The position numbers and the translations under genes were made by a program. A model generated the notes under the pieces. The model saw only the letters and a program-made list of their open reading frames with translations, ran no database searches and had not been told where the DNA came from. Shown here one piece after another: positions 1-64,000 of a stretch of 64,000 nt of DNA; the first letter of the stretch is position 1; each line of letters opens with the position of its first letter. Origin of the DNA: Somniosus microcephalus (taxonomy: Eukaryota); contig CM126230.1 in NCBI GenBank assembly GCA_052327205.1, positions 24,366,001 to 24,430,000 on the forward strand, read 5' to 3'.

Positions 1-132
1 GTAATAAAACGTATAACAAGTCAAAACGACCACAAATCAAATGGCACTTGCATTGGTTTTGTGCACCATAAACATGATTGAAGGCAGCTGCCCCCAATTT
101 CTACATGCACTGCCATACAAACCAGGAAGGCC

Positions 133-468
133 TCAAGTTTGATTTCCGGTCTGTGTTGAGTTGGCTGATGTGAACTGGGGATGGGGTAGCAATAGGAGCA
201 CTACAACTGGCTTCACCAGCCCTGGGCTAGGACCGGATACAAATAGGTCAGGCTTCCTGATCCTGATCGCTACGCAGTCACCCTTTTTTTGATCAACGTG
301 CATGTACGGAGATTGGGTGAGAACAGAACTGGGCTTGTCTGTGGATCCGCCAATGGCCCAATAACCTGCTGGCACTCACCGTCTCGTCTCACACATGAAG
401 AATGGCCACTTGGACAAGATACCAGAGGGCTGTCGGCATCTGTGGAACTGTAACCCAACAGAGTCAAC
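133..468 (+). mobile_element. Ancient diverged SINE-like repeat (family also at ~40330, ~41435, ~60240)
   Basis: Shares blocks such as ccctgggctaggg, gctggcactca and gtggaactgta-ccca-gagtcaa with 41435-41822; starts with a B-box-like (g)ttt/cgat-cc-ggtctgtg. Confidence 0.55.
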
Positions 469-660
469 GGGGGTCATTCTAATTTTAATTTGGGTGGCGG
501 TGTGAATGGGGCAATATCGAATTTGGCTGTCCATTGTACACCACGTCCGATTTTCCTTTGCAGTGAAGCCAATGGCAGGGAAAATCGGATGGGGCGCATA
601 ATGGCTGGCCAATTCGATATCGCCTGCTTTACGCCATCGCCCAAAGTTACAATGTCCCCC
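469..660. mobile_element. Palindromic MITE, ~190 bp
   Basis: Left end ggggtcattctaatttt...gcaatatcgaatt matches the reverse complement of the right end (ggggacattgtaacttt...gcgatatcgaatt). Confidence 0.6.
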
Positions 661-868
661 CCCCCCCATGCCTTCAGTAGGGAAGGGGAGAGAGGGCAAG
701 AGGTTTGTAAATCATCGCAGACCTAAATGTCATCTTAGACTGCCCTAACATACTGCCCAGCGGCTGGGTCTAGAGCAACAGTAGCGCCGGGGAAAAAGAA
801 AATAATAAAGAGTTGATAGCAGAGGAAATTCCAGCACTGTGATCATGAAGATATAACAGTTTAAGATA

Positions 869-1119
869 CAGTAAACTCTTGTTTAAACGGCACTTAATCA
901 TCTGAAATTCTTTAATACCGGCAAAATAGATAACTGGTAATCTTGCCGAATCCATCCAGCACTCGTTTTGCCGAGTCCGAGTCTCCCGCGGTGGCTGAGT
1001 TAGTCAGTGGTTTTTATTTTTGTTTGTGTTAAAAATTGCCTACTCCTCTGTTATCCAGAATTTTTCATCAACCAGCACCATCCTGGTCCCGTAGGTGCCG
1101 GATACGAAAGAGTTTACTG
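869..1119. mobile_element. Tc1/mariner (pogo/Tigger-like) MITE
   Basis: TIRs CAGTAAACTCTT...CGGCAC at both ends, flanked by a TA target duplication (867-868, 1120-1121). Confidence 0.8.
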
Positions 1120-2577
1120 TATTGATGGTGATTCACAGTCCCGTAATTCAACAGCGAGGACCTGATTGTATTATAATACACAAAAGTAAAGTTCAACAAT
1201 TTATAAATGTCGGCAGTAACCTACAATGAACGATAGCCTAAAGATCACACACTATCTGTTACCATATAATAAATATATATGTTAAATAGGTTTATAATTT
1301 TTCTCCTCTCATTACTAAGTGGCAGGTCTGAGAGAATGTAATGTAGCTGAAAGTGTAATAAGGATGATTGTGACCTTTGACCAGAAAGTATATCACACAG
1401 TATGATGGGGATTAGGGGAGCAACAGGTTACTAACTAATCAATTAGTCAATATATTATTATTATTACAGCGTGTTGCGACAGCATTACTGTTTGAAGCAT
1501 GACCACTATTAATGGGTTTGAGGCTCTTGCGTGCTGTGCCCCACTAAATCCTTCTGATCTATCGTTAGTAAAACCAATGTGTTGGAGAAAAAAGGACACC
1601 TGCTTTTCTGTGATAGACATTGTATAATTAATAACTGGAGTACACACATGACTAAAGAGAGATAATTAGATCCAGTATGGTACAAGATGCCAGACTGGTG
1701 AAAGTTCAATATGTGTCACACAAATTAACTGTTCGTTCATCAAACTTAAAAAAAACGTACATAGCGACCAATATCCTGTGACATAAGATTGTTTTTGTGA
1801 ATGGGCACAGTTGAAATATAAAGTCTAAATAAAATAATGGTTCTGTCACTCAAAGAGCCAAGATGAAATAAAAACCAGCGTTGCCCTCACACATAAAACT
1901 TTACAATAATCAGCATCAATGCTTTTCTTTCTAAAACATACAGACTATGTACCACATCACTGCCTCTGGGAAAGGCAGGCTCTAAGTGACCAATTATCGC
2001 AGTTTCAATAGGTTGCATTCCTGACACAGCATCCCAGTATGAGAGAAGTTTAGGTCTCGTGAGATTTGTTACTGCTTTTTATGGCGCAAGAAGCATGATT
2101 CGAGTAACAAATTGTGCGCTAAAGATTTCCAGGTGGCCTTGTCTCCCAGGCACAACTGAACTGGCCTCACTTAAGCTGTTGTTACCCTATAAATGTAGCG
2201 ACAAATTCGCACTGGTAACAGTTTTATGGCATAAAACTGCCCAAATGTCAGTGTTGGTGTCCCAGATCCATAGAGAGTGTCGATCTGACTCCAGATTCAC
2301 GTGTGTCAGCTTGCGGACAGCATGAGGAGCTGATACAACGCTTCAGGATCGAATGCTGGTCACGCTGTTGCAACTTCATTAGAAACCAACCCAGCTACGT
2401 ATTGGCACATGTCCAATTGCGTTCAAGTCGCTGAACTTGTTTCACTCTAATGAAGTGCCATTGACAACAGACGCGCAGCACCCTCGCAGTTAACAATCTG
2501 TCATATAAATGGCCTCGGAATCTAAGGCCTGATGGCTTTGGACATCTACATTTTCATGGGCTGCCATCGGATCTCAG

Positions 2578-3088
2578 GCTGGCATAGAGGGAGTGCAACG
2601 AAGGTTCACGAGACTGATTCCTGGGACGGCGGGACTGTCGTATGAGAAGAGATTGAGTAAACTAGGCCTGTATTCTCTTGAATTCAGAAGAATGAGAGGG
2701 GATCTCATTGAAGCATACAAAATTATTACAGGGCTTGATAGGGTGGATGCTGGGAGAATGATTCCCTTAGCTGGGGAGTCTAGAACCAGGGGCCACAGCC
2801 TCAGGATAAAGGGTAAGCCATTCAGGACTGAGATGAGAAGAAATTTCTTCACACAGAGGGTGGTGAATCTTTGGAATTCTCTACCCCAGAGGGCTGTGGA
2901 GGCTCAGTCATTGGGTATATTCAAAACAGAGGTCGATAGATTTCTGACTAGTAAAGGCATCAAGGGATATGGCAATAGGGCCGGTGAATGGAGCTGAGGC
3001 AGAAGATCAGCCATGATCTCATTGAATGGCGGAGCAGGCTCGAATGGCCGACTCCTGCTCCTATTTCTTATGTTCCTATGTTCTTATG
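2578..3088 (+). mobile_element. CR1 LINE 3' fragment (ORF2 C-terminus plus tail)
   Basis: ORF 2593-2997 (QRRFTRLIPG...LYSLEFRRMRGDLIE...RRNFFTQRVVNLWNSLP); ends in a (ttcttatg/ttcctatg)n tail. Confidence 0.95.
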
Positions 3089-4535
3089 TCCACAGGTCTC
3101 TGAGCACCACTCCCACAGGACTGCTTTATATAACGTTAAACGTTTTTGCAGCGTGATAAAGTGGGCCACACATTCTGTGCACTCCAGTTTCAGCTCCCCC
3201 AAAAAATCACAGCTGTGCCAAGCCTGGCTAAGCACTGTATTCATATTTCCCTATACAGAGATACTGATGTTCCATGTTTTGATGGAAGTCAAAAGAGCTT
3301 CACTCCCTGCTGGCGTAAGTGAGACAAGGCTGCTTAATGTGTCTCACTTGTCCTAGTGTACAGGAATGCCCATTAATATCAGTCTTAAATGAATTTGAGT
3401 TCTTGACCTGGATCCATGCTGCTAGTTACTCTGATGTATTGTGAAAAAGACACACTTGACAGTTCGGAACTCCATGCCCATACTGCGAGCTAACAGATTG
3501 CAAAAGCAGCGGTCGACTTTTAGTTAAAAAAATTAATGTCATCAGAACATTTGAGACGGGTGCAGTAACCGAGTTTAAAAAAAACGTAGAAAATGTACAA
3601 TATCGTCTTAATTTGCAATTTCATAATTATTTTGGGATGTTATCATACGATGTACTGTACTGAACGCAGGCCTGATTGTTTCTATTTTTTTTTTACAACC
3701 GCAAGGGAATCAGCCGTAAAAGGAACAAATAGGTCCTAAAATAAATGTAGAATTAAATTCCTGTTGGCAAGTGCTTGGCCATTGCAGGAAATGTCATTCT
3801 AAAAAGGTTTTCTGACAGATTAGGATGTTCAGATTTTCTGCCCCTGAGGAGGGTCTGTGTTTGTTTCATGCCAATAGTTTTTCGGGAAAAAAAACACATG
3901 AAAATTCTGAAGAGTGAGAATTTCAGACTCAAGCAGTGTGCTTGCCAACAGTGTCAGTCCTGAAAATAGAGATATTACCATTGGAGGTTTCTCACTTTAA
4001 TTTGCCTAATGTCTGAACTACCAAAAGGAGAGTCAGTCCCACAAAATCAGAAAAATACTCCTGTCCAGGGAAAGCACTCTGGGGAGTTCCAAGAATGCAG
4101 AACAGAAAACAGGTTTTCGAGCTGAATGCCTGAGAATATTCATTACTGGGAATTCTATTATCCTAGTTTTATGTTTGACCCCCCCCCCCCAACCCAATTA
4201 TCCCCCTTCCTGTCTTAGAGACCTGGGATAAGGATCCATGGGGGAAAATTCGGTATCGACCATTTTGGGGCGCTAACATCGCCTGGGCGTTAATTAGCGT
4301 CAGCGACCGCGAAATTCAGTTTTAGCGCCCCAAGAGGGAAGTGGAGCACTAAATCAAGCGCTACACACTTCTCTTAGGGCGCTACCGCAGAGTGCTACTC
4401 AAGTTCCGGCGCCGCCAATTATAAGTACTCAGGCAGACTGGTGCCTTCCATTCTTAAAGGGGAGGTTCAATCATGCTGCACAGCCTCACTCTGATCATTG
4501 CTGCTTGGGACCCGGGCCTGCAAGGAGCTGCAATC

Positions 4536-6170
4536 ATGGCTGATCAGAGGCCCAGGGAGAGAGCTCGCCGGTTCAGTGACCAGGCATTGGAGGCTCTGGT
4601 CGCGGCCATGGAACGCCGACGGGCAGTGCTCTTCCCAGACACTGGCAGGAGGTCATTGCCCCAGGACTTCAGGAGGATGTGGCAGGAGGTCGCCCAGCAT
4701 GTGTCAGACAGAAGCGTGGTCCACAGGACTCACACCCAAGAAGCTCAACGACATCACTCGGGTGGTCAGGGTGAGTACATGCTTCAAAAACCTCTACATG
4801 CCCCCATCTCAACCTCTGTGCACACTCTATAAACTGCCAAATCCCCAACACTCACCTACCAACTATGCCCACCCACTGAAAGTGACATCCGCATCTCACG
4901 CCTTGCATACATTAATAGCTACTCAACTATGGTAGGTGCATATGCCAAACACATGGCTGCACACTTACTCACAAGCTGTCCTTTTTCTTGCAGGCCAAGC
5001 TTGCTCATAACAGGAGGGAGCTGCAACGCACGGGAGGAGGTCAGGCGGAGCTGCACCTGTAATGATATCAGGAAATAGTGATGGTAGTTGCCTGTTTGAT
5101 TATGATGCCTTACCAGCATGTTTGCCTGATTGATTACTTATGCCTGACCAGCAGAGGGCATGTGACAGAGACAAGCAGTTTAGTTTTAGTTTCGTTCTAG
5201 ATGGATTTTCTAGCATGGTGTCTCCTGTAATGCTGTTTAACTGAGTTGAACATACTTTAGATTAAAAGACATTCTCTTTCATAAATGTCTTGTCATTGAA
5301 CCCACAAAGAAATCAATACAGCACCCCCTTACAGACCTGGAGGAGCGAGTGCGCAGCATGATTGCGGCCCAGGTCATGGGCGCTGTGGCAGTCGGAGACG
5401 TCGACCCCCTTGGGGACAACAACGATATGTTCCTCACCTCCCTCTTCTCTCATACCACTTCCCCCTCACAACACAAGCCCTTCCCACTTCCCATCTAAGT
5501 ATGCTGTCTCCATTCCTTGCTCCCTTCCTACCCACCTCCCCTGACATTAAACCCACCCTTGTGCCTTTATGCTTTCAGATAATCAGCCACCACCTGACCA
5601 GCCTGTCCCTCAGTCTCCCAGTGGCAGCGACACGGGAGTAGAGGAGGAACAACAAGCCAGAGCCTCACTGCCTGTGTCTCCTGAGGGCGAGAGGTCCGAC
5701 AATGGGGCCACGCGGTCGCTGGAAGGGAGCCTCGGAAATGGGTCTGATGTGGGTGAAGCTCCGGGACCCAGCAGGCTGCAGCAATGCCACGGGGAAAGGG
5801 AAACTCGGGGGCCATCTCCCCAGAGGGTGAGTGTGCATGCGAGTTCTGCTGCACAGGACTCAGATGAGGGCCTCAATGTGGAGGTCTTGACCAGATAAGC
5901 GATGAGCATGCACACTGAGCTCATGGGTGCAATGGCAAGGGTGCCCGAGAGCATGGATGCACTGGCTAGGAGCGAGGAGGAGTCCGTCTCCAGCATTGCA
6001 CTCATCTCTGCGCAAACCATCGAGCCCATCCTTGGCAGTTTGCAAAGGATGGTCGCCTCACAGAGAGACCGTGGGGACCCAGCTCTCATGTCATGGGTGA
6101 GGTGGCAGCAACTATTGCAGCACAGGCTGAAGCAACGCAATGGCTTAGTGCTGTAATGGAGTCAGAATGG
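4536..6170 (+). pseudogene. Harbinger Myb/SANT-like DNA-binding protein, 3 exons, disrupted
   Basis: Exon 1 4536-4770 (RARRFSDQALEALV...RRMWQEVA...KKLNDITRVVR, donor GTGAGT). Exon 2 from 4994 (AKLAHNRRELQRTGGG...LTDLEERV), split by a solo LTR. Exon 3 from 5579. Has a frameshift and stops. Confidence 0.85.
5058..5320 (+). mobile_element. Solo LTR, 263 bp
   Basis: TGTA...TACA termini; 5-bp TSD GCACC (5053-5057, 5321-5325); removing it restores the Myb exon 2 reading frame. Confidence 0.9.
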
Positions 6171-6172
6171 CC

Positions 6173-7154
6173 TGGTTGTGCAGCATGTAGCACACAACAA
6201 TGAAAAGGGAGACTCGATCAGGGGAGTACTACAGGACTCCTCCAGAGCGGTCAAGGCAGCGGAACCGTTGCTTTAGCACCCCGATAGTCTGTTCGATCAG
6301 GTTCCTGGTGGCGCTATGGCTGTCATTGTAGGCGTGTTGAGCAGGAGTGTTGGGGTTGCAGAGGGATGTCCTCAGCCAGGTGGCCAGTGGATAACCCTTG
6401 TCTCCGAGCAGCCAGCCGCGAGCTTCATGTGGTGGGTGCAACAGTGCTGGGACTCCAGTCTCACACAGGATGAATGCATCATGGCTGCTGCCAGGATAGC
6501 GGACATTGACGATGAGGATGCGCTGTCTGTGGTCGTACACCAACTGAACGTTCAGAGAGTGGTAGCCTCTGTGGTTATGGAACACCTCTACATTGTGATG
6601 AGGTCCCCGCAATGCCACATGGGTGCAGTCAATGGCGCCCTGAACCATGGGGAAGCCTGCTATCTTTGCAAAGCCACATGAGTGCTCATCCTGTTTCTCC
6701 CTGGTCATGGGGAATGAGATGCACTCCCTTCTCCTTCTGTACAGAGCATCTGTCACCTCCTGGATGCAGCAATGGAAGGCGAACTGCAAAATGTTTGCAA
6801 TATCCCCTGCTGAAGCCTGGAAGGAGTCGCTGGCATAGAAATTGGGAGTGACTGTGGCCTTCATTGCCACTGAGAGAGACGTCCTGGTCCTGATTTGAGG
6901 CTGGAAATCTGGCTGAAGGAGGTGGCAGAGCTCTGTGACCACCTCCTTGTTGAAGCGGAGCCTTCTAAGGCACTGCTCCTCTGACAGATGAATGTAGGAG
7001 AACTGCTCCCGGAATACCCTGGGAGGGTAAAGTCTCCTGTTGAGAGCCCTGTTGGCCCTCCTCCCTCTGGCCACGATGTGCAATCTCCTCTCTGCCTCCG
7101 CTGCCTCTGACAGTGAAGCTGGAGGGCGAGGTCCAGTGCCAGTACAGCCCCCAT
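6173..7154 (-). pseudogene. Harbinger DDE transposase (HARBI1-like)
   Basis: ORF 6229-7083 with GAIDCTH, YPGSSHDAFI, LLGDKGY and IEQTIGVLKQRFRCL; homology continues past a premature TAG (YSPDRVSLFIVVCYMLHN); 5' frameshift near 7090. Confidence 0.92.
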
Positions 7155-7344
7155 TAAGTGTTGGAAATGTTACACTAGCAAATGTAATACAAGTGAACCT
7201 GATAAATTTCTCTTAGGAGCAAAACTCCTTCAAGTAGGCTATGTTTAACCGTCTTTTTAGACTCCTGTTCTATAACTCAATTTATTCCCTTGCCATCAAT
7301 GTCCTCCCTTATTTTATTCTTTCCTATGCTCTCCTATGGATAAA

Positions 7345-7480
7345 ACATTAAACCCAGGCCCCGTCTGCCCTCCCAGGTGGATGTAAAAGATCCCCTGGTA
7401 CTATTTCGAAGCAGAGCAGGGGAGTTATCCGCGGTGTCCTGGCCAATATTTATCCCTCAATCAACATCACTAAAACAAAT
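7345..7480 (+). mobile_element. DeuSINE (SacSINE1-like) internal fragment
   Basis: ggtggatgtaaaagatccc...gtcctggccaatatttatccctcaa core, shared with the other copies. Confidence 0.8.
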
Positions 7481-7689
7481 CCGGCCTATCTCTTGAAAGT
7501 TTACTGTGTTAATACAATCCAAAGTTTTATTTTGCTTGAGAAAAGTTTGAATTACCCAGGCATCTGAATCAAGCAATTTAGTTAAACTAACACAGAGGAC
7601 TTCTTAATTTGCATAATTTCAATTCGAATTAACAGATGGTTTGAGTTAAGTAACTTCAAATTAACAGTGGATTACACAGAATCCTGTTA

Positions 7690-8064
7690 AAAGAAAGACT
7701 TGCATTTAAATAGCGCCTTTCACGACCACCAGACATCTCAAAGCGCTTTACAGCCAATGAAGTACTTTTGGAGCATCGTCACTGTTGTAATGTGGGAAAC
7801 ACAGCAGCCAATTTGCGCACAGCAAGCTCCCACAAACAGCAATGTGATAATGACCAGATCATCTGTTTTTGTGATGTTGGTTGAGGATAAATATTGGCCC
7901 AGGACATTGAGGATAACTCCCCTGCTGTTCTTCGAAATGGTGCCATGGGATCTTTTACGTCCACCTGAGAGAGCAGACGGGACCTCGGTTTAACGTCTCA
8001 TCCGAAAGACGGCACCTCCGACACCGCAGCACTCCCTCAGCACTGCACTGGAGTGTCAGCCTAG
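7690..8064 (-). mobile_element. DeuSINE (SacSINE1-like), 5'-truncated
   Basis: Reverse complement of the Deu-type core and L2-like tail (gaaaggcgctat-taaatgcaagtctttc). Confidence 0.88.
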
Positions 8065-8067
8065 CCT

Positions 8068-8230
8068 AGGGAAAGCTAGATAAGCATATGAGGGGGAAGG
8101 GAATAGAGGGTTATGCTGACAGAGTTAGATGAGGAAAGACGAGAGGTGGCTCGAGTGGAGCATAAACGCCGGCATGGACTGGTTGGGCCGAATGGCCTGT
8201 TTCTGTGCCGAATATTCTATGTAAGTCTAT
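8068..8230 (+). mobile_element. CR1 3' tail fragment
   Basis: gggaaagctagataag...gggccgaatggcctgtttctgtgc...ttctatgtaa; same subfamily as 21635-21840. Confidence 0.8.
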
Positions 8231-8554
8231 GTAATTAACAGTTGAATATAAAATATGTTTCAAAGACATATTGAATTCTAAAACATATTCAAATCCATTC
8301 ACAAGGATTTCAGATACATATCTTAACAGGACTGGCAGGAAGCAATTTCCGAACTGAACAATATGCACATTGCGCTGTTTGTTATCTTTAGCTGTAAAAC
8401 TTTATCAAAAAATGTTTTGTTTATATTCGGTTACATAACACTGTTGACTTTTGTTGAACAGGAGTGTACTTAACAGAAGTAAACCGTTGACATCTGCCCA
8501 AAGATGAAGATTCCTCTAAAGAAAATGTCCAGGCTCTAAATAGTTTATACTCAA

Positions 8555-8948
8555 CAGGGAATTGGATGACTTAAAGTTGAAAAGGAAAAAAATTGCAGGG
8601 CGATGGGGGAAAAAGCAGGGAAGTGGGACTAATTGGATAGCTCTTTCAAAGAGCCAGCACAGACACGATTGGCTAAATGGCCTCCTTCTGTCCTGTCCCT
8701 CCAGCCTCCAGACCTCAGCTTTAATCCATTTTTAGACGTTCCATTGCAGACAAATGTCATTGTTCTTGTGCACCTTCCTCCTTCATTCCACCATTGGTGG
8801 CTGTACCTTTCGCTGTCTGCGTGCCGCCCTGTGGAATTGCTCCTTAGCCAACTTTTGGTCACCCGTCCTAATATCTCCTCCTCTGGCTTGGTGTCCATTT
8901 TCCTCATGCCTCTGTGAAGCGCTTTGGGGTGCATTATATTTTTTAAGG
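8555..8948 (+). mobile_element. CR1 tail (to ~8692) followed by a degraded L2 3' fragment
   Basis: aattggatagctctttcaaagagcc tail (also at 35450); then ccattggtggctgt-ccttt...gtgaagcgctttggg, matching the L2 at 33165-34046. Confidence 0.7.
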
Positions 8949-8962
8949 ACTCTGTTCATTAT

Positions 8963-11900
8963 TGTTATGTTCATTAATAACTAGTCGTTTTTATTAAGAA
9001 CAGCTAGCTTTTGCTAGACACTTTATTGAGCACATGTGGACTAGGTACAGTATCTGTAGAGGCATCCATCTTGACTGCTGCCTTGTGGGTAGCCTGGTGC
9101 ATCGTGGGTAGCCCACTCTTATATACATACAGCACCACCTAGTGTACCATTCCAGAATGACAGGTTACTGATCATTACATCCCCCTTTCTTTGAGGTTAA
9201 ACAAAATCAGTATCAATCAATATCAATCAATCATAACAACATAAACATCTTCAACAGTCAACACATTTTTAATGTAGTTTTCTTTGTACTCAAAGATTAA
9301 GTCTATCAGGCTTTTTTACTTCACGTGTGGATCTTCTCAGCACAGGTAAGTCTGATGTGTTTTCATGAGAGCCTGTATGTGTATTTGTGTTAGATTGTTC
9401 TGGTGGTGAGTGACAAGATTCAGTTGCGGCATTATCATCGATTTGCTCTTCGATAGTCTCTTGTGTTTTTAGGAGGGAACGGCGGTTCCTCCTGAGAATC
9501 TGTCCTTCCTCAGTTCTAACAGTGTATGACCTTGGTCCTACTTCCTCAAGAACTGTAGCTTTCCTGTTCCATGCATCTGGATCTTCAATCCTGACAACAT
9601 CATCCCTTGTCAATGGTTTCAGAGTTTTGGATGACTTGTCATAGTATGATTTCTGTTTCAGCTTTAACAGTTGAAGTCTCTGTCTCAGTTCCTTACTCTG
9701 CTTTTCTTTTGCACAGCAGGGTAGCGTGGTACGCAACTTGCGACCCATTAGGAGTTCAGCAGGTGAAGAACCAGAGTCTAAAGGTGAGGCTCGGTAGCTC
9801 AGCAGGGCGAGATAAGGATCAGACTTGCTTTCTGTCACTTTCTTCAGTAGCTGCTTGAGAACTTGAACACCTTTCTCTGCCTTACCATTCGACTGAGCAT
9901 ACAAAGGACTGGATGTGATGTGTTGAAAGTCATAATGTGCTGCAAACTGTTGCCACTCCTTACAGTTGAAGCACGGACCATTGTCGCTAACGGCAATCCT
10001 GGGAATTCCATGTCTGGCGAAGATGGATTTCACATGCATTATGACACTGCTTGCTGTGGTGCTTGAGAGCAGCACCATCTCAGGATAGTTAGAATAGTAG
10101 TCAATCACTATTGGATAGTCTTTACCATTTAAATGAAAAAGGTCCATACCAACCTTTTGCCATGGTGCTGTTGGTGTGTCAGCTACTATCATTGGTTCCT
10201 TTGCTTGTTTGTTTTGGTGTTTCTGACATGTCTCACATTTGCCTATCATGTTCTCAATGTCCTTATTTATGCCAGGCCAATAAACAGTGTCTCTTGCTCT
10301 CCTTTTGCATTTTTCAATTCCGAGGTGTCCCTCATGAATCCTTTTGAGCATGTCTTGACGTAGAGCCTGTGGAATGACTATTCTGTTCTGTTTTAGTAAT
10401 AGTCCACTTGCGACACTCAATTCTGACCTTATGTGAAAATATTTTGGACAGGAACCTTTTGGCCAACCGTGATGAATGTTCTCTATTACTGTTTGTAATA
10501 CTGTATCTTTTACTGTTTCTTCTGCTATTTGCTTTGATTTTGTGTCTGACACGGGCAGCGCAGCAGTGACCATACTCACATGAACATCCACGTCTTCTTC
10601 AGTAGAGCTCACATGACTCATTGTGGGTGCTTGGGATAGTGCATCTGCTAACACTATGTATTTGCCTGGTGTGTAGATCAGTTCAAAGTCATATCTTTGC
10701 AGCTTCATCATGAGTCGTTGAATCCTTGGAGACATCTCATTCAGGTTCTTTTTTATGATGGCAACCAGTGGGCTGTGGTCTGTCTCAACTGTGAAGGTGG
10801 GAAGTCCATATATGTAGCCATGAAACTTTTCTAGTCCAACTACCAAGCCTAGACATTCCTTTTCAATCTGGGCGTATCGACACTCAGTATCAGTCATAGA
10901 CCTGGAGGCATAGGCAACAGGCTTCCAATCTTCACCCTCTGCTTGTAGCAAGACCGCAGCTAGGCCATCTTTTGATGCATCCGTTGACACTTTGATTCTT
11001 TTTGTTGGGTCAAAGAAGGTGAGTACAGGTGTGGTTGTCAGCACTGTTTTAAGGTTTATCCACTCTTGTTCATGTCTTTCTGTCCATGCGAACTCATTTG
11101 TTTTACGTAGCAGGTCTCGCAGACAGGCTGTCTTGGCTGACAAGTTAGGAATGAACTTTCTAATGAAGTTTATCATCCGCATGATGCGTAGCACTCCTTT
11201 TTTGTCAGTGGGTTGGGGCATTTTGAGTATGGCGTTTACTTTTTCCATATCTGGCTCTATTCCTTTACCAGATAGATTATCGCCTAGGAAAGTGACTTCC
11301 TGGACGCCAAACTGACACTTGGCTTTGTTGAGCTTCAGTCCATTCCGGCGTATGCTCTGTAGCACTTTAGTCAGTCTCTCATTGTGTTCTTTCAGGTGGA
11401 GCCCCAGATGATGGTATCATCAACATAGACCCGAACTCCTTCCAGACCTTCAATTATGTGTTCCATCGCTCTATGAAAGATTTCAGATGCAGATATTATC
11501 CCGAAAGGCATTCTGAGGAAACAATACCTGCCAAATGGTGTGTTGAAGGTACAGTATTTGGTGCTCTCTTCATCCAGTTTTAGTTGCCAAAATCCTTGTG
11601 AGGCATCGAGCTTTGTAAAGTATCTGGCACCTGACATTTCACTGGTGATTTCTTCTCGCTTGGGAATCTGGTAGTGTTCACGTTTTATGTTTGCATTTAA
11701 GTCCTTTGGATCCATGCATATTCTTAGATCATTGTTCTTTTTCTTTACACATACCATGGAGTTAACCCAGTCTGTTGGCTCTTCGACTTTCCTGATGACT
11801 CCTAGTGTGGTCATTCTGTCCAGTTCATTCTTGAGCCGGTCACGCAGGGGTGCTGGAACTCTTCGTGGAGCATGTACCACTGGCTGAGCATCCTCCTTTA

Positions 11901-13513
11901 GCTGGATCTTGTAAGTGAATGGTAGAACTCCAAATCCTTTGAACACATCCTGGAAATTATTCACTACAGAATCCACCGAGTCATCTGGTCTGCTTATGGC
12001 ACAGTTTATACGGTAGACTCTCTTGACCAGTTCTAAGTCCTCACAAGCTTTGTCACCCAGTAGTGAATCAAGTCCATCAGCCACAACAGAAAACATGAGA
12101 TGATGCACTTTGTCTTTGACTGTCACTTTAAGTCTGCATACACCTAAGCTATCTATTTTCTGTCCATTATAGTCCTTCAGTAGTACTGACTTTTTCTGTA
12201 TTTTGGGCTTTTCTTTCATATTGTTAATGTCACTCATACTGATTAAGTTTGCTTTTGCCCCAGTGTCTAGTTTCAATGTAACTAATGCTCCATTTACCTG
12301 CAGTGGGATCATCCATTTGTCCTCTTTTACTGCTTTAACTTTATGTTCAGCATTGTTAATTCCTGAGGGCTGCACATTTTCTGTATCCTTTTTGATATTG
12401 TCACATGACACCATTCCTACAAAACATGTCTCACTTAAATCAGTGTCCTCAATCACATTAACTTGTTGCCCTTTCTTTGTTTTTACTTTTGAAAAGCATT
12501 GTTTGGCAAAGTGATTCTTTCCATTACACTTTGTGCACATTTTTCCAAACGCTGGGCATTGTCTTAACTGGTGTTTGTAACCACAGCGTTTACAATTAAA
12601 AATTTCATCCTCCGATTGCTTTTCATTTCTGTTCTACCCACATTTCTTCCCCTTGTAGGACACAGCACCGACAGCAGCATTATCACTCATTACAATCGCA
12701 TCATTATTGATTTCACTGAAAGTCTTCGCGTGCTTTCGAGCTAGCTCGCTGGCTTGGCATATTTTCACAGCAATTTCCGATGTTAGTTCGGTTTCTCTCA
12801 ACAGACGTTCCCTGACTTTTTTATCATGAATACCAAACACAATCTGGTCACGAAACATGGATGCTTTCAGCTCAGAGAAATTACATGTCTGTGCTTTCAG
12901 TTTCAGATCAGTCATAAAGCTATCAAAAGTCTCATTTTGCTGCTGTGTCCGAGAACGGAAGATGTACCTCTCATAGGTTTCATTCTTTTTGGGAGAACAA
13001 TGTGTATCAAACTTCTTTAGCACATCGCCTAATTTTTCTCTGTTCTCCTCTGGATTAAATACAAATGTATTAAATACCTCTATCGCCTGTGGGCCTGCAA
13101 CCGTGAGCAGCAACGCTATTTTCCTTGCATCTGGCTTCGTACCGTACCCGATGGCAGCAATGTAGAGTTCGAATTGTTGTTTAAAAGTCTGCCAATTGTA
13201 GTCGATATTTCCTGTGAGTTTCAAACGCTCTGGTGGCTTCAAATTCTCCATGTCGCGTTGCACAATATTCAGCAGATCTTACCAATCCTGGTACCATGTT
13301 ATGTTCATTAATAACTAGTCGTTTTTATTAAGAACAGCTAGCTTTTGCTAAACACTTTATTGAGCACATGTGGACTAGATACAGTATCTGTAGAGGCATC
13401 CATCTTGACTGCTGCCTTGTGGGTAGCCTGGTGCATCGTGGGTAGCCCACTCTTATATACATACAGTACCACCTAGTGTACCATTCCAGAATGACAGGTT
13501 ACTGATCATTACA
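8963..13513 (-). mobile_element. Full-length Gypsy (Mag/K02A2.6-like) LTR retrotransposon G1
   Basis: 217-bp LTRs at 8963-9179 and 13297-13513 (TG...CA, 3 mismatches); PBS TGGTACCAGGA complementary to the tRNA-Leu(TAA) 3' end; PPT AAAGAAAGGGGGA. Confidence 0.96.
9290..13263 (-). pseudogene. G1 gag-pol (Gag, 2 CCHC knuckles, protease, RT, RNase H, integrase)
   Basis: KLDTGA protease, YVDD RT, TDASKDG/YAQIEKE RNase H, HHCC and SDNGP/NGKAEK integrase; one in-frame TAG at 12634 and one frameshift near 11395. Confidence 0.95.
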
Positions 13514-14020
13514 CATTGGCCTAGAAATTGGGTTGGTAGCGCCGGCGCTGAGCGCCTAAAGAGACCTAGAATTGGGGTGAAGCCCTATGTTGGGGCGAAC
13601 GCTATGAGGATAGCGCCGACTCAGAAATTGACTATACATTTAGCGCCTGCGCTAAGTGTTTGCGCGCGCCCGCGAGCGCAAACAGCTCATGATGTCATTT
13701 CAGTGTGCAACGCCTTTTAGGAGCGCCTGAGCACATATTGGGTGGCGCCCGGAGCCTTAGCGCCCAGCGCTATTAGTGACAGTTTGAGGGAGGGCTAACA
13801 GGCCCTTCTTGGAGTAGGGCGGCGCTATTTAAAGGGGACAGCTCTAGTGCAGAATCTTCCGCCACTTGGCCTGCTCATTGCGATCGCTGCTAGAGAGAGT
13901 TGGCGAGCTAATGTGGAGCGGAGTTCTGGGATTTGAGCTTTACAGTACTTGGCACCTTCAACCCTGTCCGAAGCACTTGCAGCACTACACCTAAAAGCCT
14001 TTTGACCAACTGGCATCGGA

Positions 14021-14637
14021 ATGGGAGCTTGTTTGGAGGGCGACGGCCTCATCGCCCAACACTGTGAAGGGGCAGAGAGATGGCGGGAGAGAGGGCCGGG
14101 ATTGGCCAGAAGGAGGAGGGGCAATGGAGGTCGGCCAATCCGACGGGATGCTGCGAGGGTCTTTAGGCAGCAGGTGACAAGCCTTGACATGTCGGAGGAG
14201 CAGTGTTTGCGAAGGCTCCGAATCTGGAGGGACATTGTTACTGATCTGTGCCACCTGCTTGGTCAGGATCTGCAGCCGCGTGAACGCTGCAGAACCTCTC
14301 TGTCCGTGATGGCTACACTGACTGAGGCCTCCATTTTTATGCCAACGGATCCTTTCAGTCAGCCATTGGGTACAATGCGACTGTCGCTCAGGCTGCAGTC
14401 CGCTGTTGCATCCGGCAAGTGACAGATGCCCTTTATAGGCGAATGCGTCCATTCATTACCTTCCCTCGGACCCTGCACAAGCAGGCGGAGGAGGAGGAGT
14501 ATGAGGAGGAGGAGGAGGAGGAGGAGGAAGAGCAGGAGGAGGAGGAGGAGGAGGAAGATGGAAGGGCTGCTGAAAGTGGAAGGTCCATACGTCAGAGGCT
14601 CCTCTGGACTCGTCTCGACACCCCTGTGGCGGAATGA
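14021..14637 (+). pseudogene. H2 transposase lacking the DDE core
   Basis: N-terminal RVFRQ...SEEQCLRRLR...LCHLL...VTDALYRR...ITFP aligns with the H1 transposase, then jumps at ~14485 to a poly-Glu C-terminal tail. Confidence 0.85.
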
Positions 14638-14914
14638 TGAGAGTCTTACCTCATGCGCACTTTGGATGTTTGAGGGCCTCTGCATGCCAGCATCACTGAA
14701 AGTAGTCACATGCACCAAGCAACATTTGAACTTCTGTTTATTGACACAAAAGCCTTTCATTACAGCTAAACAATGTAAAGTGAGCAGAAACCATAACTTC
14801 CAAAATAAATGTGATCTGTTCGGCAAAGCAGCAAAACTCAACAAAAATCTGCACCTATAACAGCAGGTGAGGGTGTCCTTGAATTTGGACAAACAAACGT
14901 CTCAGCACCTCCCT

Positions 14915-17195
14915 CTACAACTGGCCAATTGAGGGAGAACGACTTCTCGTTCGCGCCCGGCCCCTTCCCTCCCTGCTGCTCCTACGTAATTGCACCCCAG
15001 TGGCAGCCTCAAGGCTGGGGGACGCTTGCCGACTGTCTGGAAGCGCAGAAGCCCCTGAGGTACGGCCTGGCCGACCTCTGGGCTTGGAGGGTGCGGACGC
15101 AGGATGCTTGCTTTGAGCATGGCTGGAAGCAGTGTGGGCTGCAGGTGGTGGCAGCTGCAATGCAGGCGTCCCAGCGCTGGCATGTGGAATGGTCTCCTGA
15201 CGAGAGAGGACACCTGCACCATGGTCGGATGACACACTGGCTATCTGAGGGGAGCGGCTCGGCTCATCCGCCACAATCGCAGGCTCCACGGATTCCTGGC
15301 CTTGTACGGGAGTGAGTGGAAGGGCCCGGGGTGATCCTATCTGATGCAGAGAGGGTGGCTGCAGTGAGACATCGCGTTGCGTCAATCTGGCTGTGGAGGA
15401 GCCCAGCAAGTGAATGCGTGGCAACAGTGAGGACCTGTGTGCCAGGTGCCAGTGCTTCGGAGAAGGCCTGGACAGTTCTTCCCATGGCCTCGGACAAGGC
15501 AGGAGCCGACCGCTCCACTGCCTCGGACAAGCCCTGCACAGACCTTTCCAGGGATTGTCCGAATCCCTGAACAGTCCTTTCCATTGCCGACTCAAAGCCG
15601 TGGACAGTCCTCTCCATTGTTGGGCCGAAGCCCTGGATAGTCCTCTCCATTGTTGCCCCGAAGTCCAACATACTCCTAGCCAATGAATCTATTGACTCAG
15701 GCATCTTCTCCACTGCAGCCATCAGCTCCGTGTGTCTGACCCGAGCCTGGTTGCTCATCTCTGCCAGGCGACGGACCTCATCTGCACTCTGTGCAGCAGT
15801 CATGACAACCTGCCTTGCCCTGCGGGGAGACGGTGGGCGAACTTGCCTATCCCCCCTGCGTTGCTCCATGCCGCTTGGTCCGGCAACTGGTTCATCCTCA
15901 GAGCCACCCCCCTCCCCTCCAGGGGACTACTATCCCCAGTCTGCAGATGTCTCAGCTCTCCGGATTCTGCAACGGCTGGTCCGGATTCCTCCTGGTCCTC
16001 ACCTCCGGTGGCACTGGCACTGGCAGCTTCAGCGCGTTGAGCCCGAGTTGGTGCTGCTTCATCTGAAAGTGGGAGGTGGAAGAGTGGCTTTAGCAAAAGG
16101 ACAGGTTTGCTGAAAGGCATGCCAGATTGCGGCATAGCTCTGACATGGCTGCACACTGAGGATGCATGCTGGCGGGGGGACCAAGTGGAAGGCAACAGGT
16201 GGAAAAGGTGAGAGTCTTACCCTTGCTGTCGGTAATGGGGTCGGCAGATGCAGTGGTCACTGGACCAGACAGACGTCCTCCAAGTATCTGGTGCACTCTC
16301 TCCTCCAGATCCGTGAGAGTGACCACTTGTACAGGTCCGCCACCGGTTCGACGCTGTTCTTTTCTAATCTGCGCCATCTTGGACTGCAGGGGAAAGAAGG
16401 GGAGGTTGTGTTACATAAGGCCTTGAGACATCATCGCATGCCCCCCATTGTGCATGAGGCCTTGAGACATCATCGCATGCCCCCCATTGTGCAAGAGCCC
16501 TTACATAAGGCCTTGAGACATCATCGCATGCCCCCCATTGTGCAAGAGCCCTTACATGAGGCCTTGAGACATCATCGCATGCCCCCCATGGTGCAAGAGC
16601 CCTTACATGAGGCCTTGAGACATCATCGCATGCCCCCCATTGTGCAAGAGCCCTTACATGAGGCCTTCAGACATCATCGCATGCCCCCCATTGTGCAAGA
16701 GCCCTTACATGAGGCCTTGAGACATCATCGCATGCCCCCCATTGTGCAAGAGCCCTTACATGAGGCCTTGAGACATCATCGCATGCCCCCCATTGTACAA
16801 GAGCCCTTACATGAGGCCTTGAGACATCTGTCCATGTGTCTGCCCAGAAAGGGCCATGGGTGCATACTGACAGATGGCCAGTGGCGCATCATTGCAGCAG
16901 GGTGCCCGAAGTCAGCTGCAGATGGAGGGAAGCACAAGTTTGGCAAACCATCACTCACCCTAACAATCCGTGTGAGGTCGTTGAATTTCTTCCTGCACTG
17001 AACAGGGGTCCTGGTCGCCATGCTGCTGGAGTTGACCCTCACAGCAACCTCCCTCCAAGATCGTCGATAAGCCTTCTGATTTGGCCTCTTGCCATTATCC
17101 GGGTACAGGACCTGTCGACGGTGTTCAACTGCAGCCACCAAGTGGTCCAGAGCCTCAGTGCTGAAGCGCTCTGCTCTCTGCCGAACCTTCTCCAT
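14915..17195 (-). pseudogene. H2 Myb/SANT-like protein, 3 exons (17195-16959, 16383-16221, 16062-14915)
   Basis: RAERFSTEALDHLV...WREVA...RTPVQCRKKFNDL trihelix motif; canonical GT-AG sites; two frameshifts in exon 3 (~15910, ~15320). Confidence 0.88.
16411..16828. repeat. 51-bp minisatellite, ~8 copies, in H2 Myb intron 1
   Basis: Unit cccttacatgaggccttgagacatcatcgcatgccccccattgtgcaagag; copies nearly identical. Confidence 0.95.
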
Positions 17196-17594
17196 AATGA
17201 ACAACTTTGTACCGCCAGACAAGGGCGAGCGCCGAATCTGAGACCTTCAGGGCGTTGGGTGTTGAAGCTCAGTCTGACTGACCCACCCCTTTAAGAGCCG
17301 GCCGGCGCCTGCAGGTCTCGTGCTTTGCCGTAATTGAGTTCACCTGCGCTGCGCCCGTCCGCGTCGAAATTGAGTAGCGCCTGACCTTTTGCGCCTTAAG
17401 AGCACCGTGCAATGGCTGATTTAGCGCCTCAATCCCCTTTGGGGGCGATGCAACCCAATATCGCGCCAGGCGCGGATAGCTCGCGTCTGGCTATAAACTT
17501 AGCGCATCGCCAGTTCTAACGCCTCAAGCGGGGCTATACCCAATTTCTAGGCCATTATGTTTACAAAATACTGGCTGCAGCTAACCTTTTTAAA

Positions 17595-17761
17595 ATTCAG
17601 TCTCGGGATGTGGGCGTCGATGTCAAGGCCGGCATTTATTACCCATCCCTAGTTGCCTTGAGATGATGGGCCTTCTTTTTGAACCGTTGTAGTCTGTGGT
17701 GAAGTCACTCCACAAAACTGTTAGGTAAGGAGTTCCAAGATTTTGACCCAGTGATGATGAA
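17595..17761 (-). mobile_element. 3' end of a second CR1-type LINE family
   Basis: gggatgtgggcgtcg...gcatttatt-cccatcccta tail, shared with 42920-43243. Confidence 0.7.
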
Positions 17762-18597
17762 AAACATAAGAACATAAGAAACAGAAGCAGGAGTCGGCCA
17801 TTCGGCCCCTCGAGCCTGCCCCGCCATTCAATAAGATCATGGCTGATCTGATCTTGGCTTCAACTCCACTTTCCCGCCCGCTCCCCATAACCCTCGACTC
17901 CCCTGTAGCTCAAATATATGTCAATCTCCGCCTTGAATATATTCACTGATTCAGCCTCCACAGCTCTCTGGGGTAGAGAATTCCAAAGATTCACAACCCT
18001 CTGAGAGAAGAAATTCCTCCTCATCTCTGTTTTAAATGGGCGACCCTTTATCCTGAAACTATGCCTCCGAGTTCTAGATTCCCCCACGAGGGGAAACATC
18101 CTCCCTGCATCTACCCTGTCAATCCCCCTCAGAATCTTATATGTTTCAATAAGATCCCCTCTCATTCTTCTAAACTCCAATGAGTATAGGCCCAACCTGC
18201 TCAACCTTTCTTCATAAGACAACCCCTTCATCTCAGGAATTAACCTAGTGAACCTTCTCTGAACTGCCTCCAATGCAAGTATATCCCTCCTTAAATAAGG
18301 AGACCAAAACTGTACGCAGTACTCCAGGTGTGGTCTCACCAGCGCCCTGTACAGTTGTAGCAAGACTTCCCTATTTTTATACTCCATCCCCCTAGCAATA
18401 AAGGCCAACATTCCATTTGCTTTCCGAATTACTTGCTGTACCTGCATGCTAACTTTTTGTGTTTCATGTACGAGGACCCCCAGATCCCTCTGTACCGTAG
18501 CATTCTGTAGTCTCTCTCCATTTAAATAATAATTTGCTTTTTTATTTTTCCTACCAAAGTGGATAACCTCACATTTACCCACATTATACTCCATCTG
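17762..18597 (-). mobile_element. CR1 LINE 3' fragment
   Basis: Uninterrupted ORF 18594-17860 (YNVGKCEVIHFGRKN...LVRPHLEYCVQFWSP); (cataagaa)n tail. Confidence 0.95.
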
Positions 18598-19069
18598 TAT
18601 AGGAACTGTATCTTCAAAAGGCTTTCTTTTGTCTCTCTCTCTGGGGAGTGGTCAGTACACAAGACTGTCCCGGTTGGTCTCCATGTTCCGTGCAAGATAA
18701 GGTGTCGGTGAGGTTCGGTTGACCTGTAGATTAGATAGGATACAGACCCTTGACTCTAGGAGCAAATCCTTTGAAGGAGAATGGGTATTTTTATTTTAGT
18801 TCTTGCCAGTCAGACATCAAGGGCGCTTGTTCTAGGAGAGGTTCAAAAAGGAACATTCTGTAAAGTATTAACACACCATGCATACAACAGTAGACGTACC
18901 TCAAATCTAGGAGAAATACAACTTATGGAAGCTGTCTTCTTGCTGTGAATACAAATAAGGAGCGTAGGGAGAAGGCCTGAATTATAACCATGCATTAGGG
19001 GAGACTTATATTTAAGTAAATGGAAGTGATTCATGAGAGAAAATATTAACAGTGTTCTGCTTTTGGTTG

Positions 19070-19818
19070 GACTGGGAGAAGGAGAAGTGCAACAAGACCT
19101 GGGTGTCCTTGTGCACCAGTCGCTGAAGGTAAGCATGCAGGTGCAGCAGGCGGTTAAGAAGGCAAATAGTATGTTGGCCTTCGTAGCGAGAGGATTCGAG
19201 TACAGGAACAAGGATGTCTTGCTGCAGTTGTACAGGGCCTTGGTGAGACCGCACCTTGAGTATTGTGTGTAGTTTTGGTCGCCTAATCTGAGGAAGGATG
19301 TTCTTGCCATGGAAGGAGTTCAGCGAAGATTCACCAGGCTGATACCTGGGATGGCAGGAATGACGTATGAAGAGAGATTGGGTCGATTGGGCTTGTATTC
19401 ACTAAGAGTTTAGAAGAATGAGAGGGGATCTCATTGAAACTTATAAAATTCTAACAGGACTAGACAGACTAGATGCAGGAAGGATGTTCCCGATGGTCGG
19501 GGAGTCCAGAACCAGGGGTCACAGTCTAAGGATAAGGGGTAAGCCATTTAGGACTGAGATGAGGAGGAATTTCTTCACCCAGAGAATGGTGAACCTGTGG
19601 AATTCTCTACCACAGGAGGCCGTTGAGGCCAATTCATTAAATATATTCAAGAAGGAGTTAGATATATTTCTTAAGGCTAAAGGGATCAAGGGATATGGGG
19701 AGAAAGCAGGGACAGGGTACTGAATTTGGATGATCAGCCATGATCTCATTAAATGGCGGAACAGGCTCGGGGGGCCGAATGGCCTACTCCTGCTCCTATC
19801 TTCTATGTTTCTATGTTT
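19070..19818 (+). mobile_element. CR1 LINE 3' fragment
   Basis: CR1 ORF2 C-terminus with a stop and a frameshift; (tttctatg)n tail; closely similar to 63440-64000. Confidence 0.95.
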
Positions 19819-20762
19819 GTTAAATAGTTCCATTTTTTTAAAAGGCTTTTGATTAACTTCTGCCCTCATTGGGAGTAGGTCCTTTGGCCAGTGTGCATGG
19901 GACAGCTGGGCCTCTTCTGCACACAGCTGCTGATAGAAGGACACTTCATAGCTGGTGCAACATGCGAGACGCCCAATATCGCGTGCCAGCCAGGTTTATA
20001 TGAGGCCCAAGCTCAAGATGGCTCTGGGCCCCTCGCCCAGTTGACGGGCAGCTGGCGCACTCTGCCAGTCGCTCAAAGAGTGGAAATTGGCCTCGTTCTT
20101 TCCTTGCATCAATTGCAGCAATTTCTACTGTAATCACAGGCTGAGTTTCTCTTTAGACCTTCTGATTACCATTCCAATTTAAGAACGACTAAAATAATGG
20201 CCCTGGGCACTTAACCCAAATTTAAACAACTCTCTCACTCTGTTTCTCACTTTGTCATATTCAAGTAAATATTTATACAGCTCAAGGAATCGGGGGGCTT
20301 GGGGGTCTCTTTGTTCTGGTCCTTGAACGCCATGATTCAAACTAAGTTTTAAGCTTTAGTTTACATTTGATTTGTTTTCTTTTACCGCTGTCATTCTAAG
20401 TCCAAATTCACGAAGCATATAAAATTTAAAATGAATTTCAAACTCCAAATTATTATATTTATGTCATGTGTCTGCACCTGTGATTAAGATTATTGCCCTC
20501 TTACAAACATTGATTACTTTATGTTTATGTTATTCGTAAGCAATCACATCAGTGCCTCGTAATAATATCAAAATCTAATAGGGTCGTGAGGCTATTAGTC
20601 GAATATGGACTCGTAAATAGAGTGACTGCAAGACAATAATCTAATCAAGCTTGACATCCTAGAGCATAAAAGCAAAGCTCTGCCAAAGTTTGCTCACCAC
20701 ATGATCTCTGAGTATAGATTACTGCTTCAAAATCACTTCCTTATGTCTGTGGTTGTAAATGT

Positions 20763-21527
20763 TGGCCCTGAATTTCCGATCGGAGGCTTCCTGCGGGCAG
20801 ATGCCTCCGATCAGCAAAAAAATCTACGAACCTACCTGCTGGTCCCGGAGATACAGAGGCTTCCGATCCTGGGCCTCTCCTCTTGGAAATGCGCAGAGGC
20901 CCGGGTATCCCAGGGGCGCACGCGGTTCGCAAGCGCCGCTGGGATCACGTGGGCCAGCTCAACCAATGGAAGAAGGGAATCCCCCTTCATACTTTTGACC
21001 GGTCCGTACACACAGAACTGTCAAAAGTATGAATGGAGATGACTGCAAAAATGCACCAACACACTGAAACAAATAAAGAAAAACCATTACATATATAAAA
21101 TTAATTAAAATGGCATTTAACTAAATATGTTAAACAAAAAGTTAATTTTTTGAAAAAAATGTTTATATGTTGTAACGGGGCTTAATATAAACTTACCTTA
21201 TTGGACAGGTTTTTTTAATTTATAAGTGAGTGATAAAATCATATTTTTCTATTTTTTTGAACTCTTATGCTGGTACAAGCAGGTCTTACGCCTGGTAAAA
21301 TAATTCTATGGCCTCTCAGCAGGCGCAAGTTGAGCAAAGAGCGCAACTCTCTGCCCGCGGAGGCACTGTTCTTGGGCAGGCGGATGATCGGTCAGGAGAA
21401 TTTTTGACAGATCGCGAGTTCCGGGTTTCAGCACATGCGCTTCGCGTGCCTAAACCCAGAACTTGCGCGGTCCCTTGGGCGTGAACGCACCTCTTACCCG
21501 CCCGTGGGGGTAGGAAAATATGGGCCC
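20763..21527. mobile_element. Non-autonomous DNA transposon (Harbinger-like MITE)
   Basis: Imperfect TIRs ggccctgaatttcc / ggaaaatatgggcc; GC-rich ends and AT-rich centre; TSD unclear. Confidence 0.55.
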
Positions 21528-21634
21528 ATGTATCTCCTGTGACATTGCACATGGTGAATTGGGGGGATACAGGGCGAAAGTGTAAGGCGGCCAATAGCGG
21601 ATCAGCCTCCTGTTATGAACCTCTCCCGATTTCC

Positions 21635-21840
21635 ATTTCCAGGGTGGTGAGAATTGGGAACTCGCTACCACAAGGAGTGGTTGAGGCGAAGAGCATAGAT
21701 GCCTTTAAGGGGAAGCTAGATAAACACTTGAGGGAGAAAGGAATAGAAGGACATGCTGATAGGGTGAGGTGAGGAGCATAAATGCCGGCATGGATCAATT
21801 GGGCCAAATGGCCTGTTTCTGTGCTGTAATTCTATGTAAT
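21635..21840 (+). mobile_element. CR1 3' tail fragment
   Basis: RVVRIGNSLPQGVVEAKSIDAFKGKLDK-like coding end plus ggcctgtttctgtgctgtaattctatg. Confidence 0.85.
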
Positions 21841-21914
21841 TTCCATTCAAGTCATCTCATCTCTTTGCTGTTAGTAGGACTTTGCTGTGCACCAAATGGC
21901 TGCTGCATTTGTTT

Positions 21915-22383
21915 AAAGAAATAACTTGCATTTCTATAGCACCTTCCACAACCACAAGACGTCCCAAAGCGCTTTACAGCCAATGAAGTACATTTTTTGA
22001 AGTGTGGTCACCGTTGTAATATAGGACATGCGGCAGCTAATTTGTGCACAGCAAGCTCCCACAAACGGCAATGACATAATGATCAGATATTCTGGTTTTT
22101 TTTTAAATGATGTTGGTTGAGGGATAAATATTGGCCAGGACACCAGGGAGAACGCCACTGGTCTTCTATTGAACAATGCCATGGGATCTTTTATGTCCAC
22201 CTGAGAGGGCAATGCTTAATGTCTCATCCAAAATGGCACCTCCGACGGTGCAGCACTTGTTCAGTGCAGCACTGGAGTATCAGCCTCGATTGTGCACTAC
22301 AAGTCTCTGGAGTGGGACCTGAACCCACAACTTTCCAGACTCTAGAGGCGAGAAGTGCGACCAACTGGGCCACGGCTGACACC
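21915..22383 (-). mobile_element. DeuSINE, near full-length
   Basis: tRNA head (tggcccagttgg A box, ggttcagg B box on -), Deu core and L2-like tail. Confidence 0.88.
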
Positions 22384-23617
22384 TGCAAGTAGGTCAGTCG
22401 TGCAGTCCTGCACAGTACTCCAGAATCAGTTCCAGGCAGGAGCTCATCAGCTGGATTTGAGAAGCAGAGCACGTCACGGGAAAATTCTATTCTATTAGTT
22501 GTGGGACTTATGCACAATATTTCCGATGGGCTGCCTACATCACAAGCATGTTTCGTATCAGCCAGCTTGCAAGGTATTTGACACTTGCAGTAATCATTTG
22601 TGACACATTTGGCTGCCACATGTGTGTCTAAGGAACATGTTGAAGAAACCATTGAACTATTGAGTTTAAATCACTGGCCCAGAGCCGGCACACATGGGCG
22701 AGAAGATAGTGAAACATAAATGTGCCTTTGTACTTCTATTTACAATGTTGCTATAAATGGGGAACAGAGGGAATCTTTCCCTGCAGTGCATGTGTCAGTT
22801 TTATTAGGGATCTTAACATTATAGCCTAAATTCACCGAATCAGCACATTTGAATGCCAATGCTAATCGGTTTAAAATGAATGGGTTTACGCCAGTGTTAA
22901 ATTAACATCAGTCGGAAAGCTCAAGCTTATACCCTTGCTTTAAGCTACTTACTGTACTAACTGAAAGCTTGATTAGTAAACGGCAGATATAAGGCATTCG
23001 AGATTTTAAAAGAGATTAAGATAAAGAGAAGTCGAGCAGCAAAGAACAAAAGCACAGTTTGGTGGCCAGTTATTATAGATGGCAAGACACTGGGAAATGT
23101 TTCAATTCTTTAAACCAGAACTTTTACTAAAATATAAACGCCTCAGCTTCATTATGATAAGGATATTTGGAGCCAACATTTGCATATTGTCATGAGATAC
23201 AGACTGTTACCCCATAAACAAGCGTAAGGTCGCGATTGTGGAATGTCACTTATAGAACAGAAACATTGAAACATAAGGCATTTCAACAACGTGCTTTTCT
23301 AGCCAAAATCATCACTTCAGTTCCGAGAAAGCTGCCAAGTGATGACAAGTAAAGGCATTGACCAAGCACATTACCAGAGCCCGCTAATTGTCCTCAATAT
23401 CCCTGCCAAGAAGCAGTGAGTAAGGCAGTACATTTATATGTTATAACCTATTACTTAAAAGTAGACAACTATGAAAATCTTCCAGGGATTACCTATGTTA
23501 GAAAAAAGCCACATCAACCATATTTTCAAACCAAGAGATTTGAACACATTGCACTGGCTTCATTTTCATCAGGTTATTAACACTCTGGATTCATTGTTAA
23601 CTCCATGCTTCCTGCTT

Positions 23618-23685
23618 CATTCTATTCTTTATTCTATTGCATTCTATTCTTTATTCTATTCTATTCTGTCCTTTATTCTATTCTA
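23618..23685. repeat. (TTCTA)n imperfect microsatellite
   Basis: Repeated attct/ttcta pentamers. Confidence 0.85.
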
Positions 23686-23694
23686 ATAAAAGAA

Positions 23695-24166
23695 AAAGAA
23701 AGTATATCACGCCTTTCATAACCATCGGACGTCCCAAAACACTTTACAGCCAATGAAGTACTTTTTGAAGTGTAGTCACTGTTGTAATGTAGGAAATGCA
23801 GCAGCCATTTTGCACACAGCAAGCTCCCACAAACAGCAATGTGATAATGACCAGGTAATCTGTTTTAGTGATGTTGATTGAGGGATAAATATTGACCAGG
23901 ACACCGGGGATAACTCCCCTGCTCTTCTTCGAAATAGTGCCATGGGATCTTTTATGTCCACCTGAGAGAGCAGACAGGGCCTCGGTTTAACGTCTCATCC
24001 AAAAGACAGCACCTCTGACAGTGCAGCACTCCCTCAGTATTGCACTGGAGTGTCAGACCTAGATTTTTGTGCTCAAGTTTCTGGAGTGGGACTTGAACCC
24101 ACAACCTTCTGACTCAGAGCTTGAACCCACAGCCTTATTGATTCAGAAGCAAGGGTGCTACCCACT
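23695..24166 (-). mobile_element. DeuSINE; its first ~29 nt lie at 30128-30156 because a Tx1 LINE splits it
   Basis: The SINE consensus stops at ...gtgctacccact (24166) and resumes after the LINE as agagtgctacccactgagctacagctga. Confidence 0.9.
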
Positions 24167-24285
24167 TAAAAAAAATATATACTTTACTGAACATTAAGAA
24201 CATTTACAACATCGTGATCATTTCCTTGTATCATACAAATCAATTCCGCCGCTCTGCACAGCCATTCCGTCACCACATTTTAACA

Positions 24286-27200
24286 TCAAAACCTGAAGTT
24301 TAATTTGTCTCCTGTAACATATATTAATCGATTGTACTTTAAAAATTGTTTGTTATATACTATCTTTAAATTCCTTTCTGAATAAAACAGCCACAGAGCC
24401 GTATAATGATCTTTTAGCTTATATTTAAAATACTCTTTTAGATTGATTCTCCTCCCCTTAAAAAACAGAGCATTCCTTCTTTGCACAATCACGAATCTAG
24501 CCAAACTGAACATTAAATTAATTGCCGCTCCGCTAGACTCAGGCAGACTCTCCTGCAATCCCCATCTCAAAATTGAGTCCCACAGGATTCCCATTCTCGC
24601 TCTTCGGTCCCCACCCAGCAAAAAAACTTTGCACAACTGTTGAACATAGTACTTAAAATCATTTAACTGTGGACATAACACCAGTAAATGGGACAGAGTC
24701 TCATCCGATGTCCCACACACTGGGCAAGTTGCCCCCTCCACTCGTCCAATCTTGCACAAGACCGTGATGGTAAAAATCCGGTTATGAGCCAATTTGAAAT
24801 CCAGTTCAATCCACTCTGGACATTTAAAATTCGTCCACACTCCCTTCCAAATCCTGTTGAAGTTCAGCTGTGGGTATATACTCTGCCAAAACTCCTGACC
24901 AGCTGGTGTCTTGAATCTCCATTCTCTAAATAGAAATCTCGAGTATTACAGTTGTCAAATTGGACCAACTCTCCCCCTTTCTCCAGCAGAAAGCTTGGAA
25001 AAGCGGGACGCATTTTACTTCCTTTGGAGATTTCCGCATTTATTTCTTCCATCCAATCCTGTGGCATTGCGCTCACAATCTTCTCATACATGATCGCTAT
25101 TGCTTTTTCCTCTACCTCCTGATCCTCCTCCCACACCATTTCCCTCACTATCGCTTCCAGCAACCAACCTGGAATCACCTCGTATAATACATCTTTCACA
25201 GATATAATACCAGCTTTTATAAAAGCTTGATTAAATAAAACCTCTCCTTCAGTGTTGACCCACCTGTTCAAAAATAAGGGCTGTTCTAAAAATTCCTCAG
25301 CCCCCTTGGGCATAAACTGCACACTTTTTAAAAATTGGGCCCAAGTCTCTACAACCCCCTTATAAAACCTAGGGAGAAGTTTAATCGATTTCAAAAACAT
25401 ATTATTGTATTCCATATACAATATCCCCTGCCCTCCTATCCCACTTCGTTTTAAAAAATGCTCAAAACAATTCTTCCAAAAACTTGTATTTGACTTCTGA
25501 AGAAATCTCTTCACCCATTTGATTCTAAAGGATTTTTTCTTCAAATCAATATCTGGGAAATTGAGTCCTCCCTGATTTCTCCGTCCAATGATGGTATTGT
25601 AAGCCACCAAGGCTGGTTTCCCTTCCCATAAAAACCTCACGCAAGCCTCTCGGATGGACTTTTCCGCCCACTCAGGAATATCCTCCACCGTCAATAAGTA
25701 CAATAGCTTAGATAGCAGGAGAGCGGACACCAGTGTCGCTCTTCCTTGCACTTTCAACCACCTTCTTTCCCATCTTCCCCAAATCTTTTTAACTTTCATA
25801 ACCTTCGGTTCCCAATTTAATCGATCCACTTCTTCCCTGTCTTTCTTGTACCCCATATGCACCCCCAGAGCTTCCAAAACCCCCACCACCTTAAAGGGAC
25901 TTTCCCCCAACCATTCCCCCCTACCCTTCCTGCAACCAGGCATTGGGTCTTACTATAATTCACTCTGGCTCCTGAAGCTCTACAATATTCCTTCACTACA
26001 TCCATAGCTTTCCTCACTGACTCCCCATTTCTCAATGTTAAGGTTGTGTCATCTGCATATTGGTGTATCACCGACACCAACCCAGAACTGGGTACCACAA
26101 TCCCAACTACACCTTGTTTCTTTCGCATCATGTAACCTAATGGTTCTGCTACCAATGTGTACAGCAGTGGGGACAGGGGACAACCCTGTCTCACTGATCT
26201 CTGTATCGGAAAATACTTGGATAAAAAAACCATTACATTTAACACAGCTAAATATGTTTGAATAAAAAATCCTTATCCACTCAATGAAATTTTCCCTGAA
26301 ACCAAATGCTTCCAAAACCTTCAATAAAAACTCATGAGACACCCTATCAAAGGCTTTCTATTGATCTATCTTTAATACATAAGCCTCCCTCCCACTCTCT
26401 TCCATGAGCTCTATCGCATCTCGGATTGAGACCACAGAGTCTGCGATGTCCCAGCCTATGACTCCATAGGACTGAGAGGTCAAAACTATCTGCAGCAACA
26501 CCTCCTTCATACGATTTGCCATAACCCTCGCCAAGATCTTATAATCCACAGTTAATAATGTGATGGGCCTCCAATTCTTCAGATCCTGTCTATCCCCTTT
26601 ATTTTTATATAAGCTAAGCTTATGACACCTCTCCTCATAGATGGGGCCAGGCTTCCCTCAATTTTAATTTCCTTAAAAACTTTTAAGAGCAATGGACTTA
26701 AAATCTCAAAAAATTCTTTATAAAATTCTGCACTTAGTCCATCGGACCCTGGGCTTTACCCCCCCTTCATTCCACTTATTGCTACTTTTATTTCCGCTAA
26801 TCCTACTTCTTTGTCACACATGCTTCTCTCATCCTCCTTTAAACCCTCTTCAATAAAAGCACTAACCTTCTCCATCGCCAAATTGTCTTCTTTTGTATAT
26901 AACTCTTGATAAAAGCTGCTAGCCGCCTCTGAAATCTCCCCACTTTCATGAATGATCTTCTCCCCAACCTTCAACTCTCCAATGAATGATCATCTCTGTC
27001 GCAGCTTCTCTTGCTCTAGAAAATATCTAGTGCATCTTTCGCCCTCCAATGCACCTCTAGCCTTTGCATGGAGAATGGCCCCCTTGCATTTTAAAGCTGG
27101 CAATAATTCCCACTCTTCCTTTAGCACCCGGAACTTAGTCTCAGCTCCCTTATCCCCTCCGTCAACTGCTTTACAGACATCCATAAACCTTTTGTTTATA

Positions 27201-28130
27201 TTCTCTTCTCGACGCCGGTTAGCTGCCGCTCTCTTTTTCCCATAACGTACCGAAAAATCTTTTACCTCATATTTGAAATTGTCCCACCAAACTCTTCTTT
27301 CTTTCAAGAACAAAGGTTCCTTCCAAGCATTCTTTATTATATTTAAAATCCTTTCTTTATAAACAATTTCTTTCAGGTATTGATTGTTTAAAATCCACAC
27401 CCCTGAACCGATCTTAACTCTGCTGTTCCTAATTCTAAGAACCAAAGCCGAGTGGTCACTAAAAAATACTTTTTTTATAATAAATCTCCATCACCTCACA
27501 ACTTAACCCTTCCTGCATTAACACAAAATCTATTCAGCTCTGTTTTAAAACATCACCCACCCAACCTGCTCTGGAGAACTCCCTTTTTATGGGGTTCCAG
27601 TCCCTCCATAAGTCTCTCAAATTTAAATTTGCCATCATTTTTACAATCATCCCTCTGGAGTTATCATCCTTAAAGGTCATCTGGGCTGAAATGTCCATCC
27701 GAGATAAAAATACATTAAAATCCCCCACTATACAAGGATTTTTCACCTCTGCCACTTCAGTGAATGACCCCCAAAAAAACTTGCGACGCTTGCAATGGTC
27801 GTTCGGTGCATAGATATTAAAGAGATCACAATTAAATTCCTCCATTTTTACCCTTAGCCGCAAAAATCTCCCCTCAGTGTCCTTGTCCACCAAGGCAACG
27901 TTCTCTTTTATGGACGGACTCACCAAAACAGCCACCCCTCTACGGTTATTGTTTGCACAACTTGCAAACACCTCTCCCTTCCAAACCTTCTGAACTCTTT
28001 CTAGGATATTCTCATCCCAAAAGTTTTCTTGCAGACACAACAAGCCCGTGCCTTTAAAACCCTGCAACAACTGCTGCAATTTCTTCTCACCCCTCAGTCC
28101 ATTCACATTAATCGAGACCAATGTAATCAT
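24286..28130 (-). pseudogene. Tx1 ORF2 (APE endonuclease, RT, zinc finger)
   Basis: SINVNGL, CLQE, NIYAPN, VGDFN; DYKILARVMANR; RQGCPLSPLLY; YADD; CPVCG...HLLVLC; multiple frameshifts and stops. Confidence 0.93.
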
Positions 28131-28168
28131 GGCTCCGAAGAAGGGAAGTATGCCTGATAATCTCCCCA

Positions 28169-29988
28169 TCATTTAATCTCTGGCCCTTCCCTCCTCTCAT
28201 GCTGCTTCCCAACTTTTCGGCCAGCTGTTGCTTTTTCCTGCAGCCTCCGACTCTTTTTCACCTCCTGTTTGAACCTTCCTTGCTGTTTCAGCCTCTTCCT
28301 TGCATTAAGTTTGGGCCAAGGAGCTGCCCTTTCTCCCTCCTTCTGCCCCTCACTAACCTTTCCCTTTCCACATGATGCCACCCCACCCCTCACTTCCATG
28401 TCTCTGTCCCCCTCTAATTCCTCACTCTGAAGCTCTTCTGCAACCCTCTGTGCCTGCTCCCCATCAGATACATAATCCTGCTCCCTGTCAGATGCATCAT
28501 CTCCCATAGAGAATCTTTCTGCTATCGCAGTTTCTCCAACAGTGCCGCTCCCTTCGACCTCATCTCCACCTCTGACCCTTGCTCCCTGATCCTTCTCTCT
28601 CTGGGACAATGGCGCACCCATATTGCTCCCTTCTGGTGTCTTTGTCTCGCCGCTCCTGTCCTGCTGTCCCTTTAAGGCTCCTGCCTCTTGCACCCTCTCC
28701 TTGTCTTGCCCCCCCCTGCTCACCGAGATGTCTGACTCCCCGTCTTTCTTTGGGAACCACAATCCCAACTACACCTTGTTTCTTTTGCATCATGTAACCT
28801 AATGGTTCTGCTACCGATGTGTACAACAATGGGGACAGGGGACAACCCTGTCTCACTGATCTCTGTATTGGAAAATACTTGGATAAAAAAACCATTACAT
28901 TTACCACGCACCCCGCTCCCGCCTCCTCTCCACCCGCGGGCACCAGATTCTTTAGGGAGAGCTGAACCGTATTAAGGCTCGAGTCTGCACTCGACCCATG
29001 CTGCCCTCTGCTGTCTTTGTTCTTTTCCACTGTACTTTGTGTGTTTTCCACCATCTCCATCCTGTTCTCTGCTCTGCAATTTTCTGCCTCTTCCTGTGCT
29101 CTTTTCTCCTTCAATTTACCAGCTGTGTCCTCTGACTGCTCCTCTCCTCCGGCCGTTCCACTCACACCTCCTGCTCCTTCTCCCATCTCCTTGTCACTCA
29201 TAGAGCTTTCTTCTGCCTCACACTCACAGCAGGTGGAGCCTTTGTGACACACTCCACAGCTCTCTGCCTTGCAGCTCCGAATGATGTGTCCAGACTCGCC
29301 GCAATTATAACAGTTCAAGTCTGGACAGTTTCTTACAAGATGGTCGTGTCCAAGACAATAATAACAAACCTTCACTTGGTTATCATGCAGTACTCGGAAG
29401 TACTGCACTCCTTCCATTGTCTCGAATTTCATGCTGTACGGTAATGACCTCACCCCCTCTGGGAACCGCACCTTTAATAACGGGTTCCATCTGCTACCCG
29501 TGTTCCTGGATAGTATCTCCTCTTTATTGCTGAGCAAATTTTAATGTCCCACGATGCCAACTTTTTGATTAGCACATCGTCCTCAATATAAACTGGCAAG
29601 TTTAAGAATGAGACCACCACCTCTTCCGAATATAGCAGAGATACCTCCAAAAACTTATATCGCCAACTTTCAAACTGAGTAAAAGTCTTTCCACCTCCAC
29701 TCAGCCACTGACCATCACCTCGAACCCAACATTCGGCTTTGGTTGGCAGGCAAAGCAGCTTCCCTCACCACAGTCCTCATGTACCACTTGGATAATATCC
29801 CAAGCTCATAGCTCCTTATCCTCGCACTGAACCACCAACGTGTTTTCTTTTCCAAACCTCCTGGGGTCCCGGCCCAAATCTTTGGGCCTTTTTCTTTCCC
29901 TTCCAACCACAGTTTCTCCCCTAATTAAATTCCTCTCAGGAACACTGTCCTCTGAGGGGCCCGGCACTCTGGACCCCTCAGCAGCCAT
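28169..29988 (-). pseudogene. Tx1 ORF1 (Gag-like, zinc knuckles)
   Basis: CYYCLGHDHLVRNC and CYNCGESGHIIRSC knuckles, followed by a low-complexity acidic/basic region; frameshifted. Confidence 0.85.
28751..28907 (-). repeat. 157-bp copy of the element's own RT segment (26089-26245) inside ORF1
   Basis: Direct alignment at offset 2662 with about 7 mismatches. Confidence 0.93.
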
Positions 29989-30847
29989 CTGGCTGTTGTT
30001 TATGGGCCAAAAAGGCCCTAAAACCTGAAAAAAAAAGCCACCACCAACTTTTTACAAACTCACTCCAACTCCCTGCAGTAATCAGGCAACCAGTAACACC
30101 TGCTCACTCTTAGCCCCTCCCACCTAGAGAGTGCTACCCACTGAGCTACAGCTGATCTAAAGCAAAACTTATTTCAGTTTCCAAATAGAGGGCTGTGTGC
30201 AGAATCTGTAATCAGGACATGGCGTCGTGATTTACACGGACCATTCCATTACGAAAATTCTTTTCAACTTAATTGCTTAATCATTGGCAAGAAATTGCAA
30301 CAGCAAATATGAATGGGAAAAGCACTAATAATTGAATCTGAAAATGCAATAAAAGCAGCTTATTGCTGTATAACCCTCCTGCAATCTGCCTCGGTTCAAT
30401 CTTAAATCAAGCTTATTCAATTGAACATTGAGACTGCTTTAATTGCAGGCATGAGCCTGGAGCTGAATTTTAAATTTAAATGACACAAAACTTGGCCCAA
30501 TTTTCGTTTAATCACAGTGAAGTTACACTGCAGTTATTGGTTTGACGGCTATATCATTTTTACTGTTGCAAGTAAGCAGTGCTAAGTTGTCTACCCGATT
30601 CATGCTGCTCTCTGCTTAGTCAAAGCCGAGCTCTGTACCCGTGTACTTATAGCACGTGTACAGTGAACTTATCATCCTCTGACCTCTGGTGATAGCTCTG
30701 TTAGAAAAAGAGCCATTAGAACGACAGTTCTTTTCCAACATTAAAAATATTTATCTATCCAGGACAAGAGAAGGTCATCAGGCTCATACGTACTTGACCT
30801 AGCCCATCTGTTGATGTCATCTATTGAACCAACCATCCTTTCCCCCA

Positions 30848-31246
30848 AGCGGTAGCATAGTGGTTATGTTACTGGCCTAGTAATTTAGAAGATCCTCAAT
30901 TAATGATCTGGCGACATGAGTTCAAATCCCACCACGGCAGCTGGGGAATTTAGTTAAATAAACAAAAAAATCTGGTATAAAAAGCTAATATCTGTAATGG
31001 TGACCATGAAACTACTGGATTGTCTTAAAAACCCATCTGGTTCACTAATGTCCTTTAGGTAAGGAAATCTGCCATCCTTACCTGGTCTGGCCTATATGTG
31101 ATTCCAGACCCACAGCCATGTGGTTGACTCTTAACTGCCCTCTGAAATGATGGCTCACCACCGCCTTCTGAAGGACAATTAGGGATGGGCAATAAATGCT
31201 GGCCTTGCCAGCGATGCCCACATCCCATGAACAAATATAAAAAAAA
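30848..31246 (+). mobile_element. tRNA-derived SINE, second family
   Basis: A box tagcatagtgg, B box gagttcaaatcc; 3' tail gggatgggcaataaatgctggcc...cccacatccc, shared with the LINE ends at 17595 and 42920. Confidence 0.88.
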
Positions 31247-31747
31247 GCTCTGGTAGAGGCAACAGAAAACAAGGACCGGTAGTTAATTCAGGAGTCCTCT
31301 GTTAAAAATTCCTCTCTAATCAGGCAAGCCTCAGAAGGTAAATCTAAAGGCTATTTCAGCACATCACGAGGGCTACTGCTGAACTCATGCGACACCATCG
31401 CCTTAAGGTGTTCTCCCATCTGATATCAAATGCCATAATGACACTGACTCATCTGCAGTTATTATACTATTCATTATGCATTGCCACAGCACAGAATCCA
31501 CTTCAAATGATGTGGTATGGAGTATAATTGCATCAGGGTAAAATGGTCTATTCCTTTAAGAAAAGTGTATCAATATCCAAGAATGACAGTAGCTGTCATT
31601 TTTTTATCTGTACTGATAACCAACCATTTTGTCCAATCTGTGCCACCATATTGTGAGTTCAGAAGCGTGCTTTTGACTTCCCATGAAGGAATTAGAAGTC
31701 AGTGACAGCTAAGTCGTTATTTTTCATCCCTTTTTTATAACGTCAAT

Positions 31748-32513
31748 TTAGGGCCAATTTGGGTTTCATCCAAACTCTCCCCACGTTTATAAAGCAAGCC
31801 ATCTGATTCAGTTTTTTGTAGATATGCATTCGACTGTCCTGCTGATTTATATGCCATCCTAGGGAATTTATGGATTCGATTAATCTATTCCTCTTGGTAG
31901 TGCTGCCAAATCTCATGATTTAGGGAGCCGTCCATTTCCTCCCTCTGAACCCTCATATTGTTCTTGGCTGAAAGAAGTCAGTGAGCATTCCCTCCCTGGT
32001 GTTGCTGGCGAGAATACTGATTCTCTCTGGCCCTGGGTATTCCCACTGCCTATTCCATCTTGTTGTCAGAACTCGTTGAGGGTTTTGACAGTTGAAGTAA
32101 TAAGTTGTAAAGTAATAAAATGTGTTAAAAATATCAAAAGCTTAATGATCTGAAACGTGACCTGCACCATGTTCCATTAATATCACACGTTGTTGAACTT
32201 GGTTGGCATATAAATCAGTAATGCAGATGCAATGATACATTGGCAGATTTTGATATCTTCATATAAAGTTGTCTTGTGGACTTAAGGGCTAGTTTATAAC
32301 AAGTCCATTATCAATAAATAAACCAGACCTTGAAATCGGATAGCACAAACACTTTAAACTGTGCAGTAATTGTTAAATTTACAGTTAGAAAATAGTCTCA
32401 GGATATAGCTCATTAAATAACTTCAATTTGTTTTTCATTTTAGTCTAAATAGTTTATTGAACTTACAGATATTAGGGCCAATTTGGGTTTCATCCAAACT
32501 CTCCCCACGTTTA
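31748..32513. repeat. Exact 42-bp dispersed direct repeat (31748-31789, 32472-32513)
   Basis: ttagggccaatttgggtttcatccaaactctccccacgttta occurs twice, 724 bp apart. Confidence 0.9.
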
Positions 32514-33164
32514 CACAACGATATTAAAGGTTATAACGTGTTTAGAAAAACAGATGAGACTCTTGATAAATAATTATTATATTTTACTTGTATATTGCAC
32601 ACTGGGAATTGCTTATAATTCTTTGTTATGAATATTATGCCCTGGTTGGTACATTGTGAAATAAGCCACTTACTGCCTTAATGCTAAATATTTCTGCAAT
32701 AATATTTTTGGGTCATTAAGATCTGAAAATTTGATGACATCACATTTCATCGTTGTAATTATACCGTGTGAATATTAGCAGATGAACATATAACTTATGA
32801 AATCCTCCATTAAAATACTGATTCATTTCATGCGAATGAGTTAATAATTCACACACTAATACGCAGTGTAATTAGGAATCAACACCACAAGACCTGATGT
32901 CAGTGTTAGGTAGCCAGCATGATGTGTACGTAGCTCTGATAACATTAAGTTATGGGAAGCAATGGAAGTGTATAAAATACAGATGGGAATTCGGTGAACC
33001 TGCTGTTTAAAAATTACATTGTTATGGGTTAGGCCCCCCCGTTTTAAGATATTTTCTCATGTTCCCCCTTTCATGAATCTCCAAGCATCGTTTCCTGGCA
33101 CACGATCTGCCTCAATTTCGCTGCCATTGATGTTGTATAACCGTCCACTGGAAGGTGAGTATGA

Positions 33165-34046
33165 CTTTAACTTTTAAAATTCCCATCCTTGTTTTCAAAT
33201 CCCTCCATGGCCTCGCACCCCCCCTATCTCTGGAAACTCCTCCAGCCCTACAAACCTCCCCCCCACCCCACCCCGAGATCTCTGCATTCCTCCAGTTCTA
33301 GGCTCTTGTGCATCCCCAATTGACATCACCCCGCCATTGGTGGCCGTGCCTTCAGCTGCCAATGCCTTGAGCTCTGGAATTCCCTCCCTAGCTGTGGCTC
33401 AGTGAGTAGCACCCTCGCCTCTGAGTCAGAATGGTTGCGGGTTCAAGTCCCCACTCCAGAGACTTGAGCACATAAAGCTAGGCTAACACTCAAGTGCAGT
33501 GCTGAGGGAGTGCTGCACTGTCGGAGCTGCTGTCTTTCGGATGAGACGTTAAACCGAGGACCCGTCTGCTCTCTCAGGTGGACGTAAAAGATCCCAGGGC
33601 ACTATTTCGAAGAAGAGCAAGGGAGTTATCCCCGGTGTCCTGGCCAATATTTATCCCTCAACCAACATAACAAAAACAGATTATCTGGTCATTATCACAT
33701 TGCTGTTTGTGGGACCGTGCTGTGCACAAATTGGCTGCCGCATTTACAACAGTGCCTACACTTTTAAAGTGCTTCATTGGCTGTGAAGCGCTTTGAGACG
33801 TCCGGTGGTCGTGAAAGGCGCTATATAAATGCAAGTCTTTCTTTCTAAACCTCTCGACCTTGCTACCTCTCTTTCCTCCTTTATGTCGCTCCTTAAAACC
33901 TACCTCTTTGATCAATCCTTTGGTCATCTGTCCTAACATCTCTTTACGTGGCTCGGTGTTAAGTTTTGTCTGATAATGCTCCTGTGAAGCGCTTTGGGAC
34001 ATTTTACTACTTTAAAGGCGCGATATAAATGCAAGTTGTTGTTGTT
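33165..34046 (+). mobile_element. L2 LINE 3' end interrupted by a DeuSINE
   Basis: ttttaaaattcccatccttgttttcaaatccctccatggcctc...ctctggaattccctccct | aaacctctc...aaatgcaagttgttgttg tail. Confidence 0.85.
33391..33846 (+). mobile_element. DeuSINE, full-length
   Basis: A box tggctcagtgag, B box ggttcaagtcc, Deu core, tail gcaagtctttctttct. Confidence 0.92.
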
Positions 34047-34247
34047 GCCAGCCTTTCTCTCACCTCCTACCATTTTCCCTCCAGCGTCTGCTTAGTACCA
34101 CCCAAGATCTGGCGAAAATGTGAAGGTTCGTGGGCATGACTTGCTCCTCTGCGATGGAACACACTGGGGTCGGACCATGGTGAGCACCAGTTTACTGATA
34201 AGTGTCTGCCTGGGTCTGTCTTTGCGTCCAAGGATTAATCCTTTGAG

Positions 34248-34430
34248 ATAACAACAGAAAACACTGGAAAAACTCAGCAGGCCAGGCAACATCCGTGGAG
34301 AGAGAAACAGAGTCAACGTTTCGGGTCGAAACCCTTCGTCAGGACTGAGAGAAAAGGCAGGAAATGAAACAAAAGGCAGTTTGGGGGCTGGGAAATGGGG
34401 GAGGGGATGAAAGAAGAGACATTAAGGAAC
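34248..34430 (-). mobile_element. Penelope-like terminal remnant
   Basis: Homologous to one arm of the 58110-58345 hairpin; contains a hammerhead motif. Confidence 0.7.
34311..34346 (-). ncRNA. Minimal type I hammerhead ribozyme motif
   Basis: agtc-CTGACGA-a-gggt-ttcg-accc-GAAACGTT-gact: stem I agtc/gact, stem II with a UUCG loop. Confidence 0.75.
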
Positions 34431-34459
34431 AAGGTTGAAGAGCTTTTGAGGCTTGTCAC

Positions 34460-34649
34460 TGTAGTGTATGTACTTTGCAGAAGGAACTATATTCTGCAGC
34501 CCTGTATACTGCAGTACCAGTAGTGACCACCCCTGTATATACGCCTGTGTAGTAACTTTTGCATAGTAGTTCCAGGTTGCCTCCATTCAGTAAAGACCTG
34601 TTATAACCAACTCCTGCAGTCCGTGTCTCAATTATACACGGACATAATA
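34460..34649 (+). mobile_element. Solo LTR related to the G2/G3 LTRs
   Basis: Starts TGTAGTGTATGTAC, ends ...ATAATA; 5-bp TSD GTCAC (34455-34459, 34650-34654). Confidence 0.85.
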
Positions 34650-34695
34650 GTCACAGACTTTGCATCGGAAAACTGAGGGGATCGGGTGGAAGGCT

Positions 34696-34861
34696 AGTTT
34701 TACACCCCACTCGTTTGACTATATAGTTTTACACCCCACTCGTTTGACTATATAGTTTTACACCCCACTCTTTTGACTATATATTTTTACACCCTGCTCG
34801 TTTGACTATATAGTTTTACACCCCGCTCGTTTGACGATATAGTTTTACACCCCACTCGTTT
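34696..34861. repeat. 29-bp minisatellite, ~5.7 copies
   Basis: Unit agttttacaccccactcgtttgactatat. Confidence 0.92.
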
Positions 34862-35374
34862 TCACTTTCCATTGACTGTAAAGCCAGCGTTGCGGCCAAT
34901 CCCGTCAGCGTCCAGACAGGCGGGTTAAACTTGTGCCCCCCTGCTGTTTTATTAATGCTGAGAGGAATTGTTGCTAATTAAAATCAGAAGCCAAGACAAC
35001 TAGCAGGAGAAATGTTAAGTGTTACAAATGTTTACCATGCGTTATTGTAAAAAGAGGCATTTGGCAGGAGAACAGGCGGAACGTGTTATCGCAATTAGTT
35101 CCCAGCAGTGTGCATCGAACTGACTATATTGAAAGGGGCATGAGAAAGTGTTCGGCTAACTTTTATTCATTTGCTTCCAAAACACCGCGCAATGATGTAA
35201 ATTGTGTTAAAATTTATCGTCCATCATTTAAATGAAAGTGACCCATGACACTTCTCTTTTCTGTCACTCTATCCTCCCCTGACATCTGAAGCTCGTGCGC
35301 CTCTTTAAGAAGAATGAAACATTTGGCTTTTCCGTCTTGGAAATAATATCGAAAGTCATTTATAATGTCACATT

Positions 35375-35526
35375 CAAAAGGGAATTGCGTATATCCTTGA
35401 TGAGAGAAATTTGCAGGGCTATTGGGGAAAAGGGCAGGGGGGAGTGAAACTAATTGGATAGCTCTTTCAAAGAGCCGGCACAGGCACGCTGGGCTGAATG
35501 GCCTCCTTCTGAGCTGTATGATTCTA
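35375..35526 (+). mobile_element. CR1 tail fragment
   Basis: aattggatagctctttcaaagagccggc...ggcctccttctg...gtatgattcta. Confidence 0.75.
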
Positions 35527-35789
35527 GGGGGGGGCGATTGAGGTCTATCCCCCCCCGCCGGTGGAAACCTGGTGGGTGGCCGGTTAAAATCGCCCGGTTT
35601 ACTTATTGTCGGAAATCTGCCAAGAAGACACCGTTCCGAATATTTAGCCGCTCTACTGAGCAGGCAGCAAGGACACCTGCTCAAAGCCAGTGGGGTCTTC
35701 CTTTGCATATGCAATTCGGGACCCGATGATCTCATCCAGACTTGACTGGTGGTCTGAGCGGGGAAGCCGCTGTGGGTTTTAGAAACATA

Positions 35790-36468
35790 GGGGGGAAAAT
35801 TCAGTTGGTTGCGCCACCCGTTAGCGCCTTAAGAGGGCGCTAAGTGGGGCGCAAACCAACTAGCGCCCAGGCGCGGCACTGCCCACGCCTCCCGCAAAAT
35901 TCAGCGGGAGGTTAGTGGTGGCGCTAACCGGTAGCGCTGCGCCGCTGGCGATGACGTCTTTGGTGTGCGCAGCACCCCGCTCACACCACAGCCGCGATCT
36001 TCGGGAGTGCCCCCTGATTTACCACTGGACGCTATGTCCGACAGGGTCAGGGTGGCGTACCTGTGGCCGGGGAGGCGCAATTTAAAGGCGAGGTGCGGGG
36101 CGGCCATTTTTGTTGCTGGCCGCCTGCCAGCACCTGCCTGCGCTCCCGTCCCCGGCCTCCTGAACCCCTTGAGTGCCGGGCTCTTTTGCCTTCACTCCCG
36201 ATCCCCGGGGGCCCAGCTGGGCCCCAGATCACGCTGCACAAGGCCCCTCCCCTTTAAGAAGGGGAGGAAGGCCTGCAATACCGCGGCGCGACGATATTCA
36301 CTCACAGCGCCCCAAGAGGGATGCGGGGCACTTCCAGTAACGCCCCACTTCCCTCTTGGGGCGCAACTACTCAATTTCCGGCGCGGGGGCGCTAATTTTT
36401 CCAGGGCGCTACTTTTAGTGCCCCGGCGAAGTTAGCACCTCAATTGGGGCGCTACTCAATTTTTAGCC
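35790..36468. mobile_element. Harbinger-derived MITE
   Basis: GGGGGAAAATTCAG...TCAATTTTTAGCC termini; the reverse-complemented right end aligns with H1 4240-4465 (gcgccccaagagggaagtgg, ttcttaaaggg). Confidence 0.82.
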
Positions 36469-37020
36469 ATTCGGCCCCTCGAGCCTGCTCCGCCATTTAA
36501 TGAGCTCATGGCTAATCATCCAAACTCAGTACCCTGTCCCTGCCTTCTCCCCATATCCCTTGATCCCTTTAGCCTTAAGAAATATATCCAACTCCTTCTA
36601 GAATATATTTATGAATTGGCCTCAACTGCCTTCTGTGGTAGAGAATGCCACAGGTTCACCACTCTCTGGGTGAAGAAATTCCTCCTCATTTCTGTCCTAA
36701 ATGGCTTACCCCTTATCCTTAGACTGTGAGCCCTGGTTCTGGACTCCCCGACCATTGGGAACATCCTTCCTGCATCTAGTCTGTCTAGTCCTGTTAGAAT
36801 TTTATAAGTTTCAATGAGATCCCCTCTTATTCTTCTAAACTCCAGCGAATATAAGCCCAATCGACCTTCTTTTCTGCCAGGTGAAGATAAGGTAAGAATT
36901 AGGAGCAAGAGTCGGCCAATACGGCCCCTCGGAGCTGCTCCGCCATTCAGTAAGATCATGACCGATCTTCGACCTCAACTCCAATTTCCCACCCGATCCC
37001 CATATCCCTTGATTCCCCTA
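36466..37020 (-). mobile_element. Two CR1 3' fragments (36466-36866, 36890-37020)
   Basis: GLYSLEFRRIRGDLIETYKILTGLD...; CR1 3' UTR motifs. Confidence 0.88.
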
Positions 37021-37448
37021 AGACCAGCATAAGGAGGAGCCGGGGCCAGAAGAGGCCCAAACAGCTAAGTTTATTTATTTTCCTTGCGAGGTCAGGAGAA
37101 GGAGGAGTCTCCCCCGTGTCCCATAAAACAAATCTCCTGCTGCGGACTCGCCCCACCACCCTCCCATTCCTGAATGCGAGACGCTCCCAGAAGCCGATCT
37201 ACCTTGTGTCAGTGGATGGCTTCGGGATTTTCTACCACTTCCCACTGACTGCCCGCCTGTTCTGGGCGGGCTGTCGGCCAGCGGGATTTAAATGAGGCCT
37301 GGGAGTGAAAATAGCCCAGGCCTCATTTCTGGAGCTAAGCTCCAACTCACCTCACTATCCACCCACCCAAAACATGCCTGGAGTTAAAATCAGGCCCTAT
37401 GTTTTTCCTACACGATACAGACTGGTCCATTGTCAGTCTATTGAGCAT

Positions 37449-37880
37449 CAGCTGTGGCTCAGTGGGTAGCACCCTTGCCTCTGAGTCAGAAGGTTGTGCA
37501 TTCAAACCCTACACCCGAGACCTGTAACAAGTACTGAGGGAGTGCCGCACTGTCGGAGGTGCCGTCTTTTGGATGAGACTTTAAACCGAGGCCCCCTCTG
37601 CTCTCTCAGGTGGTTGTAGTTGATTCCATGGCACTATTTTGAAGAAGAGCAGGGGAGGTGTCCTGGCCAATATTTATCCCTCAACCAACATCGCTAAAGC
37701 AGATTATCTGGTCATTATCACATTGCTGTCTGTGGGATCTTGCTGTGCGCAACTTAGCTGCTGCATTTCCTACAGTACAACAGTGACTACACTTCAAAAA
37801 GCAGTTCCTTGGCTGTAAGGTACTTTGGGAAGTCCAGTGGTCGTGAAAGGCGCTATAGAAATGCAAGTCTTTCTTTCTTC
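37449..37880 (+). mobile_element. DeuSINE
   Basis: tggctcagtggg A box, Deu core, gcaagtctttctttc tail. Confidence 0.9.
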
Positions 37881-38029
37881 TCATTGCATTCTGTGATCCC
37901 AGGGTAAATAGGTATTCCTTCTCCTAACACCATTCTTTGCAAACTTCAAAACATGTAGCACCCTGCCAGGACTAATCACTGCATAGCACCGATCAAAAAC
38001 ACCACATGATCAGTGGTGTACATTTAAGG

Positions 38030-40276
38030 AGTTATTTTACAACTTACAAAAAATATATATTCCACTGAGAAGAAAAGGGTGTAAAAGAAAAGACAGCCAT
38101 CCGTGGCTAAGTAAAGAAATTAAGGATAGTATTCGACTAAAAACAAGGGCATATAAGGTAGCCAAATCTAGTGGGAGGATAGAGGATTGGGAAAACTTTA
38201 AAAGACAGCAAAAAATAACAAAAAGATTGATTAAGAAAGGGAAGATAGATTATGAAAGTAGATTAGCAAAAAATATAAAAACAGATAGAAAGAGTTTTTA
38301 TAGTTATATAAAAAGAAAAAGGGTGGCTAAAGTAAATGTTGGTCCCTTAGAGGATGAGACCGGGAAATTAATGGTGGGAAATATGGAGATGGCAAAAACA
38401 CTGAATGAATATTTTATATCAGTCTTTACAGTAGAAGACACTAAGAATATCCCAACACTGGACAAACAGGGGGCTAAAGGGGGGGAGGAGCTAAACACGA
38501 TCAAAATCACTAAGGAAGTGGTACTCGGTAAAATAATGGGACTCAAGGCGGATAAATCACCTGGACCTGATGGCTTATATCCTAGGGTCTTGAGGGAAGT
38601 GGCGGTAGGGATTGTGGATGCATTGGTAATAATTTTCCAAAACTCCCTGGACTCGGCAAAGGTCCCGGCAGACTGGAAAACTGCTAATGTAACACCCTTA
38701 TTTAAAAAGGGCAGTAGACAGAAGGCTGGAAACTATAGACCGGTTAGCCTAACATCTGTGGTAGGTAAAATTTTGGAGTCCATTATTAAGGAGACAGTAA
38801 CAGGACATTTGGATAATCATAATTTAATAGGACAAAGTCAGCATGGTTTTATGAAGGGGAAGTCATGTTTGACAAATTTGCTGGAGTTCTTTGAGGAAGT
38901 AACATATAGGGTGGATAAAGGGGAACCAGTGGACGTAGTGTATTTAGACTTCCAAAGGCATTTGACAAGGTGCCACACAAAAGATTATTGCTTAAGATAA
39001 AAAATCACAGGATTGGGGGTAATATTCTGGCATGGATAGAGGATTGGCTATCTAACAGAAGGCAGAGAGTTGGGATAAATGGTTCATTCTCAGACTGGCA
39101 ATCAGTAACTAGTGGTGTTCCGCAGGGGTCAGTGCTGGGTCCCCAACTGTTTACAATCTATATTAACGATTTGGAGGAGGGGACCGAGTGTAACATATCA
39201 AAGTTTGCAGATGATACTAAGATGGGAGGGAAAGTAGTGAGTGAGGAGGACATAAAAAACCTGCAAGGGGACATAGACAGGCTAAGTAAGTGGGCAGAGA
39301 TTTGGCAGATGGAATACAATACTGGAAAGTGTGAGGTTATGCACTTTGGCAGGAAAAATCGTAGAGCAAGTTATTATCTTAATGGCAAGAAACTGGAAAG
39401 TACTGAAGTACAAAGGGATCTGGGGGTCCTGGTGCACGAAATCAAAAGGTTAGTATGCAGGTGCAGCAAGTGATTAAGAAGGCCAATGGAATGTTGGCTT
39501 TCATTGCTAGGGGGATAGAATATAAAAATAGGGAGGTATTGCTTCAGTTGTACAAGGTATTGGTGAGACCGCACCTGGAATACTGCGTACAGTTTTGGTG
39601 TCCATACTTAAGAAAGGACATACTTGCTCTCGAGTCAGTACAAAGAAGGTTCACTCGGTTAATCTCGGGGATGAGGGGATGGACATATGAGGAGAGGTTG
39701 AGTAGATTGGGACTCTACTCATTGGAGTTCAGAAGAATGAGAGGCGATCTTATTGAAACATATAAGATTGTGAAGGGGTTGGATCGGGTGGATGCGAGGA
39801 GGATGTTCCCGATGATGGGTGAAACTAGAACTAGGGGGCATAGTCTTAGAATAAGGGGCTGCTCTTTCAAAACTGAGATGAGGAGGAACTACTTCACTCA
39901 GAGGGTGGTAGGTCCATGGAATATGCTGCCCCAAAAAGCTGTAGAAGCTACATCATTACATAAATTTAAAACAGAAATAGACAGTTTCCTAGAAGTAAAG
40001 GGAATTAAGGGTTACGGGGCGCGGGCAGGAATTTGGACATGAGTCTAGGTTCGGATCGGACATGGCCCTGTGGGTAGCGGAGCGGGCCCAGGGGCCGTGT
40101 AGCCTGATCCTGCTCCTATTTCGTGTGTCTAATTCTGTTAGATTCAGGAGATGGTTCTGTGATAGTGGATTGGCGGTTAGGATCAGATCAGCCATGATCT
40201 TATTGAATGGCGGAGCAGGCTCGAGGGGCTGATTGGCCTACTCCTGCTCCTATTTCTTATGTTCTTATGTTCTTAT
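38030..40276 (+). mobile_element. CR1 LINE, 2.2-kb 3' part (RT)
   Basis: KSPGPDG, NYRPVSLTS, QHGF...SCLTNL, GVPQGSVLGP, FADD; two frameshifts; (ttcttatg)n tail. Confidence 0.96.
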
Positions 40277-40455
40277 GTAAAATAATATGAGTATAAAGCA
40301 CTATAGTATTGTTGGTGTGTAACTGCAACAAGTGGTGCAGCACTGAACCATAAAAGGTAGGAAAGTCCCACTCCAAGGTTTGATCCCTGGTCTGTGTTGC
40401 ATTTACCAGTCTCAGTCAAATCATCTGTGGGAGTGGAACCATTGGCTTCGGCGTT

Positions 40456-40997
40456 ACATAAGAACATAAGACGTAGGAGCAGGAGTCGGTCATTTGGCCC
40501 CTCGAGCCTGCTCCACCATTCAATAAGATCATGGCTGATCTGATCTTGGCCTCAACTCCACTTCCCCGCCCACCTCCCCATAACCCTTGACTCCCTTACC
40601 ATTCAACAATCTGTCTATCTCCACCTTAAATATATTCAATGACCCAGCCTCCACAGCTCTCTGGGGAAGAGAATTCCAAAGATTCACGACCCTCTGAGAG
40701 AAGAAATTCCTCCTCATTTCCGTTTTAAATGGATGCCCCCTTATCCTGAAACTATGCCCCCTAGTTCTAGATTCCCCCACGAGGGGAAACATCCTCTCTG
40801 CATCTACCCTGTCAAGCCCCTTCAGAATCTTATACGTTACAATAAGATCCCCTCTCATTCTTCTAAACTCCAATGAGTATAGGCCCAACCTGCTCAACCT
40901 TTCTTCATAAGACAACCCCTTCATCTCCGGAATCAACCTCGTGAACCTTCTCTATACTGCCTCCAATGCAAGTATATCCTTCCTTAAATAAGGAGAC
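40456..40997 (-). mobile_element. CR1 LINE 3' fragment
   Basis: ORF 40936-40529; same subfamily as 17762-18597. Confidence 0.93.
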
Positions 40998-41434
40998 TGT
41001 GGAGAGGAAAATGGGGTCATATTTTTGGTCAAGATCTCCATCCTGAGACATGTGCGTGCATACATTGGGCTTGTCTGTGAAGATGCACTCGTCTCCCTTC
41101 CCCCTCCATGGCAAACTAGCTGTTGGAACAACCACTTGCATGAGGGACCAGAGGACCGCCACTGTTTGGGCAACTGAGCCAGGACTACGAGAAAACTTAT
41201 GCTTTGGAGAAATTGGATAAGGTATTTGGGAAATTATAATTAAATAATCCACTCTAAGTTAAAAAAAATACTCAAGCCCATTGAACAACCGTAGTACTGA
41301 ATGTGTGCTTTCCTTATCTTTGAGGCAAACACCAAGAACATCAGAAATCCTGTCATTGTTCACATTTAATTGTATTCCTGCACAGCTGTTGTATACAAAA
41401 ATGGTCAAAAATGCATTAAGAACTGCCAAAATGC

Positions 41435-41822
41435 TCCCTGCTGATGGCTCGGCTGGTTAAGGTCAGACAGACTGCAATCCGCGCTGAGTCAACAGATCTC
41501 AGCTAAGCAGCAGCAGGAATGTAGGAACAGGAGTAGGCCACACAGCCCTTCGAGCCTGTTCCGAGCCAGTCGTTGTGCTGCAGTTGGCCGCAGTGCCCTG
41601 GGTTAGGGAGGGAAGAAACAGCCAGGGTTCCACCTGCTGATTCTCCAACGTGTGTGTGCGTGCATATGTCGGGATGAGGCTTGCCTATGATGCCCCCCCC
41701 CCGCCCCTCCCAATGTTCGTACAGCCCGCTGGCACTCAATGGCACTCAAATACTAGCCAACTGGGTGAGATGGTGGAAGGCTGGCTGATGCCCGTGGAAC
41801 TGTACCCCAGTGAGGAGTCAAA
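41435..41822 (+). mobile_element. Ancient SINE-like repeat, with a short CR1 tail inserted at ~41517-41562
   Basis: A-box-like tggctcggctggttaa; homologous to 133-468. Confidence 0.55.
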
Positions 41823-42029
41823 GAAGGAAATGGAGAACATTGAAAGAAAAACAAAGTTAAAAACAGTAAAAAAAATACCCTGCCAGTATAAAATCTTTAA
41901 TGCGTGTCAGCAGATCTCCAGAGGCATTGCTCACAGGTAGTCTGGGGTCTGGAGCACGGTGATAATGTTTAGCTGCCAGCCCGGCTTGTCACTTTAAGAC
42001 CACTGCTCAGGCACTCCTCGGGTACGAAT

Positions 42030-42245
42030 AGCGCCGTGGGATCTTTTACGTCCACCTGAGACGGCAGACAAGGCGTCGGTTTAACGCCTCATCTGAAAGA
42101 CGGCACCTCCGACAGTGCAGCACTCCCTCAGCACTGCACTGAAGAACCAGCCTAGATTATGCACGCAAGTCTCTGGAGTGGGGCTTGGACCCGCGACCTT
42201 TTGATTCAGAGGCGAGAGGGCTACCCACTGAGCCACGGCTGACAC
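42030..42245 (-). mobile_element. DeuSINE 5' half
   Basis: tRNA head and Deu core on the minus strand. Confidence 0.85.
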
Positions 42246-42544
42246 TCAATTGCTTTGGCTACTTCCTGCTCTTCAGGTGCTATGTTGCAAGTCCCACAAC
42301 AGTGACGTGTGAATTTGCCTGGCTGCAGTGGCAGGACTTCTTTTGGTGGTGTGGATCCTACCGGGAGCCCTCCTGGTGTACCAAATGACCCCTGCGCCCA
42401 GGAGACTGGCTGGGGTCGTGGCAGCAGATGGTACTTAGAAGAGCAAAGAGCACTACTTTGGTGAGAAATGTTTGGCCAAGTTTCTTGAGGGGAGGGGGGA
42501 GGGGGGGGAGTAAGGCAAGTCATCCCAATGACATCACACAACAA

Positions 42545-42911
42545 GCCTTTATCTCAAGGGGCCTGGAATACAAAGGAGGGGAAGTGATGCCTCAGTTGTA
42601 CAGAGCTTTGATCAGACCCCATCTGGGGCACTGCGATCAGCTTTGGGCACCAGACCTCAGGAAGGATGCAATGGCCTTGGAGGAGCTGCTGCACTTTGTC
42701 ACACAAAGGGCAGTAGAAATCTGGAGCTCTCCCCCAAAAGGCTGTGGATGCTGGGACAATTGGAGCTTCCCAGATTGAGATCGATAGATTTGTGTTCGGT
42801 AAGGGTGCCAAGGGGCATGGAGCAAAGGTGGGAAAATGGAGTTGAGATGCAAATCAGCCATGGTCAAACTGAATGGCGGAGCAGGCTCTGGGGGCTGAAT
42901 GGCCTACTCCT
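42545..42911 (+). mobile_element. Degraded CR1 3' fragment
   Basis: FISRGLEYKG...LYRALIRPHL; internal deletion; CR1 3' UTR. Confidence 0.8.
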
Positions 42912-42919
42912 TTTTTTAA

Positions 42920-43243
42920 AAATTGTTCCTGGGATGTGGGCGTCGCTGGCAGGGCCAGCATTTATTGCCCATCCCTAATTGCCCTTGAGAAGGTGGTGGT
43001 GAGCCGCCTTCTTGAACCGCTGCAGTCCTTGCGGCGAAGGTACTCCCACAGTGCTGTTAGGGAGGGAGGTCCAGGATTTAGACCCAGCGACGATGAAAGA
43101 TCGGCGATATACTTCTAAGTCAGGATGGTGTGTGACTTGGAGGGGAACTTGGAGGTGGTGGTGTTCCCATGCGCCTGCTGCCCTTGTCCTTCTAGGTGGA
43201 AGAGGTCGCGGGTTTGGGGGGTGCTGCCGAAGAAGCCTTGGCT
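42920..43243 (-). mobile_element. 3' end of the second CR1-type LINE family
   Basis: Minus-strand PSKSHTILT-type coding end and gggatgggcaataaatgctggcc tail. Confidence 0.78.
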
Positions 43244-44096
43244 TGAACTCCTGTTCCTAATTGTTGAATCCGTGATTCTTAAAGTATGATGTTTTCCAAT
43301 AACTACACAGAGGCTGTAACTTAACAATCAACAGGTGTTTACTGGAGTAGGGTAGTCTCAAGACTGACAGTACCGAGGCATGCTCAAGGCTTATATACAG
43401 GTGTGGTCACTGCCGGTACTACAGTATACAGGAGCTGTAAAAGTAGTTCTCTCTTAAAGGTACATACACTACAATTCCTCCCCTTTTAGATTAGCAGTAC
43501 CCATAATATTCAAATAACAATTAACACTTTAACATGCACATTAAACAGAAATAGTCCATTTATAGATTCAGTCTTTGGGGCGGCTTCCTGATCCTTTCTG
43601 GATAGTCCCTTTCCTGAGGTTCTTGTTCTTGGTGCGGAGGCGATTCTGGCCCCCTTTCATCGGTTAGTTCATCAGTTTCCACTGCTACTGTTTCTGAGGT
43701 AGATGCTACCAGTATGTCGGGTTCATTCCCAGGTACGCGAGACATGGGGTTGACTCGTTCCTGTGACGCTAAGATCTGGTCGACGTGGCGTCTCACAATG
43801 TTCTCCCCGACATCCACTGTGCACATTAATGGCCCCTGCCGTGTGCATATCGTTCCGGGTTGCCATTTCTCTGTTCGGTAGTCACGGACCAAGACTGGTT
43901 GTCCTACATTGAAGCTCCTTGTCGGCTTCTCATTGATGTGCTGGAATTGTTTATCCTCAACATTTCTTCGCACATTTGGTCTGAGCAAATCCAGACGAGA
44001 TCTCAACCTTCGGTTAAAGAACATCATGGCCGGGGTCTGGTTGGTAACTGCATGTGTCGCATTTCTGTAGGCTAACAGGAAATTGTCCACCTTATG

Positions 44097-47000
44097 TGTG
44101 GTGTATGTGCCTTTAAGAGCCCCCTGTGTACTGTAATGCCGGTAATGGCCACTCGGGCTAAAAAAGCCTGTATATTGTCTTGTCTCTGTTAGTTCACCGC
44201 CAGACTTTGTCCAGTAAACACCTGTAAACCAACTCCTGCCTTCAGTGTCTCTATTAACGCACGGATACAACAGTGGCGACGAATTGGAAACGGACTTACC
44301 TGCAATTCGGCAGCACCTCAAGGACATCGATTCCTCAGACGTCCAAAGTCGAAGAAAAGCAAGAAAAAGAAACTGCGGTTTCACCAGCTAGCCGAGCTGG
44401 TGGCAGGTACTGCAATAATCCTTCCTGGGCGGCGGGCTGGGGCTCCATCGGCTGGCTCTGCAGCGAGGCCAAGCAGCGAAGGTGGAGGCAAACAGAAACA
44501 GACGGGGGGAGCACTCGGGAGACGGCCGGCGCTGCAAAGCAGGTCGGCGTTCGGACCTAGCAGAGTGAGGGGAAAGTCCCAGAGAGTCCGGCGGGAACGA
44601 GTCTCCACCTGTAAATAAAAAAATTAATTTAAAAAACCGCGGAAAACAGCATTGTCAGCAGCAGCAGCGGCGGGAAAGCATGGGAAGAGCCATATTTTTT
44701 CTGCAGGAAAAAAAAAAGGAAAGCGCGGGAAGCGCCATTTTTTTTCCTGGATGCCTAAGGCTGGCAATATTGATGCTTTTGATAACGATATAGAGGATTG
44801 GACCACATATGTGGAAAGAGTGGAGGTATATTGCACAGCAAATGGAATAGAAAATGATAAAAAGGCGTCAGTACTTCTAAATCTAATGGGCGCAAAGACA
44901 TACAGGCTGTTACGAAACTTAATCACTCCAGCCAAACCGATGGACAAGAATTTTAAGGAGATTGTTGATACCCTACACTGCCAATTCGGGGCAGGACTGG
45001 CAGATTCTCTACGAGACAAATTCGTCTGCGGTCTCCTAAGTGAAGGAACACAAAAAAGGCTACTTTCTGAGAAAGATTTGACACTGGACAAGGCTTTCAG
45101 TGCAAGAGGAGCTGCAGAGATACAGCAAAAGCCACAGGACTTCGGCACCCATGAAATGACACGGGGTTTCGAGAGATGCTATCGCTGCGGCAGATCCACC
45201 CATGACCAGAGGGACTGCTGGTTCAAGGACAAAGCATGCAGGCAATGCGGAAAGATGGGACACATTACACGTGTATGCCGATCTGGAAACAAAAAATCCA
45301 CTGACAGAAAAAAAATCAATAAGGAAAAGTACAGAAAGGTACAAATGATGACGGACAGTAGCTCCGAAGACCAGAAGAACGATAGCGACTCCGGAAACAA
45401 GAGACTAAGCTCTCTCAAATTACATAATGTAATTGCCAAAGAAGATTACCAGACCATTTGGGTTACCCTCACGATAGCGGGGTCCCCAGTTAAAATGGAG
45501 CTAGATACAGGATCAGCTCTGACCGTCATAAGTAGACGGGATTACGAGCGGCTATTTCCGCATATACCTTTGAAAGACAAATCCATTATCTTGAAAACAT
45601 ATACGGGGCAGAAAGTATACCCCAAAGGGAAAATAAAGGTGCCTGTTGTATACAACGGCAAGGAAATACAGAAGTTGTATTCATACGTTCTGCAAGATGG
45701 TGGTCCACCGCTGTTGGGACGTGAATGGATCAGGAAGATACGTTTGGACTGGCACTCCATTCAGGCACTGACGGTGACCAGTAAGAAAAAAAATGATGAT
45801 GACATCATACCTGAACGATTAAAAGACATCTTGGCCAACGCCAAAGAAGTGTTCCAACAGGAACTAGGAACCTTGAAAGGCATCACCGCCTCAATAAAGG
45901 TGGAAGATGCGGCAATTCCCAAGTTTTTTAAGGCAAGGCCGGTGCCATACGCAATTCGTCCAGCAGTCGAGGCAGAGCTGGAGAATTTGGAAAAGACAGG
46001 CGTGTTATCCAAGATAGATTGGAGCAAGTGGGCAACACCCATCGTCCCGGTCATGAAGAAAACGTTAAATAACGATAAATCTGAAGAACAGAGAAAAATT
46101 CGCATCTGTGGGGACTTCAAGGTGACTGTAAACCTAGTCCTTCACACGGTACAGTATCCTCTTCCGAGGATAGAAGATATTTTCGCCTCACTATCCGGAG
46201 GGAAACGTTTCACAAAAATTGACTTGGCACAGGCATATCTACAGATGGAGGTTGAAGAGGCCTCTAAAAAGTGTCTCACAATAAACACACACAAAGGCCT
46301 GTACCAGTACAATCGACTGGTTTTCGGAATAGCACCAGCTCCAGCGATCTGGCAAAGAGCTATGGAACAAGTCCTGCAAGGGATTCCTGGGACTCAATGC
46401 TACCTAGATGACATCCTTGTAACAGGAGAAAACGACAACAAACACCTTGCCAATTTGGAGAAGGTGGTCACTAGGCTGAGAGAACGGGGCCTATGAGCAA
46501 ACCGCCCCAAGTGCGAATTTTTCCAGAAACAAATATCATATTGTGGCCACATAATTAATGAAGAAGGGTTGCATAAGTCCCCTGAGAAAATTGAAGCGGT
46601 CATAAAAGCACCAGCACCTGAAAATGTCTCACAATTAAGGTCATTCCTGGGATTGATAAATGACTACCATAAATTTTTACCGAACTTGTCAACTGTTCTG
46701 CACCCTCTTAACGAACTGCTACAAACAGGAGTAATTTGGGAATGGAGCGAGGACTATAAACGTGCCTTCCATAAATGTAAAGGCTTGATCACGTCCAAGG
46801 AAGTTTTGGCTCATTACAACCCATCACTGCCAATCAGACTGGCGTGCGATGCATCCCCTTATGGCGTAGGAGCGGTATTATCACATAGATTCCCTGATGG
46901 CTCAGAACGGCCGATAGCTTTTGCGTCACGCTCATTGAACTCAGCTGAGCGTAACTATGCCCAGATCGACAGGGAAGCACTCAGCCTGGTATGGAGAGTG

Positions 47001-48867
47001 AAGAAATTCAACCATTACCTACACGGACAAAAATTTACCTTGTTGACTGACCATCAACCCCTCGTCTCCATATTCAACCCTAAAAAGGGTGTTCCCATTA
47101 TGACCGCGCAAAGGCTACAGAGGTGGTCCCTTTTCCTAGGGGCACACCAATATGACATAGAATACAAAGGATCAAAACAGCATGGGAATGCTGATGGTTT
47201 ATCGCGCCTACCGTTGCCAATGGTAGAAGAGGCACCTATAGTAGACCCAGTGGAGATGTTCTACTCAACCATAGTGGAATGTCTACCAGTAACAAATTCT
47301 GCCATTGAAAAGGAAACGAGAAATGACCCGACTCTCTCACGAGTCTATGATTTAACGGTGAAGGGATGGCCAGCACATGGCGAACCACTGTTGCCAGCAT
47401 TCTCGCAAAGAAGAGAACAGCTGTCCAGTGTGCCGAGGAACCTTGATGTGTGGATCCAGAGTGGTGATTCCACCCAAACTCTAGGATAAAGTGCTAAAGG
47501 AGCTTCACGAGGGGCATCTGGGTGGAGTGAAAATGAAGAACCTAGCCAGAGCGTTTGTGTGGTGGCCAGGTATCAATGGAGACATCGAAGAAATGACCAA
47601 GAGCTGCCTAGGATGCCAGAAGGTCCAAAACGCCCCACCACAAGCCCCTCTACATCCATGGGAGTGGCCCTCATCTCCATGGCAAAGGGTACACATCGAC
47701 TTTGCTGGTCCGTTTATGGACTCAATGTTCTTAATCGCGGTTGATGCACACTCCAAGTGGCCGGAGGTAATAAAGATGTCCTCCACCACCACGGAAAAAA
47801 CCATCACAGTATTAAGGACCATATTTGCCAGGAATGGGCTGCCTGAACAGATCTGTTCTGATAATGGACCGCAATTTGTGTCCGAAGAATTCAGGAAGTT
47901 CTTAAAAAACAATGGGGTTAAGCACTACACGTCCGCCCCATACCATCCCGCCACCAATGGATTGGCTGAAAGGTTTGTCCAGACCTTCAAGAAGGCCATA
48001 AAGGCCATGGGTAATGAAGACATAAAACTTCAGCATAAGGTAGATAACTTCTTGTTTGCATACAGGAATGCAACACATGTGGTTACAAACCAAACTCCCG
48101 CCATGATGTTCTTCAATAGAAGCCTAAGATGCCGGCTGGATTTGATCAAGCCAAACATCAGAAGGGACGTGGAGAACCGGCAATTTCAAGGCATGAATGA
48201 AAGGCCAACTAGAACCTTCCAGATAGGTCAACAAGTTTTGGCCCGGGACTACCGTACCGAGAAATGGCAGCCTGGAACTATTTGCACACGACTAGGACCG
48301 CTAATGTATACCGTGGACATTGGAGAAAGCATAATAAGGCGCCATGCTGACCAGATCATAGAGTCATCCGAAAAGGGACAACCTACACCACAACTCTATA
48401 CGCCTAATGATGAAATAGAGATACCCATAGTATCTACCTCCGATCCGGTGATACTGGAACCAGATGAACCCAACACTGGCATTCAAGCCGAATCAGCCTT
48501 GCCAAAAGAACCTACTACACCACCAGAAACTACTACACCACCGAGGCGTTATCCGGACCGAGTCAGGAAGCCTCCAGAGAGACTGACTTATAATTGATTA
48601 ACTGCAGCAATGTGTAGATTATTGTTCTTGTAACATGTTAATTAATGATTACTTAAAATATTATATACTGGTTGTCTAAAAGGGGAGGAATTGTGGTGTA
48701 TGTGCCTTTAAGAGCCCCCTGTGTACTGTAATGCCGGTAGTGGCCACTCGGGCTATATAAGCCTGTATATTGTCTTGTATCTGTTAGTTCACCTCCAGAC
48801 TTTGTTCAGTAAACACCTGTAAACCAACTCCTGCCTTCAGTGTCTCTATTAACACACGGATACAACA
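44097..48867 (+). mobile_element. Full-length Gypsy (Mag-like) element G3, nested antisense in the G2 integrase
   Basis: 176-bp LTRs at 44097-44272 and 48692-48867 (7 mismatches); TSD TTATG; PBS TGGCGACGA; PPT AAAAGGGGAGGAA. Confidence 0.96.
44751..48597 (+). pseudogene. G3 gag-pol
   Basis: CYRC...H...C and CRQCGKMGHITRVC knuckles, ELDTGS, YLDD, RNase H, integrase SDNGPQF; TGA at 46494, frameshift ~47425, ~40-codon Gag deletion relative to G2. Confidence 0.94.
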
Positions 48868-51800
48868 TTATGCTGTAGTGGAACTTCATCATCGCACATG
48901 GCCTTTATCGCCTTTTTAAAGGTTTGTACGAACCTCTCAGTCAATCCATTTGTGGCTGGATGATACGGGGCGGATGTGTAATGCCTTACCCCATTCCTTC
49001 TCATAAATTTCCGAAACTCTTTGGACACAAACTGTGGTCATTATCAGAGCAAATCTGCTCTGGCAAGCCGTTCCTGGCAAATATGGTCCGTAGGACTGCA
49101 ATCATTTTCTCTGCAGTGGTTGAGGACATTTATATCACCTCAGGCCATTTCGAGTGAGCATCCACTGCTATTAAGAACATTGAGTCCATGAATGGACCAG
49201 CAAAATCAATATGCACCCGTTGCCATGGAGAGGAGGGCCACGCCCATGGGTGTAGAGGGGCATGTGGTGGTGCATTTTGGACCTTCTGGCATCCTGAGCA
49301 GCTCTTGGTTAGGTCCTCGATTTGTTGATCAATCCCCGGCCACCACACATAAGCCCTAGCAAGGCTTTTCATTTTCACCCCTCCCAGATGACCTTCGTGA
49401 AGCTCATTGAGCACTCTCTCCCTTAACTTGGGTGGAATTACCACTCGGGATCCACACATCACTGTCCCCTGGCATACTGACAGCTGTTCTCTTCTGGATG
49501 AGAATGCTGGCAACAGTGAGTCGCCATGTGTTGGCCATCCCCTCACCGTCAAATCATATACCCGAGACAGTGTCGGATCATTGCGGGTCTCCTTCTCTAT
49601 ATCCGCGTTAGTTACTGGCAATCGTTCAATTATTGACGAATAAAATATCTCGATAGGGTCCACTACTGGTGCTTCCTCCACAGTAGGCAGTGGCAAGCGT
49701 GATAGCCCATCAGCGTTTCCATGCTGTTTCGTGCCTTTATATTCTATTTCATATTGGTTCGCCCCTAGAAAAAGGGACCATCTTTGTAACCGTTGTGCAG
49801 TCATCACCGGAACGCCCTTCTTTGGATTAAAGATGGAGACAAGTGGTTCGTGGTCAGTCAGCAAGGTGAACTTCTGTCCATGCAGATAGTGGTTGAATTT
49901 TTTTACTCCCCATACTAGGCTGAGGGTCTCCCTGTCGATCTGGGTGTAGTTGCGCTCAGCTGAGGTTAGTGACCGAGACGCAAAGGCTACTGGCCTCTCC
50001 AATCCGTCTGGGAATTTGTGCGACAGCACCGCTCCAATACCATAGGGTGATGCATCACATGCCAACCGAATTGGTAGTGCTGGGTTGAAATGGGCCAACA
50101 CCTCTTTTGATGTGATCAATTCTTTGCACTTCTGGAAAGCTCGTTTACATTCATCATTCCACTTCCATGATACCCCTGTTTGCAGTAGGGTGTTCAGTGG
50201 GTGTAATACTGTAGACAAATTTGGTAAGAACTTATGGTAGTAGTTCACCAACCCGAGGAACGACCTCAGTTGTGACACATTTTCCGGTGCTGGAGCCTTG
50301 ACTACTGCCTCAATCTTTTCAGGGGACTTATGTAACCCCTCTTCATCAATAACGTGGCCACAATACGAGATCTGCTTCTGGAAAAACTCGCACTTGTGGC
50401 GATTAGCTCGTAGCCCATATTCCTTTAATCTAGTGAGCACCTTCTCCAGGTTGGCGAGGTGATCACTGTCATTTTCACCCGTGACCAGGATGTCGTCCAA
50501 ATAACACTGGGTCCCTGGAATCCCTTGCAGGACTTGATCCATTGCCCTTTGCCAAATAGCCAGAGCCGATGCTACCCCGAACACCAGTCGGTTGTGTTGG
50601 TAGAGACCTTTATGAGTGTTGATCGTGAGGTATTGTTTCGAGGCTTCTTCTACCTCCATTTGCAAGTACGCCTGGGCCAGATCAATTTTGGTGAAGCGTT
50701 TACCTCCAGATAGCGAGGCGAAAATATCCTCATTCCGTGGAAGCGGATATTGTACCATGTGAAGGACTGGGTTCACTGTCACCTTAAAATCCCCACAGAT
50801 GTGGACTTTCTTCGGTTCCCCAGGCGTATTACTCAACGACCTCTTCATTACAGGAACGATGGGCGTAGCCCACTCGCTCCAGTCCACTTTGGACAGTACT
50901 CCTGAACGTTCCAACCCTTCCAGCTCTACTTCGGCGGCCTTAAGAAACTTTGGGCTTGCATTTTCCTCTATTTTAATCGTTGCTGTTATGCCTTTTAGTG
51001 TTCCGAGTCCCTCCTGGAACACTTCTTGTGCGTCAGTTAGCATTTTTGACAATCGTCCAGGTGTGACGTCGTCATCCTTTTTGGCCTCAACCTTCAGTGC
51101 CTGTATGGAATGCCAATCTAATTGTATCTTCCGGATCCATTCACGTCCTAGCAGTGGTGGTCCTCCATCTGGCAATACATATAGGTCCATTTTAGGTATT
51201 TCCTGGCCTTTGTATATCACTTTCACCCTTATTTTTCCTTTGGGGTAGACTTTTTGCCCCGTGTACGTCTTCAAGACAATCTCTGTAGCTTTCAAGGGTA
51301 TATGTGAAAATAGCCACTTGTAGTCCCTTTGGTTTATGACTGTTAGGGCTGATCCAGTGTCCAATTCCATTTTCACTTGGACTCCGTCTATCTTGAGTGT
51401 GACCCAGATAGTCTGGTGATCCTCCATTTTGATTACCTTATGTAGTTTCAGACAACCCAGCTCCTTGCTTCCGGAGTCTGTATCCCTTTTCTGTTTGTCT
51501 GAACTACTGTCCATCACCTTATGTACCTTTTTGTACTTCTCCTGTGGAGATTTCTTGCTGCTGGTTTTCTTCCCTGACCTGCAGACTCTTGCTATGTGTC
51601 CTGCTTTTCCTCACTGTCTGCAAACTTGGTCTTTGAACCAACAATCCTTCTGGTCGTGTGTTGTTCTGCCGCAGCGATAACACTTCCCTGCTCCATATGA
51701 CATTTCATTGGTGCCATATTCTTGCGGTCTCCATTGTATCTCTGCCGCCCCCCATGCAGCTGCTTCGTGTGATACTGCCATGCTGAAAGCCTTGTCCAGC

Positions 51801-52276
51801 GTAAGATCCTTTTATGATAGAAGCCGTTTCTGGGTTCCTTCACTTTGAAGCCCACACACAAACTTGTCCCTTAACGTATCTGCCAGTCCCCCTCCAAACT
51901 GGCAGTGTTTCGATAGCTTGCGCAGTTCCGTTAAGTGCTCAGCATTACTTTCGTCTTTATGCTGGTTCCTTTTGTGGAACTTAAATCTTTCTGCTATCAG
52001 CAGCGGTGTGGGGTTTAAGTGGTCCTGTAGGATTTCCACTATGTTTTCGAAATTCTTATTTACTGGCTTCTCTGGGGTTATTAGGTTTCGCAGTAAGCTA
52101 TAAGTTTTTGCACCCATGGAATTTAACAAAACCAGTGCTTTCTTAGCATCTGGCACTTCATTCGCCCTGCAGTACACCTCAATGCGTTCCACATATCTCG
52201 CCCAATCTTCGACTTCATTGTCGAACGCAGTGATACTGCCACTCTTCGGCATCCCTGAGTGTGATTTAACTGTCTA

Positions 52277-52456
52277 AAATGGCGTCTCCCGCGCTCTCCC
52301 TTCTTCTCCGCTGGCACAAAATGGTGTCTCCCGCGCTTTTCTTTCTTCCCGCGCTCGCCCTTCTACTCCGCTGCGGCTTCTAAAATGGCATCTCCCGCGC
52401 TCTCCCTTCTTCTCCGCGGCTCAATGGCGTCTCCCGCGCTCTCCCTTCTTCTCCCC
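52277..52456. repeat. Imperfect tandem repeat in the G2 5' UTR (4 units)
   Basis: aatggcgtctcccgcgctctcccttcttctcc units. Confidence 0.85.
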
Positions 52457-53484
52457 GTGGACGCGGTTCAGCCCTTGAGCCCTGGCTGTGTTCTGCGCAT
52501 TCTCCTGTGCGCCTTTCCCGTTGCCGTCGCTCGGTCCTGAACCCGGCTGCTGCTTTACCCTCTCTCTCTCTGTTTTGTTTTTCCTCGACGCCGTTCGGTT
52601 TTCAACCCCCGGCTGCGCCCTGTGCGCTTCACCCTCTCTCTTACCCCGTCGACGCTGCTCGGCTTTTTCTCTGCCGTCGGTCGGCTCCAGCCGCCACTGT
52701 CCAGGAAGGGTCTGCGCTGTACCTGTTGCCAGTCTGTTGCTGGATCGTCGTGGCTAGGGAACCAAGCCCGGCTCTCAACAGCCTCCCCTGCGATGTTCAC
52801 TCTCTGCCGGATGACTGGGCGGTTGCTCGTGGTCGACGCCCGTGCTTCTGGCCTCGACTTTCTTCCACCGCCCTCCCGGATCGAATCCTTGAAGGGAAAT
52901 GCAGAGTTGCAGGCAGATTCGAATCGACCTCGTCGCCACTGTTGAATCCGTGATTCTTAAAGTATGATGTTTTCCAATAACTACACGGAGGCTGTAACTT
53001 AACAATCAACAGGTGTTTACTGGAGTAGGGTAGTCTCAAGACTGACAGTACCGAGGCATGCTCAAGGCTTATATACAGGTGTGGTCACTGCCGGTACTAC
53101 AGTATACAGGAGCTGTAAAAGTAGTTCTCTCTTAAAGGTACATACACTACACTAATGTTCTTATGTTCCTTACACGTGATGCTTTTCCTCACCCAATGTG
53201 TCTTGGATTTATAAACAAATAAGAAGAGGGTTGATTTACAACTTTTTCCATGAAAATGGTGCTTCTTTAAACGGTGTTGATATCTGATTGGGGTTTGCAT
53301 AAGTGAAGCTGCTGGAAAGCCTGTGCTCTGACAATACCTGGTCCTCTAGCAGTGTAAGAACACATCAAGTCTGGTGATAAAGAGCCGCTGATTTTGCCTC
53401 TGGTTAATTTAGATCATGAAAACATTTAAGTGACAAAATTATTATACTTTCTAAATTTATTAGAAAGGAAGACACATTCTGAGA

Positions 53485-53895
53485 AACATTCCAAAGCACT
53501 TCATTTACAATGAATGTCTTTGTAGTGCAGTGACTGTTATTATGTAAGCAAGCACGGCAGCCATTTTGTGCATAGCAAGATCCAAGAAACAGCAATGAGA
53601 TGAATGAGCAATCGATATGTTCTTGGGTTGAGGGAGGATGGGTGGCCAAGACAATTCCTTGCTTTGGTTGAATCATAGGATCCTAACATCTACCTCAGTT
53701 TAGCATCTCATTCAAAGGACAGAACGTAGAATCATACAGCACAGAAGGAGGTCATTCAGCCCATCATGCCTCTGACAATACAGCACTGCCTCACTACTGC
53801 ATTGGAGCATCAGTCTACACCATGTGCTTAAATGGGACTAGAATTCACAGCCTCCTGCATGAGAGGCGAGTATTATTGAATGAGCCAAGATAACA
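53485..53895 (-). mobile_element. Old degraded DeuSINE
   Basis: Diverged match to the Deu core and tRNA head. Confidence 0.65.
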
Positions 53896-54621
53896 CCAAT
53901 AAGAAAATAAACCTCTAGTACTGTTTATAATGTAATGGCATCTATGTTCAGCTCCAATTACATAATCTTATAAAAGCTACCATTGTACAAGCTTAGTTGT
54001 AAATTGAAAAACAGTTTACCCTGACAGGAATGTCTTTCAGTGGAAAACAGAGTAATTAAGTATAAAACAAATGCAAGGAAGCAAATGTTTTTATACATTT
54101 GAAAATTTTATAAAGCATTTTTTTAAAGTTGCCAAAAGGTAAGAAGGAGTGAGTTCTCAAGGGACACATCCTTTTGAGCAAAGGAGGACGGTAGTCTAGG
54201 CTATAAGACTAGGTTTGCTGCTTATTGTCAGAACACCATCTGCAGGAGTCAGCCTTGGCTGGATACCTTCCTGTAACAAAACAAAGCCACAGAATATAAA
54301 AAAGTATGAACAGGAAGGTGCTCAGAACATAATCAGATACACATAGCAACCAAATATAGGGTGGTGGTTGGGAAACCGTTGATTCTAAACTGGATTCTAA
54401 AAAGTAAATAGTTCACCTAGTCATAAATCATGGGAAACTTCTGATTCTGAAACAAGTCCAATACAAAATAACCACTTTTACAGTTAGGAAACAACACCCT
54501 ACCGAGTCTCTCACTACAGACTGAGCGACATAATGCCGTCCCTCATCATCTGTGCTGGGACGCCAGTAGAACTTGGGAAAGACTGAAGTCCAGAATCATC
54601 TGATAGTTGATTGATACAGTG

Positions 54622-55003
54622 TTAGCCATGGCTCAGTGGGTAGCACTTCGCCTCTGAGTCAGAAGATTGTGGGTTCTAAGTCCCACTCCAAGAGACTTGA
54701 GCACAAAAATCTAGGCCGACAATACAGTGCTGAGGGAGTGCTGCACTGTCGGAGGTGCTGTCTTTCGGATGAGATTTAAATCTAAACGTTCTGCTTTCTC
54801 AGGTGGATGTAAAAGATCCCATGGTACTATTTCGAAGAAGAGCAGGGGAGTTCTCCCCAATGTCCTGGCCAATATTTATCCCTCAAATCAACATAACAAA
54901 AGCAGATTATATGGTCATTATCACATTGTTGTTTGTGGGAGCTTGCTGTGCGCAAAGTGGCTGCTGTGTTTCCCACATTACAACAGTGACTCCAATTCAA
55001 AAA
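54622..55003 (+). mobile_element. DeuSINE
   Basis: A/B boxes and Deu core. Confidence 0.88.
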
Positions 55004-55140
55004 GTTTGAAAAATGAAAAAGTTTGTCAACTATAAAGGAATTATTTCAGTGCAATCACTGGGACAAAGTTACATGCATTCAAGATATTAAACATCATTTA
55101 AATATTGAAAATCTGCCAATAATCAACCTTTTACACAAGA

Positions 55141-55345
55141 TTGGCTGTAAAGCATTTTGGAACGTCCAGTGGTCATGAAAGGCGCTATATAGAACATAAG
55201 AACAAAAGAACATAAGAAATAGGAGCAGGAGGAGGCCATTTGGCCCCTCGAGCCTGCTCCGCCATTCAATAAAATCATGGCTGATCTGGTCTTGACCTCA
55301 ACTCCACTTACCTGCAAATGCATATAAACTCAAGTCTTTCTTTTC
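55141..55345. mobile_element. DeuSINE tail (+) with an inserted CR1 tail (-, ~55190-55315)
   Basis: gaaaggcgctatata | agaacataag...ctcaactccactt | caagtctttctttt. Confidence 0.7.
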
Positions 55346-55499
55346 TTTTCAGTGTTAGAGCCTATTTTCTACATGGCTGCTTTGAGAGCAGAGGCAAACC
55401 TAAGAGCAAGTCTTAATTCCAACAACTTTCAGCAGCGATCTAATCCAGTGGTTTTAAGTTTGCCTTTACATTTAGGCCTAGGTGCACACAGACTGCTGT

Positions 55500-55962
<463 letters not shown>

Positions 55963-56027
55963 TTGTCGATCTCGGAATCTTTGAGCTAGTGTGTTGGATT
56001 CTTTCTGGGTTCCTCTTCTCTCTCTTC

Positions 56028-56440
56028 TCATAGGCAGTCTCTCAGAACCGAGGATGACTTGCTTTCTCACTAAAAATGAGTTCTCAGGTGACTGATGAGT
56101 CCAATGCGGGACCTACAGTCTCTGTCACAGGTGGGGCAGACGGTGGTTGAAGGGGCGGGTGGGTGGGTTGCTTGGGTTGATGTGCGCTCCTTCCGCTGTT
56201 TTGCGCTTGGCTTCCGCTTGCTCCCGGCGAAGAGACTCGAGGTGTTCGGCGCCTTCCTCCACTTTGTGCGGTCTTGGGCCAGGGATTCCCAGGTGTCGCA
56301 CTTTTTCAAGGAGGCTTTGAGGGTGCCCTTGAAGCATTTCCTCTGCCCACCTGGGGCTCTCTTGCCGTGCCGGAGCTCCGAGTAGAGCGCTTGCTTTGGG
56401 AGTCTTGTATTGGGCATGCGGACGATGTGGCCCATCCATC
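56028..56440 (-). mobile_element. RTE-clade (BovB-like) LINE 3' fragment
   Basis: GHIVRMPNTRLPKQALYSEL..GKR..GGQRK..TWESLAQDR..CPTCDRDCRSRIGLISHLRTH. Confidence 0.9.
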
Positions 56441-56839
56441 GGAGCTGATCGCTCTGGGTTCCCAGTCAGAGAGAAAGAAACAAAGTGCTCTGCATTCCTG
56501 GCCCTCTCAAAATTAGCCTTCTTCCTGTAAAATGCCGGTATTTTGCTGTACTGAAGTGTCTCAGGTTGCAAATTTTGTCACAATTTGAAAAGTGGTTTCA
56601 GCTTTGTATCGACGTGTTATAACTCAGGTGTGAGTTTGCTCAGGTAACTGACCACAGTATAACTGCAACCCGTCTCCACTGAACTACAAAAGGTTCCCAG
56701 GCAGTCCCATCAGCTTGTCACCAACATTAACATTTAACCAGGGTTTGGACACCACCGTGCACAGTTCTGCTTTGCTTGGCCAGACATGAATGGTGGAACA
56801 GCAGTGTAACCTGGGCTCACTTGCCGTGCATCAATTTAA

Positions 56840-57240
56840 GCATTGCAATTTGTTGCTAAATATCGGGAAGACCGAAGTCATTGTCTTCGGTTGCCGCCGC
56901 AAACGCCATTCCCTAGCCACCGACTCCATCCCTCTCCCAGGCAACTATCTGAGGCTGAACCAGACCGTTTGCAACCTTGGTGTCTTATTTTACCCCGAGA
57001 TGAGCTTCCAACCAAATATCCACTCCATCACCAAGACTGCCGACTTCCAAATCCGTAACTTCGCCTGACTTCGCCCCTGCCTCAGCTCATCTGCTGCTGA
57101 AACCCTCACCCATGCCTTTGTTACCTTTAGACTTGACTCCTGGCCGGCCTCCCATCTTCCACCCAACATGAACTTGAGCTCATCCAAAACTCTGCTGCCC
57201 GTAGTCTAACTCCCGTTCACCCATCACCCCCTTGCTTGCA
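56840..57240 (+). mobile_element. L2 LINE ORF2 fragment
   Basis: LNIGKTEVIVFG...VCNLGVLF.PEMSF...AAETLTHAFVT.RLD. Confidence 0.85.
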
Positions 57241-57244
57241 CTGC

Positions 57245-57365
57245 TTCCTTGCCGGGGCGGTAAGCCCAATTAAGCGGCCGGGGCAGTACTCCCGCGCCGG
57301 GCGCTAAATGTCGGGCGCTAATTTGGTTACCGCCCCCAGACAGGGCATAACTGAATTTCGCCCCC
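57245..57365. mobile_element. Harbinger right-end remnant
   Basis: GGCGCTAA motifs ending in ctgaatttcgccccc. Confidence 0.55.
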
Positions 57366-57571
57366 AAACAGTTTGCATGTATGCATTTTCCTTTGACAAA
57401 TTTGAGCCTATGTCCCCTTATCCTTCTGCCACAGTTTAGCTTAAAGTGTTCCTTGATCTACCTTTTCTGTCCTGTTTGTGATCTTACAGACCTCTTTTTG
57501 ACCACTTCTACAAGGAACGGTACTTCCTTTCAAAGCCCACGTTTCTCCAGTCCTGCCTTATCACTCGGTTG

Positions 57572-57697
57572 GAAATTGGCTGCCGCGTTTCCTGCATTAC
57601 AAGTGTGACTACACTTCAAAAGTACTTCATTGGCTGTAAAGCGCTTTGGGGTGTCCTGAGGTCGCGAAAGGCGCTATATAAATGCAAGTCTTTCCTT
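57572..57697 (+). mobile_element. DeuSINE 3' tail
   Basis: aaattggctgccgcgtttcc...ggcgctatataaatgcaagtcttt. Confidence 0.85.
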
Positions 57698-58157
57698 CTA
57701 GTTCTCTGATGTCGGAGATCAGTTCATGGCTCTTCTCCAAACTGCTGTCAGGACACGAATAACTATTTCCTGTTTTGGTGGCCGGAACTGGACATAGTAG
57801 TTAGTTTCAGCATGAATTCCTCCAACTGGCACTCAAATGTTTTGGCTGTCTGGTTCACCATTCCATTTGCTTTGTTGATGGCTACTCTGCAGTGAATGGA
57901 CATGTTGAGTGGCAGATCGACTAAGAGAAAGATTTGCATTAATATAGCAACCTTTCATGACCTCAAGATGTCTCAAAGTGCTTTACAACCAGTGGAGCAC
58001 TTTTGAAGTGCAGTCAATGTTTTAATATAGGAAACGCGTCAGCCAATTTGCGCACAGCAAGCTCCCACAAACTGAAATGGAATAATTGGCCAGACCATCT
58101 GTTTTAGTTACAGAAAATGCTGGAAATACTCAGCAGCATCTGTGGAGAGAGAAAGAG

Positions 58158-58194
58158 AGTTAACGTTTCAGGTCGATTAACCTTCGTCAGAACT
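58158..58194 (-). ncRNA. Minimal type I hammerhead ribozyme motif
   Basis: agtt-CTGACGA-aggtt-aatc-gacct-GAAACGTT-aact. Confidence 0.7.
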
Positions 58195-58210
58195 CCTCAA
58201 GGCCTGACGC

Positions 58211-58247
58211 AGTTCTGACGAAGGGTCATCGACCTGAAACGTTAACT
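58211..58247 (+). ncRNA. Minimal type I hammerhead ribozyme motif
   Basis: agtt-CTGACGA-a-gggtc-atc-gacct-GAAACGTT-aact. Confidence 0.72.
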
Positions 58248-58841
58248 CTCTTTCTCGCTCCACAGATGCTGCCTGACCTGCTGAGTATTTCCAGCATTTT
58301 CTGTTTTTATTTCAGATTTCCAGCATCCGCAGTATTTTGGTTTTGCATCTGTTTTAGTTGTTGGTTGAGGGGTCACTTCCTCAGTACTACACTGTAGCGG
58401 CAGCCCAGATTATGTGCTCAAGTCTCTGGAGTGGGACATGAACCCACAACTCAGAGGTGAGTGCGTGATCACTGAACCACGGCTGACTCAATCCTACTAA
58501 AACCCCGAGATCTCTTTCAACTTCATTTTTAGCTGTTTCACCATTCATAGAATACTCATGGCCCTCATTTTTATTTGTTTTGTGCAAAATTTGTCTGCAT
58601 TAAATTTTATCTTTCCATGATTTGCCAATTTTATCTAACTCATTTTGCACATCCTGAGCCTAGTTTGGTAGCAGCTGCAAATTTGAGCCATTTGCGTTGA
58701 GTTTCTGAATCCAAGTTGTTAATGTAAATTAGAAACAGGGTTTTAACAATGTTCCCTGGTACATCACACGCCACTTCCCCCAACCCAACATAACTCTCTG
58801 AACAAGTACCCCCTGCTCCCTGCCCTTTAGACAAGTGTTTA

Positions 58842-59225
58842 AGAACATAAGAAATAGGAGCAGGAGTAGGCCATTTGGGCCTTCGAGCCTGCTCTGCCAT
58901 TCAGTAAGATCATGGCTGATCTTCTACCTCATCTCCACTTTCCTGCACTATCCCCATAGCCCTTGATTCCCTTAATATTCAAAAGTCTATTGATCTCTGT
59001 CTTGAATATACTCAATGACTGAGCCTCCACAGCCCTTTGGGGTAGAGAATTCCAAAATTCACCACCTTCTAAGTGAAGAAATTTCTCCTCATCTCAGTCC
59101 TAAATGGCCGACCCCTTATTCTGAGACTGTGACCCCTGGTTCCAGACTCCCCAGCCAGGGGAAACATCTTCCCTGCATTTACCCTTTCAAGCCCTGTAAG
59201 AATTTTGTATGTTTCAATGAGATCA
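58842..59225 (-). mobile_element. CR1 3' fragment
   Basis: (cataagaa) tail and ORF2 end. Confidence 0.9.
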
Positions 59226-59229
59226 CTGA

Positions 59230-59453
59230 TGTAAGAAAACTACTAGGCACTTGGTCTAAGCATTAAACAAAGCGTTAATCAACTGTTTTACAACATGGAG
59301 ATCTAGTTGTGTCCTTCACTAGTTCCTGTTAAGAATGTCCTGCGCAAGCTGGGCCCGTGCCTGAGTATTTATACTCTCCCTGGTCAGCGCCACCCGTAGG
59401 CCGCTCAGTATTATTTCAGAAGTCTTTCTTTCATGAATGACTGATTCATGTCA
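59230..59453 (-). mobile_element. Probable solo LTR, 224 bp
   Basis: TG...CA termini, flanking CTGA duplication, TATAAATA on the minus strand. Confidence 0.55.
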
Positions 59454-60479
59454 CTGATATTCACTAAAAGTGGACAGAAAAATTCCTTGACCAGTTTCTG
59501 TACTAATGGGTTCTGTACAGATGAATGTGATCGCCTCAATGCCATGTCTGTCCTTGTGCTTGACCCTGGAAAGCACTGAGGGCAGAGGAACTGGACATTG
59601 GAATGGGGTATTATACAGAAAGGACCAAACTCTAAATCATTGTTGAGCTGAACAGCTGGCTTACAAATAAAGTTAGAATCTTTTTCACCAAAAGCAAATC
59701 ACCTACCGAGGCTCGAATTCCACCAGAAGGCACCTTTTAAAAAGAAAGTGCTATTACTGAACTGTACAATTACAATTACAATTTATGGGAAGGATGGATA
59801 ATGCAACTTGGAATTTTTCAATCTTTCACGGTGGTCTAAGTAAAGGAAATGTCTACTTCTTGTAAATCTATTTTATATTATCAATATTGACATTTTAAAC
59901 AATCCAAATTACCAGAAATATTGACGCTAAAAAAAATTGGAAAGGAAATAGAATATTCAAACACTTCAGAGACAATACTACTGCCCTGAGCACTCATTGT
60001 GCTCCATTTTCACTTTTACACTCATCGGCGGAGGCTTCTTTCAAAGTGACATAGGAAGCAGCTGCTTCATCCGCTCCCAGATTCTGGCAGCTCCTATCTT
60101 GCTATTTCTACGAAGCTTCCTTTTAAGAGATTAAACCAGAAGAAAGTTTAAACCAATAAAGATGGCCATCCGTTTTACGTGTGACAATGTTTGCACAGTG
60201 CAAATCATTTTCCCTTTTAATAAGAAATGTTTGGAACTCCCCCAGTGACTAAGGTGGTAAATGAGACGCTCAAGGTGGAATCCAGCCATGCAAAGCTGGA
60301 ATGTCCCAGGTTCAGGTTCTCAGTCGGTGATGAATTGGCTGACCTCAGAAGGACTAGCAGTCCTAGGCTGGGGAGGGGGACAGATTCAACCAACGTTCTT
60401 ACTCCAAATCACAATCTAGTGTATCCTGCTCGAAAGTGTGGATGTTTTGTTTTTAATCTATTTCTTCTCGGGATGTTTT

Positions 60480-61115
60480 TTTTGGCCCATTCTCGGGACA
60501 TGGGCGTCGCCGACAAGGCCGGCATTTATTTCCCATCCCTAGTTGCCCTGAGAAGGTGGTGGTGGGCCATGTTCTTGAACTGCTGCAGATTTTACTCTTT
60601 GTAACACTTTGCTACAATTGAGTGGCTTGCTGGGCTACTTCAGAGGGCAGTTAAGAGTCAACCATGTTGGTGTGGGACTGGAGTCACATATAGGCCAGAC
60701 TAGTGTGATATCTGAGTGGTAAGGTCAGAAACTGAGAGAAGCGAGATATTAGGAACAAAACCCAACTGTTTATTTACCCGGTGTAGCAGAGAGACATAGC
60801 TCTTACCAGCTGGAGGCAAAGCACATTTCTTACTGCACGAGCACCAAGATGGAGGATCCACCTCTGAGTCATACCCATAATGCAATGCCACATTACCGTA
60901 TTAACTGGTGTACTAGGACATTGAATACATGACCCATTACCTTAAATACTGGTGCATGTGATCCCTTAATATTTGGCTCCATCTGGTGGATAACTTAAAC
61001 ATTACATCCCAGATTACTATAACCAGGTAACAAAGGCAGGTTTCCTTCCCTGGAAAACATTAATGAACCAGTTGGGTTTTTACTGATATCACTTTTTAAA
61101 CTAAATTCAAATTCT
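60480..61115 (-). mobile_element. tRNA-derived SINE (30848 family) split by a solo LTR
   Basis: Reverse complement of the 30848-31246 consensus on both sides of 60704-61021. Confidence 0.8.
60704..61021 (-). mobile_element. Solo LTR, 318 bp
   Basis: TG...TA termini; TSD ACTAG/ACCAG (1 mismatch); AATAAA on the minus strand; interrupts a SINE. Confidence 0.72.
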
Positions 61116-61119
61116 CAAA

Positions 61120-61798
61120 CAGGAGGAGGAGGGTCCATGAACATCCCCATCCTCAATGATGGCGGATCCCAGCATATAAGTGCTAAAGACAAGGCTGAAG
61201 TGTTCATAACCATATCCTGTCCACAAAAAATACAAATCCAATCTGGCCAATTACCGCCCCATCAGCCTATTCCCAATCGTCAGCAAAGTGATGGAAGGAG
61301 TCGTCAACAGTGCTATTCATGTGGCACTTACTCACCAATAACCTGCTCACCAATGCTCAGTTTGGGTTCCACCAGGACCACACAGCTCTTAAACACATCT
61401 CTGCCTTGGTCCAAACATGGACACAAGAGTTGAATTCCAGAGGTGAGGTGAGGCGAGAGTGACTGCCCTTGACATCAAGGCAGCATTTGACCAAGTGTGG
61501 CACCAAGGCGTCCTAGTAAAACTGAAGTCAATGGGGATTAGGAGGAAAAGTCTCAAGTGGCTGGAGTCCTACCTGGCACAAAGGAAGATGGTTGTGGTTG
61601 TTGGAGGTCAATCATTTCAGCCCAAGATACTGCTGCAGGTGTTCCTCAGGGCAGTGTCCTAGACCCAACCATCTTCAGCTGTTTCATCAATGATCTTCCC
61701 TCCATCACAAGGTCAGAAGTGGGGCTGTTCACTAATGTACAGTGTTCAGCTTCATTTGTATTTCCTCAGATAATGAAACAGTATATGCCTGCAATATG
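61120..61798 (+). mobile_element. Degraded CR1-type RT fragments (second family)
   Basis: ALDIKAAFDQVWH...WLESYL; GVPQGSVL.P..FS.FINDL. Confidence 0.82.
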
Positions 61799-61799
61799 T

Positions 61800-64000
61800 C
61801 GAGGAACCAACTAGAGATCAGGCCATCTTAGACTGGGTATTATGTAACGAGAAAGGATTAATTAGCAATCTTGTTGTGCGAGGCCCCTTGGGTCGGAGCG
61901 ATCATAATATGATAGAATTCTTCATTAAGATGGAGAGTGAAGTAGTTGACTCAGAGACTAGGGTCCTGAAGTTAAATAAAGGAAACTACGATGATATGAG
62001 GCGCGAGTTGGGTAGGATTGATTGGGGAATGTCACTCAAAGGGTTGATGGTGGATAGGCAATGGCAAACATTCAAAGATTGCATGGATGAACTACAGAAT
62101 TTGTTCATCCCAGTTTGGCATAAAAATAAAACAAAAAAGGTGACTCAACCATGGCTAACAAGGGAAATTAGGGATAGCATAAGATCCAAGGAGAGGACAT
62201 ATAAATTGGCCAGAAAAAGCAGTAAACCTGAGGATTGGGAGCAGTTTAGGATTCAACAAAGGAGGACAAAGGGATTAATTAAGAGGGGGAAAATAGAGTA
62301 TGAGAGTAAGCTTTCAGGGAACATAAAAACTGACTGTAAAAGCTTTTATAGATATGTGAAGAGAAAAAGATTGGTGAAGTCAAGCGTAGGTCCCTTGCAG
62401 TCAGAATCAGGGGAATTGATAATGGGGAACAAAGAAATGACAGACCAATTAAATACATACTTTGGTTCTGTCTTCACAAAGAAGGACACAAATAACCTCC
62501 CAGAGATGTCGGGGAACATAGGGTCTGATGAAAGGGAGGGACTGATGAAATCAATATTTGTAGGGAAATGGTGTTAGTGAAATTGATGGGATTGAAGGCC
62601 GATAAATCCCCAGGGCCTGATAATCTACATCCTAGGGTACTTAAGGAAGTGGCCCTAGAAATAGTGGATGCATTGCTGGCCATCTTCCAAAATTCTATAG
62701 ACTCTGGAACTGTACCCATGGATTGGAGGGTAGCTAATGTTACCCCACTATTCAAAAAAGGTGGTCGAGAGAAAACAGGGAATTACAGACCGGTAAGCAT
62801 GACATCGGTAGTGGGGAAAATGCTAGAGTCGATTATAAAAGATGTAATAGCAGAGCACTTGGAAAACAGTGACAGGATCGGACAAAGTCAACATGGATTT
62901 ACAAAAGGTAAATTGTGCTTGACTAATCTACTGGAATTTTTTGAGTATGTAACTGGTAAAATAGATAAGGGAGGACCAGTGGATGTGGTGTATTTGGACT
63001 TTCAAAAGGCTTTCGATAAGGTCCTGCATAAGAGATTAGCGTGTAAAGTTAAGGCACATGGGATTGGGGGCAAGGTATTGACTTGGATAGAGAACTGGTT
63101 GGCAGACAGAAAGCCAAGAGTTGGAATAAACGGGTCTTTTTCTGAGTGGCAGGCAGTGACTAGTGGGGTACCGCAGGGATCGGTCCTTGGACCCCAGCTA
63201 TTCACAATATATATTAATGATCTAGACGAGGGAACTAGATGTAATATCTCGAAGTTTGCAGATGACACAAAGCTGGGTGGGCGTGTGTGCTGTGAGGAGG
63301 ATGCCGAGAAACTCCAGTATGATTTGGACAGGTTGGGTGATTGGGCAGAAGCATGGCAGATGCAATATAACGTGGATAAATGCGAGGTTATCCACTTTGG
63401 TGTCAAAAACAGGAAGGCAGATTATTATCTGAATGGCAATAGATTGGGAGAAGGGGAAGTGCAACGAGACCTGGGTGTCCTGGTGCACCAGTCGCTGAAG
63501 GTAAGCATGCAGGTGCAGCAGGCGGTTAAGAAGGCAAATGATATGTTGGCCTTCGCAGCGAGAGGGTTTGAGTACAGGAACAAGGATGTCTTGCTGCAGT
63601 TGTACAGGGCCTTGGTGAGACCACATCTTGAGTACTGTGTGCAGTTTTGGTCGCCTTATCTGAGGAAGGATGTTCTTGCCATGGAGGGAGTGCAGCGAAG
63701 ATTCACCAGGCTGATACCTGGGATGGCAGGAATGACATATGAGGAGAGATTGGGTCGATTGGGCTTATACTCGCTGGAGTTTAGAAGAATGAGAGGGGAT
63801 CTCATTGAAACTTATAAATTTCTAACAGGACTAGACAGACTAGATGCAGGAAGGATGTTCCCGATGGTCGGGGAGTCCAGAACCAGTGGTCACAGTCTAA
63901 GGATAAGGGGTAAGCCATTTAGGACAGAGATGAGGAGGAATTTCTTCACCCAGAGAGTGGTGAACCTGTGGAATTCTCTACCACAGAAGGCAGCAGAGGC
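61800..64000 (+). mobile_element. CR1 LINE ORF2 (endonuclease end plus RT), runs off the window
   Basis: LGRSDHNMI, PWLTREI, KSPGPD, NYRPVS, GVPQGSVLGP, FADD; frameshift ~62560. Confidence 0.96.

Follow-up and report, generated by a model that had tools for sequence, protein, structure and literature searches.

Tx1-clade LINEs have been described with preferences for DNA transposons, LTR elements, microsatellites, U2, U5, and 5S (PMC4494074). Mutsu (MutsuDr1) of zebrafish is specific for the 5S rRNA gene (PMC5340908), while Keno is found in U2 genes and Dewa in the spacer of tRNA-Leu arrays (PMC3706591, PMC4494074). Other members reside in other transposons: Tx1L in Tx1D, and the crocodilian Tx1-Mar, Tx1-9_AMi, Tx1-8_Crp and Tx1-4_AMi likewise, with DNA transposons or LTR elements as their targets (PMC4494074). 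Two systems outside the clade are also relevant. Many Dada DNA transposons, which move by cut-and-paste and use real tRNA genes as targets, have their insertion site within the A box, at tRNA nt 8-13 (PMC3706591, PMC8869645). R2 elements have a restriction-like endonuclease, rDNA co-transcription, an HDV-like ribozyme, and uniform 5' junctions; every earwig R2 copy has 22 bp of downstream target at its 5' end, and pairing between cDNA carrying target sequence and the target has been postulated (PMC3774820).

The window (the whole stretch of DNA analysed here, 64,000 nt) contains a Tx1-type LINE that splits a SINE at the A box of its head. Judging from the flanks of its relatives, it almost certainly belongs to a family that targets one exact base of that A box. 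As with Mutsu, there is a two-ORF layout and an exact site in a Pol III-type sequence, but the target is a dispersed SINE and not a tandem RNA gene array, and there are ~2,000 copies versus tens for Mutsu. As with Dewa and Keno, a strict target is tied to small RNA genes, and the descriptions of those two set them apart from the present family. Like Tx1L and its crocodilian counterparts, the family inserts into other transposons, but here the target is a SINE promoter; the crocodilian cases are preferences (a 20% flank threshold, two regions of Mariner-N4; PMC4494074), whereas ~99% of our copies lie at one base. Dada shares about the same position. The resemblance to R2 lies in the uniform 5' junctions and in the earwig element's carried target, which can be compared with the apparent target-site duplication (TSD) discussed below; the other R2 properties listed above were not found here. 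We found no LINE specific for a SINE in the literature searched, a scope that most subscription papers and Repbase fall outside.

The features of the window element and its host are as follows, with the basis for each in brackets:

24167-30133, minus strand: Tx1-type LINE, full-length but decayed (reading of sequence and domain searches)
30143..30158, minus strand: host SINE head, 5' portion with the first half of the A box, severed by the insertion (sequence; same head at other 5' ends)
30127..30142, minus strand: 16-nt SINE-like segment at the 5' junction, the apparent TSD (junction-variant comparison and the start of locus L368)
29989..30126, minus strand: LINE 5' UTR (sequence and alignment of copies)
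28169..29988, minus strand: ORF1, gag-like, with CCHC knuckles (zf-CCHC), frameshifted (ORFs and domain search)
28751..28907, minus strand: 157-bp second copy of the RT segment 26089-26245, inside ORF1 (alignment of copies)
24286..28172, minus strand: ORF2, with APE endonuclease (Exo_endo_phos), RT (RVT_1) and zf-RVT (domain search)
24167..24285, minus strand: 3' UTR, poly(A) signal and A/T tail (sequence and copy comparison)
24151..24166, minus strand: target, second half of the A box, with the tail joint at 24167/24166 (3' flanks of copies)
23722..24166 (23722 approximate), minus strand: body of the host tRNA-headed SINE (sequence; same orientation as the LINE)

The repeat AGTGGGTAGCAC[T/C]CT occurs at 30142-30128 and 24166-24152, with 14 of its 15 bases identical, and overlaps TAGCTCAGTGG, which we take from the A-box consensus to be the Pol III A box. 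Hallmarks of the Tx1 clade are present: CCHC knuckles in ORF1, APE, RT and a C-terminal zinc motif in ORF2, and a poly(A) tail. The ORF1 stop and ORF2 start overlap (ATGA), and ORF2 is broken by stops and frameshifts. The poly(A) signal is AGTAAA in the window copy and AATAAA in most copies, and T runs within or ahead of the A run are common in 3' tails, the window copy included. The 157-bp RT duplicate is confined to the window copy (it is absent from other copies covering the region) and possibly reflects a template jump.

We take the host to be a putative SacSINE1-like DeuSINE on the strength of an apparent Deu domain, which also suggests that the genome is probably that of a shark. Such SINEs combine a tRNA-like head (A and B boxes) with a Deu domain and an L2/CR1-type tail. 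A- and B-box-like motifs are visible in its head at tRNA spacing; ARAGORN and Rfam made no tRNA call on the SINE. In the window, the SINE has a 28-30-bp tandem duplication at 24092-24149, which includes the B-box-like motif. Six empty heads of the same SINE lie elsewhere in the window (22382, 33390, 37448, 42245, 54619 and 58490), and genome-wide there are ~1.2e5 heads by a rough estimate (exact heads: at least 15,102). SacSINE1 is described as a tRNA-headed Deu SINE with a tail in common with an L2 LINE (PMC5499810), so its carrier is probably not the Tx1 family studied here.

To place the family, we used the natural 1215-aa ORF2 frame of copy L101 as a query. Its relatives are at most 53% identical in the RT region, none of them close, and metagenome relatives (80 loci) are distant, at 25-38% identity. 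Of the best 120 hits, a single retrotransposon protein carries a name, BAC82613; it matches 11 elements that head the Mutsu supplement, headed 1.x (PMC5340908), and is therefore MutsuDr1 ORF2. That protein is 36% identical to the query over 1205 aa and scores 661 bits over the first 900 aa, versus 257 bits for human L1 ORF2 in a separate search; on these alignments, the ORF2 appears closer to MutsuDr1, a Tx1-clade member, than to L1. In an RT tree (midpoint-rooted, with Keno, Dewa, Kibi and Koshi absent), the element has a long branch and lies next to a large clade, unnamed for the most part, in which mollusc proteins occur (support 0.97). It falls outside the teleost clade holding MutsuDr1. 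We therefore describe it as Mutsu-like in its working and do not assign it to Mutsu. Insertion into 5S, the mark of Mutsu, was seen in only one of 112 copies, in a 5S retrocopy.

The survey of other copies carries the main result. Searching the 6.45-Gb genome with the last 434 bp of the LINE, without target bases, gave 2061 candidates; apart from the window itself, the 39 best hits all have an A/T tail and then the SINE, entered at the same base. For a sample unbiased with respect to similarity, we took the 1109 matches to an exact 33-mer and, going by position, retrieved 60 of the first 64; the four left out were one adjacent copy and apparent duplicates, and the SINE is present there too. 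In all 60 copies, the first bases are those of the target, intact or mutated; 58 continue as SINE, and in two an LTR element interrupts the target after 5-9 bases. Thirteen further copies, chosen by protein search, comprise 12 SINE sites and one 5S site. Excluding the window and seven loci picked through the target, the flank-blind total is 109 of 112 copies at the same A-box base of the SINE, two with the target and then an interruption, and one in a 5S rRNA copy.

The exact junction, GT[AGT]GG, follows within 32 nt in 1113 of 1286 3' ends genome-wide. Five of six further non-matching ends that we checked are mutated SINE sites (one is unexplained), and the shortfall is consistent with target decay. 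From the other side, the SINE head precedes 30 of 30 5' ends taken by position (one with a deletion), and reverse searches from sites with poly(A) plus target found the LINE family in 13/13 and 30/30. Rough counts are 1,900 3' ends and 1,500 5' ends, and the family is estimated at ~2,000 copies.

A sequence-only reading of the window had described a ~6-kb Tx1 LINE at the A box, in the same orientation as the SINE, and the ORFs, domains, and split SINE agree with it. It had also proposed a family targeting the SINE head, to be checked by aligning 3'-end flanks; the other copies bear this out, sharing the junction AGT[G/T]GGTAGCAC. Its caution that the SINE is common enough to be hit by chance can be dropped, as the probability of a random insertion at that base and orientation is ~1e-5 with 1.2e5 SINE heads (a rough figure) and 8e-5 even with 1e6. 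One published criterion for target specificity is that more than 20% of flanks are a single repeat (PMC4494074), and here 109 of 112 are, plus the two interrupted ones.

The same reading had offered the tRNA itself as a possible target, and this found no support: none of the 112 copies lies in a tRNA gene or spacer, and tRNA-like junction hits proved to be mutated SINE. Genome-wide, the junction pattern for the common GGTAGAGC D-loop (one D-loop type) gave one hit, a mutated copy of the same SINE, and the pattern for GTGGTTAGCAC (other-SINE-like) gave seven, again all mutated copies of the same SINE. We therefore rejected tRNA-gene targeting, for which these copies and patterns provide no case. 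A second tRNA-headed SINE has at least 37,391 heads starting AGTGGTTAGCAC, with one base different in the first 12. All eight pattern hits belong to the host SINE, so the second SINE is unused, though it is perhaps younger than the burst. A relaxed tRNA scan gave only noise. Among 30 loci fetched from a tRNA family search, there were only Lys and Cys genes; the tRNA-Cys genes at L376-L404 (G000:C24:~42.9-43.1 Mb) form a tandem array with a ~1.6-kb period.

The one 5S case is L368 (G000:C4:311458500-311467500), where a family copy lies at about nt 22-29 of a 5S rRNA retrocopy that has its own 15-bp TSD. This copy has a 4-9-nt duplication and, through a deletion, ORF1 and ORF2 fused in one frame. 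Two further junction patterns, aimed at a possible 5S-targeting subfamily, gave no hits, both being too strict to catch L368 itself. The position is next to the MutsuDr1 5' junction (after nt 21; PMC5340908), which is suggestive only as a link to Mutsu.

The 15-bp repeat does flank the element and overlap the A box as the sequence-only reading had it, but as a TSD it fared less well, since most of it is not a copy of the local target. Among 50 copies with both junctions (seven others were dropped for indels or damage), variants at bases 1-12 of the repeat are shared between the two sides in four cases, 5'-only in 30 and 3'-only in 30; for base 4, 5' versus 3' side, Fisher p=1.0. At bases 13-16, the 5' side hardly varies whereas the 3' side is polymorphic, e.g., C16 in 50/50 versus 31/50. 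L368 starts with CACTCTC within 5S, a non-SINE site, so these bases belong to the element. In the window's 30127..30142 segment, the last 6-7 bases are the element's own, and the remaining bases are likely to be mostly element-carried. By these variants, the 15-bp repeat is not a plain target-site duplication. True staggered-cut duplications do happen in some copies, given the rare variants common to both sides in L049, L128, L371, L050 and L051 (L049 and L128 being among the seven dropped copies) and the short duplication at L368.

The 5' variants weakly follow LINE lineage: T at base 4 occurs in 8/44 copies of subfamily A versus 1/36 of B (p=0.037), with p>0.05 in within-subfamily tests. Few copies are truly truncated at the 5' end. 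In a partly redundant set of 396 internal segment starts, the SINE head is joined to internal LINE sequence at one locus only (L360), with the join at base 0/1 and no repeat. The 5' end was unrecovered in 53/100 copies, in most of them because later insertions lay in between, and some truncations may be hidden. On the 3' side, L032 has read-through and a new poly(A) with the joint still at base 1, and L170 has a foreign 3' end at the same site, also with a new poly(A) and a joint at base 1. These single cases indicate that the true target is on the 3' side and that target homology is not required at the RNA 3' end. At the LINE 5' end, Rfam found no ribozyme and folding found no stable structure (z-scores only -0.3 to -1.1).

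L170/L220 (G000:C1:~16.46 Mb) and L221 contain LINE, SINE, 150 bp of flank, and a new poly(A), and the joint with a second SINE falls on the target base. This looks like 3' transduction, and a locus matching the flank (91%) has an empty SINE. We also considered the 154-bp piece in L170 as a second targeting family and rejected it: its relatives are old-repeat fragments (probably LTR) that lack the junction.

Our overall account, which we consider probable, combines ORF2p nicking of the A-box site with homology-guided 5' joining in this ~2,000-copy family. The APE domain of ORF2p would nick the bottom strand between GGCTC and AGTGG (base 0/1), a position that the joints of L032, L170 and L360 also favour, and polyadenylated RNA would be reverse transcribed from the nick with no target sequence required at its 3' end. 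The RNA 5' end would bear SINE head sequence, at least CACTCTC and probably 16 nt or more. After a top-strand cut of variable position, the finished cDNA could pair with the target, so that the second strand starts in register and local sequence is overwritten. Incomplete cDNAs, which would have no SINE-head handle, would seldom integrate. Endonuclease nicking of the A-box sequence is the likely cause of site choice, as far as the junctions can indicate, while the homology-guided 5' step is the somewhat likelier of the options for that stage and is less certain. Counting against that step are the weak lineage signal in the 5' variants, the genuine duplications in several copies, the negative ribozyme search and the unrecovered 5' ends. 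With its A box split, the host SINE would fall silent, and the LINE would gain ~1e5 dispensable sites.

A very different origin for the pattern would be a composite, i.e., SINE and LINE copied jointly, or segmental duplication of one founding insertion. An identical junction in nearly all copies is what such hitchhiking would produce, and true duplication seems to account for a few loci (L085/L087, L086/L088, L089/L090). However, divergence is far greater among the SINE flanks than in the LINE, and the two are uncorrelated. In 40 copies, LINE 3' ends are 97.7% alike (a figure inflated by best-hit selection) versus 87.2% for SINE flanks. In 96 copies (four of 100 having been dropped as interrupted or duplicated), mean distance is 0.077 for the LINE versus 0.219 for the SINE, and the two sets of distances do not correlate (r=0.007, p=0.29), while a positive control comparing LINE 5' with LINE 3' distances does (r=0.23, p=0.002). 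Variants of the 3' repeat track the SINE body at bases 4, 7 and 13 (p=0.04, 0.03 and 0.0005; base 16, p=0.2) and showed no association with LINE lineage at any tested base. In addition, tails vary between copies, and the DNA outside the SINE head differs locus by locus. With no LINE-SINE co-phylogeny while the control worked, we rule the composite out as highly improbable. The uncorrelated distances and more divergent SINE flanks mean that a LINE burst entered pre-existing SINEs one by one; by these distances, the host SINEs are older than the LINEs and show no common ancestry with them, and the insertions are independent.

Two other explanations accept independent insertion and differ over one step each. 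The main alternative for the 5' step keeps sequence-specific nicking but has the 5' head arise by a template jump onto free SINE RNA, guided by the shared CACTCTC. The 5'-side frequencies of T4 (5/50) and C7 (13/50) are nearer the SINE pool (6/100 and 41/100) than are those of the 3' side (12/50 and 5/50), but the pool was hand-counted from the first 100 heads listed, a sample biased to young copies. Signs of jumping also come from the window copy, with its duplicated RT piece, and from internal deletions, of which there are 19 in 119 loci. We nevertheless think this explanation unlikely, as the variants differ between LINE subfamilies and a jump would be needed at nearly every insertion. The other explanation replaces strict sequence recognition with tethering to Pol III factors or open chromatin at SINE promoters, with loose sequence read-out; Ty3 and the Dictyostelium TRE elements choose their sites by such tethering. 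It would suit a site that is itself a promoter element and a sole off-target copy in another Pol III gene sequence (5S). It sits poorly with the lack of insertions found in tRNA genes with the GGTAGAGC D-loop and with the unused second SINE, which may postdate the burst. T at base 4, present in 30/100 targets versus 6/100 first-listed heads (p=1e-5), hints at sequence read-out, confounded by SINE age. Overall, we regard tethering as quite unlikely, and A-box nicking followed by homology-guided joining is the reading we retain.

The family contains two subfamilies, ~13% apart in the 5' UTR/ORF1 region with ORF2 and target in common (L031-L069, L100-L159, L362-L374). An uninterrupted 1298-codon ORF2 frame is kept in 7 of 144 scored places, and many copies are broken by later LTR-type insertions. 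Locus L356 (G000:C34:4375700-4385600) is an ORF1-only deletion derivative, in which the last 175 bp follow directly on the end of ORF1 and both junctions are intact. At L407 (G000:C1:365348550-365349150), unrelated tandem-like sequence directly follows the poly(A) signal/3' end with no tail and no SINE, from either a later insertion or an off-target site. Part of the LINE 3' region is present in 20 sequencing runs from 10 studies, with no RNA run listed among them. Four other runs yielded contigs with the LINE 3' end, of which 16, 9, 9 and 1 cross the tail position; the window's SINE duplication blurred this comparison, which weakly indicates that the target is kept in the species of those runs.

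Tx1 targeting of other transposons was already known, and a SINE promoter as the target is an addition that is new within the literature searched. SINE promoters thereby join the known targets of sequence-specific LINEs, in numbers far above the gene-array cases. The ~2,000 dated insertions over a naturally variable pool of ~1e5 targets are a ready-made specificity scan for an APE endonuclease, and the discordant 5' repeats record, in nature, how the second strand is joined, a LINE step that is poorly understood. They also show that an apparent TSD can be element-carried, and the near absence of 5' truncation is a property wanted in retrotransposon-based gene insertion. More tentatively, a Mutsu-related APE-type LINE may have switched specificity from 5S to a SINE promoter and become a strict hyperparasite, one that leaves almost only 5'-complete copies via an R2-style carried target, kills the SINE promoter, and is able to bring poly(A) RNA whose 3' end is foreign to that site. 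It is likely, in any case, that this LINE family uses another parasite's copies as its landing sites.
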